A stretch of DNA of 64,000 nt. It comes from Glycera tridactyla. Taxonomy: Eukaryota. The number at the start of each line of letters is the position of its first letter. The stretch's first letter is position 1. This document shows, one piece after another, positions 1 through 64,000 of the stretch. Position numbers and translations under genes: made by a program. The stretch is taken from the NCBI GenBank assembly GCA_965644265.1, contig OZ286466.1, positions 24,118,001 to 24,182,000 of the forward strand, read 5' to 3'. The notes under the pieces were generated by a model, which searched no databases, was not told the origin of the DNA, and worked only from the letters and a program-made list of their open reading frames with translations.

Positions 1-9852: not shown

Positions 9853-12800
9853 GAAGCAGCTCCTCATCTCTCGAATGGGTTCATGAATTGTGAAAATGTT
9901 GATTTGCAATATGATGTATGTGAAAATGTGGTGATGGGATTGCATAATATTGATGTATGTAAATGTTTGGAATGTACACATCTTGCTGAGAATGAAGTTC
10001 CAATTATTTGTGAGAATATCAGTGAAACAATTGCAGGCGTGGATTCATCTTCTTTGAAACCAATGAATGATCAAACGGGCAGGCTGTATAATAATACGCA
10101 GATAGGTGGCATGGTTTGCAATGCTATTTCAAGTAGCAATCTCAAAAACATCAATTTGTATGAATATGCGCCGTCTAGCACATATCAAAAACGGGTGCCG
10201 CCACTTCCCGTAACAATCAATAGAAGCATAGCAGATGGGGGTAATTCAATTAGCGCACTCACTTTTGAAGAGAGTGACACAAACAATACGCCAGTGTCGC
10301 CACCACCTTCAAAATCGGCTCACGGCAGCGTCACAGATGCGGGTAATCCACTCAGTGAGCCCACATCAAAAGGTGTCATAAACAATAGCTCAGTGTCGCC
10401 ATCAACATCACTGTCGGCTCATGGCAGCGTGACAGATGCTGGTAATTCAGTTAGCCCACTCACTTCTAAGGGGGGCAACACAAACAACAGCTCAGTGTTG
10501 ACATCAACATCACTCTCTAATCACGGCAGCACAACAGATGCAGATAATTCAACTACCACATTCACTACAATTAAAGGTATAACAAACAAAGAGGTAGTGT
10601 CGGCATCGGCGCCACCGCGTTCTCACGACACCAGATCAAGTGAGCTGCCAATCAGCACCTCTCCTTGCATACGAGATCAAATGACGCCCGTATGTCATAA
10701 AACGGTGTCGGCGTCGGCGTCAATTACACCTCATTGCGATGTCTTGAGTGAGTCAGTGTTGATTGCAACTCACTACGCCGGCCTGAGTAAGCCAGTGACA
10801 GACACTCAGCCTTTGATAGACCGATGTCTATTGACACCAGCATATACTTCAACATCTGCCAGTACTTCAACTCAGACCACGGCATCTTACTCACCCCTTA
10901 CCTATATTAGTCAGCCACAAAATTGGGCAGTATCTCATTCGACCTTTTGGTCACCTAGTGGTAACAAGCTCCAACTAGACGAACCCCACATCTGCTGTGC
11001 TGCTATTAATCATTTCTGGAAGTCTGCTTGTGAGTATACACTATTGGAACCCCCCATTAGTAATCATGATTTCATTGTTTGTTTTGACTATATTTTTGAT
11101 GTATGTATTTTACCTGAACTACCTGCTGTTCCTGTGAATACTCAGTCATGCTGTTTCACTGCATTCAAGCCCATATTGCTGAAGGATTCATGTGAAACAC
11201 ACCAACCACAGGTTGATGCAGTACTACCTATTTTACATTTAAAAGGGAATACAATAGAGGTGGAAGCTTTTAAGGAAGTGTATAATGCATTGGTAGATAC
11301 AGGTGCATCTGTAAATTGTATCTCTGCACATCTATTTTCATCTATTTCGAACAAACATAATATACCACTACAAAGGGACTCTTCTCCTTCTTTCAAAAAC
11401 GCCTCTGGTGAATTAATGAAAAACTTGGGAAAATGTACTATCCCAATTTCTATAGATCACTTCCAGACAGTCTTACATTGCTACGTCATTGAGAACTTGC
11501 CCAAACCAATCTTTTTGGGGCTACCTTTCCTGAAGGACAATCAGGCACAATTAGATTTTTCAAATTCTACCATTGTCTTCCAGAATGGCCTTGTAGCGGC
11601 CCTATTACACCCAGATAACACGAGGCAAACACGTTTTCCATTAAAACCAGTGGATTCTATGAAAATTAGGCCTAAAACAGTGGCCAAGATCCCAGTAAGA
11701 GCTCCTTCAGGATCTTTTGATTCAATTCGGGCATATAAATATGAAGAAAAGTGGTTAATGGAAACCAACTGGGACAATAAACTCAGACAATCAATTATCA
11801 CTTTTGTCAAACCACAGTTCAGACACAAATCAGAAATAGCAGCAGAATTTGATCTTGAGACAATCTCTCAGGATAACACCTCTACAGTCACGGTTATAAA
11901 TAACTCAGACCAACTTATGTATATTGACAATTCTACAATTATAGCATACTGTGAGCCATTCAATACAGAGGATATAATGGAAGTTAATGGCATATCAGAA
12001 AAACGTCGCCAAGAAGTGATACCAGGATACAATACTCATGATCCTAAATTTGATCATATCACTAACTTGGTTTCTAGTGTCACACCAACTCAAAAGTCTA
12101 CTTCATCTTCAATATCTATACAAACTGATATTACGATTTCACCCTCTCTGGAGCATGACTGGGTGTTCACTGAACATGCAGTAGTAGAGGAATCACCACC
12201 AGAGGACATTGTTTATGAAGATTTGGTATGGTCAGATATAGCTGATTTTTCAAATTTGACTTCTGTTCAACAGTCACAATTGATACATGTGTTAGATGAA
12301 AACCGGACATGCTTTGCTGTGAATACTGAGGAAATGCGCACAGTCAATCATGTGCAGCATCAAATTAAATTACTTCCAAATGCCAAACCACATCGCCAAA
12401 GGCCATATAGATTGAATTTAGAGGGACAAAAAGAGATGGATCGTCAAATAGAAAACCTGCTTAGAGATCACGTGATCGAACCAAGCATTGAAAACACATG
12501 GTCTTGCCCAGTGTTTCTAGTCAGGAAAAAGGGCATTTCTCCCAACAGTCCTGTCAAATATAGACTTGTCTGTGATTATAGAAAGCTAAATTCACAAACT
12601 GTGCCTGAATTTCATCCTCTGCCAACATTTGAACAACTGGCAGACAACATTTCAGAAACCAAACCGTCCATATTTTCTGTGATGGATCTTACTCAGGGGT
12701 ACTATCAACTCACAGTACACCCTGCCAGCAGACACCTCACCACCTTCAACACTGGTAGAGGCACCTATCAATGGCGCAAATTGCCCTTCGGGTTAGCTGT

Positions 12801-15582
12801 AGCCCCATTTACGTTTTCTCGGGCAATGGCCATTGCCCTCAATGCTTTGGGAGACAAACCGATTTGGAATTTCCTGGATGATCTGATTGTCGCGTCGAAG
12901 AACTTCAAATCGCACTTAGATGACCTCCAAGCAGTGTTCACACAACTCCATCTCTTCGGGTTCACTCTAAATCCAAAGAAGTGTACTTTTGCCAAAGAAT
13001 CAGTCAGTTTCCTTGGTTTCATTGTCAGTAAAGAAGGTATATCTCCTGACCCCTCCAAAGTTCGAGCTATGACAGAGTTTCCAACTCCAACCAGTGTAGG
13101 TGAACTTAGGAGAGCCTTGGGGCTACTAAACTTTTACCGAAGATTCATTCCTATGTATTCTAAGAGAGCCGCCCCATTATATAAGGCTATGAAGAAGGGG
13201 GCAGCCTTTGAATGGACTTCGAAGATGGAAGAAAGTCTCAAGGATATCAGGAGTGAACTTCTCAAAAATGCAGTCCTAGCACATCCAGATATGAACCAAC
13301 CATTCATTGTCACAACAGATGCCTCCAAGGACTGTATATCACACACAATCTCTCAATTTGACAAAAATGAGACTCTCAGACCAATTTCTTTCTTCTCTCA
13401 GATGCTCAGTCGTGCCCAAGTTAAATGGCACATCAATGAGAAAGAAACATTTAGCTTGGTCATGGCATTCCGCAAAAACCGCCACCTTTTTGGTAGTTCT
13501 CCTATCTATTGTTACACAGACAACCTGACCACAAGGTATGTCCAGCAGCTGAAGAGCTCCTCTAACCCCAAAATTGTAAGGTGGGCTCTTGAATTGCAAA
13601 GATTTCCTTTTGAAATTGTTCACAAGCCAGGAGCCCAACTCAAAGTGGCTGACTGCCTCAGCAGAATCAAGCTCCCAAGCCCCAAAGCAGAAAAGACAAC
13701 CCCAAATTCACAGCAAAGCATTTTCGAGTTCGATGATGATGACAATGGTATTCTTGGTATATTTTATGATATGTTTGATGAAGAACCACGGGTGTCTGAG
13801 AAAATAGCTCAGGATCCTTGGATTGAAGACCTTCTACAGACACTACAGAAAGTTACTGTAGAGGGAAGATATGTCAGAAATTTGCATGTGGTAGGAGCTG
13901 TGTCTGAGCAGACACAAAAGGAAGGACATACTGAGTTCAGCACTCACACTCCTCCAGCTTTAACTTCCTCCACATTAGCTATTGATCAGTCTACTCAACC
14001 AAACATGTCTTCATCACACATTAGTACACAGCCAACTGAAGAAGAGTTCACTTTTGAAAATGAGGAATACCTCTTTGATGCTTGTTTAGAACATCGTTTT
14101 GAACTCAAGGATGAGCAATTAGCTGACCCACACCTTGGTCCAATTATGAGATATCTCCTGGATCAAACTCTTCCAAAATCCTCTAGAAAAGCCAAAGCTC
14201 TTTTGGCAGACATTGACCATTGGATGTTGGACGAAGATGGCATTTTGAGAAGAATTTTCAAACCCAACCGTTCTCGAAATCCCAGAGATACTATCTTCCA
14301 ATTAGCTCTTCCGCCAAGGTTCAGACATGATATCATTAAGCAATATCATGATAGTCTGGTCGGAGGCCACCAAGGTGCACCCAAGCTGGTTGCTCTCCTG
14401 AGAGAAAGATATTACTGGTCAAAAATGTATGCTGATGTTTACCAATATGTACAATCCTGTGAGTCTTGTCAAATGTCAAAACGATCCATGAACTATCAAA
14501 AAGCACCATTACAGTCAAGAGATATCCCACCATTCATGGGACGTGTTCACATGGATTGCCTTCACCTGCCAAAATCAGTTGAGGGCTTCACTGTCTTACT
14601 GGTGATTGTGGATGCTTTTTCAAAAGCAATTGAGCTTATTCCGTGCATAAACGAAACAGCTCCCACCTTGGCTCGCCAATTCTTCAGGCATTGGATTTGC
14701 AGATACAGTATCCCTCTGCAGATTACAACAGACAAGCACCCCAGTTTTATGGGTCAATTTCTCACTGAACTAACAAGATACTTGGGTATGGAAAAACTTG
14801 CCATATCAACGGCTAATCCCAAAGCCAACGGGCAGGTGGAAAGAATGAATTCCCAAATTCTCAATTCACTCCATGCTGCCACCAGAAACACAGGTCGCTC
14901 ATGGCCTGATCTCTTACCTGCCATCAGATTTTCTTATATGACGGCACCATCTCATAGTTCTCAATTCTCTCCATTTGAAATTCTTCATGGGGTCCCACCA
15001 AGGTATCCCCAGTCTTACATGTGGAATAACCCAAATTCAATTCCACCTACAACCCAGAAAACAATGGAACATTTGCTTCCAGAGTTAGCAATTTTCAGAA
15101 CAGCAGCAAAAGAAAACCTAGAAAAGGCCACCAGGGAGCATAAACGTATTTATGATCAAAAGATCATCTCAGACATGGACGAATTCCATGTGGGAGACCT
15201 GGTTTTGATTAAAGACTTCAGGCAACCAGGGACCAGTACTGACAAGTTTTCCTTGAAGTACTGGGGTCCATTTAGAGTAATTAGAAAATTTGGCCCAGTA
15301 TTGTACCAATTGATGAACACACATACATATGACATCTTGACATCACTGAGACATTTTGACCAGCTCCGCAGATACAATCCGCCAGACACAGCGAGGTTAC
15401 GCCAAATACCACCCGAGCCACTGCAGGACTTAGACCTCATTACACCACTACCCACTACACATCAACCAGTACCACCACCACACCCACCAACAACCAACAC
15501 ACCTCCACACCCCCGCCAACCAACACACCACACCACTCAACACCACCAACCTTCACACTCAACAATACCACTCCTAGAGTGA
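9853..15582 (+). CDS. pol: Pol polyprotein (PR-RT-RNase H-IN), in frame with gag after one UAG
   Basis: Protease LVDTGA (about 11296), RT DLTQGYYQ / FLDD (12871), RNase H TDAS..EKE..YTDN..ADCLSR, integrase HHCC, D-D-E and GPF motif; no stop between 9853 and the ATG at 9883. Confidence 0.96.
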   Translation, partial: EAAPHLSNGFMNCENVDLQYDVCENVVMGLHNIDVCKCLECTHLAENEVPIICENISETIAGVDSSSLKPMNDQTGRLYNNTQIGGMVCNAISSSNLKNINLYEYAPSSTYQKRVPPLPVTINRSIADGGNSISALTFEESDTNNTPVSPPPSKSAHGSVTDAGNPLSEPTSKGVINNSSVSPSTSLSAHGSVTDAGNSVSPLTSKGGNTNNSSVLTSTSLSNHGSTTDADNSTTTFTTIKGITNKEVVSASAPPRSHDTRSSELPISTSPCIRDQMTPVCHKTVSASASITPHCDVLSESVLIATHYAGLSKPVTDTQPLIDRCLLTPAYTSTSASTSTQTTASYSPLTYISQPQNWAVSHSTFWSPSGNKLQLDEPHICCAAINHFWKSACEYTLLEPPISNHDFIVCFDYIFDVCILPELPAVPVNTQSCCFTAFKPILLKDSCETHQPQVDAVLPILHLKGNTIEVEAFKEVYNALVDTGASVNCISAHLFSSISNKHNIPLQRDSSPSFKNASGELMKNLGKCTIPISIDHFQTVLHCYVIENLPKPIFLGLPFLKDNQAQLDFSNSTIVFQNGLVAALLHPDNTRQTRFPLKPVDSMKIRPKTVAKIPVRAPSGSFDSIRAYKYEEKWLMETNWDNKLRQSIITFVKPQFRHKSEIAAEFDLETISQDNTSTVTVINNSDQLMYIDNSTIIAYCEPFNTEDIMEVNGISEKRRQEVIPGYNTHDPKFDHITNLVSSVTPTQKSTSSSISIQTDITISPSLEHDWVFTEHAVVEESPPEDIVYEDLVWSDIADFSNLTSVQQSQLIHVLDENRTCFAVNTEEMRTVNHVQHQIKLLPNAKPHRQRPYRLNLEGQKEMDRQIENLLRDHVIEPSIENTWSCPVFLVRKKGISPNSPVKYRLVCDYRKLNSQTVPEFHPLPTFEQLADNISETKPSIFSVMDLTQGYYQLTVHPASRHLTTFNTGRGTYQWRKLPFGLAVAPFTFSRAMAIALNALGDKPIWNFLDDLIVASKNFKSHLDDLQAVFTQLHLFGFTLNPKKCTFAKESVSFLGFIVSKEGISPDPSKVRAMTEFPTPTSVGELRRALGLLNFYRRFIPMYSKRAAPLYKAMKKGAAFEWTSKMEESLKDIRSELLKNAVLAHPDMNQPFIVTTDASKDCISHTISQFDKNETLRPISFFSQMLSRAQVKWHINEKETFSLVMAFRKNRHLFGSSPIYCYTDNLTTRYVQQLKSSSNPKIVRWALELQRFPFEIVHKPGAQLKVADCLSRIKLPSPKAEKTTPNSQQSIFEFDDDDNGILGIFYDMFDEEPRVSEKIAQDPWIEDLLQTLQKVTVEGRYVRNLHVVGAVSEQTQKEGHTEFSTHTPPALTSSTLAIDQSTQPNMSSSHISTQPTEEEFTFENEEYLFDACLEHRFELKDEQLADPHLGPIMRYLLDQTLPKSSRKAKALLADIDHWMLDEDGILRRIFKPNRSRNPRDTIFQLALPPRFRHDIIKQYHDSLVGGHQGAPKLVALLRERYYWSKMYADVYQYVQSCESCQMSKRSMNYQKAPLQSRDIPPFMGRVHMDCLHLPKSVEGFTVLLVIVDAFSKAIELIPCINETAPTLARQFFRHWICRYSIPLQITTDKHPSFMGQFLTELTRYLGMEKLAISTANPKANGQVERMNSQILNSLHAATRNTGRSWPDLLPAIRFSYMTAPSHSSQFSPFEILHGVPPRYPQSYMWNNPNSIPPTTQKTMEHLLPELAIFRTAAKENLEKATREHKRIYDQKIISDMDEFHVGDLVLIKDFRQPGTSTDKFSLKYWGPFRVIRKFGPVLYQLMNTHTYDILTSLRHFDQLRRYNPPDTARLRQIPPEPLQDLDLITPLPTTHQPVPPPHPPTTNTPPHPRQPTHHTTQHHQPSHSTIPLLE

Positions 15583-15785
15583 TTCAAATAACGACAGGAG
15601 CCCCTAGAGCTCAAGAGATTGTTATGTTAAACAACTCCACAGAGAATGTACTAAGAATTATATCTAGTAGACAAAATGGTGCCAGGACTCAATACAAATG
15701 TAAGCTAGCAAACAGGAAAGCGCCAGTATGGCTGTTTGCACACAAGATCCACCCCAATCTTGTACGGGACTGGCATCAACGATAA
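15360..15785 (+). CDS. Chromodomain-like ORF in the -1 frame overlapping the pol tail
   Basis: VLRIISSRQNGARTQYKCKL..VWLFAHKIHPNLVRDWH resembles the chromo fold pattern (VEKIL..R....QYLVKW..TW....I.P.LV..F); frame is open from 15360. Confidence 0.55.
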   Translation, partial: PAPQIQSARHSEVTPNTTRATAGLRPHYTTTHYTSTSTTTTPTNNQHTSTPPPTNTPHHSTPPTFTLNNTTPRVIQITTGAPRAQEIVMLNNSTENVLRIISSRQNGARTQYKCKLANRKAPVWLFAHKIHPNLVRDWHQR

Positions 15786-15909
15786 ATCCTTTTTCTTGAA
15801 TTTATGTCTTCTTGTAAATAACTAAGTCATCATATTGCTTTATATTATATGTTTTATGAATGTACCGAATATTGCCTAGAGTTTATTTGTCTTATATTGT
15901 CTATGAATT

Positions 15910-16899
15910 GTGTGTCACTCCATATCTTTTGATAGGATCATCTCAAATCTCTTCTCCCAAGGCGATGACCCGGATTGCTGCAATACTAACTTGACTTTCT
16001 TTTCCCTTTTAGGTTCATACCTTCACTCCCAATTAAGGAAAAAGGGACATTTCACTTACCCTATTCCACGCTCATATGTTGTAGATCCGGACTGGACAAA
16101 ATCGACAAGGGACGGCGGCAGCATGGCATCCTCTTTCTACAGGGTATGGTGGCTATGGATTCTGTGCTGGCTATTGCAAGGTACAATTACAGAAACCCAT
16201 GCCAAATCAATTGAATGGGATGATTTAAAGGACCATCTAAGACCAGGCATTAGACTCCCAAAAATGCACCCTACCTCGGAAAGCAAAAACCCCCAGAGCC
16301 AAGGGTGGACAAACTTCACCTCCCTATCTATACTTCTGATCTTATCAATAATCACCATGATTGCAACAGTTAAAATCTGCAGGAAATGGAGCAACAGACA
16401 TATGCTTCAATTCAGTCTTGTAATCACTTCAGGAACTGAATCCATCTCCCTTGCACTCCAATCCTTACACCTGCCCCTAACTAACCTACATTTTAAAGCA
16501 AAGAACCCATTCACCAACATAGTAGTTCATAGATCGACCTGGAAAAATTCAATCACCTGGAGAGGAAGCATCATCATGGAAGACCGATTATCCAAACTTA
16601 TTGTCCCCATACCCTCTACTATTCCCATCATGCCTTGGACAGCCAAACAACTAGAAGAAATAGTAAAGAATAGATTTTCAATCGCCCTTGCAGCCAAGCA
16701 GCATGGAATAGCCTCATACATAGCCACTCTATGCCCAGACTCATGCCAAACTAAGGATTGCCAAGCCGCCTACAACTTGTCGATGTTCCATCCAGTATTT
16801 TTCAACAATGAGACCGTAGCACCCACCATAAGTATTAAAAGAGGAATTTGGCCGACCCTACCTTGCGAGGAAGATGAACCACTTCAAGACAACGAGTAA
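15910..16899 (+). CDS. ORF3: small env-like membrane protein
   Basis: Hydrophobic signal-like segment after ATG 16123 (VWWLWILCWLL), about 40-aa spacer, TM helix LSILLILSIITMIATV, then about 170-aa tail; lies between integrase and the 3' LTR. Confidence 0.7.
   Translation: MCHSISFDRIISNLFSQGDDPDCCNTNLTFFSLLGSYLHSQLRKKGHFTYPIPRSYVVDPDWTKSTRDGGSMASSFYRVWWLWILCWLLQGTITETHAKSIEWDDLKDHLRPGIRLPKMHPTSESKNPQSQGWTNFTSLSILLILSIITMIATVKICRKWSNRHMLQFSLVITSGTESISLALQSLHLPLTNLHFKAKNPFTNIVVHRSTWKNSITWRGSIIMEDRLSKLIVPIPSTIPIMPWTAKQLEEIVKNRFSIALAAKQHGIASYIATLCPDSCQTKDCQAAYNLSMFHPVFFNNETVAPTISIKRGIWPTLPCEEDEPLQDNE
15984..16013 (+). promoter_or_regulatory. Strong splice acceptor upstream of ORF3
   Basis: TACTAAC branch point (15984-15990), pyrimidine tract TTGACTTTCTTTTCCCTTTT, AG at 16011-16012. 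Confidence 0.8.
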
Positions 16900-17560
16900 A
16901 CCCACCCTACACCTCCGGCAAACGATGGCCTTCATATCGATACCAAAGTAGAGGCATCAATAACCTGGATGGCAAGGACTGGAGGACGATCCAACGACAG
17001 TTGTAGTAAACCAACAACCTACCAGCAGCAACAACACAATCAACTGACCGAAATTTACCAGCCCAGGGCTCAGTGAACGCCGCATAGTGTAATATATGTG
17101 ACTATTGTGACTATATTTACTTGTGTTTTTCTATGTCATGAACAAGAATATGGAGGTTTACAACTCCAGAAATAATTGTAGAGACAATTGAAACCCAGAT
17201 GAGGACTCGAGGTTTATACCTCCAAGACAATTAGGAACCCAGATGAGGACTCGAGGTTTATACCTCCACTACAAACCAATGCTGTTTAAAAACATACTTG
17301 CATTTTTCGATTTACTGTTTATATATGTGCATGGGTGTTGGTATTAGTTAAGATTGGTCAACAAATTCTTGTGTATTATAATTGTACAACTCATTGGCTG
17401 AGTCACTAAATTTAAAATAACTTCACCAAATTGAACAATTTTTTTTCTATCTTCTTTTTTCCCATTTCATATTTTAAAAATTTCAAAATTCAGCTCTCGA
17501 CCTATCTTAAATTCTTTTTTCATAATTTCGGGTCGAAATTTCACTACCAGGTGGCATATG

Positions 17561-17982
17561 TGTCAGGTCGGGGGCTACCAGCATCTTCTCTCTTCAACTA
17601 ACTGCGAGTTTGTGCAGTCAAGCATGAAGACCGACAGTGAGCGGCATGCTTGACTGCTGAGCGACTCTAGGCTTGACTGACTCAGCCAATGAGTAAAATT
17701 GTTACATTTGGGTGTATTTTTTTATTCATCTCGGGTTTTCTCGGGACTGCGAGAAGCGGGAAGGGATTTGGGATATATAAGGATCGATTTTTGAGCTCTT
17801 CTGCACTTGGGATTTGGGTGGCATGCTGCTGCTCTACTACAGCTGGACTAGAACTACATCTCGCAGTCCTGGGGCATTGCATATTGTTGTACTTGTCTCA
17901 TTAAAGAAGTTTCGACTGGAAGGAATCGTCTCTCTTCTATGCTTGGCATACCTCTCAGCAAGTAGGATTTATCTCCCTTACA
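17561..17982 (+). repeat. 3' LTR
   Basis: Copy of 8013-8434 (offset 9548); weak PPT-like AGGTGG just upstream. Confidence 0.97.
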
Positions 17983-18759
17983 CCTGGGTGGGATCGCCAA
18001 GCCAAGCGGAAACCAGGCTATTAACAGCGAACACACACGTAGCGTCCTATATAATGATATCAGGGTCGTCTGCCGTCTCGACCATGGGACCGGGACATAC
18101 CTACCTCGTTATGTAACACATCTCCATCGGGTATCAGTCATCATCTTGCACCAGAATGTAACCGGTGTTTTTCAGTACTATTTTCACTTTGGGATTCCCA
18201 CTCAATCTAGACATTACTATCGTCCATTTTACAGGGTCATCCGCCATGATTTGACCATGTTTGACACACATGTTCTGTAGGCTACCATTTGTAAATGGTT
18301 GGTATGAAGTCATCAGAATTAGATCAAAACTGCATAAAAAATAAGGGATATGTGTGAGAAACATTTGTTATTGCGTGAAATACTGCTAAATTCGGATATT
18401 CAAGATGATTGACAGTATGAGAACGTTTAAGAAAATATTTTATGAAAAGCGACACATGGTGGCCAAAGACAGTGCCATTATTGGGGAAACCCCTCCATGA
18501 CGTCATAACAGCTCGCAAACATGGCGCGCAGGGAATAAGTTGCCACTCGATCGATAGTTCGCTGTTTTTGGCAAGCATACGACGAATTCACACAATCTAT
18601 AACTTGGGTCATACACAACTGGATATGGAAGACTTCATTTCATCTCCAGGGCGAGTCATGGATTCGCTCGTCGGTTGGCCTGTCACTACGCACACGTATG
18701 CCGCCTCCGGCGACTGTGCATGCTATCTACTATTAACGTGTGTGGGCACGCTCCTCGTC

Positions 18760-19000
18760 GACCACCATCACTATCTGGTCTCTCTCTCGTCCTCTCTTCC
18801 TCCTGCTCTCTCTCTCGTCCTCTCTCCCTCCTGCTCTCTCTCTCTCGTCCTCTCTCCTCGCCTCTCTCTCTCGTCCTCTCTCGTCCTCTCTCTCGTCCTC
18901 TCTCGTCCTCTCTCTCTCGTCCTCTCTCTCGTCCTCTCTCTCCCTCTCTCTCTCGTCCTCTCTCTGTCTCTCCCTCTCTCTCGTCCTCTCTCTCCTTTTA
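18760..19000. repeat. (CT)n / CTCGTC compound microsatellite
   Basis: Direct reading; explains the Ser/Leu-rich spurious ORFs. Confidence 0.95.
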
Positions 19001-20286
19001 AATCACCACCACTCCACTATAAATCGACGACCATTCTTCTTTTTGAAGAAATTTCTTGTTATTTATGCTGCACATCAGATATGTTATATGTCATCATCTC
19101 TAGTTCGGGCTGGGTCATTCTGCTATTCTCACCGAGAGCGTGAGGCAATCATTTGTGTAAGCTCATGGACGGGTATCACAGGTCTGTGGTTAAACTCAAC
19201 TGAAAATTTAGATCACGATTCAGGGATTACGCAAGCGCATGACGGCCTCTGCGCACTTATGTATCGGCGGGTGACGGGGATCGCGTGATGAGGTTAGTGC
19301 ACCAAGTGTTTACATAATTACACCAACATTTTAAGATGGTTGGTTGGTTTACGTGCGTGCGTTGTTGCCAAACTGCCTCAAAAAGCGTGTGACAGCAAGA
19401 TCGACTCACGACATATTTCGCGATGTAATACATCATAATACTGATTTTTATGGTTTTCAGTATTGAGAAATTGAAAACCAAGGAGCACAAAAATTGTTTA
19501 ACAAATAGTCCCAGGCAATTGGGAATGTTTCACCGATTCAGAATTTTTTTTTTGGGGGGGGGGATAAATTGAGTAATTTTTGTGTTATGGGGGTCATAGA
19601 ATTGATGATATGATGGAATATAGCTGTCCCATCCCTTCTCTGTGTATAATACCCCCTCTCCCAGCACACATCTCCTCCATGCTCAGGCAGACATGAACAA
19701 GAATCAACAGGGGAGCTGGCTCGAGTTTCCTAGTCCCAGCTCATATCCCCGGAGAATACAGACAGCCCTTCTTAATAGCCGGAATTCCGGGTATTGCCGG
19801 AGGATCAGCAACACTGCATCATCTTCATTGCCACCACCACCACCACCATCATCATCATCATCTTCTTCTTCTTCTCCTTCTTCTTCTTCGTTTGTATCTA
19901 CTATCTCTATATATTTGATAAATCACTCCACTTTTTATGCCCACAACCGAAGGTGGGGGTGGGGGGAATACTGGGCTCAGTCTGTCCGGAAACAATTTTT
20001 GCGGCACACACTGTGTCCACTGTGTTGATGCTACACTGCCTATTTTTGGTATGTGAACTACCCATGAGGGGTAGGTGTGCATAGGCATAGACCCAACAAC
20101 TTTTAAATCACTGCCATTTGTTGTATTTTACATCCAGTTTTTGAGACAACCAAACTTCACCTGGCTCATCTGCTCTGGATTACAGTTCATGTTGGTACAA
20201 ACTGTATCTATTTCTCAGCAACATAAGCACGTAAAATGACCTTCCAGGGTCGTGGGTAGGGTGGGAGTCCAGGGTCTCTATAGAAG

Positions 20287-20518
20287 CAGTGTCCAATCTA
20301 GAAATTGACTTCGGAGGGGGAAATACCCCCTCTCTGAAAAAAGGGGCGTTTTCAGGAAAATAAGGGGCATTTTCGGAGGGAAACAGAATAGACAATACCA
20401 TTTATGAATCAATTTGGCGTTCTGATGGGGCAAAATGTGCCCCCACATCCAGAAACAAGGGGCGTCCTGTCAGGTCTATGTGAGAAATCCCCCAACGCCC
20501 CCTCTGGATTGGACACTG
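20287..20518. mobile_element. hAT-like MITE
   Basis: TIR CAGTGTCCAATCTAGA / TCTGGATTGGACACTG; flanking 6-bp duplication TAGAAG. Confidence 0.75.
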
Positions 20519-21000
20519 TAGAAGGCAGCCACCAATGGGCGTGGGTCATTTTCTTTGAAGTGTTGCCATCTTGGATGATGTGGCCTAGATGTAGCATCAT
20601 CCCTTCTCTTCTTCTCAATAGTTTTTCGGGTGGGGGATTGAATGAAAACTTACCTTCAAATTTTCTGATATCTGTCTTTAGGCATTTTCCACCAAAATTA
20701 CACTATCGCCATGGTTCCTTTTTCTTCACTTCTTTTCTATCCCTCTAAGCTCTTTCTTATTTCTTCAGCGAAATCGTCTCAGGTGTAGGTAGCTGATGGT
20801 TTGCCTGTAGCAGATATTGTAACTATGCAAAAAGCGGGTACCAGGCACATCAGTTCTGGGTTACTAGGGCTGCGACTAGGTTACTAGGTTGTGTGATGGC
20901 ATTGTGCTGCGAGCATAGGGCATACCATGATTGTAAAGCTGGCTTGAAGTTGACAGTTTGTAATAGCCGAGTTGAGAGAAGACCGGCAGCGACGGATTTT

Positions 21001-21164
21001 GGTTGGTTGGTTGGTTCTGGTTTAACATCACGTCAGCACCATCTGGGCTATATTGTGACGCCCATGCAATGGGCATGGATGGGATCTTCCAAGACTCCTC
21101 CTTCTGGGTCCCCAACGGAAGGTGAAATGATATGAAAATCACAGACACACAAGGTGCCATTTCA
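21001..21164 (-). mobile_element. Short retroposon family A, copy 3
   Basis: Near-complete copy with (AACC)n tail. Confidence 0.9.
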
Positions 21165-21712
21165 GAGGGATGCGTTGCTAACGAGACAGACAAACCGCTG
21201 CGCCTCATTGAATCGTGTTCAATGTGTGTGTATGTGTGTGTGTGTGTGTGGGGGGGGCGAGAGGTTACATAAATCACTGAAGCATGGTGGCTCGATTGGA
21301 GAGTAGCGATGGTGTTGTTCACACCTTAATCGTGGCTTCTATCCTCTTGCTTTCATCATCACATCAAACAGAGCTTGATGGTCTGACCTGTAGTTCAGCA
21401 TGACCCTCTCCTAACCAAATCTACATTTTATTATTATTATTATTTTTGTGTAGAGGAAAATATTATTATTATTATTATCATTATGATTATCATCGTTATT
21501 ATTATTATCGTTATTATTATTATAATTGATGTCCGACCTGGGACAGAAGGGCAGTTATAGGTTTTTTATCGGTTTGATTGGTTGATTTGTTCATTAAACT
21601 TCATATCTTTTGATGTGTGTGGATGATTGAGAACGAAGGCCAACTACACTCGAATATATCAAAATGAGAAAATATATTTCACGATATCATTTCCCCATGT
21701 GACAAGTATTCC

Positions 21713-22145
21713 CCAAATGTAATGCTTTTCCTTGTTTCAAGTGGTGCGCTTTGCTAAAAAAGAAATCATTCCTACCGGGCTTGAGTGTTAGCTTTCAGTC
21801 AGTTACATAGTTAGATATGCCATCAATAGATTCATTTTTTTCATGTTGAGTAGGTAGAGGTGTGTCTGTTCACATCCCATTGGGGACTGGTTGGTTGGTC
21901 AGTTCTAGTTTAATGCCATGTCAGCGCCAGATATTCAGTTTGTTCAAGTTGAGTAGGCAGAGGTGTATCTGAATTGACAGCTACTTTTACTTGACAACCT
22001 TTTAGGTTCCCCCACCATCTTGTGTTCAGGGTTCGTGTAAGTGATGCCTGCAAGGGACAGAACATCCATCTTTCATTGACCAGGAAAACACACATAATTC
22101 CTTTTGGGTTGATACATGTCGTTGAACATCAATCAATCAATCATC
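21713..22145 (+). mobile_element. Short retroposon family C (Nimb-type tail)
   Basis: Homologous to 32320-32625, 39715-39962 and 50240-50680 (TTAGATATGCCATC...TTGACAACCTTTCAGGTTCCCC...GGGTTGATACATGCCGTTAAAC). Confidence 0.8.
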
Positions 22146-22671
22146 CCCCCACCCATGACCATGGCTTAAATGAACATACAGCCGTATGTGATGTGATTCA
22201 CCGTTATTATTACTATTATTATTATATTGTGTAAAGGAAAGACCCAACGAATTCACTGCTCCAAAGATGATCATTTATTCCACTGGTACAGGCATCAACA
22301 GGAACATGCAGTTGATTGATTGATTGATTTTGGTTTAACGTCCTTTCAACACCAAATGGGTCATATCGGACTGAAGTGTTCTATTGTACTATGGACTTAC
22401 TCTTCTATACAAATCATTGTATCCAGGAAGTAATGTGTGGAAATAAATATTGGGTTGAAAAATAAATAATTAAAAATGTATTTTTTCATTTTCTATTTTT
22501 CTCAATAAAAATGAACTATTAGCTGAAGAAAGGAGCACTGTTCCGGGGGCAATCCCCTACTCTTTTCGAAAAGCAACAGTGGATCTTTTATGTGCATGTA
22601 GCATAGACACATACTCACACGGCCGGCCTTTGTTTCCCAGTCGGCGTGCACTGGGCAAGCATATCAATGAT

Positions 22672-25600
22672 TCATATCCTTCGAAAAAGCCCGATGTGTT
22701 TGAGAAATTCAAATATGTTTTGTATGTTGGCATCCTCAAATAATTCTTTCATGTCTTGAACATCATAATGGGTGATTCTTGTCTGTGCAAAGTCTGCACA
22801 TTCAAGTAGAATATGCTTTACAGTCAGCTGGCACTGACATGCTGTGCACTGTGGTGGATCTTCTTTTTTCATAAGATAACTATGAGTCAGATGAGTATGT
22901 CCCATTCTCAGGCGAGACAGGACAATCTCCTCTCGTCTACCCTGATGTCTCGTAATCAATCTACCTTTGACAAGTGGTCTAAAGCTATGGAGTTTATTTT
23001 TATCCTCTTTATCCCATCTCTTCTGCCATAAATCATCAATATATACTTTGATGGAGGATTTGAAATCCAAGTAATGTATTGGCATTACAGTGATTGGTAA
23101 ATTGAGCGCCACTTTTGCAGCTCTATCGGCCGCTTCATTGCCTGGTATTCCAATGTGACTGGGAATCCAGCACAATCGAATAGTTTTCCGATGCTCCTCC
23201 TGAAGAATTCGATATTCATGCAGGATTCGAATGAGCATCAAATTTTTGAGGCCATAGCCCTGCATTGCTTGCAATGAAGAGAATGAGTCTGAGAAAATTA
23301 TGATCATTTTGATGTTGGAATTCTTTATATGGTCAAATGCCAGTAATATTGCCTTTAGCTCAGCTGAAAAGATAGTTGCCCCATTTGGGAGTCTGCTGTA
23401 GTATGTTTGGCTATTAGTGTAAGCAGCAGCTGACGTTTTCTCTTCATGTTTTGAACCATCTGTGAAGATGGCTTCATGGTCTCTGTATTGAGATCTTATA
23501 TCTAGATAGCCACTTTTATAGATTGTTGGAGTAGTGGTCTCCTTGGGATACTGTGTCAGATCCAGGTTGATCATCGGAGGTTCGTGAGTCCATGTGGGAA
23601 ACACTGGTGTCATCTGGGCTACAGGTAAGATGCCCATGTCAAGTTTGTCCAGATGTAGCTGCATTCGAATTCCCATTGTTCCTGTGATATGTGGTTTTGC
23701 TGCAAATGAATTTCGGAATCTAGGCTCAAATATACACTCATATGCTGGATTCTCTGGATTTGATCTTAGTTTCAAACAGTATTGTAGAGCTAATTTATCC
23801 CTACGTAGGGTCAAAGGTGGCTCTTCTGCTTCCACACAGAGGCTCTCTGCTGGTGATGTGCGAAAAGCCCCAAGGCATATGTGAAGTGCCTGGTTTTGGA
23901 TAGGGTCGAGCAACTTCAAGTTTGTCCTACAGGCTGATCCATAGACTATGGAGCCATAATCAAGCTTTGATCGGATGAGTGATCTATATAGCATGAGCAG
24001 TGTTTTGCGATCTGCTCCCCAATCTAAATGGGATAAAACTCGGAGTAAGTCAAGTGCTTTCTGACATTTAGTCTTCAGCTGTAGGATATGTGGTTTGAAG
24101 GTTAACCTTCGATCAAATATCATTCCCAAAAATCTTGTCTGTTCCACCACTGGGATCACAGATCCATCTAATGTGAGTTCTGGGTCTGAGTGATGTCTTG
24201 TTGTTGTGCAGAAATGCATACAGACTGTTTTGGTTTTTGAGAACTTGAACCCATTTTCATCTGACCAGGTTTGCAATTTGTTTAAGGATTGCTGCAACTG
24301 TCTCTCAATGATTCCAATGTTGCTTCCTCCATAACAGATGAGAAAGTCATCTACATATAGGGAGCAGTTCGTGTCTTGTGTGAGACACTTGACAATACTA
24401 TTAATTTTAATACTAAACAGTGTGACTGATAGGATACTTCCTTGGGGAACACCCATTTCCTGTTCAAACTCATCTGAGATGATGGAACCCAGACGAACAT
24501 TGAATGAACGATCCTTGAGGAAGTTCTGAATGAACATAGGAAGTCGGCCTCTGAGGTTCATGTTATGAAGGTCTTTCATTATGCCAAATTTCCAAGTGGT
24601 ATCATAGGCCTTCTCTAGGTCAAAGAAAACAGCAACGAGGTGCTGTTTCTTGATGAATGCTTCACGGACATATGTTTCAAATCTGACCAGCTGGTCAATA
24701 GTGCTCCTTCCCTTGCGAAAGCCACTCTGGAAGGGTGTGAGGAGATTGTTTGATTCCAGGTACCATACCAATCTGATATTGATCATGCGCTCAAATGTTT
24801 TGCAAATGCAACTGGTGAGAGCTATGGGTCTGTAATTTGATGGGTCAAATGGGTCTTTGCCTGGTTTAGCTATGGGGATGACTATAGCTTTCGACCATGA
24901 TAAGGGAAAAGAACCAGTGATCCATATATTGTTGAAAATTTTTAATAGCTGGCTGAGTGCAGACTCGGGGAGTTGTTTCAATAACTGGTAGGGCACATCA
25001 TCAGGTCCTGGAGATGTGTCATGTGCCTTGTTGAGAGCATTCTCAAGTTCATGCAGTGCAAAAAGACTATTGTAATTTCCGGCATTAGCGGAAGCAAAAT
25101 TAAGTTTCTTTTTTTCTGCCTGTTGGCGGTATTTCTGGAATTTGGCTGTGTAATGATTTGTTGCAGAATTCCTTGCAAACGTCTGACCTAGAGCATTAGA
25201 GATCTCTATAGTGTCTGTGATGACCTGGTCATCTATTTTGAGATGGTGAGTGCGAGGACCTCCCATCTTGCCTCTGATCTTCCTGAGCATATTCCAGGTT
25301 TTACCTATAGGAGTGTGGCAGTTTAGCTTGGAGATGAAATTCCGCCAGCAATGGCGTTTGCTGGAACGGCAGGTTCTTCGGGAGCGTGCTTTCAAGATCT
25401 TATATTTTGTGAGATATTGTCCTGAGGGTTGCCTTGCAAATTCTTTCAAGGCTTCTTCCTTTCATTTATTGCCTCCCGACAATCATCTTCAAACCATGGT
25501 TTGGGATGATGGCCCTTTTTAATAGAGGTCTTGGGTATGGAATGGGATGCTATCCCACACAGTATTTCAGTGAAATAGGTAATTGGATCATCATGATTCA

Positions 25601-26348
25601 AAAAGTTATGATGGGATATTCTGGCCTCACAGAGAGCTTCAAATAGAGGCCAATTTGCTTTCCTGAGGTTCCATGATGGTATCTTTTCAGGAATGGTGTG
25701 GTCATTTCTCAAGATTATTAGAAAGTGGTCACTTCCCCGAGGGTCTGCTTCAGTCTCCCATGAATAATCTATTAACAGTGTTGGGTGGCATACTGATAGA
25801 TCTATTCTGGTAAATGTACCAGTGCCACCATGTAGGTATGTTGGAGATTTATCATTCCATAGACAAAGATCATTTTGAGATAAAAAGTCTTCAACTTCTT
25901 CACCTCTACGATCAGTATTATCTCCACCCCATAAGACATTGTGGGCATTAAAGTCTCCCAATATCATGGCTGGGGCTGGTAGCTGATGATAGAGGTCATT
26001 CAATTTTCTTAAATCAATAGGCTGACTTGAGGGAAGATATATGGAACAGACAGTAATAGCTTTGTCTAGAGTGATACAAGCAGCCACTGCTTGGAGTGTA
26101 GTATTTAAATTCACCATGGATTAAGGGATATTTTGTCTCACAAGTAATGTAACACCACCATGAGGGCGATGCTCTTGATCTACAGATGCCGGGAAATCAT
26201 AATTGATGTAGTTACGTAGTTCAATATTATCAGGCATAAATGTCTCTTGAAGACATAAGACTGACGGGTTGAGCTTTGAAATCAATAAATCTAGTTCATG
26301 CTTATCAGAACGGTAACCTCGAATATTCCACTGGATCAAAACAGACAT
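22672..26348 (-). pseudogene. LINE ORF2 (APE endonuclease, RT, RNase H, CCHC) with one nonsense codon and one frameshift
   Basis: QWNIRG, LCLQET, GDFNAH, SDH; FDLEKAYD, GVPQGSILS, YVDD; IFTDGSK, WIPSHIGIPGNEAAD; TAA at 26121-26123, frameshift near 25449. Confidence 0.93.
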
Positions 26349-26400
26349 TGTAATTCACTAAAAAAAATATCAGTTCGATCCTTTTCATCTTCAACTAATG

Positions 26401-27790
26401 TCATCTATCCGGTGGTTTTTTCCTGCTGGTTTTGTCACCTCTTTTCTGTGACATTTCTACATCCATATGCTCTTCTGTCATTGATTCATGGCTTTTCGAT
26501 TTTGGCAGAGGAGGTTGGCGCCTCAGAGGGATTTTTGTTCTCCCCAGGATGGTCATATTGGAGGGATCCTCGACTGCAACCTTCTTGGAAGGGTTTTCAT
26601 CTGGCTTTTTGTCTCTCTCTTGCTTTTTCGCTTGATCTGCATATGATGTTTTTGTTCTCGATTCTGGTTTGTCTTTATCAGTATTTTCTTTATTCGGTGT
26701 GGCCAGTTTTGCTATCTGATCCTGCAAAAATCTTAGTTGTGCTGCCATGCTGTCCAATTGTTGGCGTAGTATCTTACAAGATTGGCAAGCTTGTTGATGT
26801 TGATTGCCTTGTTTGGCAGCATTGGCCTATGTGCCTCCTGAAGGTATTTTAGGTTGTGCTAGTTCAATTAATCTCCCTGCCCTCTTTGAATGTGATACCT
26901 TCCATGACCTTTTTCTTTTGTATTTCATATTCTTGTTTCCATATTGGGCAGTTTTTGTCACGGGATAAATGTTTATCACCACAATTGGCACAGCATATAT
27001 CATTTTGGCATGTATCTTCTTTGTGTTCAACTCCATTGCATCTCCCACAACGTTTTGAACCCCGGCATGTTCTATTGTTGTGTCCGAACTTCTGGCAGCG
27101 GTAGCACCTCAGTGGGCTTGGGATGTATGGCTCTACTGATTTTGACATATATGCCACTAGGACAGTGCGCGGTAATTTAGGTGTACCAAAAGTTATCAAT
27201 ATTGTATTTGTTGGGATAAATTGCCCCTCAGATTTTCTATTGAATCTTTTGACGTTGATGATATTGTTTTTCGAGTTCTTCCAGAAGTTCTTCTTCACTC
27301 ATATTTTTCACCTCAGGGCATCGAATGATACCCTGACTAGTGTTCATGGAACGATGAGGGGTGACTTTAATTGGGGTCGTGTGTAATACTGTCATGGAAA
27401 TCAATTGTCGTGATTGGTGTTGTCTATCACATTCTAATAAAAGGCCAGCTCGTGTACTTTTATTTCCGGTGATATCTTTTGAATACATTTCTGTATAACA
27501 AAAGGGTTTACATCTCCAATTTGCTTTTCAGGATCAGAACTTTGCATAAACAAAAATCGAGGCCAGTTGTCATAATTTGTCTCTACGTAGTCATCATACA
27601 CTTCAAATATTGGTCTATTCTGTTGGTGGTTTCTAAAATCTTCTTTATCATTGTTCATGCCAGTAGCATTCGCCAACATTGTGGCTCCACCACCTGCGCC
27701 AGCATATCCGACAGGTGGCGGGGGTCCTTGTTGGTCCCAGGCAGGCGATGACCCATCTGCCATGTTATTTTCCTTATAGGGACCTATCAT
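26401..27790 (-). pseudogene. LINE ORF1 (gag-like nucleic-acid chaperone), frameshifted
   Basis: PFVIQK, GIIRCP, PYIPSPLRCYRCQKFGHNNRTC, CGRCNGVEH, CANCGDKH..C in four fragments across different frames. Confidence 0.88.
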
Positions 27791-28165
27791 GATGATTAAG
27801 TGGGGGGACTGCCCCCAGGGAGATTTCTCCTGGCCACTCGCCTGAGACCTGCCCAGTATGGTTGAACCTATCTGGTATAGCTCCCAGGGTCCTCATGACA
27901 CTCAAGCCCCTCCACCATGCCAAAGGCAAGGCTCTCCCATGGAGGAGTGTAGCTCCACTTCGTCTGGCCCCTCACTCAAGACCTGTCCAGTATGGTTAAA
28001 CCTGTCTGGCATGGCTCTTGAGATCATTGAAGCACACAATCCCCACCACCGCGAAAAGGTGGAAGCTGTGGGGGGCAGGAACATGCAGAGAACATGCGGG
28101 TGGCACTAGGCCAAGTGACGACTCAATGCATGAGAATAATGTCAAAAGAGAACTCAGGAGAGAGT

Positions 28166-28201
28166 CCACGAAGCTTTTCGGACTGCGTCCTCATCAGGTG
28201 A
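28166..28201 (-). ncRNA. Minimal type-I hammerhead ribozyme motif
   Basis: UCAC-CUGAUGA-GGAC(GCA)GUCC-GAAA-AGCU-UC^GUGG: intact catalytic core, 4-bp helix II, palindromic helix III, 3-4-bp helix I. Confidence 0.8.
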
Positions 28202-29671
28202 TTTTTGATCTGACCTGAGTATTAAGAGCCTGAGCACCAGGGAATAGGAGCTATCCGGTGATGCTCAGGAGACATTAAGTACCCCTCTGGGGAATACCTA
28301 TACGGGTGCTGGGGAATATATACCTGGAATGGAGGGATTACCCACCCTCCGTCCAAGGATCAAATTGATCCCGGGCGGAAAGTTGGGGTCCGGAGTGTTT
28401 TGGAGGGCCGAGGTAATGGCAAAAAAGGGTGAGGGGTGAATGAAGAGGGAAAAAGCAGGAAAAGGGAAGAAAAAGGGGTGATGAATTGAATTAGTGTGGT
28501 GGAAGAATAACTGAGGGGGGAGCTGGAACTGGAAAAATTTAGTCTTGTAGGGAAAGGGTGTGAGGATGTAAGGAGGTCCATGTAAATGGAGTATAATTAT
28601 ATGAGGAATGGTCTGAGGTGAAAGCAGGCTCAAAAGTGGTAATGAGGAATACTGAAAATAATGATTAATATATTAACATTATTTTTTTTTTAAGTCTGTC
28701 GAAGCAGACAGAAGATATCAAAGCAAGTGAAACATGTCCTGAGTGAATGGAACAGGGTCACTTATATAGGTGGACAGACAAAAAGATCTAATTGAAGTGA
28801 TCAAGTGAGATCTAAAGCCATGCACAAGCCAAATTGAGGCAAACAAATCACAGGTCTGGTGAGTGAGATTAAGGTGAACAAATTGCAAGTTTTGATATCA
28901 TGCAAATAAAGTAAAATAAAGTAAAAGTTTGAGTCCAGGATGCGGCAAATCAGTCCCTGGTGTATCCAAAGGATGCAATCTGCGTGAGCATGACGAAGTG
29001 CAAGTGAGTCCAGAGAAAATTGCCGTGATCTGATTAAGGCAAATGGCACGAATAAAGCCGGAAAGAGACCGGTATGCGGAATTAAGTCTGTTCATCTGAT
29101 CTGACCAAGTTAACGTCTCTTAGTCTCAGGCACGCAGGCAAATGAGCATGGGATAATAAAATACACAAACTACACGAAATAAACAGTGATTGTGGAGCAA
29201 CACTAACTGATAGATAGAACCGGGGGGATCCCTCCGATGGGTCCCAACATGAAACATCGATGAAACTAGAAGTGAACCAACTCGGAAACGGTGAAGGAGT
29301 GCGGGGTGCGCATACATATATAGCAAGAGTTCCCAAATCACCGAGGCACGAATAGGTGGTGTACCACACTGGAATGGATGTCCGAAATTGACCTCAATAT
29401 TAGTAGTCCCAATGCACAGGCCAGGTTGTAGTCCACGGATGAGTGTGTGTATACATGAGCATATAGATATACATAAAATTATACATAAAGAATTATACAT
29501 AGGAAATGGCATAGGTGCATGAGTGAACAAAATCTGATGCCGTCATGGTTAGCTAAACCCGGGTGCTGGTGATATCAAACGGCTACAGACAACGACCAGC
29601 CCAGATGAGTGAACGGAGGAAATACTGATCGCGGCAGAGCCTCATGAGATGGTCAGTGCGGAAACAGATGG

Positions 29672-31660
29672 TTACTGGAGGGGAACTTGAGGAAGACCAT
29701 AGCGGGCCAGGGTGGCCCGCAGAATGGCATCCTTGAGCTCCTGTACCTTGAGATCAATGAGTTTATTATAGTGTTCCTGGTCCCTTGGCGGGGACTGAGA
29801 GAGATTGAGCGAGGGGGGAGGCGCGTGTGGAGGTGGTATGGCAAGGTGTGGTGTGGTCTGAGCAGTGGAAGTTAGGTATGGATAATCTGCGGATGACAAG
29901 ACTGATGGAGCCATGGTTGGCGTGGCTAGAAGGGAGTGACCGTGTCCTGAACGGATGCGATGAGTGCCATGAGTAGGTGATGGTGGTGAGGTCAATGTCA
30001 GATCCGGGTGGTTGGGGTCATAAGCCTGTGACACAAAAGGAGGATGCTGGATCTGTGTACCTTTGGCATTGAAGCCCGAAACTGTGGGAGAGGAGTGGCT
30101 GTTGATCGGCGGAGTAACAGGAATCACGTTAGAGGGAATTGTGGGTCGCATGGGTGAAACAATCTTGATGGGAAGTGTCTTGAGTTTCTTGATCCCCGGT
30201 AGGGGGGCTGGATCCAAGGTTGAGGGCAGAGGGGCTGAGGTAGGAGGTACTGGACAAGCCGGTAAAGAAGATGGAGAAAGAGATGTCGGAGAAGGCGGAG
30301 AGGAAGAAGATGAAGACGAAGAATCTTCCATTATTACAATGGGATCCTCCCTGGTCGAGGGTAAAGGAGTTAAAGTTAAGTCAATGCATGTGTCATCCAT
30401 TGGGTCGTCAAGACGATGTGGAATTGTGGACTGGGTTTACGATCCAACTGAAGAAGACGGCAGAGTAGTAGGTGGAACCACTATGACAGGGACCAAGACG
30501 GTGGGAGACAGAAGTGGCTCCTGGCACAGTGTAGACAGTTTCTGAGATGAGGTGGAAATGCACGTGTCCAATGACTGTGTGGACACCAAAACGCTTGCTG
30601 AAGAGGCCGTGGTGAAAATATGATCCGAGGAGTGGGGAGACCTCGAGCTGCCAGGGGTCTGTGACGAAGGCGGAGAGATTGCGGATGTGCAGCGTGGGTA
30701 GGAGCAGCAACGTGGAGTAAGGTTGGCGATGAAGAGCAAGCCGGCATAGTGGCCGGAAGGCATTCAGTTGAGTGGAGCGGTGTCCAGATGATCCAGGGTG
30801 CGGCGCCGAGTTGGAGCCAAAATGGGTATGGCTCGAGGTGGAGAAGGAGATTTAGTGTCACGAGTGGGAATGGATGTGGCACGTGGTGAAGAAGGAGATT
30901 TTGTATCTCGAGTCTGAATGATATTCGAAGAAGAAACTGGAGTGAATAAGTGCCTGTGGTTGTGATCCTCAGGGTCAAAATCACAGAGCTTGCGATGAAG
31001 GGGATCCTGAAGGATAGCCAAGGTGTTGCGAATCTTGGTGGGAGAGTCCTTGGATTGGGGGATGTGTATGGGAGCCGGGGCCGTGGCCGGCTTCTTGGAT
31101 GGTACATTATTTCCAGCCGCTACTCGTAGTTTGACTCCTGGTTCCAATTGATGGACCGAGAGAATCCTGGGAGAAGCAGGAGCAGGAGCGAGGTCGGCGG
31201 TGTTAGAGTCAAACGGACGAACTATGGTTAGCAAATTATCCAAATGACTGGGATGCATGAGGCCGACATGTTTCCTCAGACAATCAAAGCAAGCATTCTG
31301 ATAATCACAGTGGTGGCATATGTAGTGGTAGATCTGGTTAGAATGGTATAAGCGCATGTGTCTGAGAGCATTTGATTTAGGGGTGAACTTCGACGTGCAT
31401 GTCCCGCATGAGAATTTCTTGAATTTAAGACCGGTTTTCCGTTTGTTGGCTTTCTTGTTGCGGTGTTCCTTGGCCAGGTCTTTCAAAACCTTGGTGGCTA
31501 TCTCGTCGTCTGATGCATTAGGTTCTTCATTGTCTGAACTGAGAGGAGAGATCAAGGGTTCCAAGTTGCCCAGCGAGTAGTTGCAAGGGGAAAAGTCTGG
31601 ATCAGCCGGATCTGGATGCTTGACATGAGGCTCTGGAACTGGATCAGAATCGGAGGAGTA
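29672..31660 (-). pseudogene. Intronless C2H2 zinc-finger plus Pro/Ser/Thr-rich reading frame with two premature stops
   Basis: ORFs 30764-31564, 30437-30763 and 29672-30400 share one frame; two C-x2-C-x12-H-x4-H fingers. Confidence 0.6.
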
Positions 31661-31735
31661 TTATGATTATTATTATTATTATTATTATTATCATTATTAT
31701 TATTATTATTATTATCATCATCATCATCATCATGA
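31655..31735. repeat. (ATT)n(ATC)n microsatellite next to a gap
   Basis: Direct reading. Confidence 0.95.
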
Positions 31736-31758
31736 CCATCCCTCCATCCCCCATGCAT

Positions 31759-31893
31759 NNNNNNNNNNNNNNNNNNNNNNNNNNNNNNNNNNNNNNNNNN
31801 NNNNNNNNNNNNNNNNNNNNNNNNNNNNNNNNNNNNNNNNNNNNNNNNNNNNNNNNNNNNNNNNNNNNNNNNNNNNNNNNNNNNNNNNNNNNN
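31759..31893. other. Assembly gap (N-run)
   Basis: Run of N. Confidence 1.
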
Positions 31894-32319
31894 TGGTCGG
31901 CTGGAAGAAATTAAGGGATGGATGGATCAAAGCAAAGAAGATGGGTGAAACATGGTTGCAGGGGCTGGTCAACCTTATCACCACCATCTGTCCCATCGAC
32001 GATGGCATCGCCAGCCCTCTTCATGTTGACTCCTGCAACTATAAAAAGCAGAGCAGCTCAACAGGCTGTGATGGTATGGAAGCTACGGCTCAAAGGGATA
32101 ATGTGATTGTGTGTGAGCCATGACCCCAAATATGTGTGAAAAACTTCCCTGAGTGTGAGTTTTCCACTGGTTTCAATGCTCATATACAGTCAATGACAGC
32201 TGAGCTTGTCCAAGGTTGCTCGGTTGCTTGGGGCCGTTATTGCGTCACCCCCGCTCGCGCTGCTCACTGCACCTTCTCTCAAGAGGTCTATTGAACACAT
32301 TGGTCGAGTATTCTCCGAA

Positions 32320-32625
32320 TCTAATGCTTTTCCTTGTGTCAAGTGCTGCGCAAAAAAAAAACATTGCTATCAGGCTTGAGTGTTAGCTTCCAACCAGTTA
32401 CATAGTTAGATATGCCATCATTAGATTCAGCAGGTAGAGGTGTGTCTAAACTGTCAGCTACTTTCATTTGACAACCTTTCAGGTTCCCCATCATCTTGTG
32501 GTCAGGGTTTGTGAGAGTAATGTCTGCAGGGGAGAGAACATCTATTTTTTATTGACCAGGAACACACGGCATACATAATCCTGTGGGTTGATACATGCCG
32601 TTAAACCTCAAATAAACAAACAAAC
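32320..32625 (+). mobile_element. Short retroposon family C
   Basis: See 21713-22145; (AAAC)n tail. Confidence 0.8.
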
Positions 32626-32787
32626 CTTCCAGGATCACATGTATGTCTAATAAAATTATCACTATCATACTCACGGTGCCCTATTGCGTATTACTCCTAC
32701 AGAAGCAGCTTAGTTGATCCACATCTTATGAGCATGATGTGGCTTATATTGAGACGCCTATACAGGGTGGGATCGTCCGAGGCTCCT

Positions 32788-32953
32788 GCCTTTGAAATGG
32801 CACATTGAGTGTCTGTGAATTTCATATCATTTCACCTTCCGTTGGGGACCCAGAAGGTGAAGTCTTGGAAGATCCCATCCATGCCCATTGCATGGGCGTC
32901 ACAATATAGCCCAGATGGTGCTGACGTGACGTAAAACAACAACCAACCATCCA
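32788..32953 (+). mobile_element. Family A copy inserted antiparallel into an older family A copy (32740-33020)
   Basis: 12-bp TSD TCCGAGGCTCCT at 32776-32787 and 32954-32965. Confidence 0.8.
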
Positions 32954-33207
32954 TCCGAGGCTCCTTCTGGGTCCCCAACGAAAGGTGGATATCCGTCAAA
33001 TTCACAGACACTCAAGGTATCATTTCACCATCACAACATCCCATCACCATAACCAGCATCATCACATCACATCACACATCACACCACAGCACCACCACCA
33101 CCACCACCACCACCACCACCACCACATTAGTACTGAGGTGATGTTAGCGGATCTGAATAGTGTTTCAGTGCAAGACTGACTATTCCTGAGGGACGCGTTT
33201 GGACACC

Positions 33208-33435
33208 ATGGAAGACGTCCTAAAGAAAGAGCTGAATACAAGTGTGCTGACTAAGGTCGGAACTGGCGGAGGAGGACAGATCTGTACTGGCCAAGGCTAC
33301 ACAATAGATGGTGACCAGAAGATATTCGTCAAGTATAACTCGAGGAACGATGCGAAGAGGATGTTTGAGGGCGAAGCAGCAAGCCTGGAAGCTATCCTTG
33401 CTACTGACACTGTTACAGCTCCAACACCAATCAAG
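33208..33435 (+). CDS. FN3K: Fructosamine/ketosamine-3-kinase exon 1
   Basis: ACCATGG start; MEDVLKKEL...IFVKYN...MFEGEAASLEAIL..TVTAPTPIK aligns by eye to the FN3K/FN3KRP N-terminus; donor AAG|GT, phase 0. Confidence 0.9.
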
Positions 33436-33735
33436 GTAGTAGCAGATGCATTTACTTGGGATACAGTCTAACCGGTCCCAAGCAACCACCGTACTATGCG
33501 ACCACTTTTGAATTTCACTTCGGAGGATTTTCACTATAATTCACCTGCCCTAGGCAGCCACTTCTTGAACATCGGAGTGTCGGTGTGTATTGAGCAGACA
33601 GTTTAACGCACAGTGGAACCTGTTCTGAGCAGCCACCCTTTAGGAGGGCAATCAGTGGTTGCTCAGGACAGGTGAGTATAGTGGAAAAACCACTGGTGGA
33701 AAATTAGTCCCTCATAATGATGGTCTTTTGCTGGA

Positions 33736-33949
33736 ACCCAGTGCATGCCGACTGGGATATCAAAGGCCGGCCATGTATTTAGGAGCCTTTTCCTTTACGC
33801 ACATTTAGATCCACTGCTGTCTTCCGCAAAGAGTAGGGACGGCCCCCGGGAGGCAGTGACTCTTTTCTTCAGCATTTTCAATTTTTCAGTCCGATATAAC
33901 CCAAGCAGGTTTAAGTGACATTAAACTCAAACAAACAAACAAACAAAAC
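33736..33949 (+). mobile_element. Family B short retroposon with TSD
   Basis: 12-bp TSD TCTTTTGCTGGA (33724-33735 and 33950-33961). Confidence 0.88.
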
Positions 33950-34195
33950 TCTTTTGCTGGAGGCAAAGTCGACTGGGAATTTCTGGGAAAAGGCTTTCCG
34001 AATGATTCTCAATAAAGCAGTTTCTTCTTGCTGAAGTCTTTTTATTACCAGCCCCTCTGCATTTCTGATACTTTTGAGACAACCCCTCCAGTCTTTCTGA
34101 CAGTCTGGTGGGCTATTGAGCTTGATAAATCATGGGCTGTAACTATTCGTCAGTGTTTAAAGTGAACGTAATTATTGAGCCAGAAAACTATCGCA

Positions 34196-34540
34196 AACTA
34201 GAGTAAAGTTTTACACTGTAGAAAATATGACACAACTTTTCATGAAAGTTGATCCAACAGACATATTTGGTTATTTGCATGAACTGGGAATATTTAGACA
34301 AATATGAATCGTGTGCATGCTAACTCAGTGCATGCCGACTGGGATATCAAAGGCCGGCCGTGTATTTAGGAGCCTTTTCCTTCACGCACATTAAAGATCC
34401 ACTGCTGTCTTTCGCAAAGAGTAGGGATGGCCCCCGGCATGCAGTGACTCTTTTCTTCAGCATTTTCAGTTTTTTCAGTCCAATATAACCCAAGCGGGTT
34501 TAAGTGACGTTAAACTAAAACAAACAAACAAACAAAACAA
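34196..34540 (+). mobile_element. 5'-truncated I/Nimb LINE end (last ORF2 codons plus family-B 3'UTR)
   Basis: FYTVENMTQLFMKVDPTDIFGYLHELGIFRQI*, homologous to 5850-5943. Confidence 0.85.
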
Positions 34541-34893
34541 ATCCAACGAGCCGTGAGCCGTGAGCCACCTACAATCTTGAGCTCTAATGAAAGTTATTAT
34601 GATCCAACCATTGGGTTCTTGGGATTGCTGATTTTCTGACAGTCTAGGGGGCCAATGAGCTTGAGCTTGAGCATGGGCTGTAACTATTCATCAGTAGGTA
34701 ATGCGGACGATAATTCTGCGCCAGTGACCTACTGTAGGAGATATCGAAGGGCCAAAAACGCAAAAAGAAATGGGGTCAAGAGCCCTCACCCACCAATGAT
34801 TGGCTCTGTGGTGTTCGTGAAAATGTAGACATGGTTAATCAGTTACCACAGACCATGTTTTTCAAAGAATACTTGAGTGTACCTTAGTTGTAG

Positions 34894-34997
34894 GTTGTTG
34901 ATAATCCGAATGGTGGTGCTGCTCTAGTGACAGATTACTTGGAGATGAGCTCGAGTCTACAAATACATGCGGCACAATTGGGAGAGCAACTTGCAAG
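34894..34997 (+). CDS. FN3K: FN3K exon 2
   Basis: tag|VVDNPNGGAALVTDYLEM...AAQLGEQLA R|gtgag; phase 0 to 2. Confidence 0.92.
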
Positions 34998-36060
34998 GTG
35001 AGCATTTTGTCACAGTCTTCGAATTTTTTACATTCTCCCCAATATCAAGGAGAGTGAATTTGGTTTCGGAAGAGTGAAAGTTTTCAAGTTGGCCAGAAAG
35101 TTATGAAATGATTGTGAAGACAAACCATCACAGTTTTGAATCCACCAACAAAAATTCCCTATTCCCCTACGAGATGACTTCGCATATGTTTTATTCTGAA
35201 CAACGAATGTCAGCAAAAAAATTGTTGATGGTACTTGGGAGGTCACTCACATAACAGATAAGTAGGAGTTCATGTCTTGATAAGGATTTCACTCACACAA
35301 ATATCTTGCTCTCAAGAAAGCCTAGTTGAAGTTGTATCATTGTTTGTAATTTTTGAACATATTCATGGGAGTGAACTTTTTTCCGGGAGTGTGCTTCTTG
35401 CAGCCTGGTCTCCAGTGGAGCAGTGGCTGTTGAGGTGAAGACTGTTGTGATGATGGATCGTTTGAGAATTGGTTGATGGATATGATACGTTGCAGGTCAT
35501 CGAACATGATCACCAATATGATTGAGCAAGTCAGCGTATTTTATAGCCTGTACCTATCATTCTTGGCCAAACTTTCATATATAATGCGCTGTGGGAATCT
35601 ATGGTACCCGCTTGTTCTTGTTGGTTGGCAGGAGGTAGGGAAATTGACTTGACTCGAATCTTTTGCATGGGGTCGTGAAAACGTTCTCATGCAGGAAAAA
35701 AAACACTTCAATTCCTGTTGTCATGGAATAGATATTCAGGTGTCTGTAAAGAAGCCCGTGCTTATGTAACCACAGAAATGTCCTATTTGAACATGGATTT
35801 CCGATTTGAATCCTTTACCATGACAAATTCGATGAGTTCCCAGCTATATCTTTGGATTGGACTGTTGAGGAGATATCTCATCTCATCAACTTCTGAGGTC
35901 AACTATTCTGTTAAAGGATAAAATGATACCCAAATCTTATCATCACATGGGTTTTGTAGCAGTTAAAACTATTCTTACGGGATATAATGAAGAGGAGAAA
36001 TGTCAGGTCACCAAGTGATATGACGATGAGATCACTTTATGTCGTCGTTTTTGTTGTTGC

Positions 36061-36094
<34 letters not shown>

Positions 36095-36379
36095 ATTGCA
36101 GATTAGGTAGAATCCAACACAGCTTGTAGAAATATTCATGTCATTTATTGGTCCAATTGTAGAGTGGGACCAGGCAGAATGTGTCAGTGCACAATAAAGC
36201 CACTCAAAGGCGGGGAATATGTAGATTTAGTTAAAGAGAACATGCTGATAGAAATTTCAAAATCGATCCCTCCGATTAGAATAAACAGCAGCTTGAAGAT
36301 GAAATCGAGCATAGATTCGAAACCTTAAAAGACAATTGCAGCGACATTTCATTGAAAATTAATTTCTTAAGTATAATAA

Positions 36380-37400
36380 AAACCCAAAGATCTTATGGGG
36401 ACAATGAATAGTTTCTGGAGAGAAAAGAGAGGGGCTGATATTATGGAAATTGTGGATTCAACCGAAAGGAAAGCAATAGCAAATAAACTAAATGATTTCT
36501 TCAGTCAAGTCGGTGTCAATCTCATTCGTAATATTGTTGACGACGGTATCGTTCCCCTGGAAAATTTCCCTTTTGATATCACCAAAAGATTAAAATTGAA
36601 AGAGGGCAGCATTGAAGAGATTAAAAAGATAATTGGTGAAGTTTCACCTAATAATCTGGTAGAAAGGATGGTCTTCCGGCTAAGATTATCAGAATACTTC
36701 GTCATTTGTTCAACATCAGTATCTCGACTGAGGTATATCCTACTGAAGGGAAAACAGCGACGATAGTACCACTGTTCAGGGAAGGAAAGCGATAGGTAGA
36801 ATCTGACTACAGATCTATTATTCTGTTGATTCAAGTAAGAAAAGCCTTGAAAAGAGTATCTGTCACCGGGTATCTGAATAATTTGAGACCCATGATCCAC
36901 TCTCGAGAACGCAGTCGGGATTCAAGTAGGGCTGCTCCCCTGGCACATCTTTATTGGAATATATGGAAAAACTGTATTTAAACATTAAAAATCGTTGTGC
37001 AAGTGGAGTGCCCCTCCTGGATCTAAAAGAAGCATTCGAAGCGGTAGATGATAGGATTCTGGTGAAGAAGCTCGCTAGATATGTTGTGATTTCACCTAGT
37101 ATATCTTGGTTCACCGACTATCTTTATAATCGAGTGTGCCGAGTTGAAGTTAACAGAGTAATGTCTAGTGAGAAATGTGTTAACTGTGTGGTACCAAAGG
37201 GAGCTATATTGGTTCCCCTATCATTTACAATATACGTAAATGTTGTCACGTATCATATGAGGGGATCCAGTTTAAATCTCTACACAGGCAACGCCACAAT
37301 ACTGGTCTCAAACAAATATCCTACAAACCTGCGTCGTTGCAAAAAGTACAAAATGAGGCCTTTCGAGCGGTCACTAAATTTGACGTTCTTTCACACATGA
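36380..37400 (+). mobile_element. Decayed CR1/L2-type RT fragment in FN3K intron 2
   Basis: IANKLNDFF, QSGF, LDLKEAFEAVD, VPKGAILVPLSFTIYVN, with stops and frameshifts. Confidence 0.8.
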
Positions 37401-39714
37401 ACAATCGAAAATGACGTTCTATGACTCGCGTTGACGTGCTCACACTTTGACACACGTGAGCAAGATTATGTTTGGTGAAATCCACTCACGATATACCCAT
37501 TTGTGTACATATATCTCTATAGCACTTGACAATGGGACCAAATCCTCTAGCAAACCATATTTGGAGGTAGAGTGTTCAAAACTGAAACAAGCAGAAGGTG
37601 ATTTCAGATTCAAGGGCCCATAGGTGTGGAACTAGTGTGTCGAGAAAATAGACAATTTTGGCTGTTGTGAAACCAAGCTTTTCAAGAGGATATCTGAAAT
37701 TTTCTACATATTCTCTAATTGTAAGTTCTGTCTGTTGTATTAGGTCAACAATGCGAAATATCTGCGAATATGTATTTGTGAATATATCTATATCAGCAGC
37801 TAGAATTGACAAGCAAAGGTATAGAATCTTTATGCCTAGTAGATGCTTTATTCTAATATCAACCGATTGGTTACAAGCAGGAAATATATCATGCAGTGAT
37901 TTTTCTGTGACCATAGGAATTCCCCTAAACCTGCAAGATTCACTGCTCATGCAATCATGTCATACACTAACATAGATCATTCACTCACTCCAGTGCATCA
38001 GTCATTTTTCATCATAGACCAGAGTATGACGTATTTTTGTATTAGTTTATTTCTTCATCTACCTGGAAATGCTCCTTACAGGAGTAATTGCGACTATTTT
38101 TTACCTGTAAAGCAACAAACAGGCATTTGGCATTCTCTTGGGCACTAGGGTCTTGACGATCAACCCTGCCAACTCCTGATTGAGCCCCCAACTACTCCCA
38201 TTATAGTTCCCATGAGGAGAAACCCATTCTCATTACACCTCCCTACGACCAATGCCCTTATTTACTAGTTATCTGGAGTTGGTTAAAAGCTCCCTTCCTC
38301 ACCTTGCCTATGGTGCCTTCCTGGGCAATCCCCATTTTTAGCCCATGAGGGAGTTCCTGAAGAGGGCTTTCCAAAAGCGAAGCCTCACCAACAGCTCCCC
38401 CAACACATGACTTAAAAAGAACCCCCGTTTTGGTGATCCCCAAACTGAGCCCCCAAGTCGTTAGCCATGTTATGTCATGCTCAAGTCGTAACCATGGGGG
38501 AGAGTGTTGCATATATTGTGGAACAGCACATGCTGTTCAACCATCACCATCATCATCACTTCATCGGTGGGTGTTGTCAAGATCACAGCTCCAGAAATCT
38601 GCTCATCACTCAGCCTCTGTGGATCACTGCCTCGCCGATCTCCACTCCATGCTGTTGACTCTGCTCGGTGTACATCCAGTATGGAGCTGCTTGGGAATAG
38701 CGATCTCCGGGTTCAATTCTGGTGTGAGTCGAGTACCATGTAAATAGGGATCACCAACGGCCAGCCAGGAGTGGAGGATAGGGGCAGCTGTTCACCAGGC
38801 AGAGTACAGAGGGCTCGCCATTGGTACTAGCCACCGGACTCCCTCCCAGTGGCCTGTGGTGTACGGGACACCATCATCGTCGACAGTCCAAATTCTCCCT
38901 CGACTTTGGCAGCTTCGGGTGTTCGGGCCTCTTCCTGCATGAGGATACATCATTTTCACCGCAAGGGGATCCCATGGACCTGACCTCTAGAGCAGGCAAA
39001 GTTAGGCACTTTAACAAAAAAAAAGCAGTGGTGACTAGTGCAGCTCGGAGGCAACCTTAGACACACATACGTGCATTGTTCAAACCTGGCTAGATCATGC
39101 AACCTTCCCTCATCCGGCTTCACCTTCAGTGGGTCCTGTGGAGAGACGTCTCTCATTATGCCCTGTGGTGTGTAACACCAGAGGGGCATTGTTTTTGAAT
39201 TCAATTGACTGTGGTGAGGGTGGGTGGCTGAGTGGGTGAACGATGGTATCAGGAGGATAACTCAAAACCTTTCAGGGCTAGCCTTCTCATACTAGGAGTA
39301 CAGACTCTCTTCGGGTAGGGCAAGACACCTTTTTATTGTGGGGTGGCCATCTTGAATTTCAAGGCCACTGAGTGCAAAAAGGTCAAAACGGTTTCCAGAC
39401 AATCACTTCAAAAGTTTCAGGGCTACCCTTCTCAAGCTTGGTGTACAGACTCTCCCAGGCTATGGGAAGACATCTAAAGATGTTGGGGTTGTCATTGAGG
39501 TCATTGAGTGTGAAAATGAATTAGTTTTGTTAATACATATCACTTCTCTCATTTACTCTTCCTGTGACAATCATTTACTCTTTCTGTGACAAGCATGCAT
39601 TCAGCGGGGCATTTGCACTCACTGAGTTCATCTACTAGTATATTCATATACCCAATATATATATACATATATTTGGTCATCATAATATAAAAGTCTCCAA
39701 GTCTTAATCTTAGA

Positions 39715-39962
39715 TTGTTACAGTTAGATATGCCATCATCAGGTTCAATATGTCCTTTTTGTAGAGTTGGTAAAGATGTGTCTGATTCATCAGCTATTTC
39801 CACTTGACAACCTTTCAGGTTCCCCATCATCTTGTGTTCAGGGTTTGTGAGAGTGATGTCTGCAGGGGAGAGACTATCTAGCTTTCATTAACCATGAACA
39901 CATGGCATACATAATCCTGTGGGTTGATACATGCCGTTAAGCCTCAAACAGACAAACAAACT
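39715..39962 (+). mobile_element. Short retroposon family C
   Basis: Homology to the other family C copies. Confidence 0.8.
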
Positions 39963-40177
39963 TAGATTGACATCAATCTTCTATTGTCATGAAACATTGC
40001 TGATCCCAGTATATTCACTGGACAAAAGTACAGGCCATTGATTTTCTCATGAGTTTGTGCAAACAGGGCACATTTCTGCGTGAGCTATGCTCCATTTGGT
40101 CTGGTGATGTGTCTTGGACGCTGCCTAGGAATAACTCTGCATTGATTGATCCTGTATCCTATGTATGCCGTATCCAG

Positions 40178-40346
40178 GATGCACTTGCATAACTCCGAGG
40201 TATGTGCTCAAGATGAGAAGCGGCAGAGTTTCATACACAATGGAGGCAATGAGAAGGAATTGAAGGGCATCACCGAATTTGGATTTCATCTCACTACATA
40301 TTGTGGATTCTTCCCCCAGGACAATTCATGGACAGATGACTGGGTG
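40178..40346 (+). CDS. FN3K: FN3K exon 3
   Basis: cag|(R)MHLHN...FGFHLTTYCGFFPQDNSWTDDWV|gtaaat; matches [22 protein letters not shown]; phase 2 to 0. Confidence 0.93.
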
Positions 40347-40419
40347 GTAAATACTGTATTTTCCTTTTCAATACATACATTTCCTAATTGTTTCCCCTTT
40401 CATATTTCTTTATTATTCG

Positions 40420-41392
40420 TATAACCCAAAACCGCTGTATGAGTACCATAATGCAATCAGGTTGGCACTACTCTGCTACTCTTCTCAGGCAAGAACTCAA
40501 AATGGAGAAATTAGAAACTACTAGAGCATTTTCCACTGCCGTTGAAGTCTACAAAGCTCTTCATGGCCTCTCTCCCCCTGATGTCAAGAATATTTTTACC
40601 ATCAAAAACCCTCCATCACATATTCAGTCCAGATCATCTCAGCATAACAGTATGCTACTTACATACCCTTGTAACCGACTAGTTTTTCCTGATCGCAACA
40701 TCAGATACAGGGGTACCTCCCCAACAAAACAAAACAAAACAAACAAAACTCTTTGGAACTCCCTACCTGTTGATATTCGAAATTCTCACTCTATTTCATC
40801 ATTCAAAAAAGCTTCATTCCATTATCTTAGTGAATTCCATTATAATTTGACATGATGTCAGACCGCCATCTGACAGCTTCCCTGGGTTTTTCCAGCACAT
40901 TTTTATCCAATATACACACAGTTGTAATCTCCTTTTGAGTTTTGCTTATACACAACTACCAACTACCCACTTCTAACCTCAGCCGTCACTCTACTTACCT
41001 GATTATTCCTGCAATTTGCTATTTGTATTTTCTTGATGAATATGACACACTATCCTTACCCCCCCCCCCCTTCCTCTAAATTTATTTCTTCCCTCTCACT
41101 CACACTCAATCTTTTCCTTTCTCTTAAACCCATCCTTCCCTTATCTCTCTCCTCCCTTCTTTTCCTCTGTCTATCCTCCCAAATGGTTTACTTCCTCATA
41201 CACCTTATCTTTTTCATCATCTTCATTCATCTCCTTTCTCTTAACTGTTTGCATTTACTGTTCTTGCCATTGTATTGTTCCTAGTTACATATATCACTTG
41301 TGCTGTTTTCACCCTGTATCATTAGCATGTAATATGATCCTTGTGGTCACATGTCTTTTGATGAATGAATATTATCTTATCTTATCTTATCT
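40420..41392 (+). mobile_element. L2/Crack-like LINE 3' end in FN3K intron 3
   Basis: VYKALHGLSP..IRYRG..LWNSLP..IRNS.SISSFKK followed by a UTR ending (TATCT)n. Confidence 0.75.
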
Positions 41393-41766
41393 TAATGTAA
41401 AATTGGGAATTTTGGCGGGAAAGAGGCACTGGGTGAAGGGGATGTTGCATCCCCAATTCAAAACAGAATAAAGGAGTATAATTGAGCCTGTCTAAAATGC
41501 CAATCTTGGTGAAATAAAAAAAATTGTCTTGTAGAGAGGTGGCCTCTATACAGAGGTTTCTATCAGAGAATATAATCAGTCACCACTCAGAGGGCCTTCA
41601 CATATTGGTGATCTCAGGCAGAATTTCATTCTACATGAGAGTGAACAAAGACTTCAACGAATGAGTGAATAAAAGATGTGCGATACAGCTCAGGTTTCTT
41701 TCAAATGTATCTGATCATTAAGAATGTAAGCAAATTCAGAGTTTTTGCATTTTGTTTGCATTGCAG

Positions 41767-41817
41767 ACATTTTTCACCAGGAAGCTTGGACACAGTCTTG
41801 ACCTGGTAGAAACAGAG
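41767..41817 (+). CDS. FN3K: FN3K exon 4 (51 nt)
   Basis: ttgcattgcag|TFFTRKLGHSLDLVETE|gtgagt; fills the gap between exons 3 and 5 (cf. TFFARHRLQAQLDLIEKD); phase 0 to 0. Confidence 0.9.
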
Positions 41818-44800
41818 GTGAGTATAAATAGATGTAATTTGTAGTTTAGTCTTGACCTGGTAGTAAAAAAGGTGATTATATATAGATGTAATTTGTAGTT
41901 TAGTCTTGAACTGGTAGAAAAAGAGGTGATTATATATAGGTGTAATTTGTAGTTTAGTCTTGACCTGGTAGAAAAAGAGGTGAGTATGTATAGATGTAAT
42001 TTGTAGTTTCATGACCTGGTAGAATAAGAGGTGAGTTTATATAGATGTTATTTGTAGTGTAGTCTTGACCTGGTAGAAAAAGAGGTGAGTATATATAGAT
42101 GTTATTTGTAGTTTAGTCTTGACCTGGAAGAAAAAGAGGTGAGTATACATAGGTGTAATTTGTAGTTTAGTCTTGACCAGATAGAAAAAGAGGTGAGTAT
42201 ATATAGATGTAATTTGTAGTCCCGTGTTGACCTGGTAGAATAAGAGGTGAGTATATATAGATGTAATTTGTAGTTTAGTCCTGACCTGTTAGAAAAAAAG
42301 GTGAGTATATATAGATGTAATTTGTAGTTTCATGACCTGGTAGAAAAAGAGGTGAGTATATATAGATGTAATTTGTAGTTTAGTCTTGACCTGGAAGAAA
42401 AAAAGGTGGGTATATATAGATGTAATTTGTAGTCCCGTGTTGACCTGGTAGAATAAGAGGTGAGTATATATAGATGTAATTTGTAGTTTAGTCTTGACCT
42501 GGAAGAAAAAGAGGTGAGTTTATATAGATGTAATTTGTAGTCCCGTGTTGACCTGGTAGAATAAGAGGTGAGTATATATAGATGTAATTTGTAGTTTAGT
42601 CCTGACCTGTTAGAAAAAAAGGTGAGTATATATAGATGTAATTTGTAGTTTCATGACCTGGTAGAAAAAGAAGTGAGTATATATAGATGTAATTTGTAGT
42701 TTAGTCTTGACCTGGAAGAAAAAAAGGTGGGTATATATAGATGTAATTTGTAGTCCCGTGTTGACCTGGTAGAATAAGAGGTGAGTATATATAGGTGTAA
42801 TTTGTAGTTCAGTCTTGACCTGGTAGAAAAAGAGGTGAGTATATATAGATGTAATTTGTAGTTTCATGACCTGGTAGAATAAGAGGTGAGTTTATATAGA
42901 TGTTATTCGTAGTGTAGTCTTGACCTGGTAGAAAAAGAGGTGAGTATATATAGATGTTATTTGTAGTTTAGTCTTGACCTGGTAGAAAAAGAGGTGAGTA
43001 TATATAGGTGTAATTTGTAGTTTAGTCTTGCCCTGGTAGAAAAAGGAAGTGAGTATATTTTTAAATGTAATTTGAAGTTTAGTCTGGACCTGGTAGAATA
43101 AGAGGTGAGTATATATAGATGTTATTTGTAGTTTAGTCTTGCCCTGGTAGAAAAAGGAACTGAGTACATTTTTACATGTAATTTGAAGTTTAGTCTGGAC
43201 CTGGTAGAAAAAGAGGTGAGTGTATATAGATGTGATTTGTAGTTATGTCTGGACCTAGTAGAAAAAGAGGTGTATATATATATGGATGTGATTTGTAGTT
43301 TAGTCTGGACCTAGTAGAAAAAGAGGTGTATATATATAGATGTAATTTGTAGTTTAGTCTTGACCTGGTAGAAAAAGAGGTGAGTATATATAGGTGTGAT
43401 TTGTAGTTTAGTCTTGACCTGGAAGAAAAAGAGGTGAGTATATATAGGTGTAATTTGTAGTTTAGCCTTGACCTGGTAGAAAAAGAGGTGAGTATATAAA
43501 GATGTTATTTCCAGTTTAGTCTTGACCTGGAAGAAAAAGAGGTGAGTATATATAGGTGTAATTTGTAGTTCAGTCTTGACCTGGTAGAAAAAGAGGTGAG
43601 TATATATAGGTGTAATTTGTAGTTTAGTCATGACCTGGTAGAAAAAGAGGTGAGTATATATAGGTGTAATTTGTAGTTTAGTCTTGACCTGGTAGAAAAA
43701 GAGGTGAGTATATATAGATGTAATTTGTAGTCCCGTGTTGACCTGGTAGAAAAAGAGGTGAGTATATATAGATGTAATTTGTAGTTTCATGACCTGGTAG
43801 AAAAAGAGGTGTGATTATATAGATGCAATTTGTAGTTTCATGACCTGGTAGAATAAGAGGTGAGTATATATAGGTGTAATTTGTAGTTTAGTCATGACCT
43901 GGTAGAAAAAGAGGTGAGTATATATAGATGTAATTTGTAGTTTCATGACCTGGTAGAAAAAGAGGTGTGATTATATAGATGCAATTTGTAGTTTCATGAC
44001 CTGGTAGAATAAGAGGTGAGTATATATAGGTGTAATTTGTAGTTTAGTCTCGACCTGGAAGAAAAAGAGGTGAGTATATATAGGTGTAATTTGTAGTTTA
44101 GTCTTGACCTGGTAGAAAAAGAGGTGAGTATATATAGATGTAATTTGTAGTTTAGTCTTGACCTGGTAGAAAAAGAGGTGAGTATATATAGATGTAATTT
44201 GTAGTTTCATGACCTGGTAGAAAAAGAGGTGAGTATATATAGATGTAATTTGTAGTTTAGTCTTGACCTGGTAGAAAAAGAGGTGAGTATATATAGATGT
44301 TATTTGTAGTGTAGTCTTGACCAGGTAGAAAAAGAGGTGAGTATATATAGATGTTATTTGTAGTTTAGTCTTGACCTGGTAGAAAAAGAGGTGAGTATAT
44401 ATAGGTGCAATTTGTAGTTCAGTCTTGACCAGGTAGAAAAAGAGGTGAGTATATATAGATGTAATTTGTAGTCCCGTGTTGACCTGGTAGAATAAGAGGT
44501 GAGTATATATAGATGTAATTTGTAGTTTAGTCCTGACCTGTTAGAAAAAAAGGTGAGTATATATAGATGTAATTTGTAGTTTCATGACCTGGTAGAAAAA
44601 GAGGTGAGTATATATAGATGTAATTTGTAGTCCCGTGTTGACCTGGTAGAATAAGAGGTGAGTATATATAGATGTAATTTGTAGTTTAGTCCTGACCTGT
44701 TAGAAAAAAAGGTGAGTATATATAGATGTAATTTGTAGTTTCATGACCTGGTAGAAAAAGAGGTGAGTATATATAGATGTAATTTGTAGTTTAGTCTTGA

Positions 44801-47800
44801 CCTGGAAGAAAAAAAGGTGGGTATATATAGATGTAATTTGTAGTCCTGTGTTGACCTGGTAGAATAAGAGGTGAGTATATATAGATGTAATTTGTAGTTT
44901 AGTCTTGACCTGGAAGAAAAAGAGGTGAGTTTATATAGATGTAATTTGTAGTCCCGTGTTGACCTGGTAGAATAAGAGGTGAGTATATATAGATGTAATT
45001 TGTAGTTTAGTCCTGACCTGTTAGAAAAAAAGGTGAGTATATATAGATGTAATTTGTAGTTTCATGACCTGGTAGAAAAAGAAGTGAGTATATATAGATG
45101 TAATTTGTAGTTTAGTCTTGACCTGGAAGAAAAAAAGGTGGGTATATATAGATGTAATTTGTAGTCCCGTGTTGACCTGGTAGAATAAGAGGTGAGTATA
45201 TATAGGTGTAATTTGTAGTTCAGTCTTGACCTGGTAGAAAAAGAGGTGAGTATATATAGATGTAATTTGTAGTTTCATGACCTGGTAGAATAAGAGGTGA
45301 GTTTATATAGATGTTATTCGTAGTGTAGTCTTGACCTGGTAGAAAAAGAGGTGAGTATATATAGATGTTATTTGTAGTTTAGTCTTGACCTGGTAGAAAA
45401 AGAGGTGAGTATATATAGGTGTAATTTGTAGTTTAGTCTTGCCCTGGTAGAAAAAGGAAGTGAGTATATTTTTAAATGTAATTTGAAGTTTAGTCTGGAC
45501 CTGGTAGAATAAGAGGTGAGTATATATAGATGTTATTTGTAGTTTAGTCTTGCCCTGGTAGAAAAAGGAACTGAGTACATTTTTACATGTAATTTGAAGT
45601 TTAGTCTGGACCTGGTAGAAAAAGAGGTGAGTGTATATAGATGTGATTTGTAGTTATGTCTGGACCTAGTAGAAAAAGAGGTGTATATATATATGGATGT
45701 GATTTGTAGTTTAGTCTGGACCTAGTAGAAAAAGAGGTGTATATATATAGATGTAATTTGTAGTTTAGTCTTGACCTGGTAGAAAAAGAGGTGATTATAT
45801 ATAGGTGTGATTTGTAGTTTAGTCTTGACCTGGAAGAAAAAGAGGTGAGTATATATAGGTGTAATTTGTAGTTTAGCCTTGACCTGGTAGAAAAAGAGGT
45901 GAGTATATAAAGATGTTATTTCCAGTTTAGTCTTGACCTGGAAGAAAAAGAGGTGAGTATATATAGGTGTAATTTGTAGTTCAGTCTTGACCTGGTAGAA
46001 AAAGAGGTGAGTATATATAGGTGTAATTTGTAGTTTAGTCATGACCTGGTAGAAAAAGAGGTGAGTATATATAGATGTAATTTGTAGTTTCATGACCTGG
46101 TAGAAAAAGAGGTGTGATTATATAGATGCAATTTGTAGTTTCATGACCTGGTAGAATAAGAGGTGAGTATATATAGGTGTAATTTGTAGTTTAGTCTCGA
46201 CCTGGAAGAAAAAGAGGTGAGTATATATAGGTGTAATTTGTAGTTTAGTCTTGACCTGGTAGAAAAAGAGGTGAGTATATATAGATGTAATTTGTAGTCC
46301 CGTGTTGACCTGGTAGAAAAAGAGGTGAGTATATATAGATGTAATTTGTAGTTTCATGACCTGGTAGAAAAAGAGGTGTGATTATATAGATGCAATTTGT
46401 AGTTTCATGACCTGGTAGAATAAGAGGTGAGTATATATAGGTGTAATTTGTAGTTTAGTCATGACCTGGTAGAAAAAGAGGTGAGTATATATAGATGTAA
46501 TTTGTAGTTTCATGACCTGGTAGAAAAAGAGGTGTGATTATATAGATGCAATTTGTAGTTTCATGACCTGGTAGAATAAGAGGTGAGTATATATAGGTGT
46601 AATTTGTAGTTTAGTCTCGACCTGGAAGAAAAAGAGGTGAGTATATATAGGTGTAATTTGTAGTTTAGTCTTGACCTGGTAGAAAAAGAGGTGAGTATAT
46701 ATAGATGTAATTTGTAGTTTAGTCTTGACCTGGTAGAAAAAGAGGTGAGTATATATAGATGTAATTTGTAGTTTCATGACCTGGTAGAAAAAGAGGTGAG
46801 TATATATAAATGTAATTTGTAGTTTAGTCTTGACCTGGTAGAAAAAGAGGTGAGTATATATAGATGTTATTTGTAGTGTAGTCTTGACCAGGTAGAAAAA
46901 GAGGTGAGTATATATAGATGTTATTTGTAGTTTAGTCTTGACCTGGTAGAAAAAGAGGTGAGTATATATAGGTGTTATTTGTAGTTCAGTCTTGACCAGG
47001 TAGAAAAAGAGGTGAGTATATATAGATGTAATTTGTAGTCCCGTGTTGACCTGGTAGAATAAGAGGTGAGTATATATAGATGTAATTTGTAGTTTAGTCC
47101 TGACCTGTTAGAAAAAAAGGTGAGTATATATAGATGTAATTTGTAGTTTCATGACCTGGTAGAAAAAGAGGTGAGTATATATAGATGTAATTTGTAGTTT
47201 AGTCTTGACCTGGAAGAAAAAAAGGTGGGTATATATAGATGTAATTTGTAGTCCCGTGTTGACCTGGTAGAATAAGAGGTGAGTATATATAGATGTAATT
47301 TGTAGTTTAGTCTTGACCTGGAAGAAAAAGAGGTGAGTTTATATAGATGTAATTTGTAGTCCCGTGTTGACCTGGTAGAATAAGAGGTGAGTATATATAG
47401 ATGTAATTTGTAGTTTAGTCTTGACCTGGTAGAAAAAGAGGTGAGTATATATAGATGTAATTTGTAGTTTCATGACCTGGTAGAATAAGAGGTGAGTTTA
47501 TATAGATGTTATTCGTAGTGTAGTCTTGACCTGGTAGAAAAAGAGGTGAGTATATATAGATGTTATTTGTAGTTTAGTCTTGACCTGGTAGAAAAAGAGG
47601 TGAGTATATATAGGTGTAATTTGTAGTTTAGTCTTGCCCTGGTAGAAAAAGGAAGTGAGTATATTTTTACATGTAATTTGAAGTTTAGTCTGGACCTGGT
47701 AGAATAAGAGGTGAGTATATATAGATGTTATTTGTAGTTTAGTCTTGACCTGGTAGAAAAGGAAGTGAGTATATTTTTATATGTAATTTGTAGTTTAGTC

Positions 47801-47960
47801 TGGACCTGGTAGAAAAAGAGGTGAGTATATATAGATGTTATTTGTAGTTTAGTCTTGCCCTGGTAGAAAAAGAAGTGAGTATATTTCATATATAATTTGT
47901 AGTTCAGTCTGGACCTGGTAGAAAAAGAGGTGAGTATAGATAAATGTAATCTGTAGTTTT
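41794..47960 (+). repeat. 54/51-bp minisatellite (about 115 units) derived from the exon 4/intron 4 junction
   Basis: Unit TTTAGTCTTGACCTGGTAGAAAAAGAG|GTGAGTATATATAGATGTAATTTGTAG; 18/17-aa periodicity in the minus-strand ORFs. Confidence 0.97.
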
Positions 47961-48089
47961 CAAATGAGAGGATTGCAGAGGTGTTTGAATCATTCCAGAA
48001 TCCCACAAAAATCATGTATGGATCTCAAAATGAAGCAATCTTGATTGATTGTCCTGAGTTTCGATGCATACAAATTTGGCAGTTGTATG

Positions 48090-48215
48090 CCGGAAAAAAT
48101 GCATTCATGTTCCTGCATGCATACATGTAAAAGAACCACTGCTGTCCTTCTCAAAGAGTATGGGATTGCCCGGGTAACCATACCTTCTTTCTTCTGCATT
48201 TTCAGTCCAATATAA
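48090..48215 (+). mobile_element. Diverged family B fragment
   Basis: GTAAAAGAACCACTGCTG..AAAGAGTATGGGATTGCCC..TTTTCAGTCCAATATAAC. Confidence 0.7.
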
Positions 48216-48520
48216 CATGTGGGGCTGAGAGCATTTTAAACTAGAATAGTCCAGTGGCCCAGAAAGTTTTGAATTATTTTTCCATGCCCATTGCATGTGG
48301 ATCTGAATAATACCATAATGGTGCTCATGTGATGTTGAACAGCCATCCGACCAAACAAACAGGGAGAAATGCTGCACTGATTTTGAGAGGCAGAAAACAT
48401 CTTGGAGTGAAATTATTTTAGTATTATCTCCTGTCAGGACCTCACATAACATGTAAAATGGCTGCTGGGTTCTTTGAATGGAGGGATAAAGATGAAATGT
48501 TTATTCATCTTTTTCCATAG

Positions 48521-48662
48521 TACGGGGATCGGGAAGTAATACATCTGTGGTCACAGCTACAGCACGTCATCCCGATGATGTTCAGTGGTGTAGACATCAA
48601 ACCTGCCTTGGTTCATGCTGATCTATGGAGTGGAAATGTGGCAGAAAACAGTTGGGGGCCAC
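48521..48662 (+). CDS. FN3K: FN3K exon 5 (catalytic loop)
   Basis: ccatag|[13 protein letters not shown]...[17 protein letters not shown]|gtaagt; phase 0 to 1. Confidence 0.95.
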
Positions 48663-48739
48663 GTAAGTAGGTCATCGAATACCAATCTGCATTATATATG
48701 CACGAGAGTGATGATATTGGTGCACTAACATCTCTCACA

Positions 48740-48817
48740 CACACCCACTACACACACACACCCACATGCAATGTGAGGTACATATGCAAGCCATTTGGGC
48801 ATTTGTTAGATATGGAT

Positions 48818-48872
<55 letters not shown>

Positions 48873-48980
48873 CAATGTGAGGTACATATGCAAGCCATTT
48901 GGGCATTTGTTAGATATAAATGCATGCACATGCACACACACGCACACACACACACGCACGCATGCACACACACACACATA
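48740..48980. repeat. (CA)n microsatellites within a short tandem duplication
   Basis: CATGCAATGTGAGGTACATATGCAAGCCATTTGGGCATTTGTTAGATA occurs twice, separated by (CA)n. Confidence 0.9.
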
Positions 48981-49031
48981 ATCCACACATGAGCAGAGCC
49001 ACAAAATAACAATCATTTCATAATATTCCAG

Positions 49032-49206
49032 TGATTTTTGATCCAACATCATTCTATGGACACAGCGAGTTTGAATTTGGCAATATTGAGCTGTTTGGCG
49101 GGTTTGGGCCGGACTTTCTTGATGCATATCGCAAGGTGTTGCCAGAGGTGCAAGGCTACAAACAGCGTGTCCAACTCTATATGCTTTATAATGCTGTAAA
49201 CCACTG
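49032..49206 (+). CDS. FN3K: FN3K exon 6
   Basis: ccag|LIFDPTSFYGHSEFE...FGGF...LYMLYNAVNHW|gtaag; phase 1 to 2. Confidence 0.95.
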
Positions 49207-49282
49207 GTAAGAAACACACTCTTGGTTTTTCTTGTGAAGCTTAGTATGCTTACCCAACTTCAGTGAAATAAACATCTGGTCC

Positions 49283-49385
49283 GAGTGTCTGTGAATTTCA
49301 TAAATTTTCCTCTTCCAGTTTGGACCCAGAAGGAGGAGTCTTGGAAGATCCCACACATGCCCAATGCATGGGCATCAGAATATAT
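49283..49385 (+). mobile_element. Family A partial copy
   Basis: GAGTGTCTGTGAATTTC..GACCCAGAAGGAGGAGTCTTGGAAGATCCC. Confidence 0.8.
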
Positions 49386-50057
49386 GTTTGGTCCAGAGCC
49401 CCTATCATCCACAAGACCAGGGCATATTTTTGTGATTTCATTGAATAATTCTAGCGATTTCAATCATGGTGATAATTTCAGGATTTGGCACTGAGAGAGT
49501 CCATTATAAAGACTAAGCATAGTTATGGTCAAATTCTCTACAATAACCATGCATGGCGGTATCCAGGCTTTTCTAAATTGGGCGGCATTTGCACTCTAAT
49601 TTGAAAAAAGGCCTTTCTTCTCGAAATCACCCAAATTGGGTTCACTAAACATGGGAGAATGCAACCGATATGTTTGTTCAGGGGCATCTTGGTCCCTGAT
49701 TACATTAAAAAAAAGCCCAAAGATTGTGAAGTGCCTCCATGCCCCCGCCCCCTCCGGAATGCAACCCTGATCATGCTTGGTTGCATAAAAGAGCAACCTT
49801 TGTAGAGAGATTGTTCACATGGTCACAGTTCAGGGTGGCCTTTGTAGGCAGGTGGCTGTAGTTTAGAGGTTGTCTTTCAAGCATGTTTGACTGTAAATGA
49901 CTATTGGTAGGCCCTTGTAAGATTCCTATCCTCATAATTGAAGAAAGAAGCCACTCAAATATTATCAAACAAAAAAGAATTTCTCTTTGTGAAGTAATAC
50001 ACTGAAACTGAATAATTTGAATACATGCAGCTGATACCTTTCTTTCCTCTATTTCAG

Positions 50058-50121
50058 GAATCATTTTGGATTGAAATACCGTGACCAAACCTTGAAGCTG
50101 ATGAGGCAGCTAGTGGAATAG
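50058..50121 (+). CDS. FN3K: FN3K exon 7 (last coding exon)
   Basis: atttcag|(W)NHFGLKYRDQTLKLMRQLVE*; total CDS 933 nt = 310 aa. Confidence 0.93.
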
Positions 50122-50367
50122 AGATGTCCATCGTTGAAATGCTACTAGTGCTTCACCCAGGTTCACTAGAAAGGGTGATGGCATTGTACTGAGTAATCAT
50201 TGGACACTCTTTATTGTAGAGCTTGTTTTATGTTGAGTTGACAGTTCATAAGTGAACATATTGGTGAAGTATTCTCCGAACCAGATTCTTTCATTTCAAA
50301 TCCTGAACTTTGCTCTTAAGAGTGCCGTCATGCTCGAGTGTCAGCTTCAAGCAAAAATCACAGTAAG

Positions 50368-50526
50368 CAGTAGCAGATTTAGAGGGTGGCGCCTCTTGGG
50401 ACGAGCCCCCTCTTATTTGACCCTGAAGATGATCATCTAGTCATATTATGAGGGCCAATACAACCCCAGCCTACACACCAAGTGGGTGTGCGCCCCCTCT
50501 TTCTAGAAATCCTGGATCCGACACTG
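50368..50526. mobile_element. hAT-like MITE nested in a family C copy (50240-50680)
   Basis: CAGTAGCAGATT...GGATCCGACACTG; 5-bp duplication GTAAG; removing it restores the family C sequence. Confidence 0.75.
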
Positions 50527-50781
50527 GTAAGATATGCCATCAATAGATCCATTCGTTTAGTATGTTAAGATGTATCTGAACTGTCCGCAACTACCATTTC
50601 ACAACCTTTTTGATTCCTTTGTCATCTCATGTCCAGGGTTTGTGAGACTGATGTCTGATGGGTATAGAACATCCAGCTGTCATAGATCGGGGGGTCATTG
50701 CCCACAATTGCCTTGAAAAGGGGCTCACACCTGATAAAATATGTAGAAGCCTGAGCATGTATACTATGGACTATTTGGGTA

Positions 50782-50932
50782 CAGTAAAACCTGCTATAGT
50801 GTAATCCTGTCCACAGTGAAATCCTGTCTACAGTTTTTTTTTCACTATAATTGACCTGTATATAGTGAAATCCTGTCTACAGTGAAAAGAAAAATCTGGC
50901 CCGTGACTTTTCACTATAGACAGGTTTTACTG
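50782..50932. mobile_element. Tc1/mariner (Tigger/pogo-like) MITE
   Basis: TA-CAGTAAAACCTG...CAGGTTTTACTG-TA. Confidence 0.85.
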
Positions 50933-52179
50933 TAGTTTGTCTAGTGAAAACACCAAATGTGCCATATGACATTGATGATCTTTATATCTATGGTGCTTTT
51001 TTTTTGGGGGGGGGGGGGGGGGAGGGGGGGTTACTTATTTCATGGTAGTGCATCTATACTACCGAAGATGTGGCAACCATCATGGTTTTGGACTTTTGAT
51101 TTGTCTTTTGAGCTGGAATTTCAGCATTTTTTGCATAATATTACTCAACGAACACCGACCTTTCCCATAGATTTAATGCAAATACTCATATTGCTTTTTC
51201 TATTTTCGTGCCTCGGAGGTTAGCATCTCTGAAAGTAGCCAACATATCTATTACAAATACTGAATGTGCAATGTATGTTTATATTTTGTTTCATGGTTTC
51301 ATAGTTGCTCATGCCCTGCTAGAGTATTAAGGCATTTTACATTCTACTGTAAGACTGGGATATCCATATACGCTATTTTAGATGTATTATTCTACTTCAT
51401 TTTGAAGCGGTCATTGTTCTCCATTGATTGCTCTATTTTATCATTGGAAGGAAAACCAGGCTCAGACAAAAATATAAAGATGATTACTGCATCAGATATT
51501 ATGCATGTACAGTCAAGCCTTACTACAAAGACCACCTCAGTCACATTAAAAAGTGGTCTTCGTATACAGGTGGCCTTCGTGGAGAGGTTGTTCAATGTAG
51601 AAAATAATACTGGCTGCACATACGATAAACAACTGAGTGGTAATTGTTTGGAGAACCATCAACCACAAATGGTACTCACTGCTGTAGTTGTGCGTTTTAA
51701 TAGCATGACTTGAATGTATAGATCCTCTGGCATACATCAAACCAGATTTGAGATGGACAGTGTGCTTTTGATGATTTGCTCTCATTTTATTGCATTTATA
51801 TGGCAAAACTGTCATGTTCGGCGGGCCATTTGTGAGAAACAATGGAGATATGGTCACCAAATTTGATGAGAAAACAAAGTGAAATTGACACATTTAGCAT
51901 GCTCAAGTGAAATATACTAGTGGACTTTGTTGTGATCACATCTCTAGTTACCTGAGATGTCAACAAAGTTGGTCACTGAGTTTCATTTCAATCTGATGCC
52001 AATTTGCGATACAATGGTTAAAAATGTACCTGTCATGTATGGGCTTAATAGACACATTACTGCCAATTGTTACATAGAGCATTTGCTTATGTCTGCGAAG
52101 CCTGCACAATGTTACCATTTACCCTTTTGCTTCACATGACGAGCTTTGACATTTAGCTGATAGTGTATTTTGATGTGCA

Positions 52180-52353
52180 CAGTGAAACCTGCTACAAGAG
52201 ACCGCCCTGAATGTCACCAAAAAGCAGTCTCAAAACAGGTGGTCCCTCATCGGAGGTATATTTGACTATGTCAAACAGAAAAGCTGCCCTGGAAAAGGGG
52301 TCTCGCATCAGAGGTGGTCTCTCATCAGGGGTCTCTCGTCGCAGGTTTCACTG
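52180..52353. mobile_element. Tigger/pogo-like MITE (related pieces near 33610, 41530, 49800, 51510, 52860, 61903-62048)
   Basis: TIR CAGTGAAACCTGC / GCAGGTTTCACTG-TA; internal GAGGTGGTCTC repeats. Confidence 0.8.
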
Positions 52354-54085
52354 TAGTACTTTCTCTGTTTTGACATGTGGCAGTTGGTGCATGCGAGAGA
52401 TTATGATCATCTCAAATATCGCTGGATGATGGAAGCAAGTGACAATAATCCTTCTATTGAATCCCTTTGTTAGAATTACGTTTCTCAGTGCTTCTGTTCT
52501 CAACGACTTCTCAATAGAAAACTCGTTACCACTGGTGATGCGAGATTTCAGTTTCTTCGCCTGCTGTCATGCTGAACCGACATTACTGTAGCTTACCGAG
52601 TCACACAATGTATCATATGATTTCTCAATAGATACTGGTATATCTAACTTGTTTTTGTACTGGTTTGTTTGTTATACGTACTTTCTGTACTTGTTTGTTT
52701 GTTATGAATTTGATAGCCCAGCTACACATTTGTTAAATTTTAACCTCTCCAGGAGACCAGTCTAGTGTCAAGGGAATGAGAATGGAATCTTGCTTTCAAA
52801 AATATTCTTTTTTATTTGCATGCCTCATAATGACCATCAATGTGTTATAAAAATATCATATAGTGAAACCTCAAACAAGAGACTACATGTACCTCTTTCA
52901 AGAGGCCACTTTTTGGTGACAGTCAGGGCTCAAATTTCAGAATTTTAGAGCTCAGAAAATAATCATGGTCCTCAGATTTCAGATACTCAAGAAAGCAATG
53001 ATTGAATGACTGGAAATTCAGGAGCATGAGTCAGAAATTTATTTTAGGCAGATTGATTGATGATGTTGACCTTCATCAGCCAGAGTAAAAAGTACAGCAT
53101 TCAGCTATTTGGCTGAAGCATGTGCCAAATAGTGTTCAGAAAATATCAGCCTTGAAACATTCTCGATTTCAATTTTCTATCAAATTTTCATAATTCTAAC
53201 ATATGTCTGAAATTGGCATCACTGTTGATGACACTGGCAGTATGACTACTGTGTCCATGTAATACTTTAGGGTGACATCTGTGGGCAGGTGGTCTTCCTA
53301 TAGAAGAGGTACATATATGTCAAACAAGTTGGACTAACAAGTTGGACTCTGATACGCCCACAGTCGCGCGATGCGAGATCGGCCGGTAGCTGACAGCTCG
53401 AGGTGACGCGCGAGTAGAGTAGAGAGAGAGAAGAAGTTGCGCAACTCGGCCCGGAGCTCCGGGAGCGCGGCGCGATCCACGCTCGTTTCAATCGGCATTT
53501 AGTCACCATTTCGCACAAATGATACTCACATTTGATCTAATTATGCTTTAAAGTGTATTCCCTTGCAATTGGTGTTAGTTTCGTGTGTTGACAATGTCAT
53601 TTTGAGTAAGAAATCGAGCCAAGAAGTGGAAAGAATCTAGTGTCTAGATTCGTAGATACGCATCATCACTGCTGGTCAAGGTATTGTGGAGGGGCTACCT
53701 CTGATGGACCATGTGAGTGAGCCTGACAGTAGGACCGGGCTTAAGGGGAGTGCTCCTTGCATTTGAGGAGCAGGGAGAAATCATTAATCCAATTAAATTC
53801 AATTCAATATTCATTATTACAGGCTTATCAAATAGAAATAACAACAGCACTACATTTGTAATTAAGATACTACAATAACATAGACACACATACAAATACA
53901 TGAAATAGAATGGGTGCACTGGCAAATACAGTGTTAACATCATTTCAGGGAAATTCAAAATAACTATTTCAGCCATAGTATATACAGTAGTAGCTGCCAT
54001 GCTCAGGTGATGGTAACCTGACCATTTGTGCCTAGGAAGGAGAGAGCCTGCAATTCGAGTACAGGTTTTCCCAAGATTGTGGGGG

Positions 54086-55400
54086 ATGAATATCACTTTC
54101 TGGAGGAATGTGGGAGTGTGAGGCCTCCAAGCAGATACATGCTGTGGGGATAAATATCACCTTCTGATAGTATGTGGGAATTTGAGGCATCCAGGCAGCT
54201 ACATCCTGTGGGGATGAATATTACTTTCTGATAGTATGTGGGAATTTGAAGCCTTGAGGCAGCTGGATGTTGTAGGGAGGAATATCACTTTCTGATAGTA
54301 TGTGGGAGTTTGAGGCCTTCAGGCAGCTAGATGCTGTGGGGATGAATATCACTTTCTGATAGTATGTGGGAGTTTGAGGCCTTCAGGCAGCTAGATGCTG
54401 TGGGGATGAATATCACTTTCTGATAGTATGTGGGAATTTGAAGTCTCAAGGCAGCGGGATGCTGTGGGGATGAATATCACTTTCTGATAGTATGTGGGAG
54501 TTTGAGGCCTTCAGGCAGCTAGATGCTGTGGGGATGAATATCACTTTCTGATAGTATATGGTAGTTTGAGGCCTTCAGGCAGCTACATCCTGTGGGGATG
54601 AATATCACTTTCTGATAGTATGTGGGAATTTGAAGCCTCAAGGCAGCGGGATGCTGTGGGGATGAATATCACTTTCTGATAGTATGTGGGAGTTTGAGGC
54701 CTTCAGGCAGCTAGATGCTGTGGGGATGAATATCACTTTCTGATAGTATGTGGTAGTTTGAGGCCTTCAGGCAGCTAGATGCTGTGGGGATGAATATCAC
54801 TTTCTGATAGTATGTGGGAATTTGAAGCCTCAAGGCAGCGGGATGCTGTGGGGATGAATATCACTTTCTGATAGTATGTGGGAGTTTGAGGCCTTCAGGC
54901 AGCTAGATGCTGTGGGGATGAATATCACTTTCTGATAGTATATGGTAGTTTGAGGCCTTCAGGCAGCTACATCCTGTGGGGATGAATATCACTTTATGAT
55001 ACTATGTGGGAATTTGAAGCCTCAAGGCAGCGGGATGCTGTGGGGATGAATATCACTTTCTGATAGTATGTGGGAGTTTGAGGCCTTCAGGCAGCTAGAT
55101 GCTGTGGGGATGAATATCACTTTCTGATAGTATGTGGGAATTTGAAGCCTCAAGGCAGCGGGATGTTGTGGGGATGAATATCACTTTCTGATAGTATGTG
55201 GGAGTTTGAAGCCTCAAGGCAGCGGGATGCTGTGGGGATGAATATCACTTTCTGATAGTATGTGGGAAAATGAGGCCTTCAGGCAGCTAGATGCTGTGGA
55301 GATGAATATCACTTTCTGATAGTATGTGGGAATTTGAAGCCTCAAGGCAGCTAAATGCTGTGGAGATGAATATCACTTTCTGATAGTATGTGCGAGTTCT
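54086..55400 (+). repeat. 64-bp minisatellite, left arm (about 20 units)
   Basis: TGTGGGGATGAATATCACTTTCTGATAGTATGTGGGAGTTTGAGGCCTTCAGGCAGCTAGATGC; period 64 (54301 to 54365). Confidence 0.95.
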
Positions 55401-56040
55401 GAGACCCCAAGTCAGTAGATGGTTGAATACTAGCTGCCAAGATAGCCCCTGGCCACAACATTTGTGTATCTTGTCAGGCTAGTTAAGTACCAGCGTGATG
55501 CTGTGGGGGATGGAGATCATTTTCTGAAGGAGTGTGGGAGTTTTGAGACCCTCAGGCAGCAGATATCAGTTCAGCCCTAGCATACATGCCCCAATTTTAT
55601 TCACCTCACTATGCAGGACAAGTGTATTTATATTTTGTGTGCAGAAGGTCAGCTTGCAAGATCAGCTACTATTTCCATGTCTGAAGCACTTCAGGTGAAA
55701 CATGTGGGCAGGCGATGGAAACGGGCTGCTATCCGTGAGGAGAGGAGCATGTTTTCAGCTGAATGCATATATCCATAGCTACAAAAGGCAACTCTGATCA
55801 AAGATAAACTAGGCTACAACTTCACAGGCTTAATCATCATATCGTATTTGATCATGTGTATATATGTTCCGTCTAACTGAAGAAGAATACATTGTTGTAT
55901 CTAACTGTTTAGCACAAATAAATATGAATCGGTTCCATTATAGAACAAAATTTTATTCTAAAGCTGATTCGACTGCAGTGATGCCCATAAATCAATTAGG
56001 ATTTATAGTGACAGGGATATAATCATGTATTTTAGGCATC

Positions 56041-56203
56041 AGGCCTATTCGACTGGTCGAATAGGTTTCATTTAATGAGTTCAACACAATCAAACACCTG
56101 TTTAGATCGTACACAATGGAAAAAGTGTTGAGCGATCACCGGAATACAAAACGTAGTCAACTGACAGGCCGTACTCAACAAAACCGACCAGTCGAATAGG
56201 CCT
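56041..56203. mobile_element. MITE with AGGCCTATTCGACTGGTCG TIR (PIF/Harbinger-like?); relative at 57699-57913
   Basis: 19-bp perfect TIR; second diverged copy in opposite orientation. Confidence 0.7.
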
Positions 56204-56554
56204 AATGAAAACAGATCAGAATATTTGTTGGCAGGCTATCAGTCAGTAGGTATGATCACCTCAATGATGCTAGAATGACCAATGCCTAGTATCTCCACAA
56301 AGTTTGAAGTGGAAGATAATGAGCAAGTGCTGACCACATTGAATTATTAAGCAGGGATTATCTGTCTTGTGTTTGTTCAACAAATTTGATACCCTGGAGA
56401 GCAACTGATGTTTCTCACACTGGTGTCATAGTATTGACTAAGGGGATTTAAGGCACGACCTACTGGACACCTTGTTGATTAAAGAGGCCGTCCAATACCA
56501 CGATAGGGGGTCCAAATGACGGCTTGACTTATAACTGGCTAACACACTGTCAAG

Positions 56555-56556
<2 letters not shown>

Positions 56557-56623
<67 letters not shown>
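56557..56623. repeat. (CT)n microsatellite
   Basis: Direct reading. Confidence 0.97.
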
Positions 56624-56625
<2 letters not shown>

Positions 56626-56696
56626 GCCAATCGCAATGTGCAGTAGTGGGAGGATGTAAAAAAAAAAAGAAATCAGGAGATATTCCCGACACTCAA

Positions 56697-56877
56697 TGAC
56701 AGAAATGACACCTTGAGTGTCTGTGAATTTCATAAATTTTCACCTTCTGTTGGGGATCCAGAAGGAGGAGTCTTGAATGATCCCACCCATGCCCATTGCA
56801 TGGGCGTCACAATACAGCCCAGATGGAGCTGACGTGACGTTAAACCCCCAACAAAACAAACAAAACAAACAAACAAA
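56697..56877 (+). mobile_element. Family A copy with TSD
   Basis: 12-bp TSD CCCGACACTCAA (56685-56696 and 56878-56889). Confidence 0.9.
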
Positions 56878-58689
56878 CCCGACACTCAAAGAGGGGCAGA
56901 ATCCTACTCCTAAGGGACTTCAATGCCCTAAAAGGTGACTTAAAATAATACATCCCTTTTTGATGATAGCCCCAATTGACTGGTCAGTTTCGTTGAGTGT
57001 TCATTGATCGAAATGTACCTAACGGTCATAGCCCACTTGAATAGGTTTCGTTTAACATAGTAAAATGACTGTTTAGATGCGTCCTCAACGAAAAAGGGTA
57101 ACGCAAGACCATTTTATCAACCCCTTGCAGCCAGTGTGATAGATCATGCAATTGCCCAAGTAGTTTCATTTTCTACAATTGCATAATTGCTGGTCAGCCC
57201 ACTCATCTCAGCCCACTCATTATTCTCAGAATTTGATGCATCCCAAACCATATGCGAGATGTGACCATCACTGGAATCAAATGAGTATTGAAACTAGGAA
57301 TCAAATCACTAAATCAGCTTTTTGAACAGCATATAATCACTTGCTCTAGACTTATAGTGGATCAAGTGCATTCCCCAATTGTTTTTATCTTGAACACATT
57401 CCGGTATCTTTGCGATGGAGTCTCGTGGCTGCTTTCTGTGTCAGAAACATGAAGTACATCCTGTGTATGATAATGTGGGAACGTTTTTTGGAAATCATCA
57501 TGTCTTTTTACAAAGAAAGCCCATGTAAACATTAGATCTACCCACTCGAATATCCAGCCATCGACCTTTCTTACTTTCAACCTGCAAACAAACAGAATGT
57601 ATTTTGTTAACAACATTCAAACCTTCATTCTTGCATAACCAAAAGAACAGATTATAAAGGCACAGGCTGCAGTTAACGAAGACCTCAGGCCTAATATTAG
57701 GCCTATTCAACTAGTCAGTTTCTTTGAGTACGGGGGGTTCGTTGAGTGCGTTTTGTATCCAGATGGTGCGTTAACGCTTCTTCCTTGTGTACAATCTCAA
57801 AGGTCATTTGACTTTGTTGAACTTGTTAAACGAGACCTATTCAGATGGGATACGACTGTCAAGTACAGTTCTGCAATGGACACTCATCAGAAACCAACCA
57901 GTCAAATAGGCCTTTTATTCTCATGATCATTTGTTGTTTTGTTTATCTATATTCTCTGTTCTCTAAATACATAGTTTTGAATCTTGTATGTCAACTTACT
58001 TACCTGTGGCCTCATAATCAAAATAGAGGAAATATCACTGGCAAATTACCTGAATAACTGAAACCTCGAGCAACCACGGATGAGAGTAAACACTGGATCT
58101 CCACAAACATCTTCCATATAAGGATCTTCCCTAACAGGACCCATAAAGGGGTAGTAGAGGGCCAGGCCACCAGTAACATCAGGACTCCTCCACACCAGCA
58201 TATTAGGCCTGCTCCTCTTCTTGGCCCACATAAATGACCGCCCTGACTGTGTCAAGACCTTTACAACAAGCCTGTGAAGTTGTAGCCTAGTTCATCTTTG
58301 ATCAGAGTTGCCTTTTGTAGCTATGAATATATGCATTCAGCTGAAAACATGCTCTCGATAGCAGGCTGTTTCCATCGCCTGCCCACATGTTTCACCTGAA
58401 GTGCTCCAGACATGGACAAAGTAGCTGATCTTGCAAGCTGACCTTCTGCACACAAAATATAAATACACTTGTCCTGCATAGTGAGGTGAATAAAATTGGG
58501 GCATGTATGCTAGGGCTAAACCGATATCTGCTGCCTGAGGGTCTCAAAACTCCCACACTCCTTCAGAAAATGATCTTCATCCCCCACAGCATCACGCTGA
58601 TACTTAACTAGCCTGACAAGATACACAAATGTTGTGGCCAGGGGCTATCTTGGCAGCTACTATTCAACCAACATCTACTGACTTGGGGT

Positions 58690-60040
58690 CTCAGAACTCC
58701 CACATACTATCAGAAAGTGATATTCCTCCCCACAGCATCTAGCTGCCTTAAGGCTTCAAATTCCCACATGCTATCAGAAAGTGATATTCATCCCCACAGC
58801 ATCTAGCTGCCTGAAGGCCTCATTTTCCCACATACTATCAGAAAGTGATATTCATCCCCACAGCATCCCGCTGCCTTGAGGCTTCAAACTCCCACATACT
58901 ATCAGAAAGTGATATTCATCCCCATAGCATCTAGCTGCCTGAAGGCCTCAAACTCCCACATACTATCAGGAAGTGATATTCATCCCCACAGCATCCCGCT
59001 GCCTTGAGGCTTCAAATTCCCACATACTATCAGAAAGTGATATTCATCCCCATAGCATCTAGCTGCCTGAAGACCTCAAACTCCCACATACTATCAGGAA
59101 GTGATATTCATCCCCACAGCATCCCGCTGCCTTGAGGCTTCAAATTCCCACATACTATCAGAAAGTGATATTCATCCCCATAGCATCTAGCTGCCTGAAG
59201 ACCTCAAACTCCCACATACTATCAGGAAGTGATATTCATCCCCACAGCATCCCGCTGCTATGAGGCTTCAAATTCCAACATACTATCAGAAAGTGTTATT
59301 CCTCTCCACAGCATCTAGCTGCCTTAAGGCTTCAAATTCCCACATACTATCAGAAAGTGATATTCATCCCCACAGCATCCCGCTGCCTTTAGGCTTCAAA
59401 CTCCCACATACTATCAGAAAGTGATATTCATCCCCATAGCATCTAGCTGCCTGAAGGCCTCAAACTTCCACATACTATCAGAAAGTGATATTCATCCCCA
59501 CAGCATCTAGCTGCCTTGAGGCTTCAAATTCCCACATACTATCAGAAAGTGATATTCATCCCCATAGCATCTAGCTGCCTGAAGGCCTCAAACTCTCACA
59601 TACTATCAGGAAGTGATATTCATCCCCACAGCATCCCGCTGCTATGAGGCTTCAAATTCCAACATACTATCAGAAAGTGTTATTCCTCTCCACAGCATCT
59701 AGCTGCCTTAAGGCTTCAAATTCCCACATACTATCAGAAAGTGATATTCATCCCCACAGCATCCTGCTGCCTTGAGGCTTCAAATTCCCACATACTATCA
59801 GAAAGTGATATTCATCCCCACAGCATCTAGCTGCCTGAAGGCCTCAATTTCCCACATACTATCAGAAAGTGATATTCATCCCCACAGCAAGTAGCTGCCT
59901 GAAGGCCTCAAACTCCCACATACTATCAGAGAGTGATATTCATCCCCACAGCATCCCGGTGGTACTCAACCAATATTTACTGTCTTAGGTTCTCAAAACT
60001 TCCACATTCTGTCTGAAAGTGATATTCATCCCCACAGCAG
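58690..60040 (-). repeat. 64-bp minisatellite, right arm (about 21 units, inverted)
   Basis: Reverse complement of the 54086-55400 unit. Confidence 0.95.
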
Positions 60041-61390
60041 CCTTGCGAAACTCTGTACTCAAATTGCAGGACCTCACCTCTAGCTAGCACAAATTGTCAG
60101 GTGACCATTACCTGAGTATGGCAGTTGCTACTGTTAATGCATGGATACTGCTGAAATAGTTATTTTGAATGGGATAGTGTAGGGCTGTAGTGTATTTGAT
60201 AAGGCTGTTATAAATAATTTTGACTTGAATTGAATCTAATTGTTCATGTCTTATAATAGCCCACATAGCATTCTGTATCTTGACAGTAAACAAAGATGGT
60301 TGTATCTCCTGAAACATCTACTGGGCCCTTAAAAATGTTATCGCTCCATCTGGGCTGTTCATATCCCATCACAGAATGGGTCTGTGTGTGAAGGTTTCAT
60401 ACAACAAAGATGGGATTTTTGACATCAAGCAAACAACACCAAGATTTTCATTTATTTTCAATCAATCAGCTTGCAGTTCGCCATTTACTGCTGAGCAGAA
60501 GCCACTTCCGTTCTCACGTATCTTGAAATGCTCATTTTTGTTCACTTCATCTTAAATGGATTGAATTTATGACATAATGATGGGTTGACAGCACACATTT
60601 GTGAGTTATGGAGAACGAGTATGTATTTCTCTATGTTGTCAGCTAGATGTCGACTTTCAAAACGATCTTAATTTGATTTCTAGGAGCAAAAATGTGCGAT
60701 GTTTACTTGGAAACGCCGCCGCCGCCGGCCGGGAGTTGCGCAACTTCTTCTCTCTCTCTACTCTACTCGCGCGTCACCTCGAGCTGTCAGCTACCGGCCG
60801 ATCTCGCATCGCGCGACTGTGGATACGCCGCATGACCAGCTATCCTGTCGAGTAGCACTTGTGTTCAATATGGATAAAAAACCAGCGACAGCCTGTGTCA
60901 TGCGCAGCATATGTGGCAGATTTGACCTCACTTAGTGATTCAACATGCATACACCCATCATTGCGCTATGGTGTCAGATGTGGGATGTGGAACAAAGGAC
61001 AGACAATAACATGTGGTAGCCATGACAGGAAGTGTGTATTGAGCACGTGCAGTAATTATGAGACATAACACTAGGTGGCAGTATCGGTTCATCATAGATC
61101 CTCTAGATGGCGATCTCACATATCACAGCCAGTTGCAAGGGACAAAGCTTTCCCCATGCAGCTCAAGAAATTGACAAGATGTTAGCCAAATAGCTAAAAG
61201 AAATTTGGTGCAAATGTAGGTAGGACCATATACACTCATGAAGCTCATGTAGTGATGATGAATTTGTATTCTCTACATATGATGCAAGCAGATTTCTCAT
61301 ATCTGGAACTTTATACACCAGTTTGAAATAAACGTGACCAGCTGGACCGTGTTAAACACGGGAAGGAGATGAAAGCGCACATACCCCCCT

Positions 61391-61441
<51 letters not shown>

Positions 61442-61672
61442 GCCCATGATATTGCATTGATGACATCATTGATGACTGTATCATTTAAAAGTGTTAGTTT
61501 CATACTCTGGAAATCCATGAGAACACAGATAGGACACTCAGGTGTTTTCTATAATATATTTGACTTTTATAAAAATATGATAAATCAGGATAAACCCATA
61601 TTTGGGAATAAGAGTCTGACCAGCAGAGATAGCGAGAATGTCTACTGGCGATACATTTTTGTTCCGATGTGA

Positions 61673-61779
61673 TCAGTTGCTGTCACTGTCATCGGGTTCC
61701 TGTCTCTCCACGTCCTCTTTGATCAGCGCATTCTCTTGCCCGCATTCCATCAGCATTTCACCGATCTTGTCTTTTTCTT
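61673..61779 (-). CDS. POP5: POP5 last coding exon
   Basis: ttttgtag|(E)EKDKIGEMLMECGQENALIKEDVERQEPDDSDSN*; acidic tail as in animal POP5; phase 1. Confidence 0.85.
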
Positions 61780-62372
61780 CTACAAAAGAGGAAAAAGCAA
61801 TGGGTAATACCTTGAGTATTTACCACCGAACCGTCTCAAAATTATGTGTTCATTGATGCCCACTCTTCTTTTGATTACTTCATGTGTTATACTTTCCATA
61901 TATAGTGAAACCAGCGAGGAGAGACCATCCTAAATGTCACTAAAAAGTGGTCTCTCCATAGAGGTGGTCTCTCCTCGGAGGTATATCTAACTGTATCAAA
62001 TAGAAATGCTGCCCTGTCGGAGGTGGTCTCGTGTCACAGGTTTCGCTCTGGCACTCCATGTTTTAGATGCTGCTCACAAGATTTGTCTCAAACTTGTCAA
62101 CTCCATGACATGTCATTATCCTTATTCAGTAATTTTTTCTTACATCAAATCATCATCTGATACCACCAATATACCAGAAGGTGACCCACCAAGATTACAT
62201 TTTGTGACATCAGATTCCCAAACTCAAAATTCAGAAACTTTTGAATTACACTCAATTAGAGAGCTGTTAGGTCAATTTCGAAGATGCAGTATGAAATTAC
62301 AGTTAAAGGTAAACCGCAGGTTAGGCGAAATTTGCTTACAAGATAATTAATTCTCCCTTGAGGATTACTCAC

Positions 62373-62456
62373 CTTTAGTTTTGCATTGTTTATACATGAT
62401 GGCTAGCTGCTCCCGCTGGTACTTCAGTAAATATTTCTGGCACTGACGAATAGTTC
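62373..62456 (-). CDS. POP5: POP5 penultimate coding exon
   Basis: gcag|(G)TIRQCQKYLLKYQREQLAIMYKQCKTK|gtgag; cf. human GTIRTCQKFLIQYNRRQL. Confidence 0.92.
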
Positions 62457-62701
62457 CTGCAACAACAAATTTGTCACATTCTAGTTACACAAATGGATTT
62501 TGAAAGACCTGTCACAAGTTTTCTGCTCTACCGGGATCGCTAGATTCAATGCCATGCAAAGAAACTCACTTGACTGGGGGAATGATAGAGCAAAAAAAAT
62601 ACAGTGCAACTACAGCATCTGCATTATCCAATTCCAATAAGAGTTTTATAATAATTGTGATTAGCAAATTGACAGATAAAGATGATTGAGTCATTTCTTA
62701 C

Positions 62702-62839
62702 CTCCTAAATGAAGAGTTTTGAAACTCAAAGGGATCTGTGATACTGCTGTGATGAAGGGTAAGCTGGTTGTTAGGATCTTGTGATGACCCCGCCTCGCCC
62801 GGATCAGAACTATCTTGGTTTTGATGTTCACATACCGAA
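62702..62839 (-). CDS. POP5: POP5 internal exon (upstream exons lie beyond the window or were not found)
   Basis: ttcag|(V)RYVNIKTKIVLIRARRGHHKILTTSLPFIT...FKTLHLG|gtaag; cf. human VRYLNAYTGIVLLRCR..SALPFIT..FNTLHVG. Confidence 0.92.
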
Positions 62840-63033
62840 CTGAAACAAACAAACAGAATAAAATCAGTCACAATCAAGAGATTATTTCCCATAGAAATTT
62901 CTCCAGAAGCTAGGGATTCATCAAAGAGGTCCAAAATTGTAAACAAAACACCCATTGCTAATGACCAAGAAACCAATGGATGTAGTTCAGTGTGATATAC
63001 TGGTGAGAATCAGTAGGCTCTGTACAACTGATG

Positions 63034-63224
63034 CAGGGCTTGACATTGAGGGCTGCCCTATTGCCCGGGGCAAGTAAAATTTGTGTTTGGGCAAGTGAAT
63101 CAATCAGGAACATTTGTATTCATCAAATAAGTGGGGCAAGTACCTTTTTCTGTTTGGGCAAGTTCATCTCAATTAGCACTTGCCTGTAGGGCAAGTAATC
63201 CAGAGACCATAGCGTCAAGCCCTC
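63034..63224. mobile_element. hAT-like MITE
   Basis: CAGGGCTTGAC / GTCAAGCCCT; flanking TGATG duplication (5-6 bp); GGGCAAGT subterminal repeats. Confidence 0.7.
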
Positions 63225-63610
63225 TGATGATTGCAGGGTTGCATCCTATACCCCCATAATTTGGGGCATTTGACCCTTGAAGTGTGGGGCAATTCTTGAC
63301 ATAATACTCCATGACGACTTTACTCAAGATCTTCTCAACAATTTAGGGACATTTGTGGCTCCTTATTGCCCCCAAAAATGTGTGAATTGCACTAAAGTAC
63401 CAGATGCAATACCCTGACTCGTTATATATCAAACCAACTGATGATTGGTTAGAATCAGAGTATGTATGTATCCTCAAGAGTACAGTCAAACCTGTCCTAT
63501 GCATAAAGCCATGGAAAGTCGGAAAGAACTGCAATACCCAATCTTTGTTTTTCGAATTGTACAATGGGTGAATTGGAACCAGCAATGGACAAGCTAGTAA
63601 TGTGTAATTA

Positions 63611-63784
63611 CAGTCGAACCTCCTTTGAAGACCACCTCTCTATAAGGTCCACCTCTATAAAGGCCACCCTGAGCTGCAACTGTGGCAGTGTTTTCAATAG
63701 TAAATGAACTTTCTATAAAGACCGCTTCCCTATAAAGATCACTTTTTGATGCCACCCGAGGCGGTCTTTATAGATATTCGATTG
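63611..63784. mobile_element. Tigger/pogo-like MITE
   Basis: TA-CAGTCGAA...TTCGATTG-TA, AAGACCACCTCTCTATAA repeats. Confidence 0.75.
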
Positions 63785-64000
63785 TATATGCACCTGTGAT
63801 AAGCAAGCTTTTTTTCAGGATGCTTTTCTGAAATTTCTTCACAAATGTACCGATGTCCAGTGAGCCTCAGTTTTCAGAGACCAATTTTGAAGAATTTGAG
63901 TTGCATGCTCATCACAGGATCAAAATCAACATATTCTATTTTCAGAGATCAGTAACCTTTTGGGCACTCAACCTCAAAATGACTGCCTATTCATGATTTA

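What the first reader, a model, noticed from the sequence alone, without database searches (positions are those of the whole stretch)
28166..28201. Minimal hammerhead ribozyme upstream of ORF1 of an I/Nimb-clade LINE
Seen (minus strand, same sense as the LINE): UCAC CUGAUGA GGAC-GCA-GUCC GAAA AGCU UC^ GUGG. All core nucleotides are present, with predicted cleavage between 28170 and 28169, about 380 nt upstream of the ORF1 ATG. Established: minimal type-I hammerheads with a palindromic helix III are typical of Penelope-like elements and cleave as dimers. The ribozymes reported at 5' ends of non-LTR elements (R2, RTE, L1Tc/Ingi) are HDV-like. Inference: either this LINE family processes its 5' end with a hammerhead, which would be unusual, or the motif ends the upstream zinc-finger-ORF unit. 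Only one copy is present here, so cleavage would need trans-dimerisation.
Basis: partly seen in the sequence, partly recalled or inferred. Interest (0 to 1): 0.75.

Follow-up and report, generated by a model that had tools for sequence, protein, structure and literature searches.

The report
Hammerhead ribozyme of a LINE-interrupted Penelope-type retroelement
The self-cutting RNA motif is real, but it belongs to an older Penelope-type jumping gene that a LINE later inserted into, so it is an ordinary member of a known ribozyme class and not a new way for LINEs to trim their RNA.

Summary
The motif is present exactly as described, on the minus strand at 28201-28166, with cleavage predicted between 28170 and 28169. 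It is not a chance match. Its 28-nt core occurs about 650 times in this 2.04-Gb genome, against 0 for the reversed control.

It does not belong to the LINE.
- The LINE (28075-22312) is flanked by a 13-bp target-site duplication.
- The ribozyme-bearing element resumes right after the LINE, at 22311.
- At least 35 other LINE copies begin at the base matching 28075, and none carries the motif.

The host is a front-truncated retroelement. It holds a C2H2 zinc-finger ORF remnant, a long untranslated region, the hammerhead, about 270 nt of conserved 3' end, and then an (ATT)n microsatellite.
- Copies are truncated at the 5' end.
- They sit in (ATT)n microsatellites, in tandem or tail-to-tail.
- Relatives of the zinc-finger ORF lie about 0.95 kb downstream of GIY-YIG endonuclease domains.

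These are Penelope-like hallmarks.

The ribozyme is less minimal than described. Helix I is long and interrupted, and it co-varies between subfamilies. Only helix III is the dimer-type palindrome.

Other windows of this genome already gave scan notes on Penelope hammerheads and on zinc-finger-carrying Penelope elements.

Verdict: a new member of a known kind, of low to moderate interest.

The parts
28166..28201 (-). Hammerhead core as reported. It comprises proximal helix I (UCAC/GUGG), CUGAUGA, helix II GGAC-GCA-GUCC, GAAA, and the palindromic AAGCUU helix III segment. C17 is at 28170, with cleavage between 28170 and 28169.
   Evidence: Sequence read. 647 genomic copies against 0 in the control. 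Pair counts.
28152..28220 (-). Extended ribozyme domain. It adds an asymmetric internal loop (UCAAAAA / AC), the AGA/UCU helix, and the distal helix ACUCAGG/CCUGAGU of helix I.
   Evidence: alignment A1 columns 13-81. In one search the 5' and 3' flanks of the same copy pair better than flanks from different subfamilies (permutation p about 0.00025).
28076..31659 (-). Upstream part of the ribozyme-bearing retroelement. Its 5' end is truncated at an (ATG)n(ATA)n microsatellite at about 31660. It contains a zinc-finger ORF remnant, a Ser/Pro-rich ORF remnant, about 1.5 kb of repeat shared with other copies (29591-28076), and the hammerhead.
30764..31564 (-). Remnant (266 aa) of the element's ORF, with two C2H2 zinc fingers. 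Its N-terminus was lost by 5' truncation.
   Evidence: Translation, with weak zf-C2H2 Pfam matches. There are 123 scored genomic relatives, with intact frames of 552-652 aa. A homologue lies 2.5 kb upstream of the hammerhead in L072.
29672..30400 (-). Ser/Pro-rich 242-aa frame. It is probably a frameshifted continuation of the zinc-finger ORF.
   Evidence: tblastn matches to the corresponding region of L069 and L070. No Pfam family.
28076..28088 (-). Upstream copy of the LINE's target-site duplication, CTGCATGTTCCTG.
22312..28075 (-). The inserted LINE, 5,764 bp. It has broken ORF1 pieces, APE (25446-26117), RT + RNase H (22672-25449), and a (TCAA)n 3' tail. It is younger than the element it split.
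   Evidence: Pfam, junctions, and the shared 5' end of other copies.
22299..22311 (-). Downstream copy of the LINE's target-site duplication, CTGCATGTTCCTG.
22226..22311 (-). Conserved 3' terminus of the ribozyme-bearing element, displaced by the LINE. It includes AATAAA at 22279-22274 and ends in ...TACACAAT.
22203..22225 (-). (ATA/ATT)n microsatellite abutting the element's 3' end. The same kind of repeat abuts its 5' end at about 31660-31733.

Best explanation
The hammerhead lies in the 3' untranslated region of an old, front-truncated copy of a Penelope-type retroelement lineage. This lineage carries a C2H2 zinc-finger ORF downstream of the RT/endonuclease gene.

Shown here:
- The element once ran uninterrupted from about 31660 to 22226 on the minus strand.
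- A younger LINE then inserted 94 nt downstream of the ribozyme's cleavage site. That accident put the ribozyme in front of LINE ORF1.

Inferred from published work on Penelope-like elements and type-I hammerheads:
- In active source elements the ribozyme would cut the element's own, often multi-copy, transcript.
- Helix III cannot close within one molecule (2 bp plus a 2-nt loop). Two copies, in tandem or in trans, would pair their AAGCUU palindromes into a 6-bp helix and cleave as a double hammerhead, possibly helped by the element's protein.
- The long, co-varying helix I and its conserved internal loop would hold the fold.
- The copy in this window is a solitary relic and probably has no present function. 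It does nothing for the LINE.
For: (1) LINE insertion.
- Intact copies (L036, L037, L017, L018) align to window 28667-28076 and then continue at 22311-22204.
- 13 bases are matched on both sides, which is the target-site duplication CTGCATGTTCCTG.
- Other LINE copies start at the base equal to 28075 and lack the motif.

(2) One element type.
- Zinc-finger ORF homologues lie 2.3-3.4 kb upstream of the hammerhead on the same strand in at least 5 loci. The coordinates come, and the sequence of L072.

(3) Penelope hallmarks.
- The hammerhead is in the sense orientation near the 3' end.
- Copies have varied 5' truncation points and one conserved 3' terminus.
- (ATT)n-type microsatellites lie on both flanks.
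- Copies occur in tandem and tail-to-tail.
- These features match Craig et al. 2021 (PMC8557442) and the ATT cleavage preference in Frangieh et al. 2024 (PMC11167929).

(4) Link to RT/endonuclease.
- In five places a GIY-YIG domain lies 918-993 bp upstream of a zinc-finger ORF relative on the same strand. About 0.04 such pairs are expected by chance.
- Zinc-finger relatives also stand in tandem arrays with a 6.9-kb period.
- In two of 30 GIY-YIG loci, a CUGAUGA-stem II-GAAA block with no adjacent cleavage-side half lies on the sense strand 0.3-0.6 kb past the endonuclease domain.

(5) Selection on the ribozyme.
- The core is identical across subfamilies whose flanks are only 65-80% alike.
- Between subfamilies A and D, the only non-coding DNA still alignable is the hammerhead block and the 3' terminus.
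- Helix I flanks co-vary.
Against: - No RT or GIY-YIG sequence was read in any copy of this particular hammerhead lineage. The copies I could fetch are 5'-truncated or run off the locus.
- No listed hammerhead place lies within 10 kb of a listed GIY-YIG place, though both lists are partial.
- The GIY-YIG-linked zinc-finger ORFs are only 33-51% identical to this one. The young 6.9-kb arrays on C1 do not carry this exact ribozyme.
- There are no compensatory changes in helix II or III, so those helices rest on conservation alone.
- Rfam does not recognise the motif.
Confidence: 0.8

Rival explanations
1. The unit made of the zinc-finger ORF and the hammerhead is a separate, RT-less retroelement. 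On this view it is not just a truncated Penelope copy. It keeps its own DNA-binding protein gene and ribozyme, and is copied in trans by a Penelope (or other) reverse transcriptase.
For: No RT/endonuclease was seen in any readable copy. Animal hammerhead repeats are proposed to be non-autonomous derivatives of Penelope termini (bioRxiv 10.64898/2026.07.22.740005; PMC7229834). One copy truncated at q329 still has an open 610-aa frame.
Against: At least 5 copies continue upstream beyond the sequence I hold, so no common 5' end is seen just before the zinc-finger ORF. Relatives of the ORF sit at a fixed distance of about 0.95 kb behind GIY-YIG domains. A two-gene autonomous element whose 5' truncation removes the RT gene explains this more simply.
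Confidence: 0.13
2. The repeat is a non-LTR retrozyme. Short tandem units, each with a hammerhead, are transcribed, self-cleaved and ligated into small circular RNAs that serve as transposition intermediates.
For: The hammerhead is type I with a 4-bp helix II and a short palindromic helix III, like canonical metazoan retrozyme ribozymes (PMC4209133, PMC7229834). Some copies lie in tandem, for example 623 bp apart at C10:77838502 and C10:77839125.
Against: Most copies are dispersed, 5'-truncated and up to over 3.5 kb long, with an ORF. The one tandem pair read has an (AAT)n microsatellite between the units. That fits two insertions at one site better than a rolling-circle multimer. No RNA data could be obtained.
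Confidence: 0.04
3. The LINE family uses the hammerhead to process the 5' end of its RNA.
For: Only position and orientation support it: same strand, 94 nt before the LINE's first base and 379 nt before ORF1.
Against: At least 35 other LINE copies begin at the base equal to 28075 without the motif. The LINE is bounded by a 13-bp target-site duplication inside the ribozyme-bearing element. All hammerhead copies examined lie in the other repeat.
Confidence: 0.01
4. The motif is a chance match with no ribozyme function.
For: A relaxed core pattern is expected 0.62 times per window by chance. Rfam gives no hit. The minimum-free-energy fold of the monomer is not the hammerhead fold.
Against: There are about 650 copies against 0 in the control. 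The core is invariant across diverged subfamilies. Helix I flanks co-vary. The architecture equals that of published Penelope and metazoan type-I hammerheads.
Confidence: 0.01

Closest known systems
Hammerhead ribozymes of Penelope-like elements (Cervera & de la Pena 2014, PMC4209133; Craig et al. 2021, PMC8557442; Frangieh et al. 2024, PMC11167929)
   Same: - It is a type-I hammerhead in the sense strand near the element's 3' end or terminal repeat.
- Helix III is reduced to a palindrome, so two copies must pair.
- Host elements are 5'-truncated, tandem or inverted, and inserted in AT-rich or microsatellite DNA.
- There are hundreds of copies per genome.
   Different: - The typical 'min-HHR' of metazoan PLEs has a long helix II (7-8 bp), an extra unpaired base before it, and a short helix I.
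- This one has a 4-bp helix II with no extra base.
- Its helix I is long and interrupted, with a conserved internal loop.
- The host lineage carries a C2H2 zinc-finger ORF. I found no such ORF described in the PLE papers I read.
- The RT/endonuclease of this lineage was not seen here.
Canonical metazoan type-I hammerheads in non-LTR retrozymes and satellite repeats of newt, Schistosoma, mussel and coral (Cervera & de la Pena 2020, PMC7229834; Li et al. 2026, bioRxiv 10.64898/2026.07.22.740005)
   Same: - Helix II is 4 bp.
- Helix III has a 1-2 bp stem capped by a small palindromic loop.
- Helix I carries an internal loop that could contact loop 2.
- Cleavage as a dimer is expected.
   Different: - Copies are not organised as short (150-450 bp) constant-period tandem repeats.
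- They are dispersed, truncated and up to several kb long, with an ORF.
- Proximal helix I is 4 bp rather than 6.
- No circular RNA evidence is available.
HDV-like ribozymes at the 5' ends of non-LTR retrotransposons
   Same: A self-cleaving RNA lies just upstream of a LINE coding region on the same strand.
   Different: - The ribozyme class is different.
- Here the ribozyme lies outside the LINE, beyond its target-site duplication.
- It is absent from all other LINE copies examined.

Membership tests
Hammerhead ribozyme, type I | Catalytic core: C3 U4 G5 A6 N7 G8 A9, G12 A13 A14, the A15.1-U16.1 pair, and H17 at the cleavage site | tested here: met
   All positions can be read directly. The core is invariant in the 30 aligned copies, though these were chosen by an exact match to it.
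Hammerhead ribozyme, type I | Helix II closed by the G10.1-C11.1 pair | tested here: met
   GGAC/GUCC with loop GCA. 100% of cells are paired but there is no variation. Genomic variants are mostly CpG-decay changes.
Hammerhead ribozyme, type I | Helix I formed by the 5' and 3' flanks, supported by covariation | tested here: met
   - CCAC/GUGG and AGA/UCU are each 93% paired, with 3 double changes in AGA/UCU.
- The distal helices differ between subfamilies yet stay complementary.
- Mean duplex energy is -14.05 kcal/mol for flanks of the same copy, against -10.96 across subfamilies (permutation p about 0.00025).
Hammerhead ribozyme, type I | Helix III | tested here: inconclusive
   Within one molecule only 2 bp and a 2-nt loop are possible. 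AAGCUU is a perfect palindrome that pairs between two molecules in the cofold. There is no variation to test it.
Hammerhead ribozyme, type I | Match to the curated Rfam hammerhead models | tested here: not met
   No hit at the gathering threshold or at E up to 10. The models expect an intramolecular helix III.
Hammerhead ribozyme, type I | Site-specific self-cleavage | not testable with these tools
   This needs in vitro transcription or RNA 5'-end mapping.
Penelope-like element (terminal region) | RT plus GIY-YIG endonuclease gene in the same unit | tested here: inconclusive
   - Neither gene is present in the readable copies.
- Relatives of the element's zinc-finger ORF lie 918-993 bp behind GIY-YIG domains in 5 places.
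- Copies continue upstream beyond the fetched DNA.
Penelope-like element (terminal region) | Hammerhead in the sense strand near the 3' end or pseudo-LTR | tested here: met
   The cleavage site is about 270-300 nt before the conserved 3' terminus in all subfamilies.
Penelope-like element (terminal region) | 5'-truncated copies in tandem or inverted arrangements, with a bias for microsatellite or AT-rich targets | tested here: met
   - 5' ends vary while the 3' end is shared.
- Copies lie in tandem (L036) and tail-to-tail (L005, L023).
- (ATT)n lies at both junctions in about half of the copies checked, against 12% of random windows in the same loci.
Non-LTR retrozyme | Short, constant-period tandem repeats (about 150-450 bp), each with one hammerhead | tested here: not met
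   Copies are dispersed and of variable length, up to over 3.5 kb. The tandem pair I read is separated by a microsatellite.
Non-LTR retrozyme | Expression as small circular RNAs | not testable with these tools
   No RNA runs could be obtained.
LINE 5'-end processing ribozyme | The ribozyme lies inside the LINE and is shared by its full-length copies | tested here: not met
   It lies outside the target-site duplication. It is absent from at least 35 other LINE 5' ends.

The most novel reading that the evidence does not exclude
The zinc-finger ORF plus hammerhead unit may be a self-standing, RT-less retroelement. It would keep a DNA-binding protein gene and a full type-I hammerhead (long co-varying helix I, dimer-type helix III) and be copied in trans by Penelope enzymes. 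That would make it a protein-coding intermediate between autonomous Penelope elements and the small non-coding animal retrozymes.
Probability: 0.13. Interest if true: 0.55.

Novelty: new member of a known kind. Interest (0 to 1): 0.27.

Why it matters
The striking reading, a LINE that trims its 5' end with a hammerhead, would have been a first. It is excluded, so this case should not enter the record as such.

What remains is a well-conserved hammerhead of the Penelope/retrozyme kind, which is a known association. Two points are worth keeping:
- The ribozyme combines a canonical, structured helix I with a dimer-only helix III. This places it between the 'minimal' Penelope hammerheads and the canonical retrozyme ones.
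- Its host lineage carries a zinc-finger gene. Other agents of this scan also report Penelope elements of this genome carrying such a gene, and I found no mention of one in the Penelope papers read here.

The case also shows that a nested transposon insertion can mimic a functional juxtaposition.

Tried and rejected
- **Rfam.** Scans of the whole window and of 27900-28500 at E up to 10 gave nothing.
- **An early misreading, corrected.** In one search all copies ended at window 28076. I first took that for the element's true 3' end. It was only where the query's homology stopped. Other copies run about 170 nt further, which led to the LINE-insertion finding.
- **Search for Penelope RT/endonuclease next to the ribozyme.**
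  - Pfam on the upstream ORFs gave no family.
  - tblastn of all open frames of 44 loci against 30 GIY-YIG loci found only unrelated or distant elements.
  - blastn of the element against those loci gave nothing.
  - The 30 best GIY-YIG loci belong to other Penelope families. Only two carry a hammerhead core.
- **Search for relatives of the zinc-finger ORF.** A scan of 1.84 billion protein representatives returned almost only generic C2H2 proteins matching residues 45-105.
- **Folding.** Minimum-free-energy folding of the monomer and dimer does not give the catalytic fold. It favours an alternative duplex in which GUCC pairs with the downstream GGAC. I treat this as uninformative for a hammerhead.
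- **ATG inside CUGAUGA.** I considered whether it starts an ORF, as in the Anolis element. Here it is followed by a stop after 13-23 codons, so I rejected this.
- **Not run.** No complex prediction or structure prediction was run. No claim here depends on protein binding.

Full report
**Observation**

On the minus strand, window 28201-28166 reads UCAC-CUGAUGA-GGAC-GCA-GUCC-GAAA-AGCUUC^GUGG. Every conserved hammerhead position is present. C17 is at 28170, so cleavage would fall between 28170 and 28169, 379 nt before the ORF1 ATG at 27790.

Taken alone, a relaxed version of the motif is not rare. It is expected 0.62 times per window by chance, and 14 of 100 shuffles reach the observed count. Rfam reports nothing at the gathering threshold or at E up to 10.

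The motif is nevertheless real:
- The 28-nt core with up to two mismatches occurs 647 times in the 2.04-Gb genome, against 0 for the reversed control.
- A pattern that left stem II and helix III free returned only this sequence and variants that are mostly CpG-decay changes such as ACGC to ACAC or ATGC, CCGA to CTGA, and TCGT to TTGT.

**Whose ribozyme is it?**

The 30 fetched copies fall into about ten subfamilies. They share the block AGAUCAAAAACCAC-[core]-GUGGAYUCU but differ in their flanks.

I first misread one result. All genomic matches to the window ended at 28076, which looked like a shared 3' end. It was only the end of the query's homology. In other copies the repeat continues for about 170-190 nt more.

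Blasting intact copies against the window showed where that continuation went:
- The copies align to 28667-28076 and then resume at 22311-22204.
- Thirteen bases, CTGCATGTTCCTG, are matched on both sides, at 28088-28076 and at 22311-22299.
- The 5,764 bp between them is the LINE, which ends in (TCAA)n directly before the second copy of the duplication.

A query spanning the junction confirmed this. At least 35 other LINE copies, mostly 92-97% identical, begin at or within a few bases of the base equal to 28075. None extends into the ribozyme region.

So the LINE is a younger insertion into an older ribozyme-bearing element.

**The host element**

All subfamilies share a 3' terminus of the form ...GGAATAAA...ATCTTTGGAG...TTCGTTGGGTC.TCTTCCT.TACACAAT. 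An (ATT/ATA/ATC)n microsatellite follows it, and the terminus ends about 270-300 nt past the cleavage site. In the window this terminus lies at 22311-22226.

Other features of the copies:
- The 5' ends vary widely, from about 20 nt to more than 3 kb upstream of the ribozyme.
- The 5' junctions also often abut (ATT)n-type repeats. This held for about half of the copies checked, against 12% of random windows in the same loci. It also holds for the window copy at about 31660.
- Copies occur in tandem with a microsatellite between them (L036) and tail-to-tail (L005 and L023).

Further upstream, the window's 266-aa ORF with two C2H2 fingers (30764-31564) belongs to the same element type. Homologous ORFs lie 2.3-3.4 kb upstream of the ribozyme on the same strand in at least five other loci (coordinates; sequence of L072). 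The window copy lacks the ORF's N-terminal part, so it is 5'-truncated within the ORF.

Between subfamilies A and D, the only DNA still alignable is the finger core, the ribozyme block and the 3' terminus. These look like the constrained modules.

**Link to Penelope-like elements**

The zinc-finger protein has about 900 candidate relatives in the genome. Intact frames reach 552-652 aa, and some relatives stand in tandem arrays with a 6.9-kb period.

I compared these coordinates with the GIY-YIG scan. In five places a GIY-YIG domain lies 918-993 bp upstream of a zinc-finger relative on the same strand: C51:36306630, C7:25843716, C4:135732909, C4:128558334 and C17:24706905. With 149 and 123 listed places in 2 Gb, about 0.04 such pairs are expected by chance.

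The lengths also fit. An RT/endonuclease gene of about 2.7 kb plus the roughly 4.2 kb from the zinc-finger ORF to the 3' end gives the 6.9-kb period.

In two of my 30 GIY-YIG loci, a CUGAUGA-stem II-GAAA block with no adjacent cleavage-side half lies on the sense strand 0.3-0.6 kb past the endonuclease domain.

The structural features match published descriptions of Penelope-like elements: a hammerhead near the 3' end, 5' truncation, tandem and inverted copies, and microsatellite targets (PMC8557442). They also match the ATT cleavage preference and internal initiation of reverse transcription downstream of the ribozyme reported for the Anolis element (PMC11167929).

Notes by other agents of this scan describe Penelope elements in this genome with a C2H2 gene between the endonuclease and the ribozyme. 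I treat these as leads. My coordinate test agrees with them.

One gap remains. I could not read an RT or endonuclease gene in this particular ribozyme lineage.
- The readable copies are truncated or run off the fetched DNA.
- At least five copies continue upstream beyond my sequence.

**The ribozyme's anatomy**

Helix II (GGAC/GUCC, loop GCA) and the AAGCUU segment do not vary, so they are supported by conservation only.

Helix III can form only 2 bp with a 2-nt loop within one molecule. The palindrome pairs between two molecules in a cofold. This is the double-hammerhead arrangement described for newt, viroid and Penelope ribozymes (PMC4209133).

Helix I is more elaborate than reported. From the core outward it consists of:
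- 4 bp, CCAC/GUGG. In the window the first base is U, giving a G-U wobble pair.
- A conserved asymmetric internal loop, UCAAAAA opposite AY.
- A 3-bp AGA/UCU helix.
- One or two distal helices of 4-11 bp. Their sequences differ between subfamilies but stay complementary: CAGGG/CCCUG plus GCUCGGGCUCA/UGAGCCUGAGC in subfamily A, GCUCAG/CUGAGC plus GGUCAU/AUGACC in B, GGGUAGA/UCUACCC in C, and ACUCAGG/CCUGAGU in the window.

Flanks from the same copy pair better than flanks from different subfamilies. The mean is -14.05 against -10.96 kcal/mol for cluster representatives, with permutation p about 0.00025. In the fixed-register part, 96.4% of cells are paired, against 41% or less when partners are slid.

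The architecture is therefore close to the canonical metazoan type-I hammerhead. It differs from the 'min-HHR' typical of metazoan Penelope elements, which has a long helix II and an extra unpaired base (PMC4209133).

**Mechanism**

Shown here:
- The ribozyme's sequence and fold are conserved.
- It sits near the 3' end of a retroelement.
- The LINE was inserted later.

Inferred:
- In active source elements the ribozyme would cut multi-copy or read-through transcripts as a dimer, perhaps assisted by the element's protein, as found for the Anolis element.
- The internal loop of helix I may contact loop 2.
- The window copy is solitary, truncated and split, so it is most likely an inert relic.

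**Novelty and score**

Hammerheads in Penelope-like elements and in their non-autonomous derivatives are established (PMC4209133, PMC7229834, bioRxiv 10.64898/2026.07.22.740005). This is a new member of a known kind.

The zinc-finger gene in the host lineage is the less ordinary feature. It lies outside this finding, and other agents of this scan have already reported such a gene in Penelope elements elsewhere in this genome.

Interest is 0.27.

Noticed in passing
window 22312-28075 (minus): This is a degenerate LINE of 5,764 bp. It has a 13-bp target-site duplication, a (TCAA)n tail, ORF1 broken into at least 3 frames, and APE, RT and RNase H domains. At least 35 other copies share its exact 5' end, in two groups. 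One group is mostly 95-97% identical across the whole queried 5' region. The other is about 93% identical and diverges after about 435 nt.
   Followed up: partly
G000:C10:47448078-47448675 (coordinates only): This is a seven-unit tandem array of an 85-bp segment. The segment equals window 28162-28078, the stretch starting 7 nt after the ribozyme cleavage site. The array lies directly downstream of an intact hammerhead copy at C10:47447958.
   Followed up: no
window 30764-31564 (minus); G000:C1:147038454-147077737 and C7:90814031-90835309: The two-finger C2H2 ORF family has about 900 candidate copies. Many frames of 552-652 aa are intact. Copies form head-to-head inverted pairs and tandem arrays with a 6.9-kb period. 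Five copies lie about 0.95 kb behind GIY-YIG domains. Outside this genome only generic C2H2 proteins matched.
   Followed up: partly
L002, L003, L005, L006, L010, L016, L025-L027, L030 around position 1500: A stop-free frame of 90-190 codons runs through the hammerhead in many subfamily A-C copies. It reads ...DQKPPDEDAVRKASW... and has no family match. It may be chance or a side effect of the conserved RNA structure.
   Followed up: no
L048:2393 and L061:2108 (oriented loci): Two Penelope loci found by their GIY-YIG domain carry a hammerhead core plus stem II, followed by GAAA. There is no nearby cleavage-site half. This fits the 'split hammerhead' layout noted by other agents of this scan.
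   Followed up: no
L005 and L023, about 250-330 nt after the hammerhead: Two copies of the element lie tail-to-tail across one (AAT)n microsatellite. This suggests repeated insertion into the same repeat or into each other's tails.
   Followed up: partly
window 31763-31893: A run of N lies directly beside the (ATG)n(ATA)n microsatellite that bounds the element's 5' end.
   Followed up: no
genome-wide: Most variant hammerhead copies differ from the founder sequence by CpG to TpG or CpA changes. This points to CpG methylation of these repeats in this genome.
   Followed up: no

Follow-up and report, generated by a model that had tools for sequence, protein, structure and literature searches.

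A 54-bp minisatellite spanning the exon 4 donor of an FN3K-type gene in Glycera tridactyla reiterates this splice site in about 115 tandem units

Minisatellites with reiterated 5′ splice sites

Several human genes, namely F7, IFI6, CBS, LMNB2 and PDGF, contain minisatellites whose first monomer lies over an exon-intron boundary (PMC1557585). In these genes, and likewise in ABCA7, splicing proceeds from the most upstream donor, and the one or two that follow it contribute little if anything (PMC1557585, PMC5954066). In intron 7 of F7 (IVS7), where a 37-bp unit with a moderate donor (TGG|GTGGGT) is present 5-9 times, the identical donor copies are functional yet remain silent: splicing takes only the most upstream one, and improvement of the downstream copies does not change this (Borensztajn et al. 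2006, PMC1557585). The same report summarizes several related arrays: (i) those of LMNB2 (100-bp repeats) and PDGF (81-bp repeats), present in 10-18 copies, which reiterate the junction, cover most of the intron and leave only the authentic donor in use, (ii) the 31-bp VNTR in intron 13 of CBS, in which the border is reiterated 15-20 times, and (iii) intron 2 of IFI6 (6-16), with approx. 26 reiterations. Proximal pseudo-donors are described there as being used beside the authentic one in both CBS and IFI6, and a substitution in the second repeat of CBS is reported to prevent multiple alternate splicing.

A larger array is the 25-bp VNTR in intron 18 of ABCA7, which ranges from 12 to 427 units (up to 10.7 kb) and begins directly at the donor of exon 18 (De Roeck et al. 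2018, PMC5954066). The donor of its second unit is used at a low level, and expression is inversely correlated with the length of the VNTR, for which no effect on nonsense-mediated decay (NMD) was seen. The nearest described mechanism by which reiterated splice sites might act as decoys is that of decoy exons, i.e. exon-like intronic units that engage the splicing machinery non-productively and thereby favor retention of the intron (Parra et al. 2018, PMC6097662; 2020, PMC7373989).

Within a 64-kb window of the G. tridactyla genome (the whole stretch of DNA analyzed), we found an array of this known kind in a gene of the FN3K type. It consists of a tandem unit of minisatellite size (about 10-100 bp), with the authentic boundary in the first monomer and copies of the donor downstream. 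An earlier, sequence-only reading of this locus had treated the design as unprecedented, which the human examples contradict. As in F7, the first monomer spans the boundary and the donor copies are identical; the FN3K array differs in its 115 units of 54 bp, its near-consensus donor (GAG|GTGAGT), the AG with which every unit also ends, and its invertebrate host. It shares with LMNB2 and PDGF the coverage of most of the intron, but has shorter units and more copies. The copy numbers given for CBS and IFI6 are far lower, and in FN3K every pseudo-donor product has a premature stop. The size range of the ABCA7 VNTR covers the FN3K array and both start at an exon donor, whereas the ABCA7 unit is GC-rich, starts at the GT and contains no exon sequence. 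The effects of the ABCA7 VNTR were measured in people, and the F7 array was studied experimentally.

The array is an unusually large case of a known peculiarity, with approximately 100 donors of consensus strength competing for a single acceptor while the gene still appears functional, and an invertebrate counterpart of the disease-linked ABCA7 VNTR. The rule that the most upstream donor wins was set on the 5-9 copies of human F7 and is put to a stringent natural test by this array.

The host gene and the anatomy of the array

Judged by its matches to the fructosamine-3-kinase family of Pfam, PF03881 (in exons 1, 3, 5 and 6; best E 7.9e-18), and by full-length collinearity with known members, the host is an FN3K-type gene, coding for a protein-repair kinase, with the following predicted parts:

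33208-33435, + strand: exon 1, with ATG at 33208 and donor AAG|GTAGTA (PF03881, E 1e-07)
34894-34997, + strand: exon 2, with donor AAG|GTGAGC, colinear with vertebrate FN3K
40178-40346, + strand: exon 3, with donor GTG|GTAAAT (PF03881, E 0.0011)
41767-41817, + strand: exon 4, 51 nt, phase 0-0, encoding TFFTRKLGHSLDLVETE
47957-48520, + strand: non-repetitive 3′ remainder of intron 4, with the real acceptor TTTTTCCATAG| and an 80% pyrimidine tract
48521-48662, + strand: exon 5, encoding YGDREV...HADLWSGN..., with donor CAC|GTAAGT (PF03881, E 2.9e-05)
49032-49206, + strand: exon 6 (PF03881, E 7.9e-18)
50058-50121, + strand: exon 7, with the stop codon TAG at 50119-50121

Joining of position 41817 to 48521 yields an open spliced CDS of 933 nt, whose 310-aa product aligns end to end with vertebrate FN3K and is 51% identical to a 309-aa bat FN3K over residues 1-310. 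Exon 4 aligns to TFFTRHRLQAQLDLIEKD of bat FN3K without an indel at the exon 4/5 junction, and none is present there in any of the seven homologues aligned. The borders given by the sequence-only reading for exon 4 (41767-41817) and for the start of exon 5 (48521) agree with both the sequence and this alignment. With an intact frame that stays open through each of the seven exons, and GT-AG at their borders, the gene looks functional, despite carrying an array old enough for its units to have diverged by approx. 12%.

A profile search with bat FN3K and the seven exon peptides returned vertebrate proteins only; in a local test the product of the gene itself would score approx. 312 bits, near the top of the list, which indicates that the full-length product is absent from that protein database. 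A protein search with only the exon 5 peptide yielded no candidates, and the open reading frame of exon 1 had no exact match. Metagenome scans likewise returned neither a spliced junction of exon 4 type with exon 5 nor the repeat core. The closest sequences found in a representative search with exon 6 showed only approx. 50-60% identity.

The array and its largest internal repeats are located as follows:

41791-47956, + strand: minisatellite of 115 units, consensus TTTAGTCTTGACCTGGTAGAAAAAGAG|GTGAGTATATATAGATGTAATTTGTAG
42229-43624, + strand: block of 1396 bp, recurring at 44640-46035 with 2 mismatches
43633-44587, + strand: block of 955 bp, recurring at 46200-47154 with 4 mismatches

Our own segmentation resolved the minisatellite into 115 head-to-tail units, 54 bp (n=83), 51 bp (n=22), 57 bp (n=5), 56 bp (n=3) or 55 bp (n=1) in length, and Tandem Repeats Finder placed it at 41794-47959 (period 54, 115.0 copies, 88% matches, 2% indels). 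It occupies 92% of intron 4, which is 6.7 kb long and would measure only approx. 560 nt without it. Unit 1 (41791-41844) includes the last 24-27 nt of exon 4 and the donor 41817|41818; the repeat homology starts at 41794, so that the last 24 nt of the exon form the start of the unit, and it extends 30 nt into the intron. Each unit contains an exon-like block of 27 nt (FSLDLVEKE) or, in 22 units, of 24 nt (FHDLVEKE). AG terminates every one of the 115 units, preceded by T in 108 of them, and an in-frame TAA is present in 24. In these respects the sequence-only reading, which had described about 115 copies of a unit that joins 24 nt from the end of exon 4 to 30 nt from the start of the intron, with the two kinds of block (the shorter in a 51-bp variant), a preceding TAG and occasional in-frame TAA codons, proved accurate nearly to the base.

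When a 32-mer spanning the donor was searched for, we found 106 matches with no more than 3 mismatches, all of them within the array (chance expectation 0). We rejected dispersed repeats and transposon fragments as the source of the unit, since the window contains no copy outside the array, and no Rfam family was matched in or near it. The repetition of the 1396-bp block is a recent internal duplication of approx. 26 units, and such block duplications suggest ongoing turnover. Minisatellites are common in the window (approx. 10 arrays), so a chance overlap of one of them with a splice junction requires no special mechanism.

Donor and acceptor copies

Two elements at the 5′ end of the array have to be distinguished from the remaining units:

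41815-41823, + strand: authentic exon 4 donor, GAG|GTGAGT, the strongest of the gene by pairing with the 5′ end of U1
41845-41952, + strand: units 2 and 3, which adjoin the real exon, with donors weakened to GTGATT

The pairing energy of the exon 4 donor with the U1 5′ end is −12.7 kcal/mol, compared with −5.3 to −9.6 kcal/mol for the five other donors of the gene. The same 9-mer (GAGGTGAGT) is present in 83 of the 115 units and GTGAGT in 96, which bears out the statement of the earlier reading that GAG|GTGAGT is carried by almost every unit. These 83 sites comprise the authentic donor and 82 downstream copies, stronger than any other donor of FN3K; the pseudo-donors match the authentic site in strength and have the same purine-rich block upstream.

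In units 2 and 3 the donor is altered by a G>T change at position +5 (U1 pairing −6.7 and −6.8 kcal/mol), and the first full-strength pseudo-donor is that of unit 4 (41979|41980), with the next strong candidates at 42030 and 42084. This weakening, which resembles the second-repeat substitution of CBS, may have been left by selection against competing donors close to the exon, in which case the array is not fully neutral, or could reflect a single inherited mutation; its probability is approx. 0.03 if the units are independent and approx. 0.18 if it was one event. Analysis of variability across the 54 windows of the unit revealed neither conservation nor targeted decay of the extra donors, the donor 9-mer being of average variability: its minor alleles sum to 49, which ranks it 21st among the 54 circular windows. 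RNA structure that masks or marks the donors was rejected (z −0.67 and −0.73).

Read-through from exon 4 into the intron adds VSINRCNL and then encounters a TAG at 41842-41844, 27 nt into the intron, and every product of a downstream donor would meet this premature stop. The stop had been predicted correctly by the sequence-only reading; the peptide which it gave, VSIYRCNL, is that of the array consensus and not the one actually encoded.

The pseudo-acceptors at the unit ends have a mean pyrimidine content of 52%, versus 60-80% at the real acceptors of the gene, with approx. 4.7 AG dinucleotides in the 40 nt upstream, and the pseudo-exons that follow are only 24-27 nt long. Compared with decoy exons, which are single and conserved, with functional 3′ and 5′ sites, the units have strong 5′ sites, whereas their 3′ sites are poor (52% pyrimidine, AGs upstream), their size is small and there is no signal of conservation.

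Possible consequences for the splicing of intron 4

The explanation that we favor, with moderate confidence, is that the array is a recently expanded, tolerated and most likely functionless minisatellite, and that the first donor is the one used. The small pseudo-exons, poor pseudo-acceptors and average donor variability, together with the upstream-only use of donors in F7, make an inert array, which the sequence-only reading had offered as its fallback, the best fit. The functional roles that it proposed (a decoy or NMD rheostat, poison micro-exons, a U1-loading platform) find no support in the sequence.

According to the favored explanation, a 54-bp segment that takes in the end of exon 4 (24 nt) and the beginning of intron 4 (30 nt) would have been duplicated in tandem and amplified to approx. 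115 copies by unequal exchange or replication slippage, the recent duplications of the 1.4-kb and 0.95-kb blocks being part of this process. The spliceosome would pick the most upstream donor (41817|41818), since this site alone has a real acceptor 51 nt upstream of it and so closes a properly defined exon; the 310-aa frame that stays open through this donor lends its use indirect support. The remaining 114 units would behave as pseudo-exons behind poor acceptors and be removed with the 6.7-kb intron, while any leak to a downstream donor would lead, through the TAG at 41842-41844, to NMD. The strength of the pseudo-donors, equal to that of the authentic site, and their identical purine-rich block count against an inert array. 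So may the cis-competition reportedly described by Eperon and colleagues, in which, once U1 occupies every one of several donors, the site closest to the acceptor can prevail. By analogy, the use at some level of the one or two nearest pseudo-donors in ABCA7, IFI6 and CBS, and the inverse relation of length and expression in ABCA7, would point in the same direction.

This last precedent (PMC5954066) makes a length-dependent effect on expression a live rival, although we consider it unlikely. Approximately 96 U1-bound pseudo-donors might compete with or stall productive pairing, so that the output of FN3K would fall as the array grows, through leakage to downstream donors (premature stop and NMD) or retention of intron 4; this would be a side effect and not an evolved function. 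Such an effect is consistent with the sharing of one strong 9-mer by 83 of the 115 donors, with the TAG met by each downstream-donor product, with the use of proximal pseudo-sites in CBS and IFI6 (PMC1557585), and with the promotion of large-intron retention reported for decoy exons (PMC6097662, PMC7373989). However, identical or even improved downstream donors did not compete in F7 (PMC1557585), no effect of repeat length on NMD was seen in ABCA7 (PMC5954066), the pseudo-donors show no signal of selection, the weakness of units 2 and 3 may go back to one inherited mutation, and the reading frame of FN3K is intact. If the first donor is used cleanly, the upstream-donor rule extends to more than 100 competitors over 6 kb; if expression falls with length, the array offers a tractable model for the modulation of genes by junction VNTRs.

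It is improbable that minisatellites composed of an exon end plus a splice site are recurrent in this genome, arising by splice-site- or transcription-linked mutation or acting as copy-number-tunable dampers by U1 decoy. The array has a strong G-over-C skew on the transcribed strand, which is the basis for proposing a transcription-linked origin, and possible recurrence would merit a census.

An assembly artefact seems very improbable, whether it made a genuine array too long or too short or, as the less likely variant, created the array altogether. Assemblers can duplicate or drop structures such as the 1396-bp and 955-bp blocks, which recur at 99.6-99.9% identity, but the 48 distinct unit sequences, their ordered higher-order pattern and the more divergent units at either edge are as in real minisatellites resolved by long reads, and the flanks join seamlessly to exon 4 and to unique intron sequence.

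We attach even less probability to a selected platform for U1 loading, by which dense U1 binding would benefit the gene, e.g. if it kept premature polyadenylation in check or helped elongation across the intron. Although 96 GTGAGT motifs lie within 6.1 kb and the array contains no canonical poly(A) signal (AATAAA or ATTAAA), the donor positions are no more conserved than the remainder of the unit, and the content of the array is mostly very recent block duplications, typical of neutral turnover. Moreover, an intron of approx. 560 nt without the array, itself devoid of such signals, has little that needs protection.

Exons of 24-27 nt are under the normal size for exon definition unless dedicated enhancers are present, and spacers of 27 nt are too short as introns. 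The least probable explanation is that AG...GT blocks are spliced between exons 4 and 5 as cassette or poison micro-exons, adding FSLDLVEKE-type inserts of 8-9 residues (68 units) or, in the case of 24 units, a TAA stop. Among the 114 pseudo-units, 68 do have an in-frame, stop-free block cleanly flanked by AG and GTGAGT, and a yUnAy-like TTGAC lies 43 nt upstream of every unit-end AG. However, the pyrimidine tracts are poor, several AGs intervene between this TTGAC, the candidate branch point, and the AG at the unit end, an inserted block would repeat conserved sequence in which the seven homologues aligned have no indel at this junction, and a protein search of weak power found no insert-bearing protein. 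A function as recursive splice sites (AG|GT) was rejected on the + strand, where 24-27 nt separate the unit-end AG from the next GT; the pyrimidine-tract CAG|GT motif (n=98) is present only on the antisense, untranscribed strand.

FN3K and the donor array of its fourth intron

Read from the sequence, FN3K comprises seven GT-AG exons on the + strand, and translated exons 1, 3, 5 and 6 match the Pfam fructosamine-kinase family PF03881.

Exons of FN3K and their basis
33208-33435, + strand, exon 1 (sequence; PF03881 match)
34894-34997, + strand, exon 2 (sequence)
40178-40346, + strand, exon 3 (sequence; PF03881 match)
41767-41817, + strand, exon 4 (sequence)
48521-48662, + strand, exon 5 (sequence; PF03881 match)
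49032-49206, + strand, exon 6 (sequence; PF03881 match)
50058-50121, + strand, exon 7 (sequence)

When spliced via the first (authentic) exon 4 donor (41817|41818, GAG|GTGAGT), the exons form a frame of 933 nt (310 codons) with no internal stops, whose product is 51% identical, across residues 1-310, to a 309-aa bat protein named fructosamine-3-kinase by its sources. The exon 4/5 junction aligns with FN3K homologues without an indel, and exon 5 carries the HxDLWSGN motif; the gene therefore looks functional. The first donor is the one predicted to yield the conserved protein. The 369-nt intron 5 contains a 104-bp duplication flanked by a CA microsatellite (48736-48979).

Tandem Repeats Finder revealed a single array at 41794-47959 (period 54, 115.0 copies, 88% matches, 2% indels, score 9257), and a second row of period 213 showed a four-unit higher-order structure. 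Segmentation anchored on the GTAATTTGTAG motif yielded 115 units at 41791-47956 (83 of 54 bp, 22 of 51 bp, five of 57 bp, three of 56 bp and one of 55 bp), with exon-like blocks of 27 or 24 nt. The array coordinates, unit phase and variant classes proposed in the sequence-only reading were borne out. The array starts 24 nt upstream of the end of exon 4 and makes up 92% of intron 4 (6139/6703 nt); neither AATAAA nor ATTAAA occurs within it. All 106 window matches to a donor-spanning 32-mer at ≤3 mismatches (0 expected by chance) fell within the array, and none in the rest of the window.

The 9-mer of the authentic donor, GAGGTGAGT, is present in 83 of the 115 units, and GTGAGT in 96. When donors are scored by their pairing to the 5′-end of U1, the authentic one is the strongest in FN3K (−12.7 kcal/mol vs −5.3 to −9.6 for the other five), and 82 units reach −12 or better. 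Every unit ends in AG (TAG in 108). The pyrimidine content of these pseudo-acceptors averages 52%, that of the five real ones is 60-80%, and each pseudo-acceptor has approx. 4.7 AG dinucleotides within the 40 nt upstream. Stop-free, in-frame AG...GTGAGT blocks occur in 68 of 114 pseudo-units. The in-frame TAA noticed in some units was found in 24 pseudo-units; 7 pseudo-units are out of frame. The premature TAG foreseen for downstream donor use was likewise confirmed: read-through from exon 4 beyond the first donor meets it after 8 codons, and every product of a downstream donor is therefore predicted to be prematurely stopped.

On the minus strand of the array (41818-47956) we observed open stretches without a stop, the longest of 189 codons, with 18-residue repeats, e.g. 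LQITSIYTHLFFYQVKTK. A CAG|GT motif preceded by a pyrimidine tract, resembling a recursive splice site, occurs there 98 times. Since we know of no minus-strand gene covering the array, both features are probably a mechanical by-product of the 54-bp unit.

Turnover of the array and signs of selection

There are 48 distinct unit sequences. A 1396-bp block (42229-43624) has a second copy 2411 bp downstream with 2 mismatches, and a 955-bp block has one 2567 bp downstream with 4; a large part of the array may therefore be very recent, or possibly duplicated in the assembly. Divergence is greatest at the edges (units 1-3 and 110-115), as expected for homogenization by unequal exchange. At 41812-41814 the real exon (unit 1) reads ACA (Thr), whereas 114 of the 115 units read AAA (Lys). 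Lysine is also encoded at this position in the aligned vertebrate FN3K proteins (P0039, P0054 and P0112), and thus the array may, tentatively, have kept an older exon state. The transcribed strand of the array (41818-47956) is strongly skewed in base composition, with 26% G and 6.8% C, and GC content is 33% vs 41% window-wide.

The donor 9-mer ranked 21st in variability among the 54 circular 9-column windows of the aligned units (summed minor-allele count of 49) and 22nd with distinct unit types only; the donors are neither shielded from change nor selectively lost. Compared with shuffled sequences, folds of three consensus units, or of the real exon plus three units, scored z = −0.67 and −0.73; no structure sets the donors apart or masks them. 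Rfam searches returned no family matches.

The closest competitors of the real donor, units 2 and 3, both carry GTGATT (−6.7 and −6.8 kcal/mol), and only 21 of the 114 pseudo-units are as weak by U1 pairing. The chance of both being weak is approx. 0.03 if they are independent and approx. 0.18 if a single inherited mutation accounts for both. Their weakening is suggestive and notable, though no proof of anything.

Donor choice and precedents

The best-supported reading, which we regard as probable, is that of a tolerated, mostly neutral junction-spanning minisatellite. The first donor, which closes a 51-nt exon whose acceptor is good (70% pyrimidine), would be chosen, while its copies, lying in 24-27-nt pseudo-exons with poor acceptors, would be removed together with the intron.

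Several minisatellites of this type have been described (Borensztajn et al., PMC1557585). The authentic donor alone is used in LMNB2 (100 bp, 10-15 units) and PDGF (81 bp, 16-18 units). For F7 (37-bp unit, 5-9 units), the pseudo-sites proved functional in tests with 50 minigenes, yet splicing was confined to whichever available donor lay furthest upstream, despite improvement of downstream copies to 91% U1 complementarity (PMC1557585).

A copy-number-dependent cost, arising from pseudo-donor leak followed by NMD or from intron retention, is the main rival; we consider it rather unlikely, but plausible because the copied donors are strong and because there are precedents in (i) IFI6/6-16, where the nearest two of 25 pseudo-sites are used, (ii) CBS, with 15-20 units and two pseudo-sites used (both PMC1557585), and (iii) ABCA7, where a 25-bp VNTR starting from the exon 18 donor (12 to ~427 units, 298 bp-10.7 kb) shows low-level use of the second-unit donor, with expression declining as the repeat lengthens (De Roeck et al. 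2018, PMC5954066). Among described mechanisms, that of decoy exons (PMC6097662, PMC7373989) comes closest to the decoy role suggested in the sequence-only reading. Inclusion of micro-exons, a U1 platform kept as an adaptation, and an artefact of assembly are all very improbable.

Neither the design nor the likely behaviour of the FN3K array is new, and it offers a striking natural test case.

Other repeats and elements

Tandem Repeats Finder located approx. ten minisatellite arrays across the 64-kb window; at such a frequency, arrays that span splice junctions could be explained by chance overlap. Pfam domains identified a retroelement, whose frame encodes protease, RT, RNase H, integrase and a Tf2-type SH3 domain.

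Other features of the window
7146-7985, 33-bp minisatellite, 25.6 copies, open repeat frame (SINQ...CKPY)
9853-15579, + strand, Gypsy-type LTR retrotransposon pol, 1909-codon open frame
54082-55403 and 58698-59955, two mutually inverted 64-bp arrays, ~20 copies each
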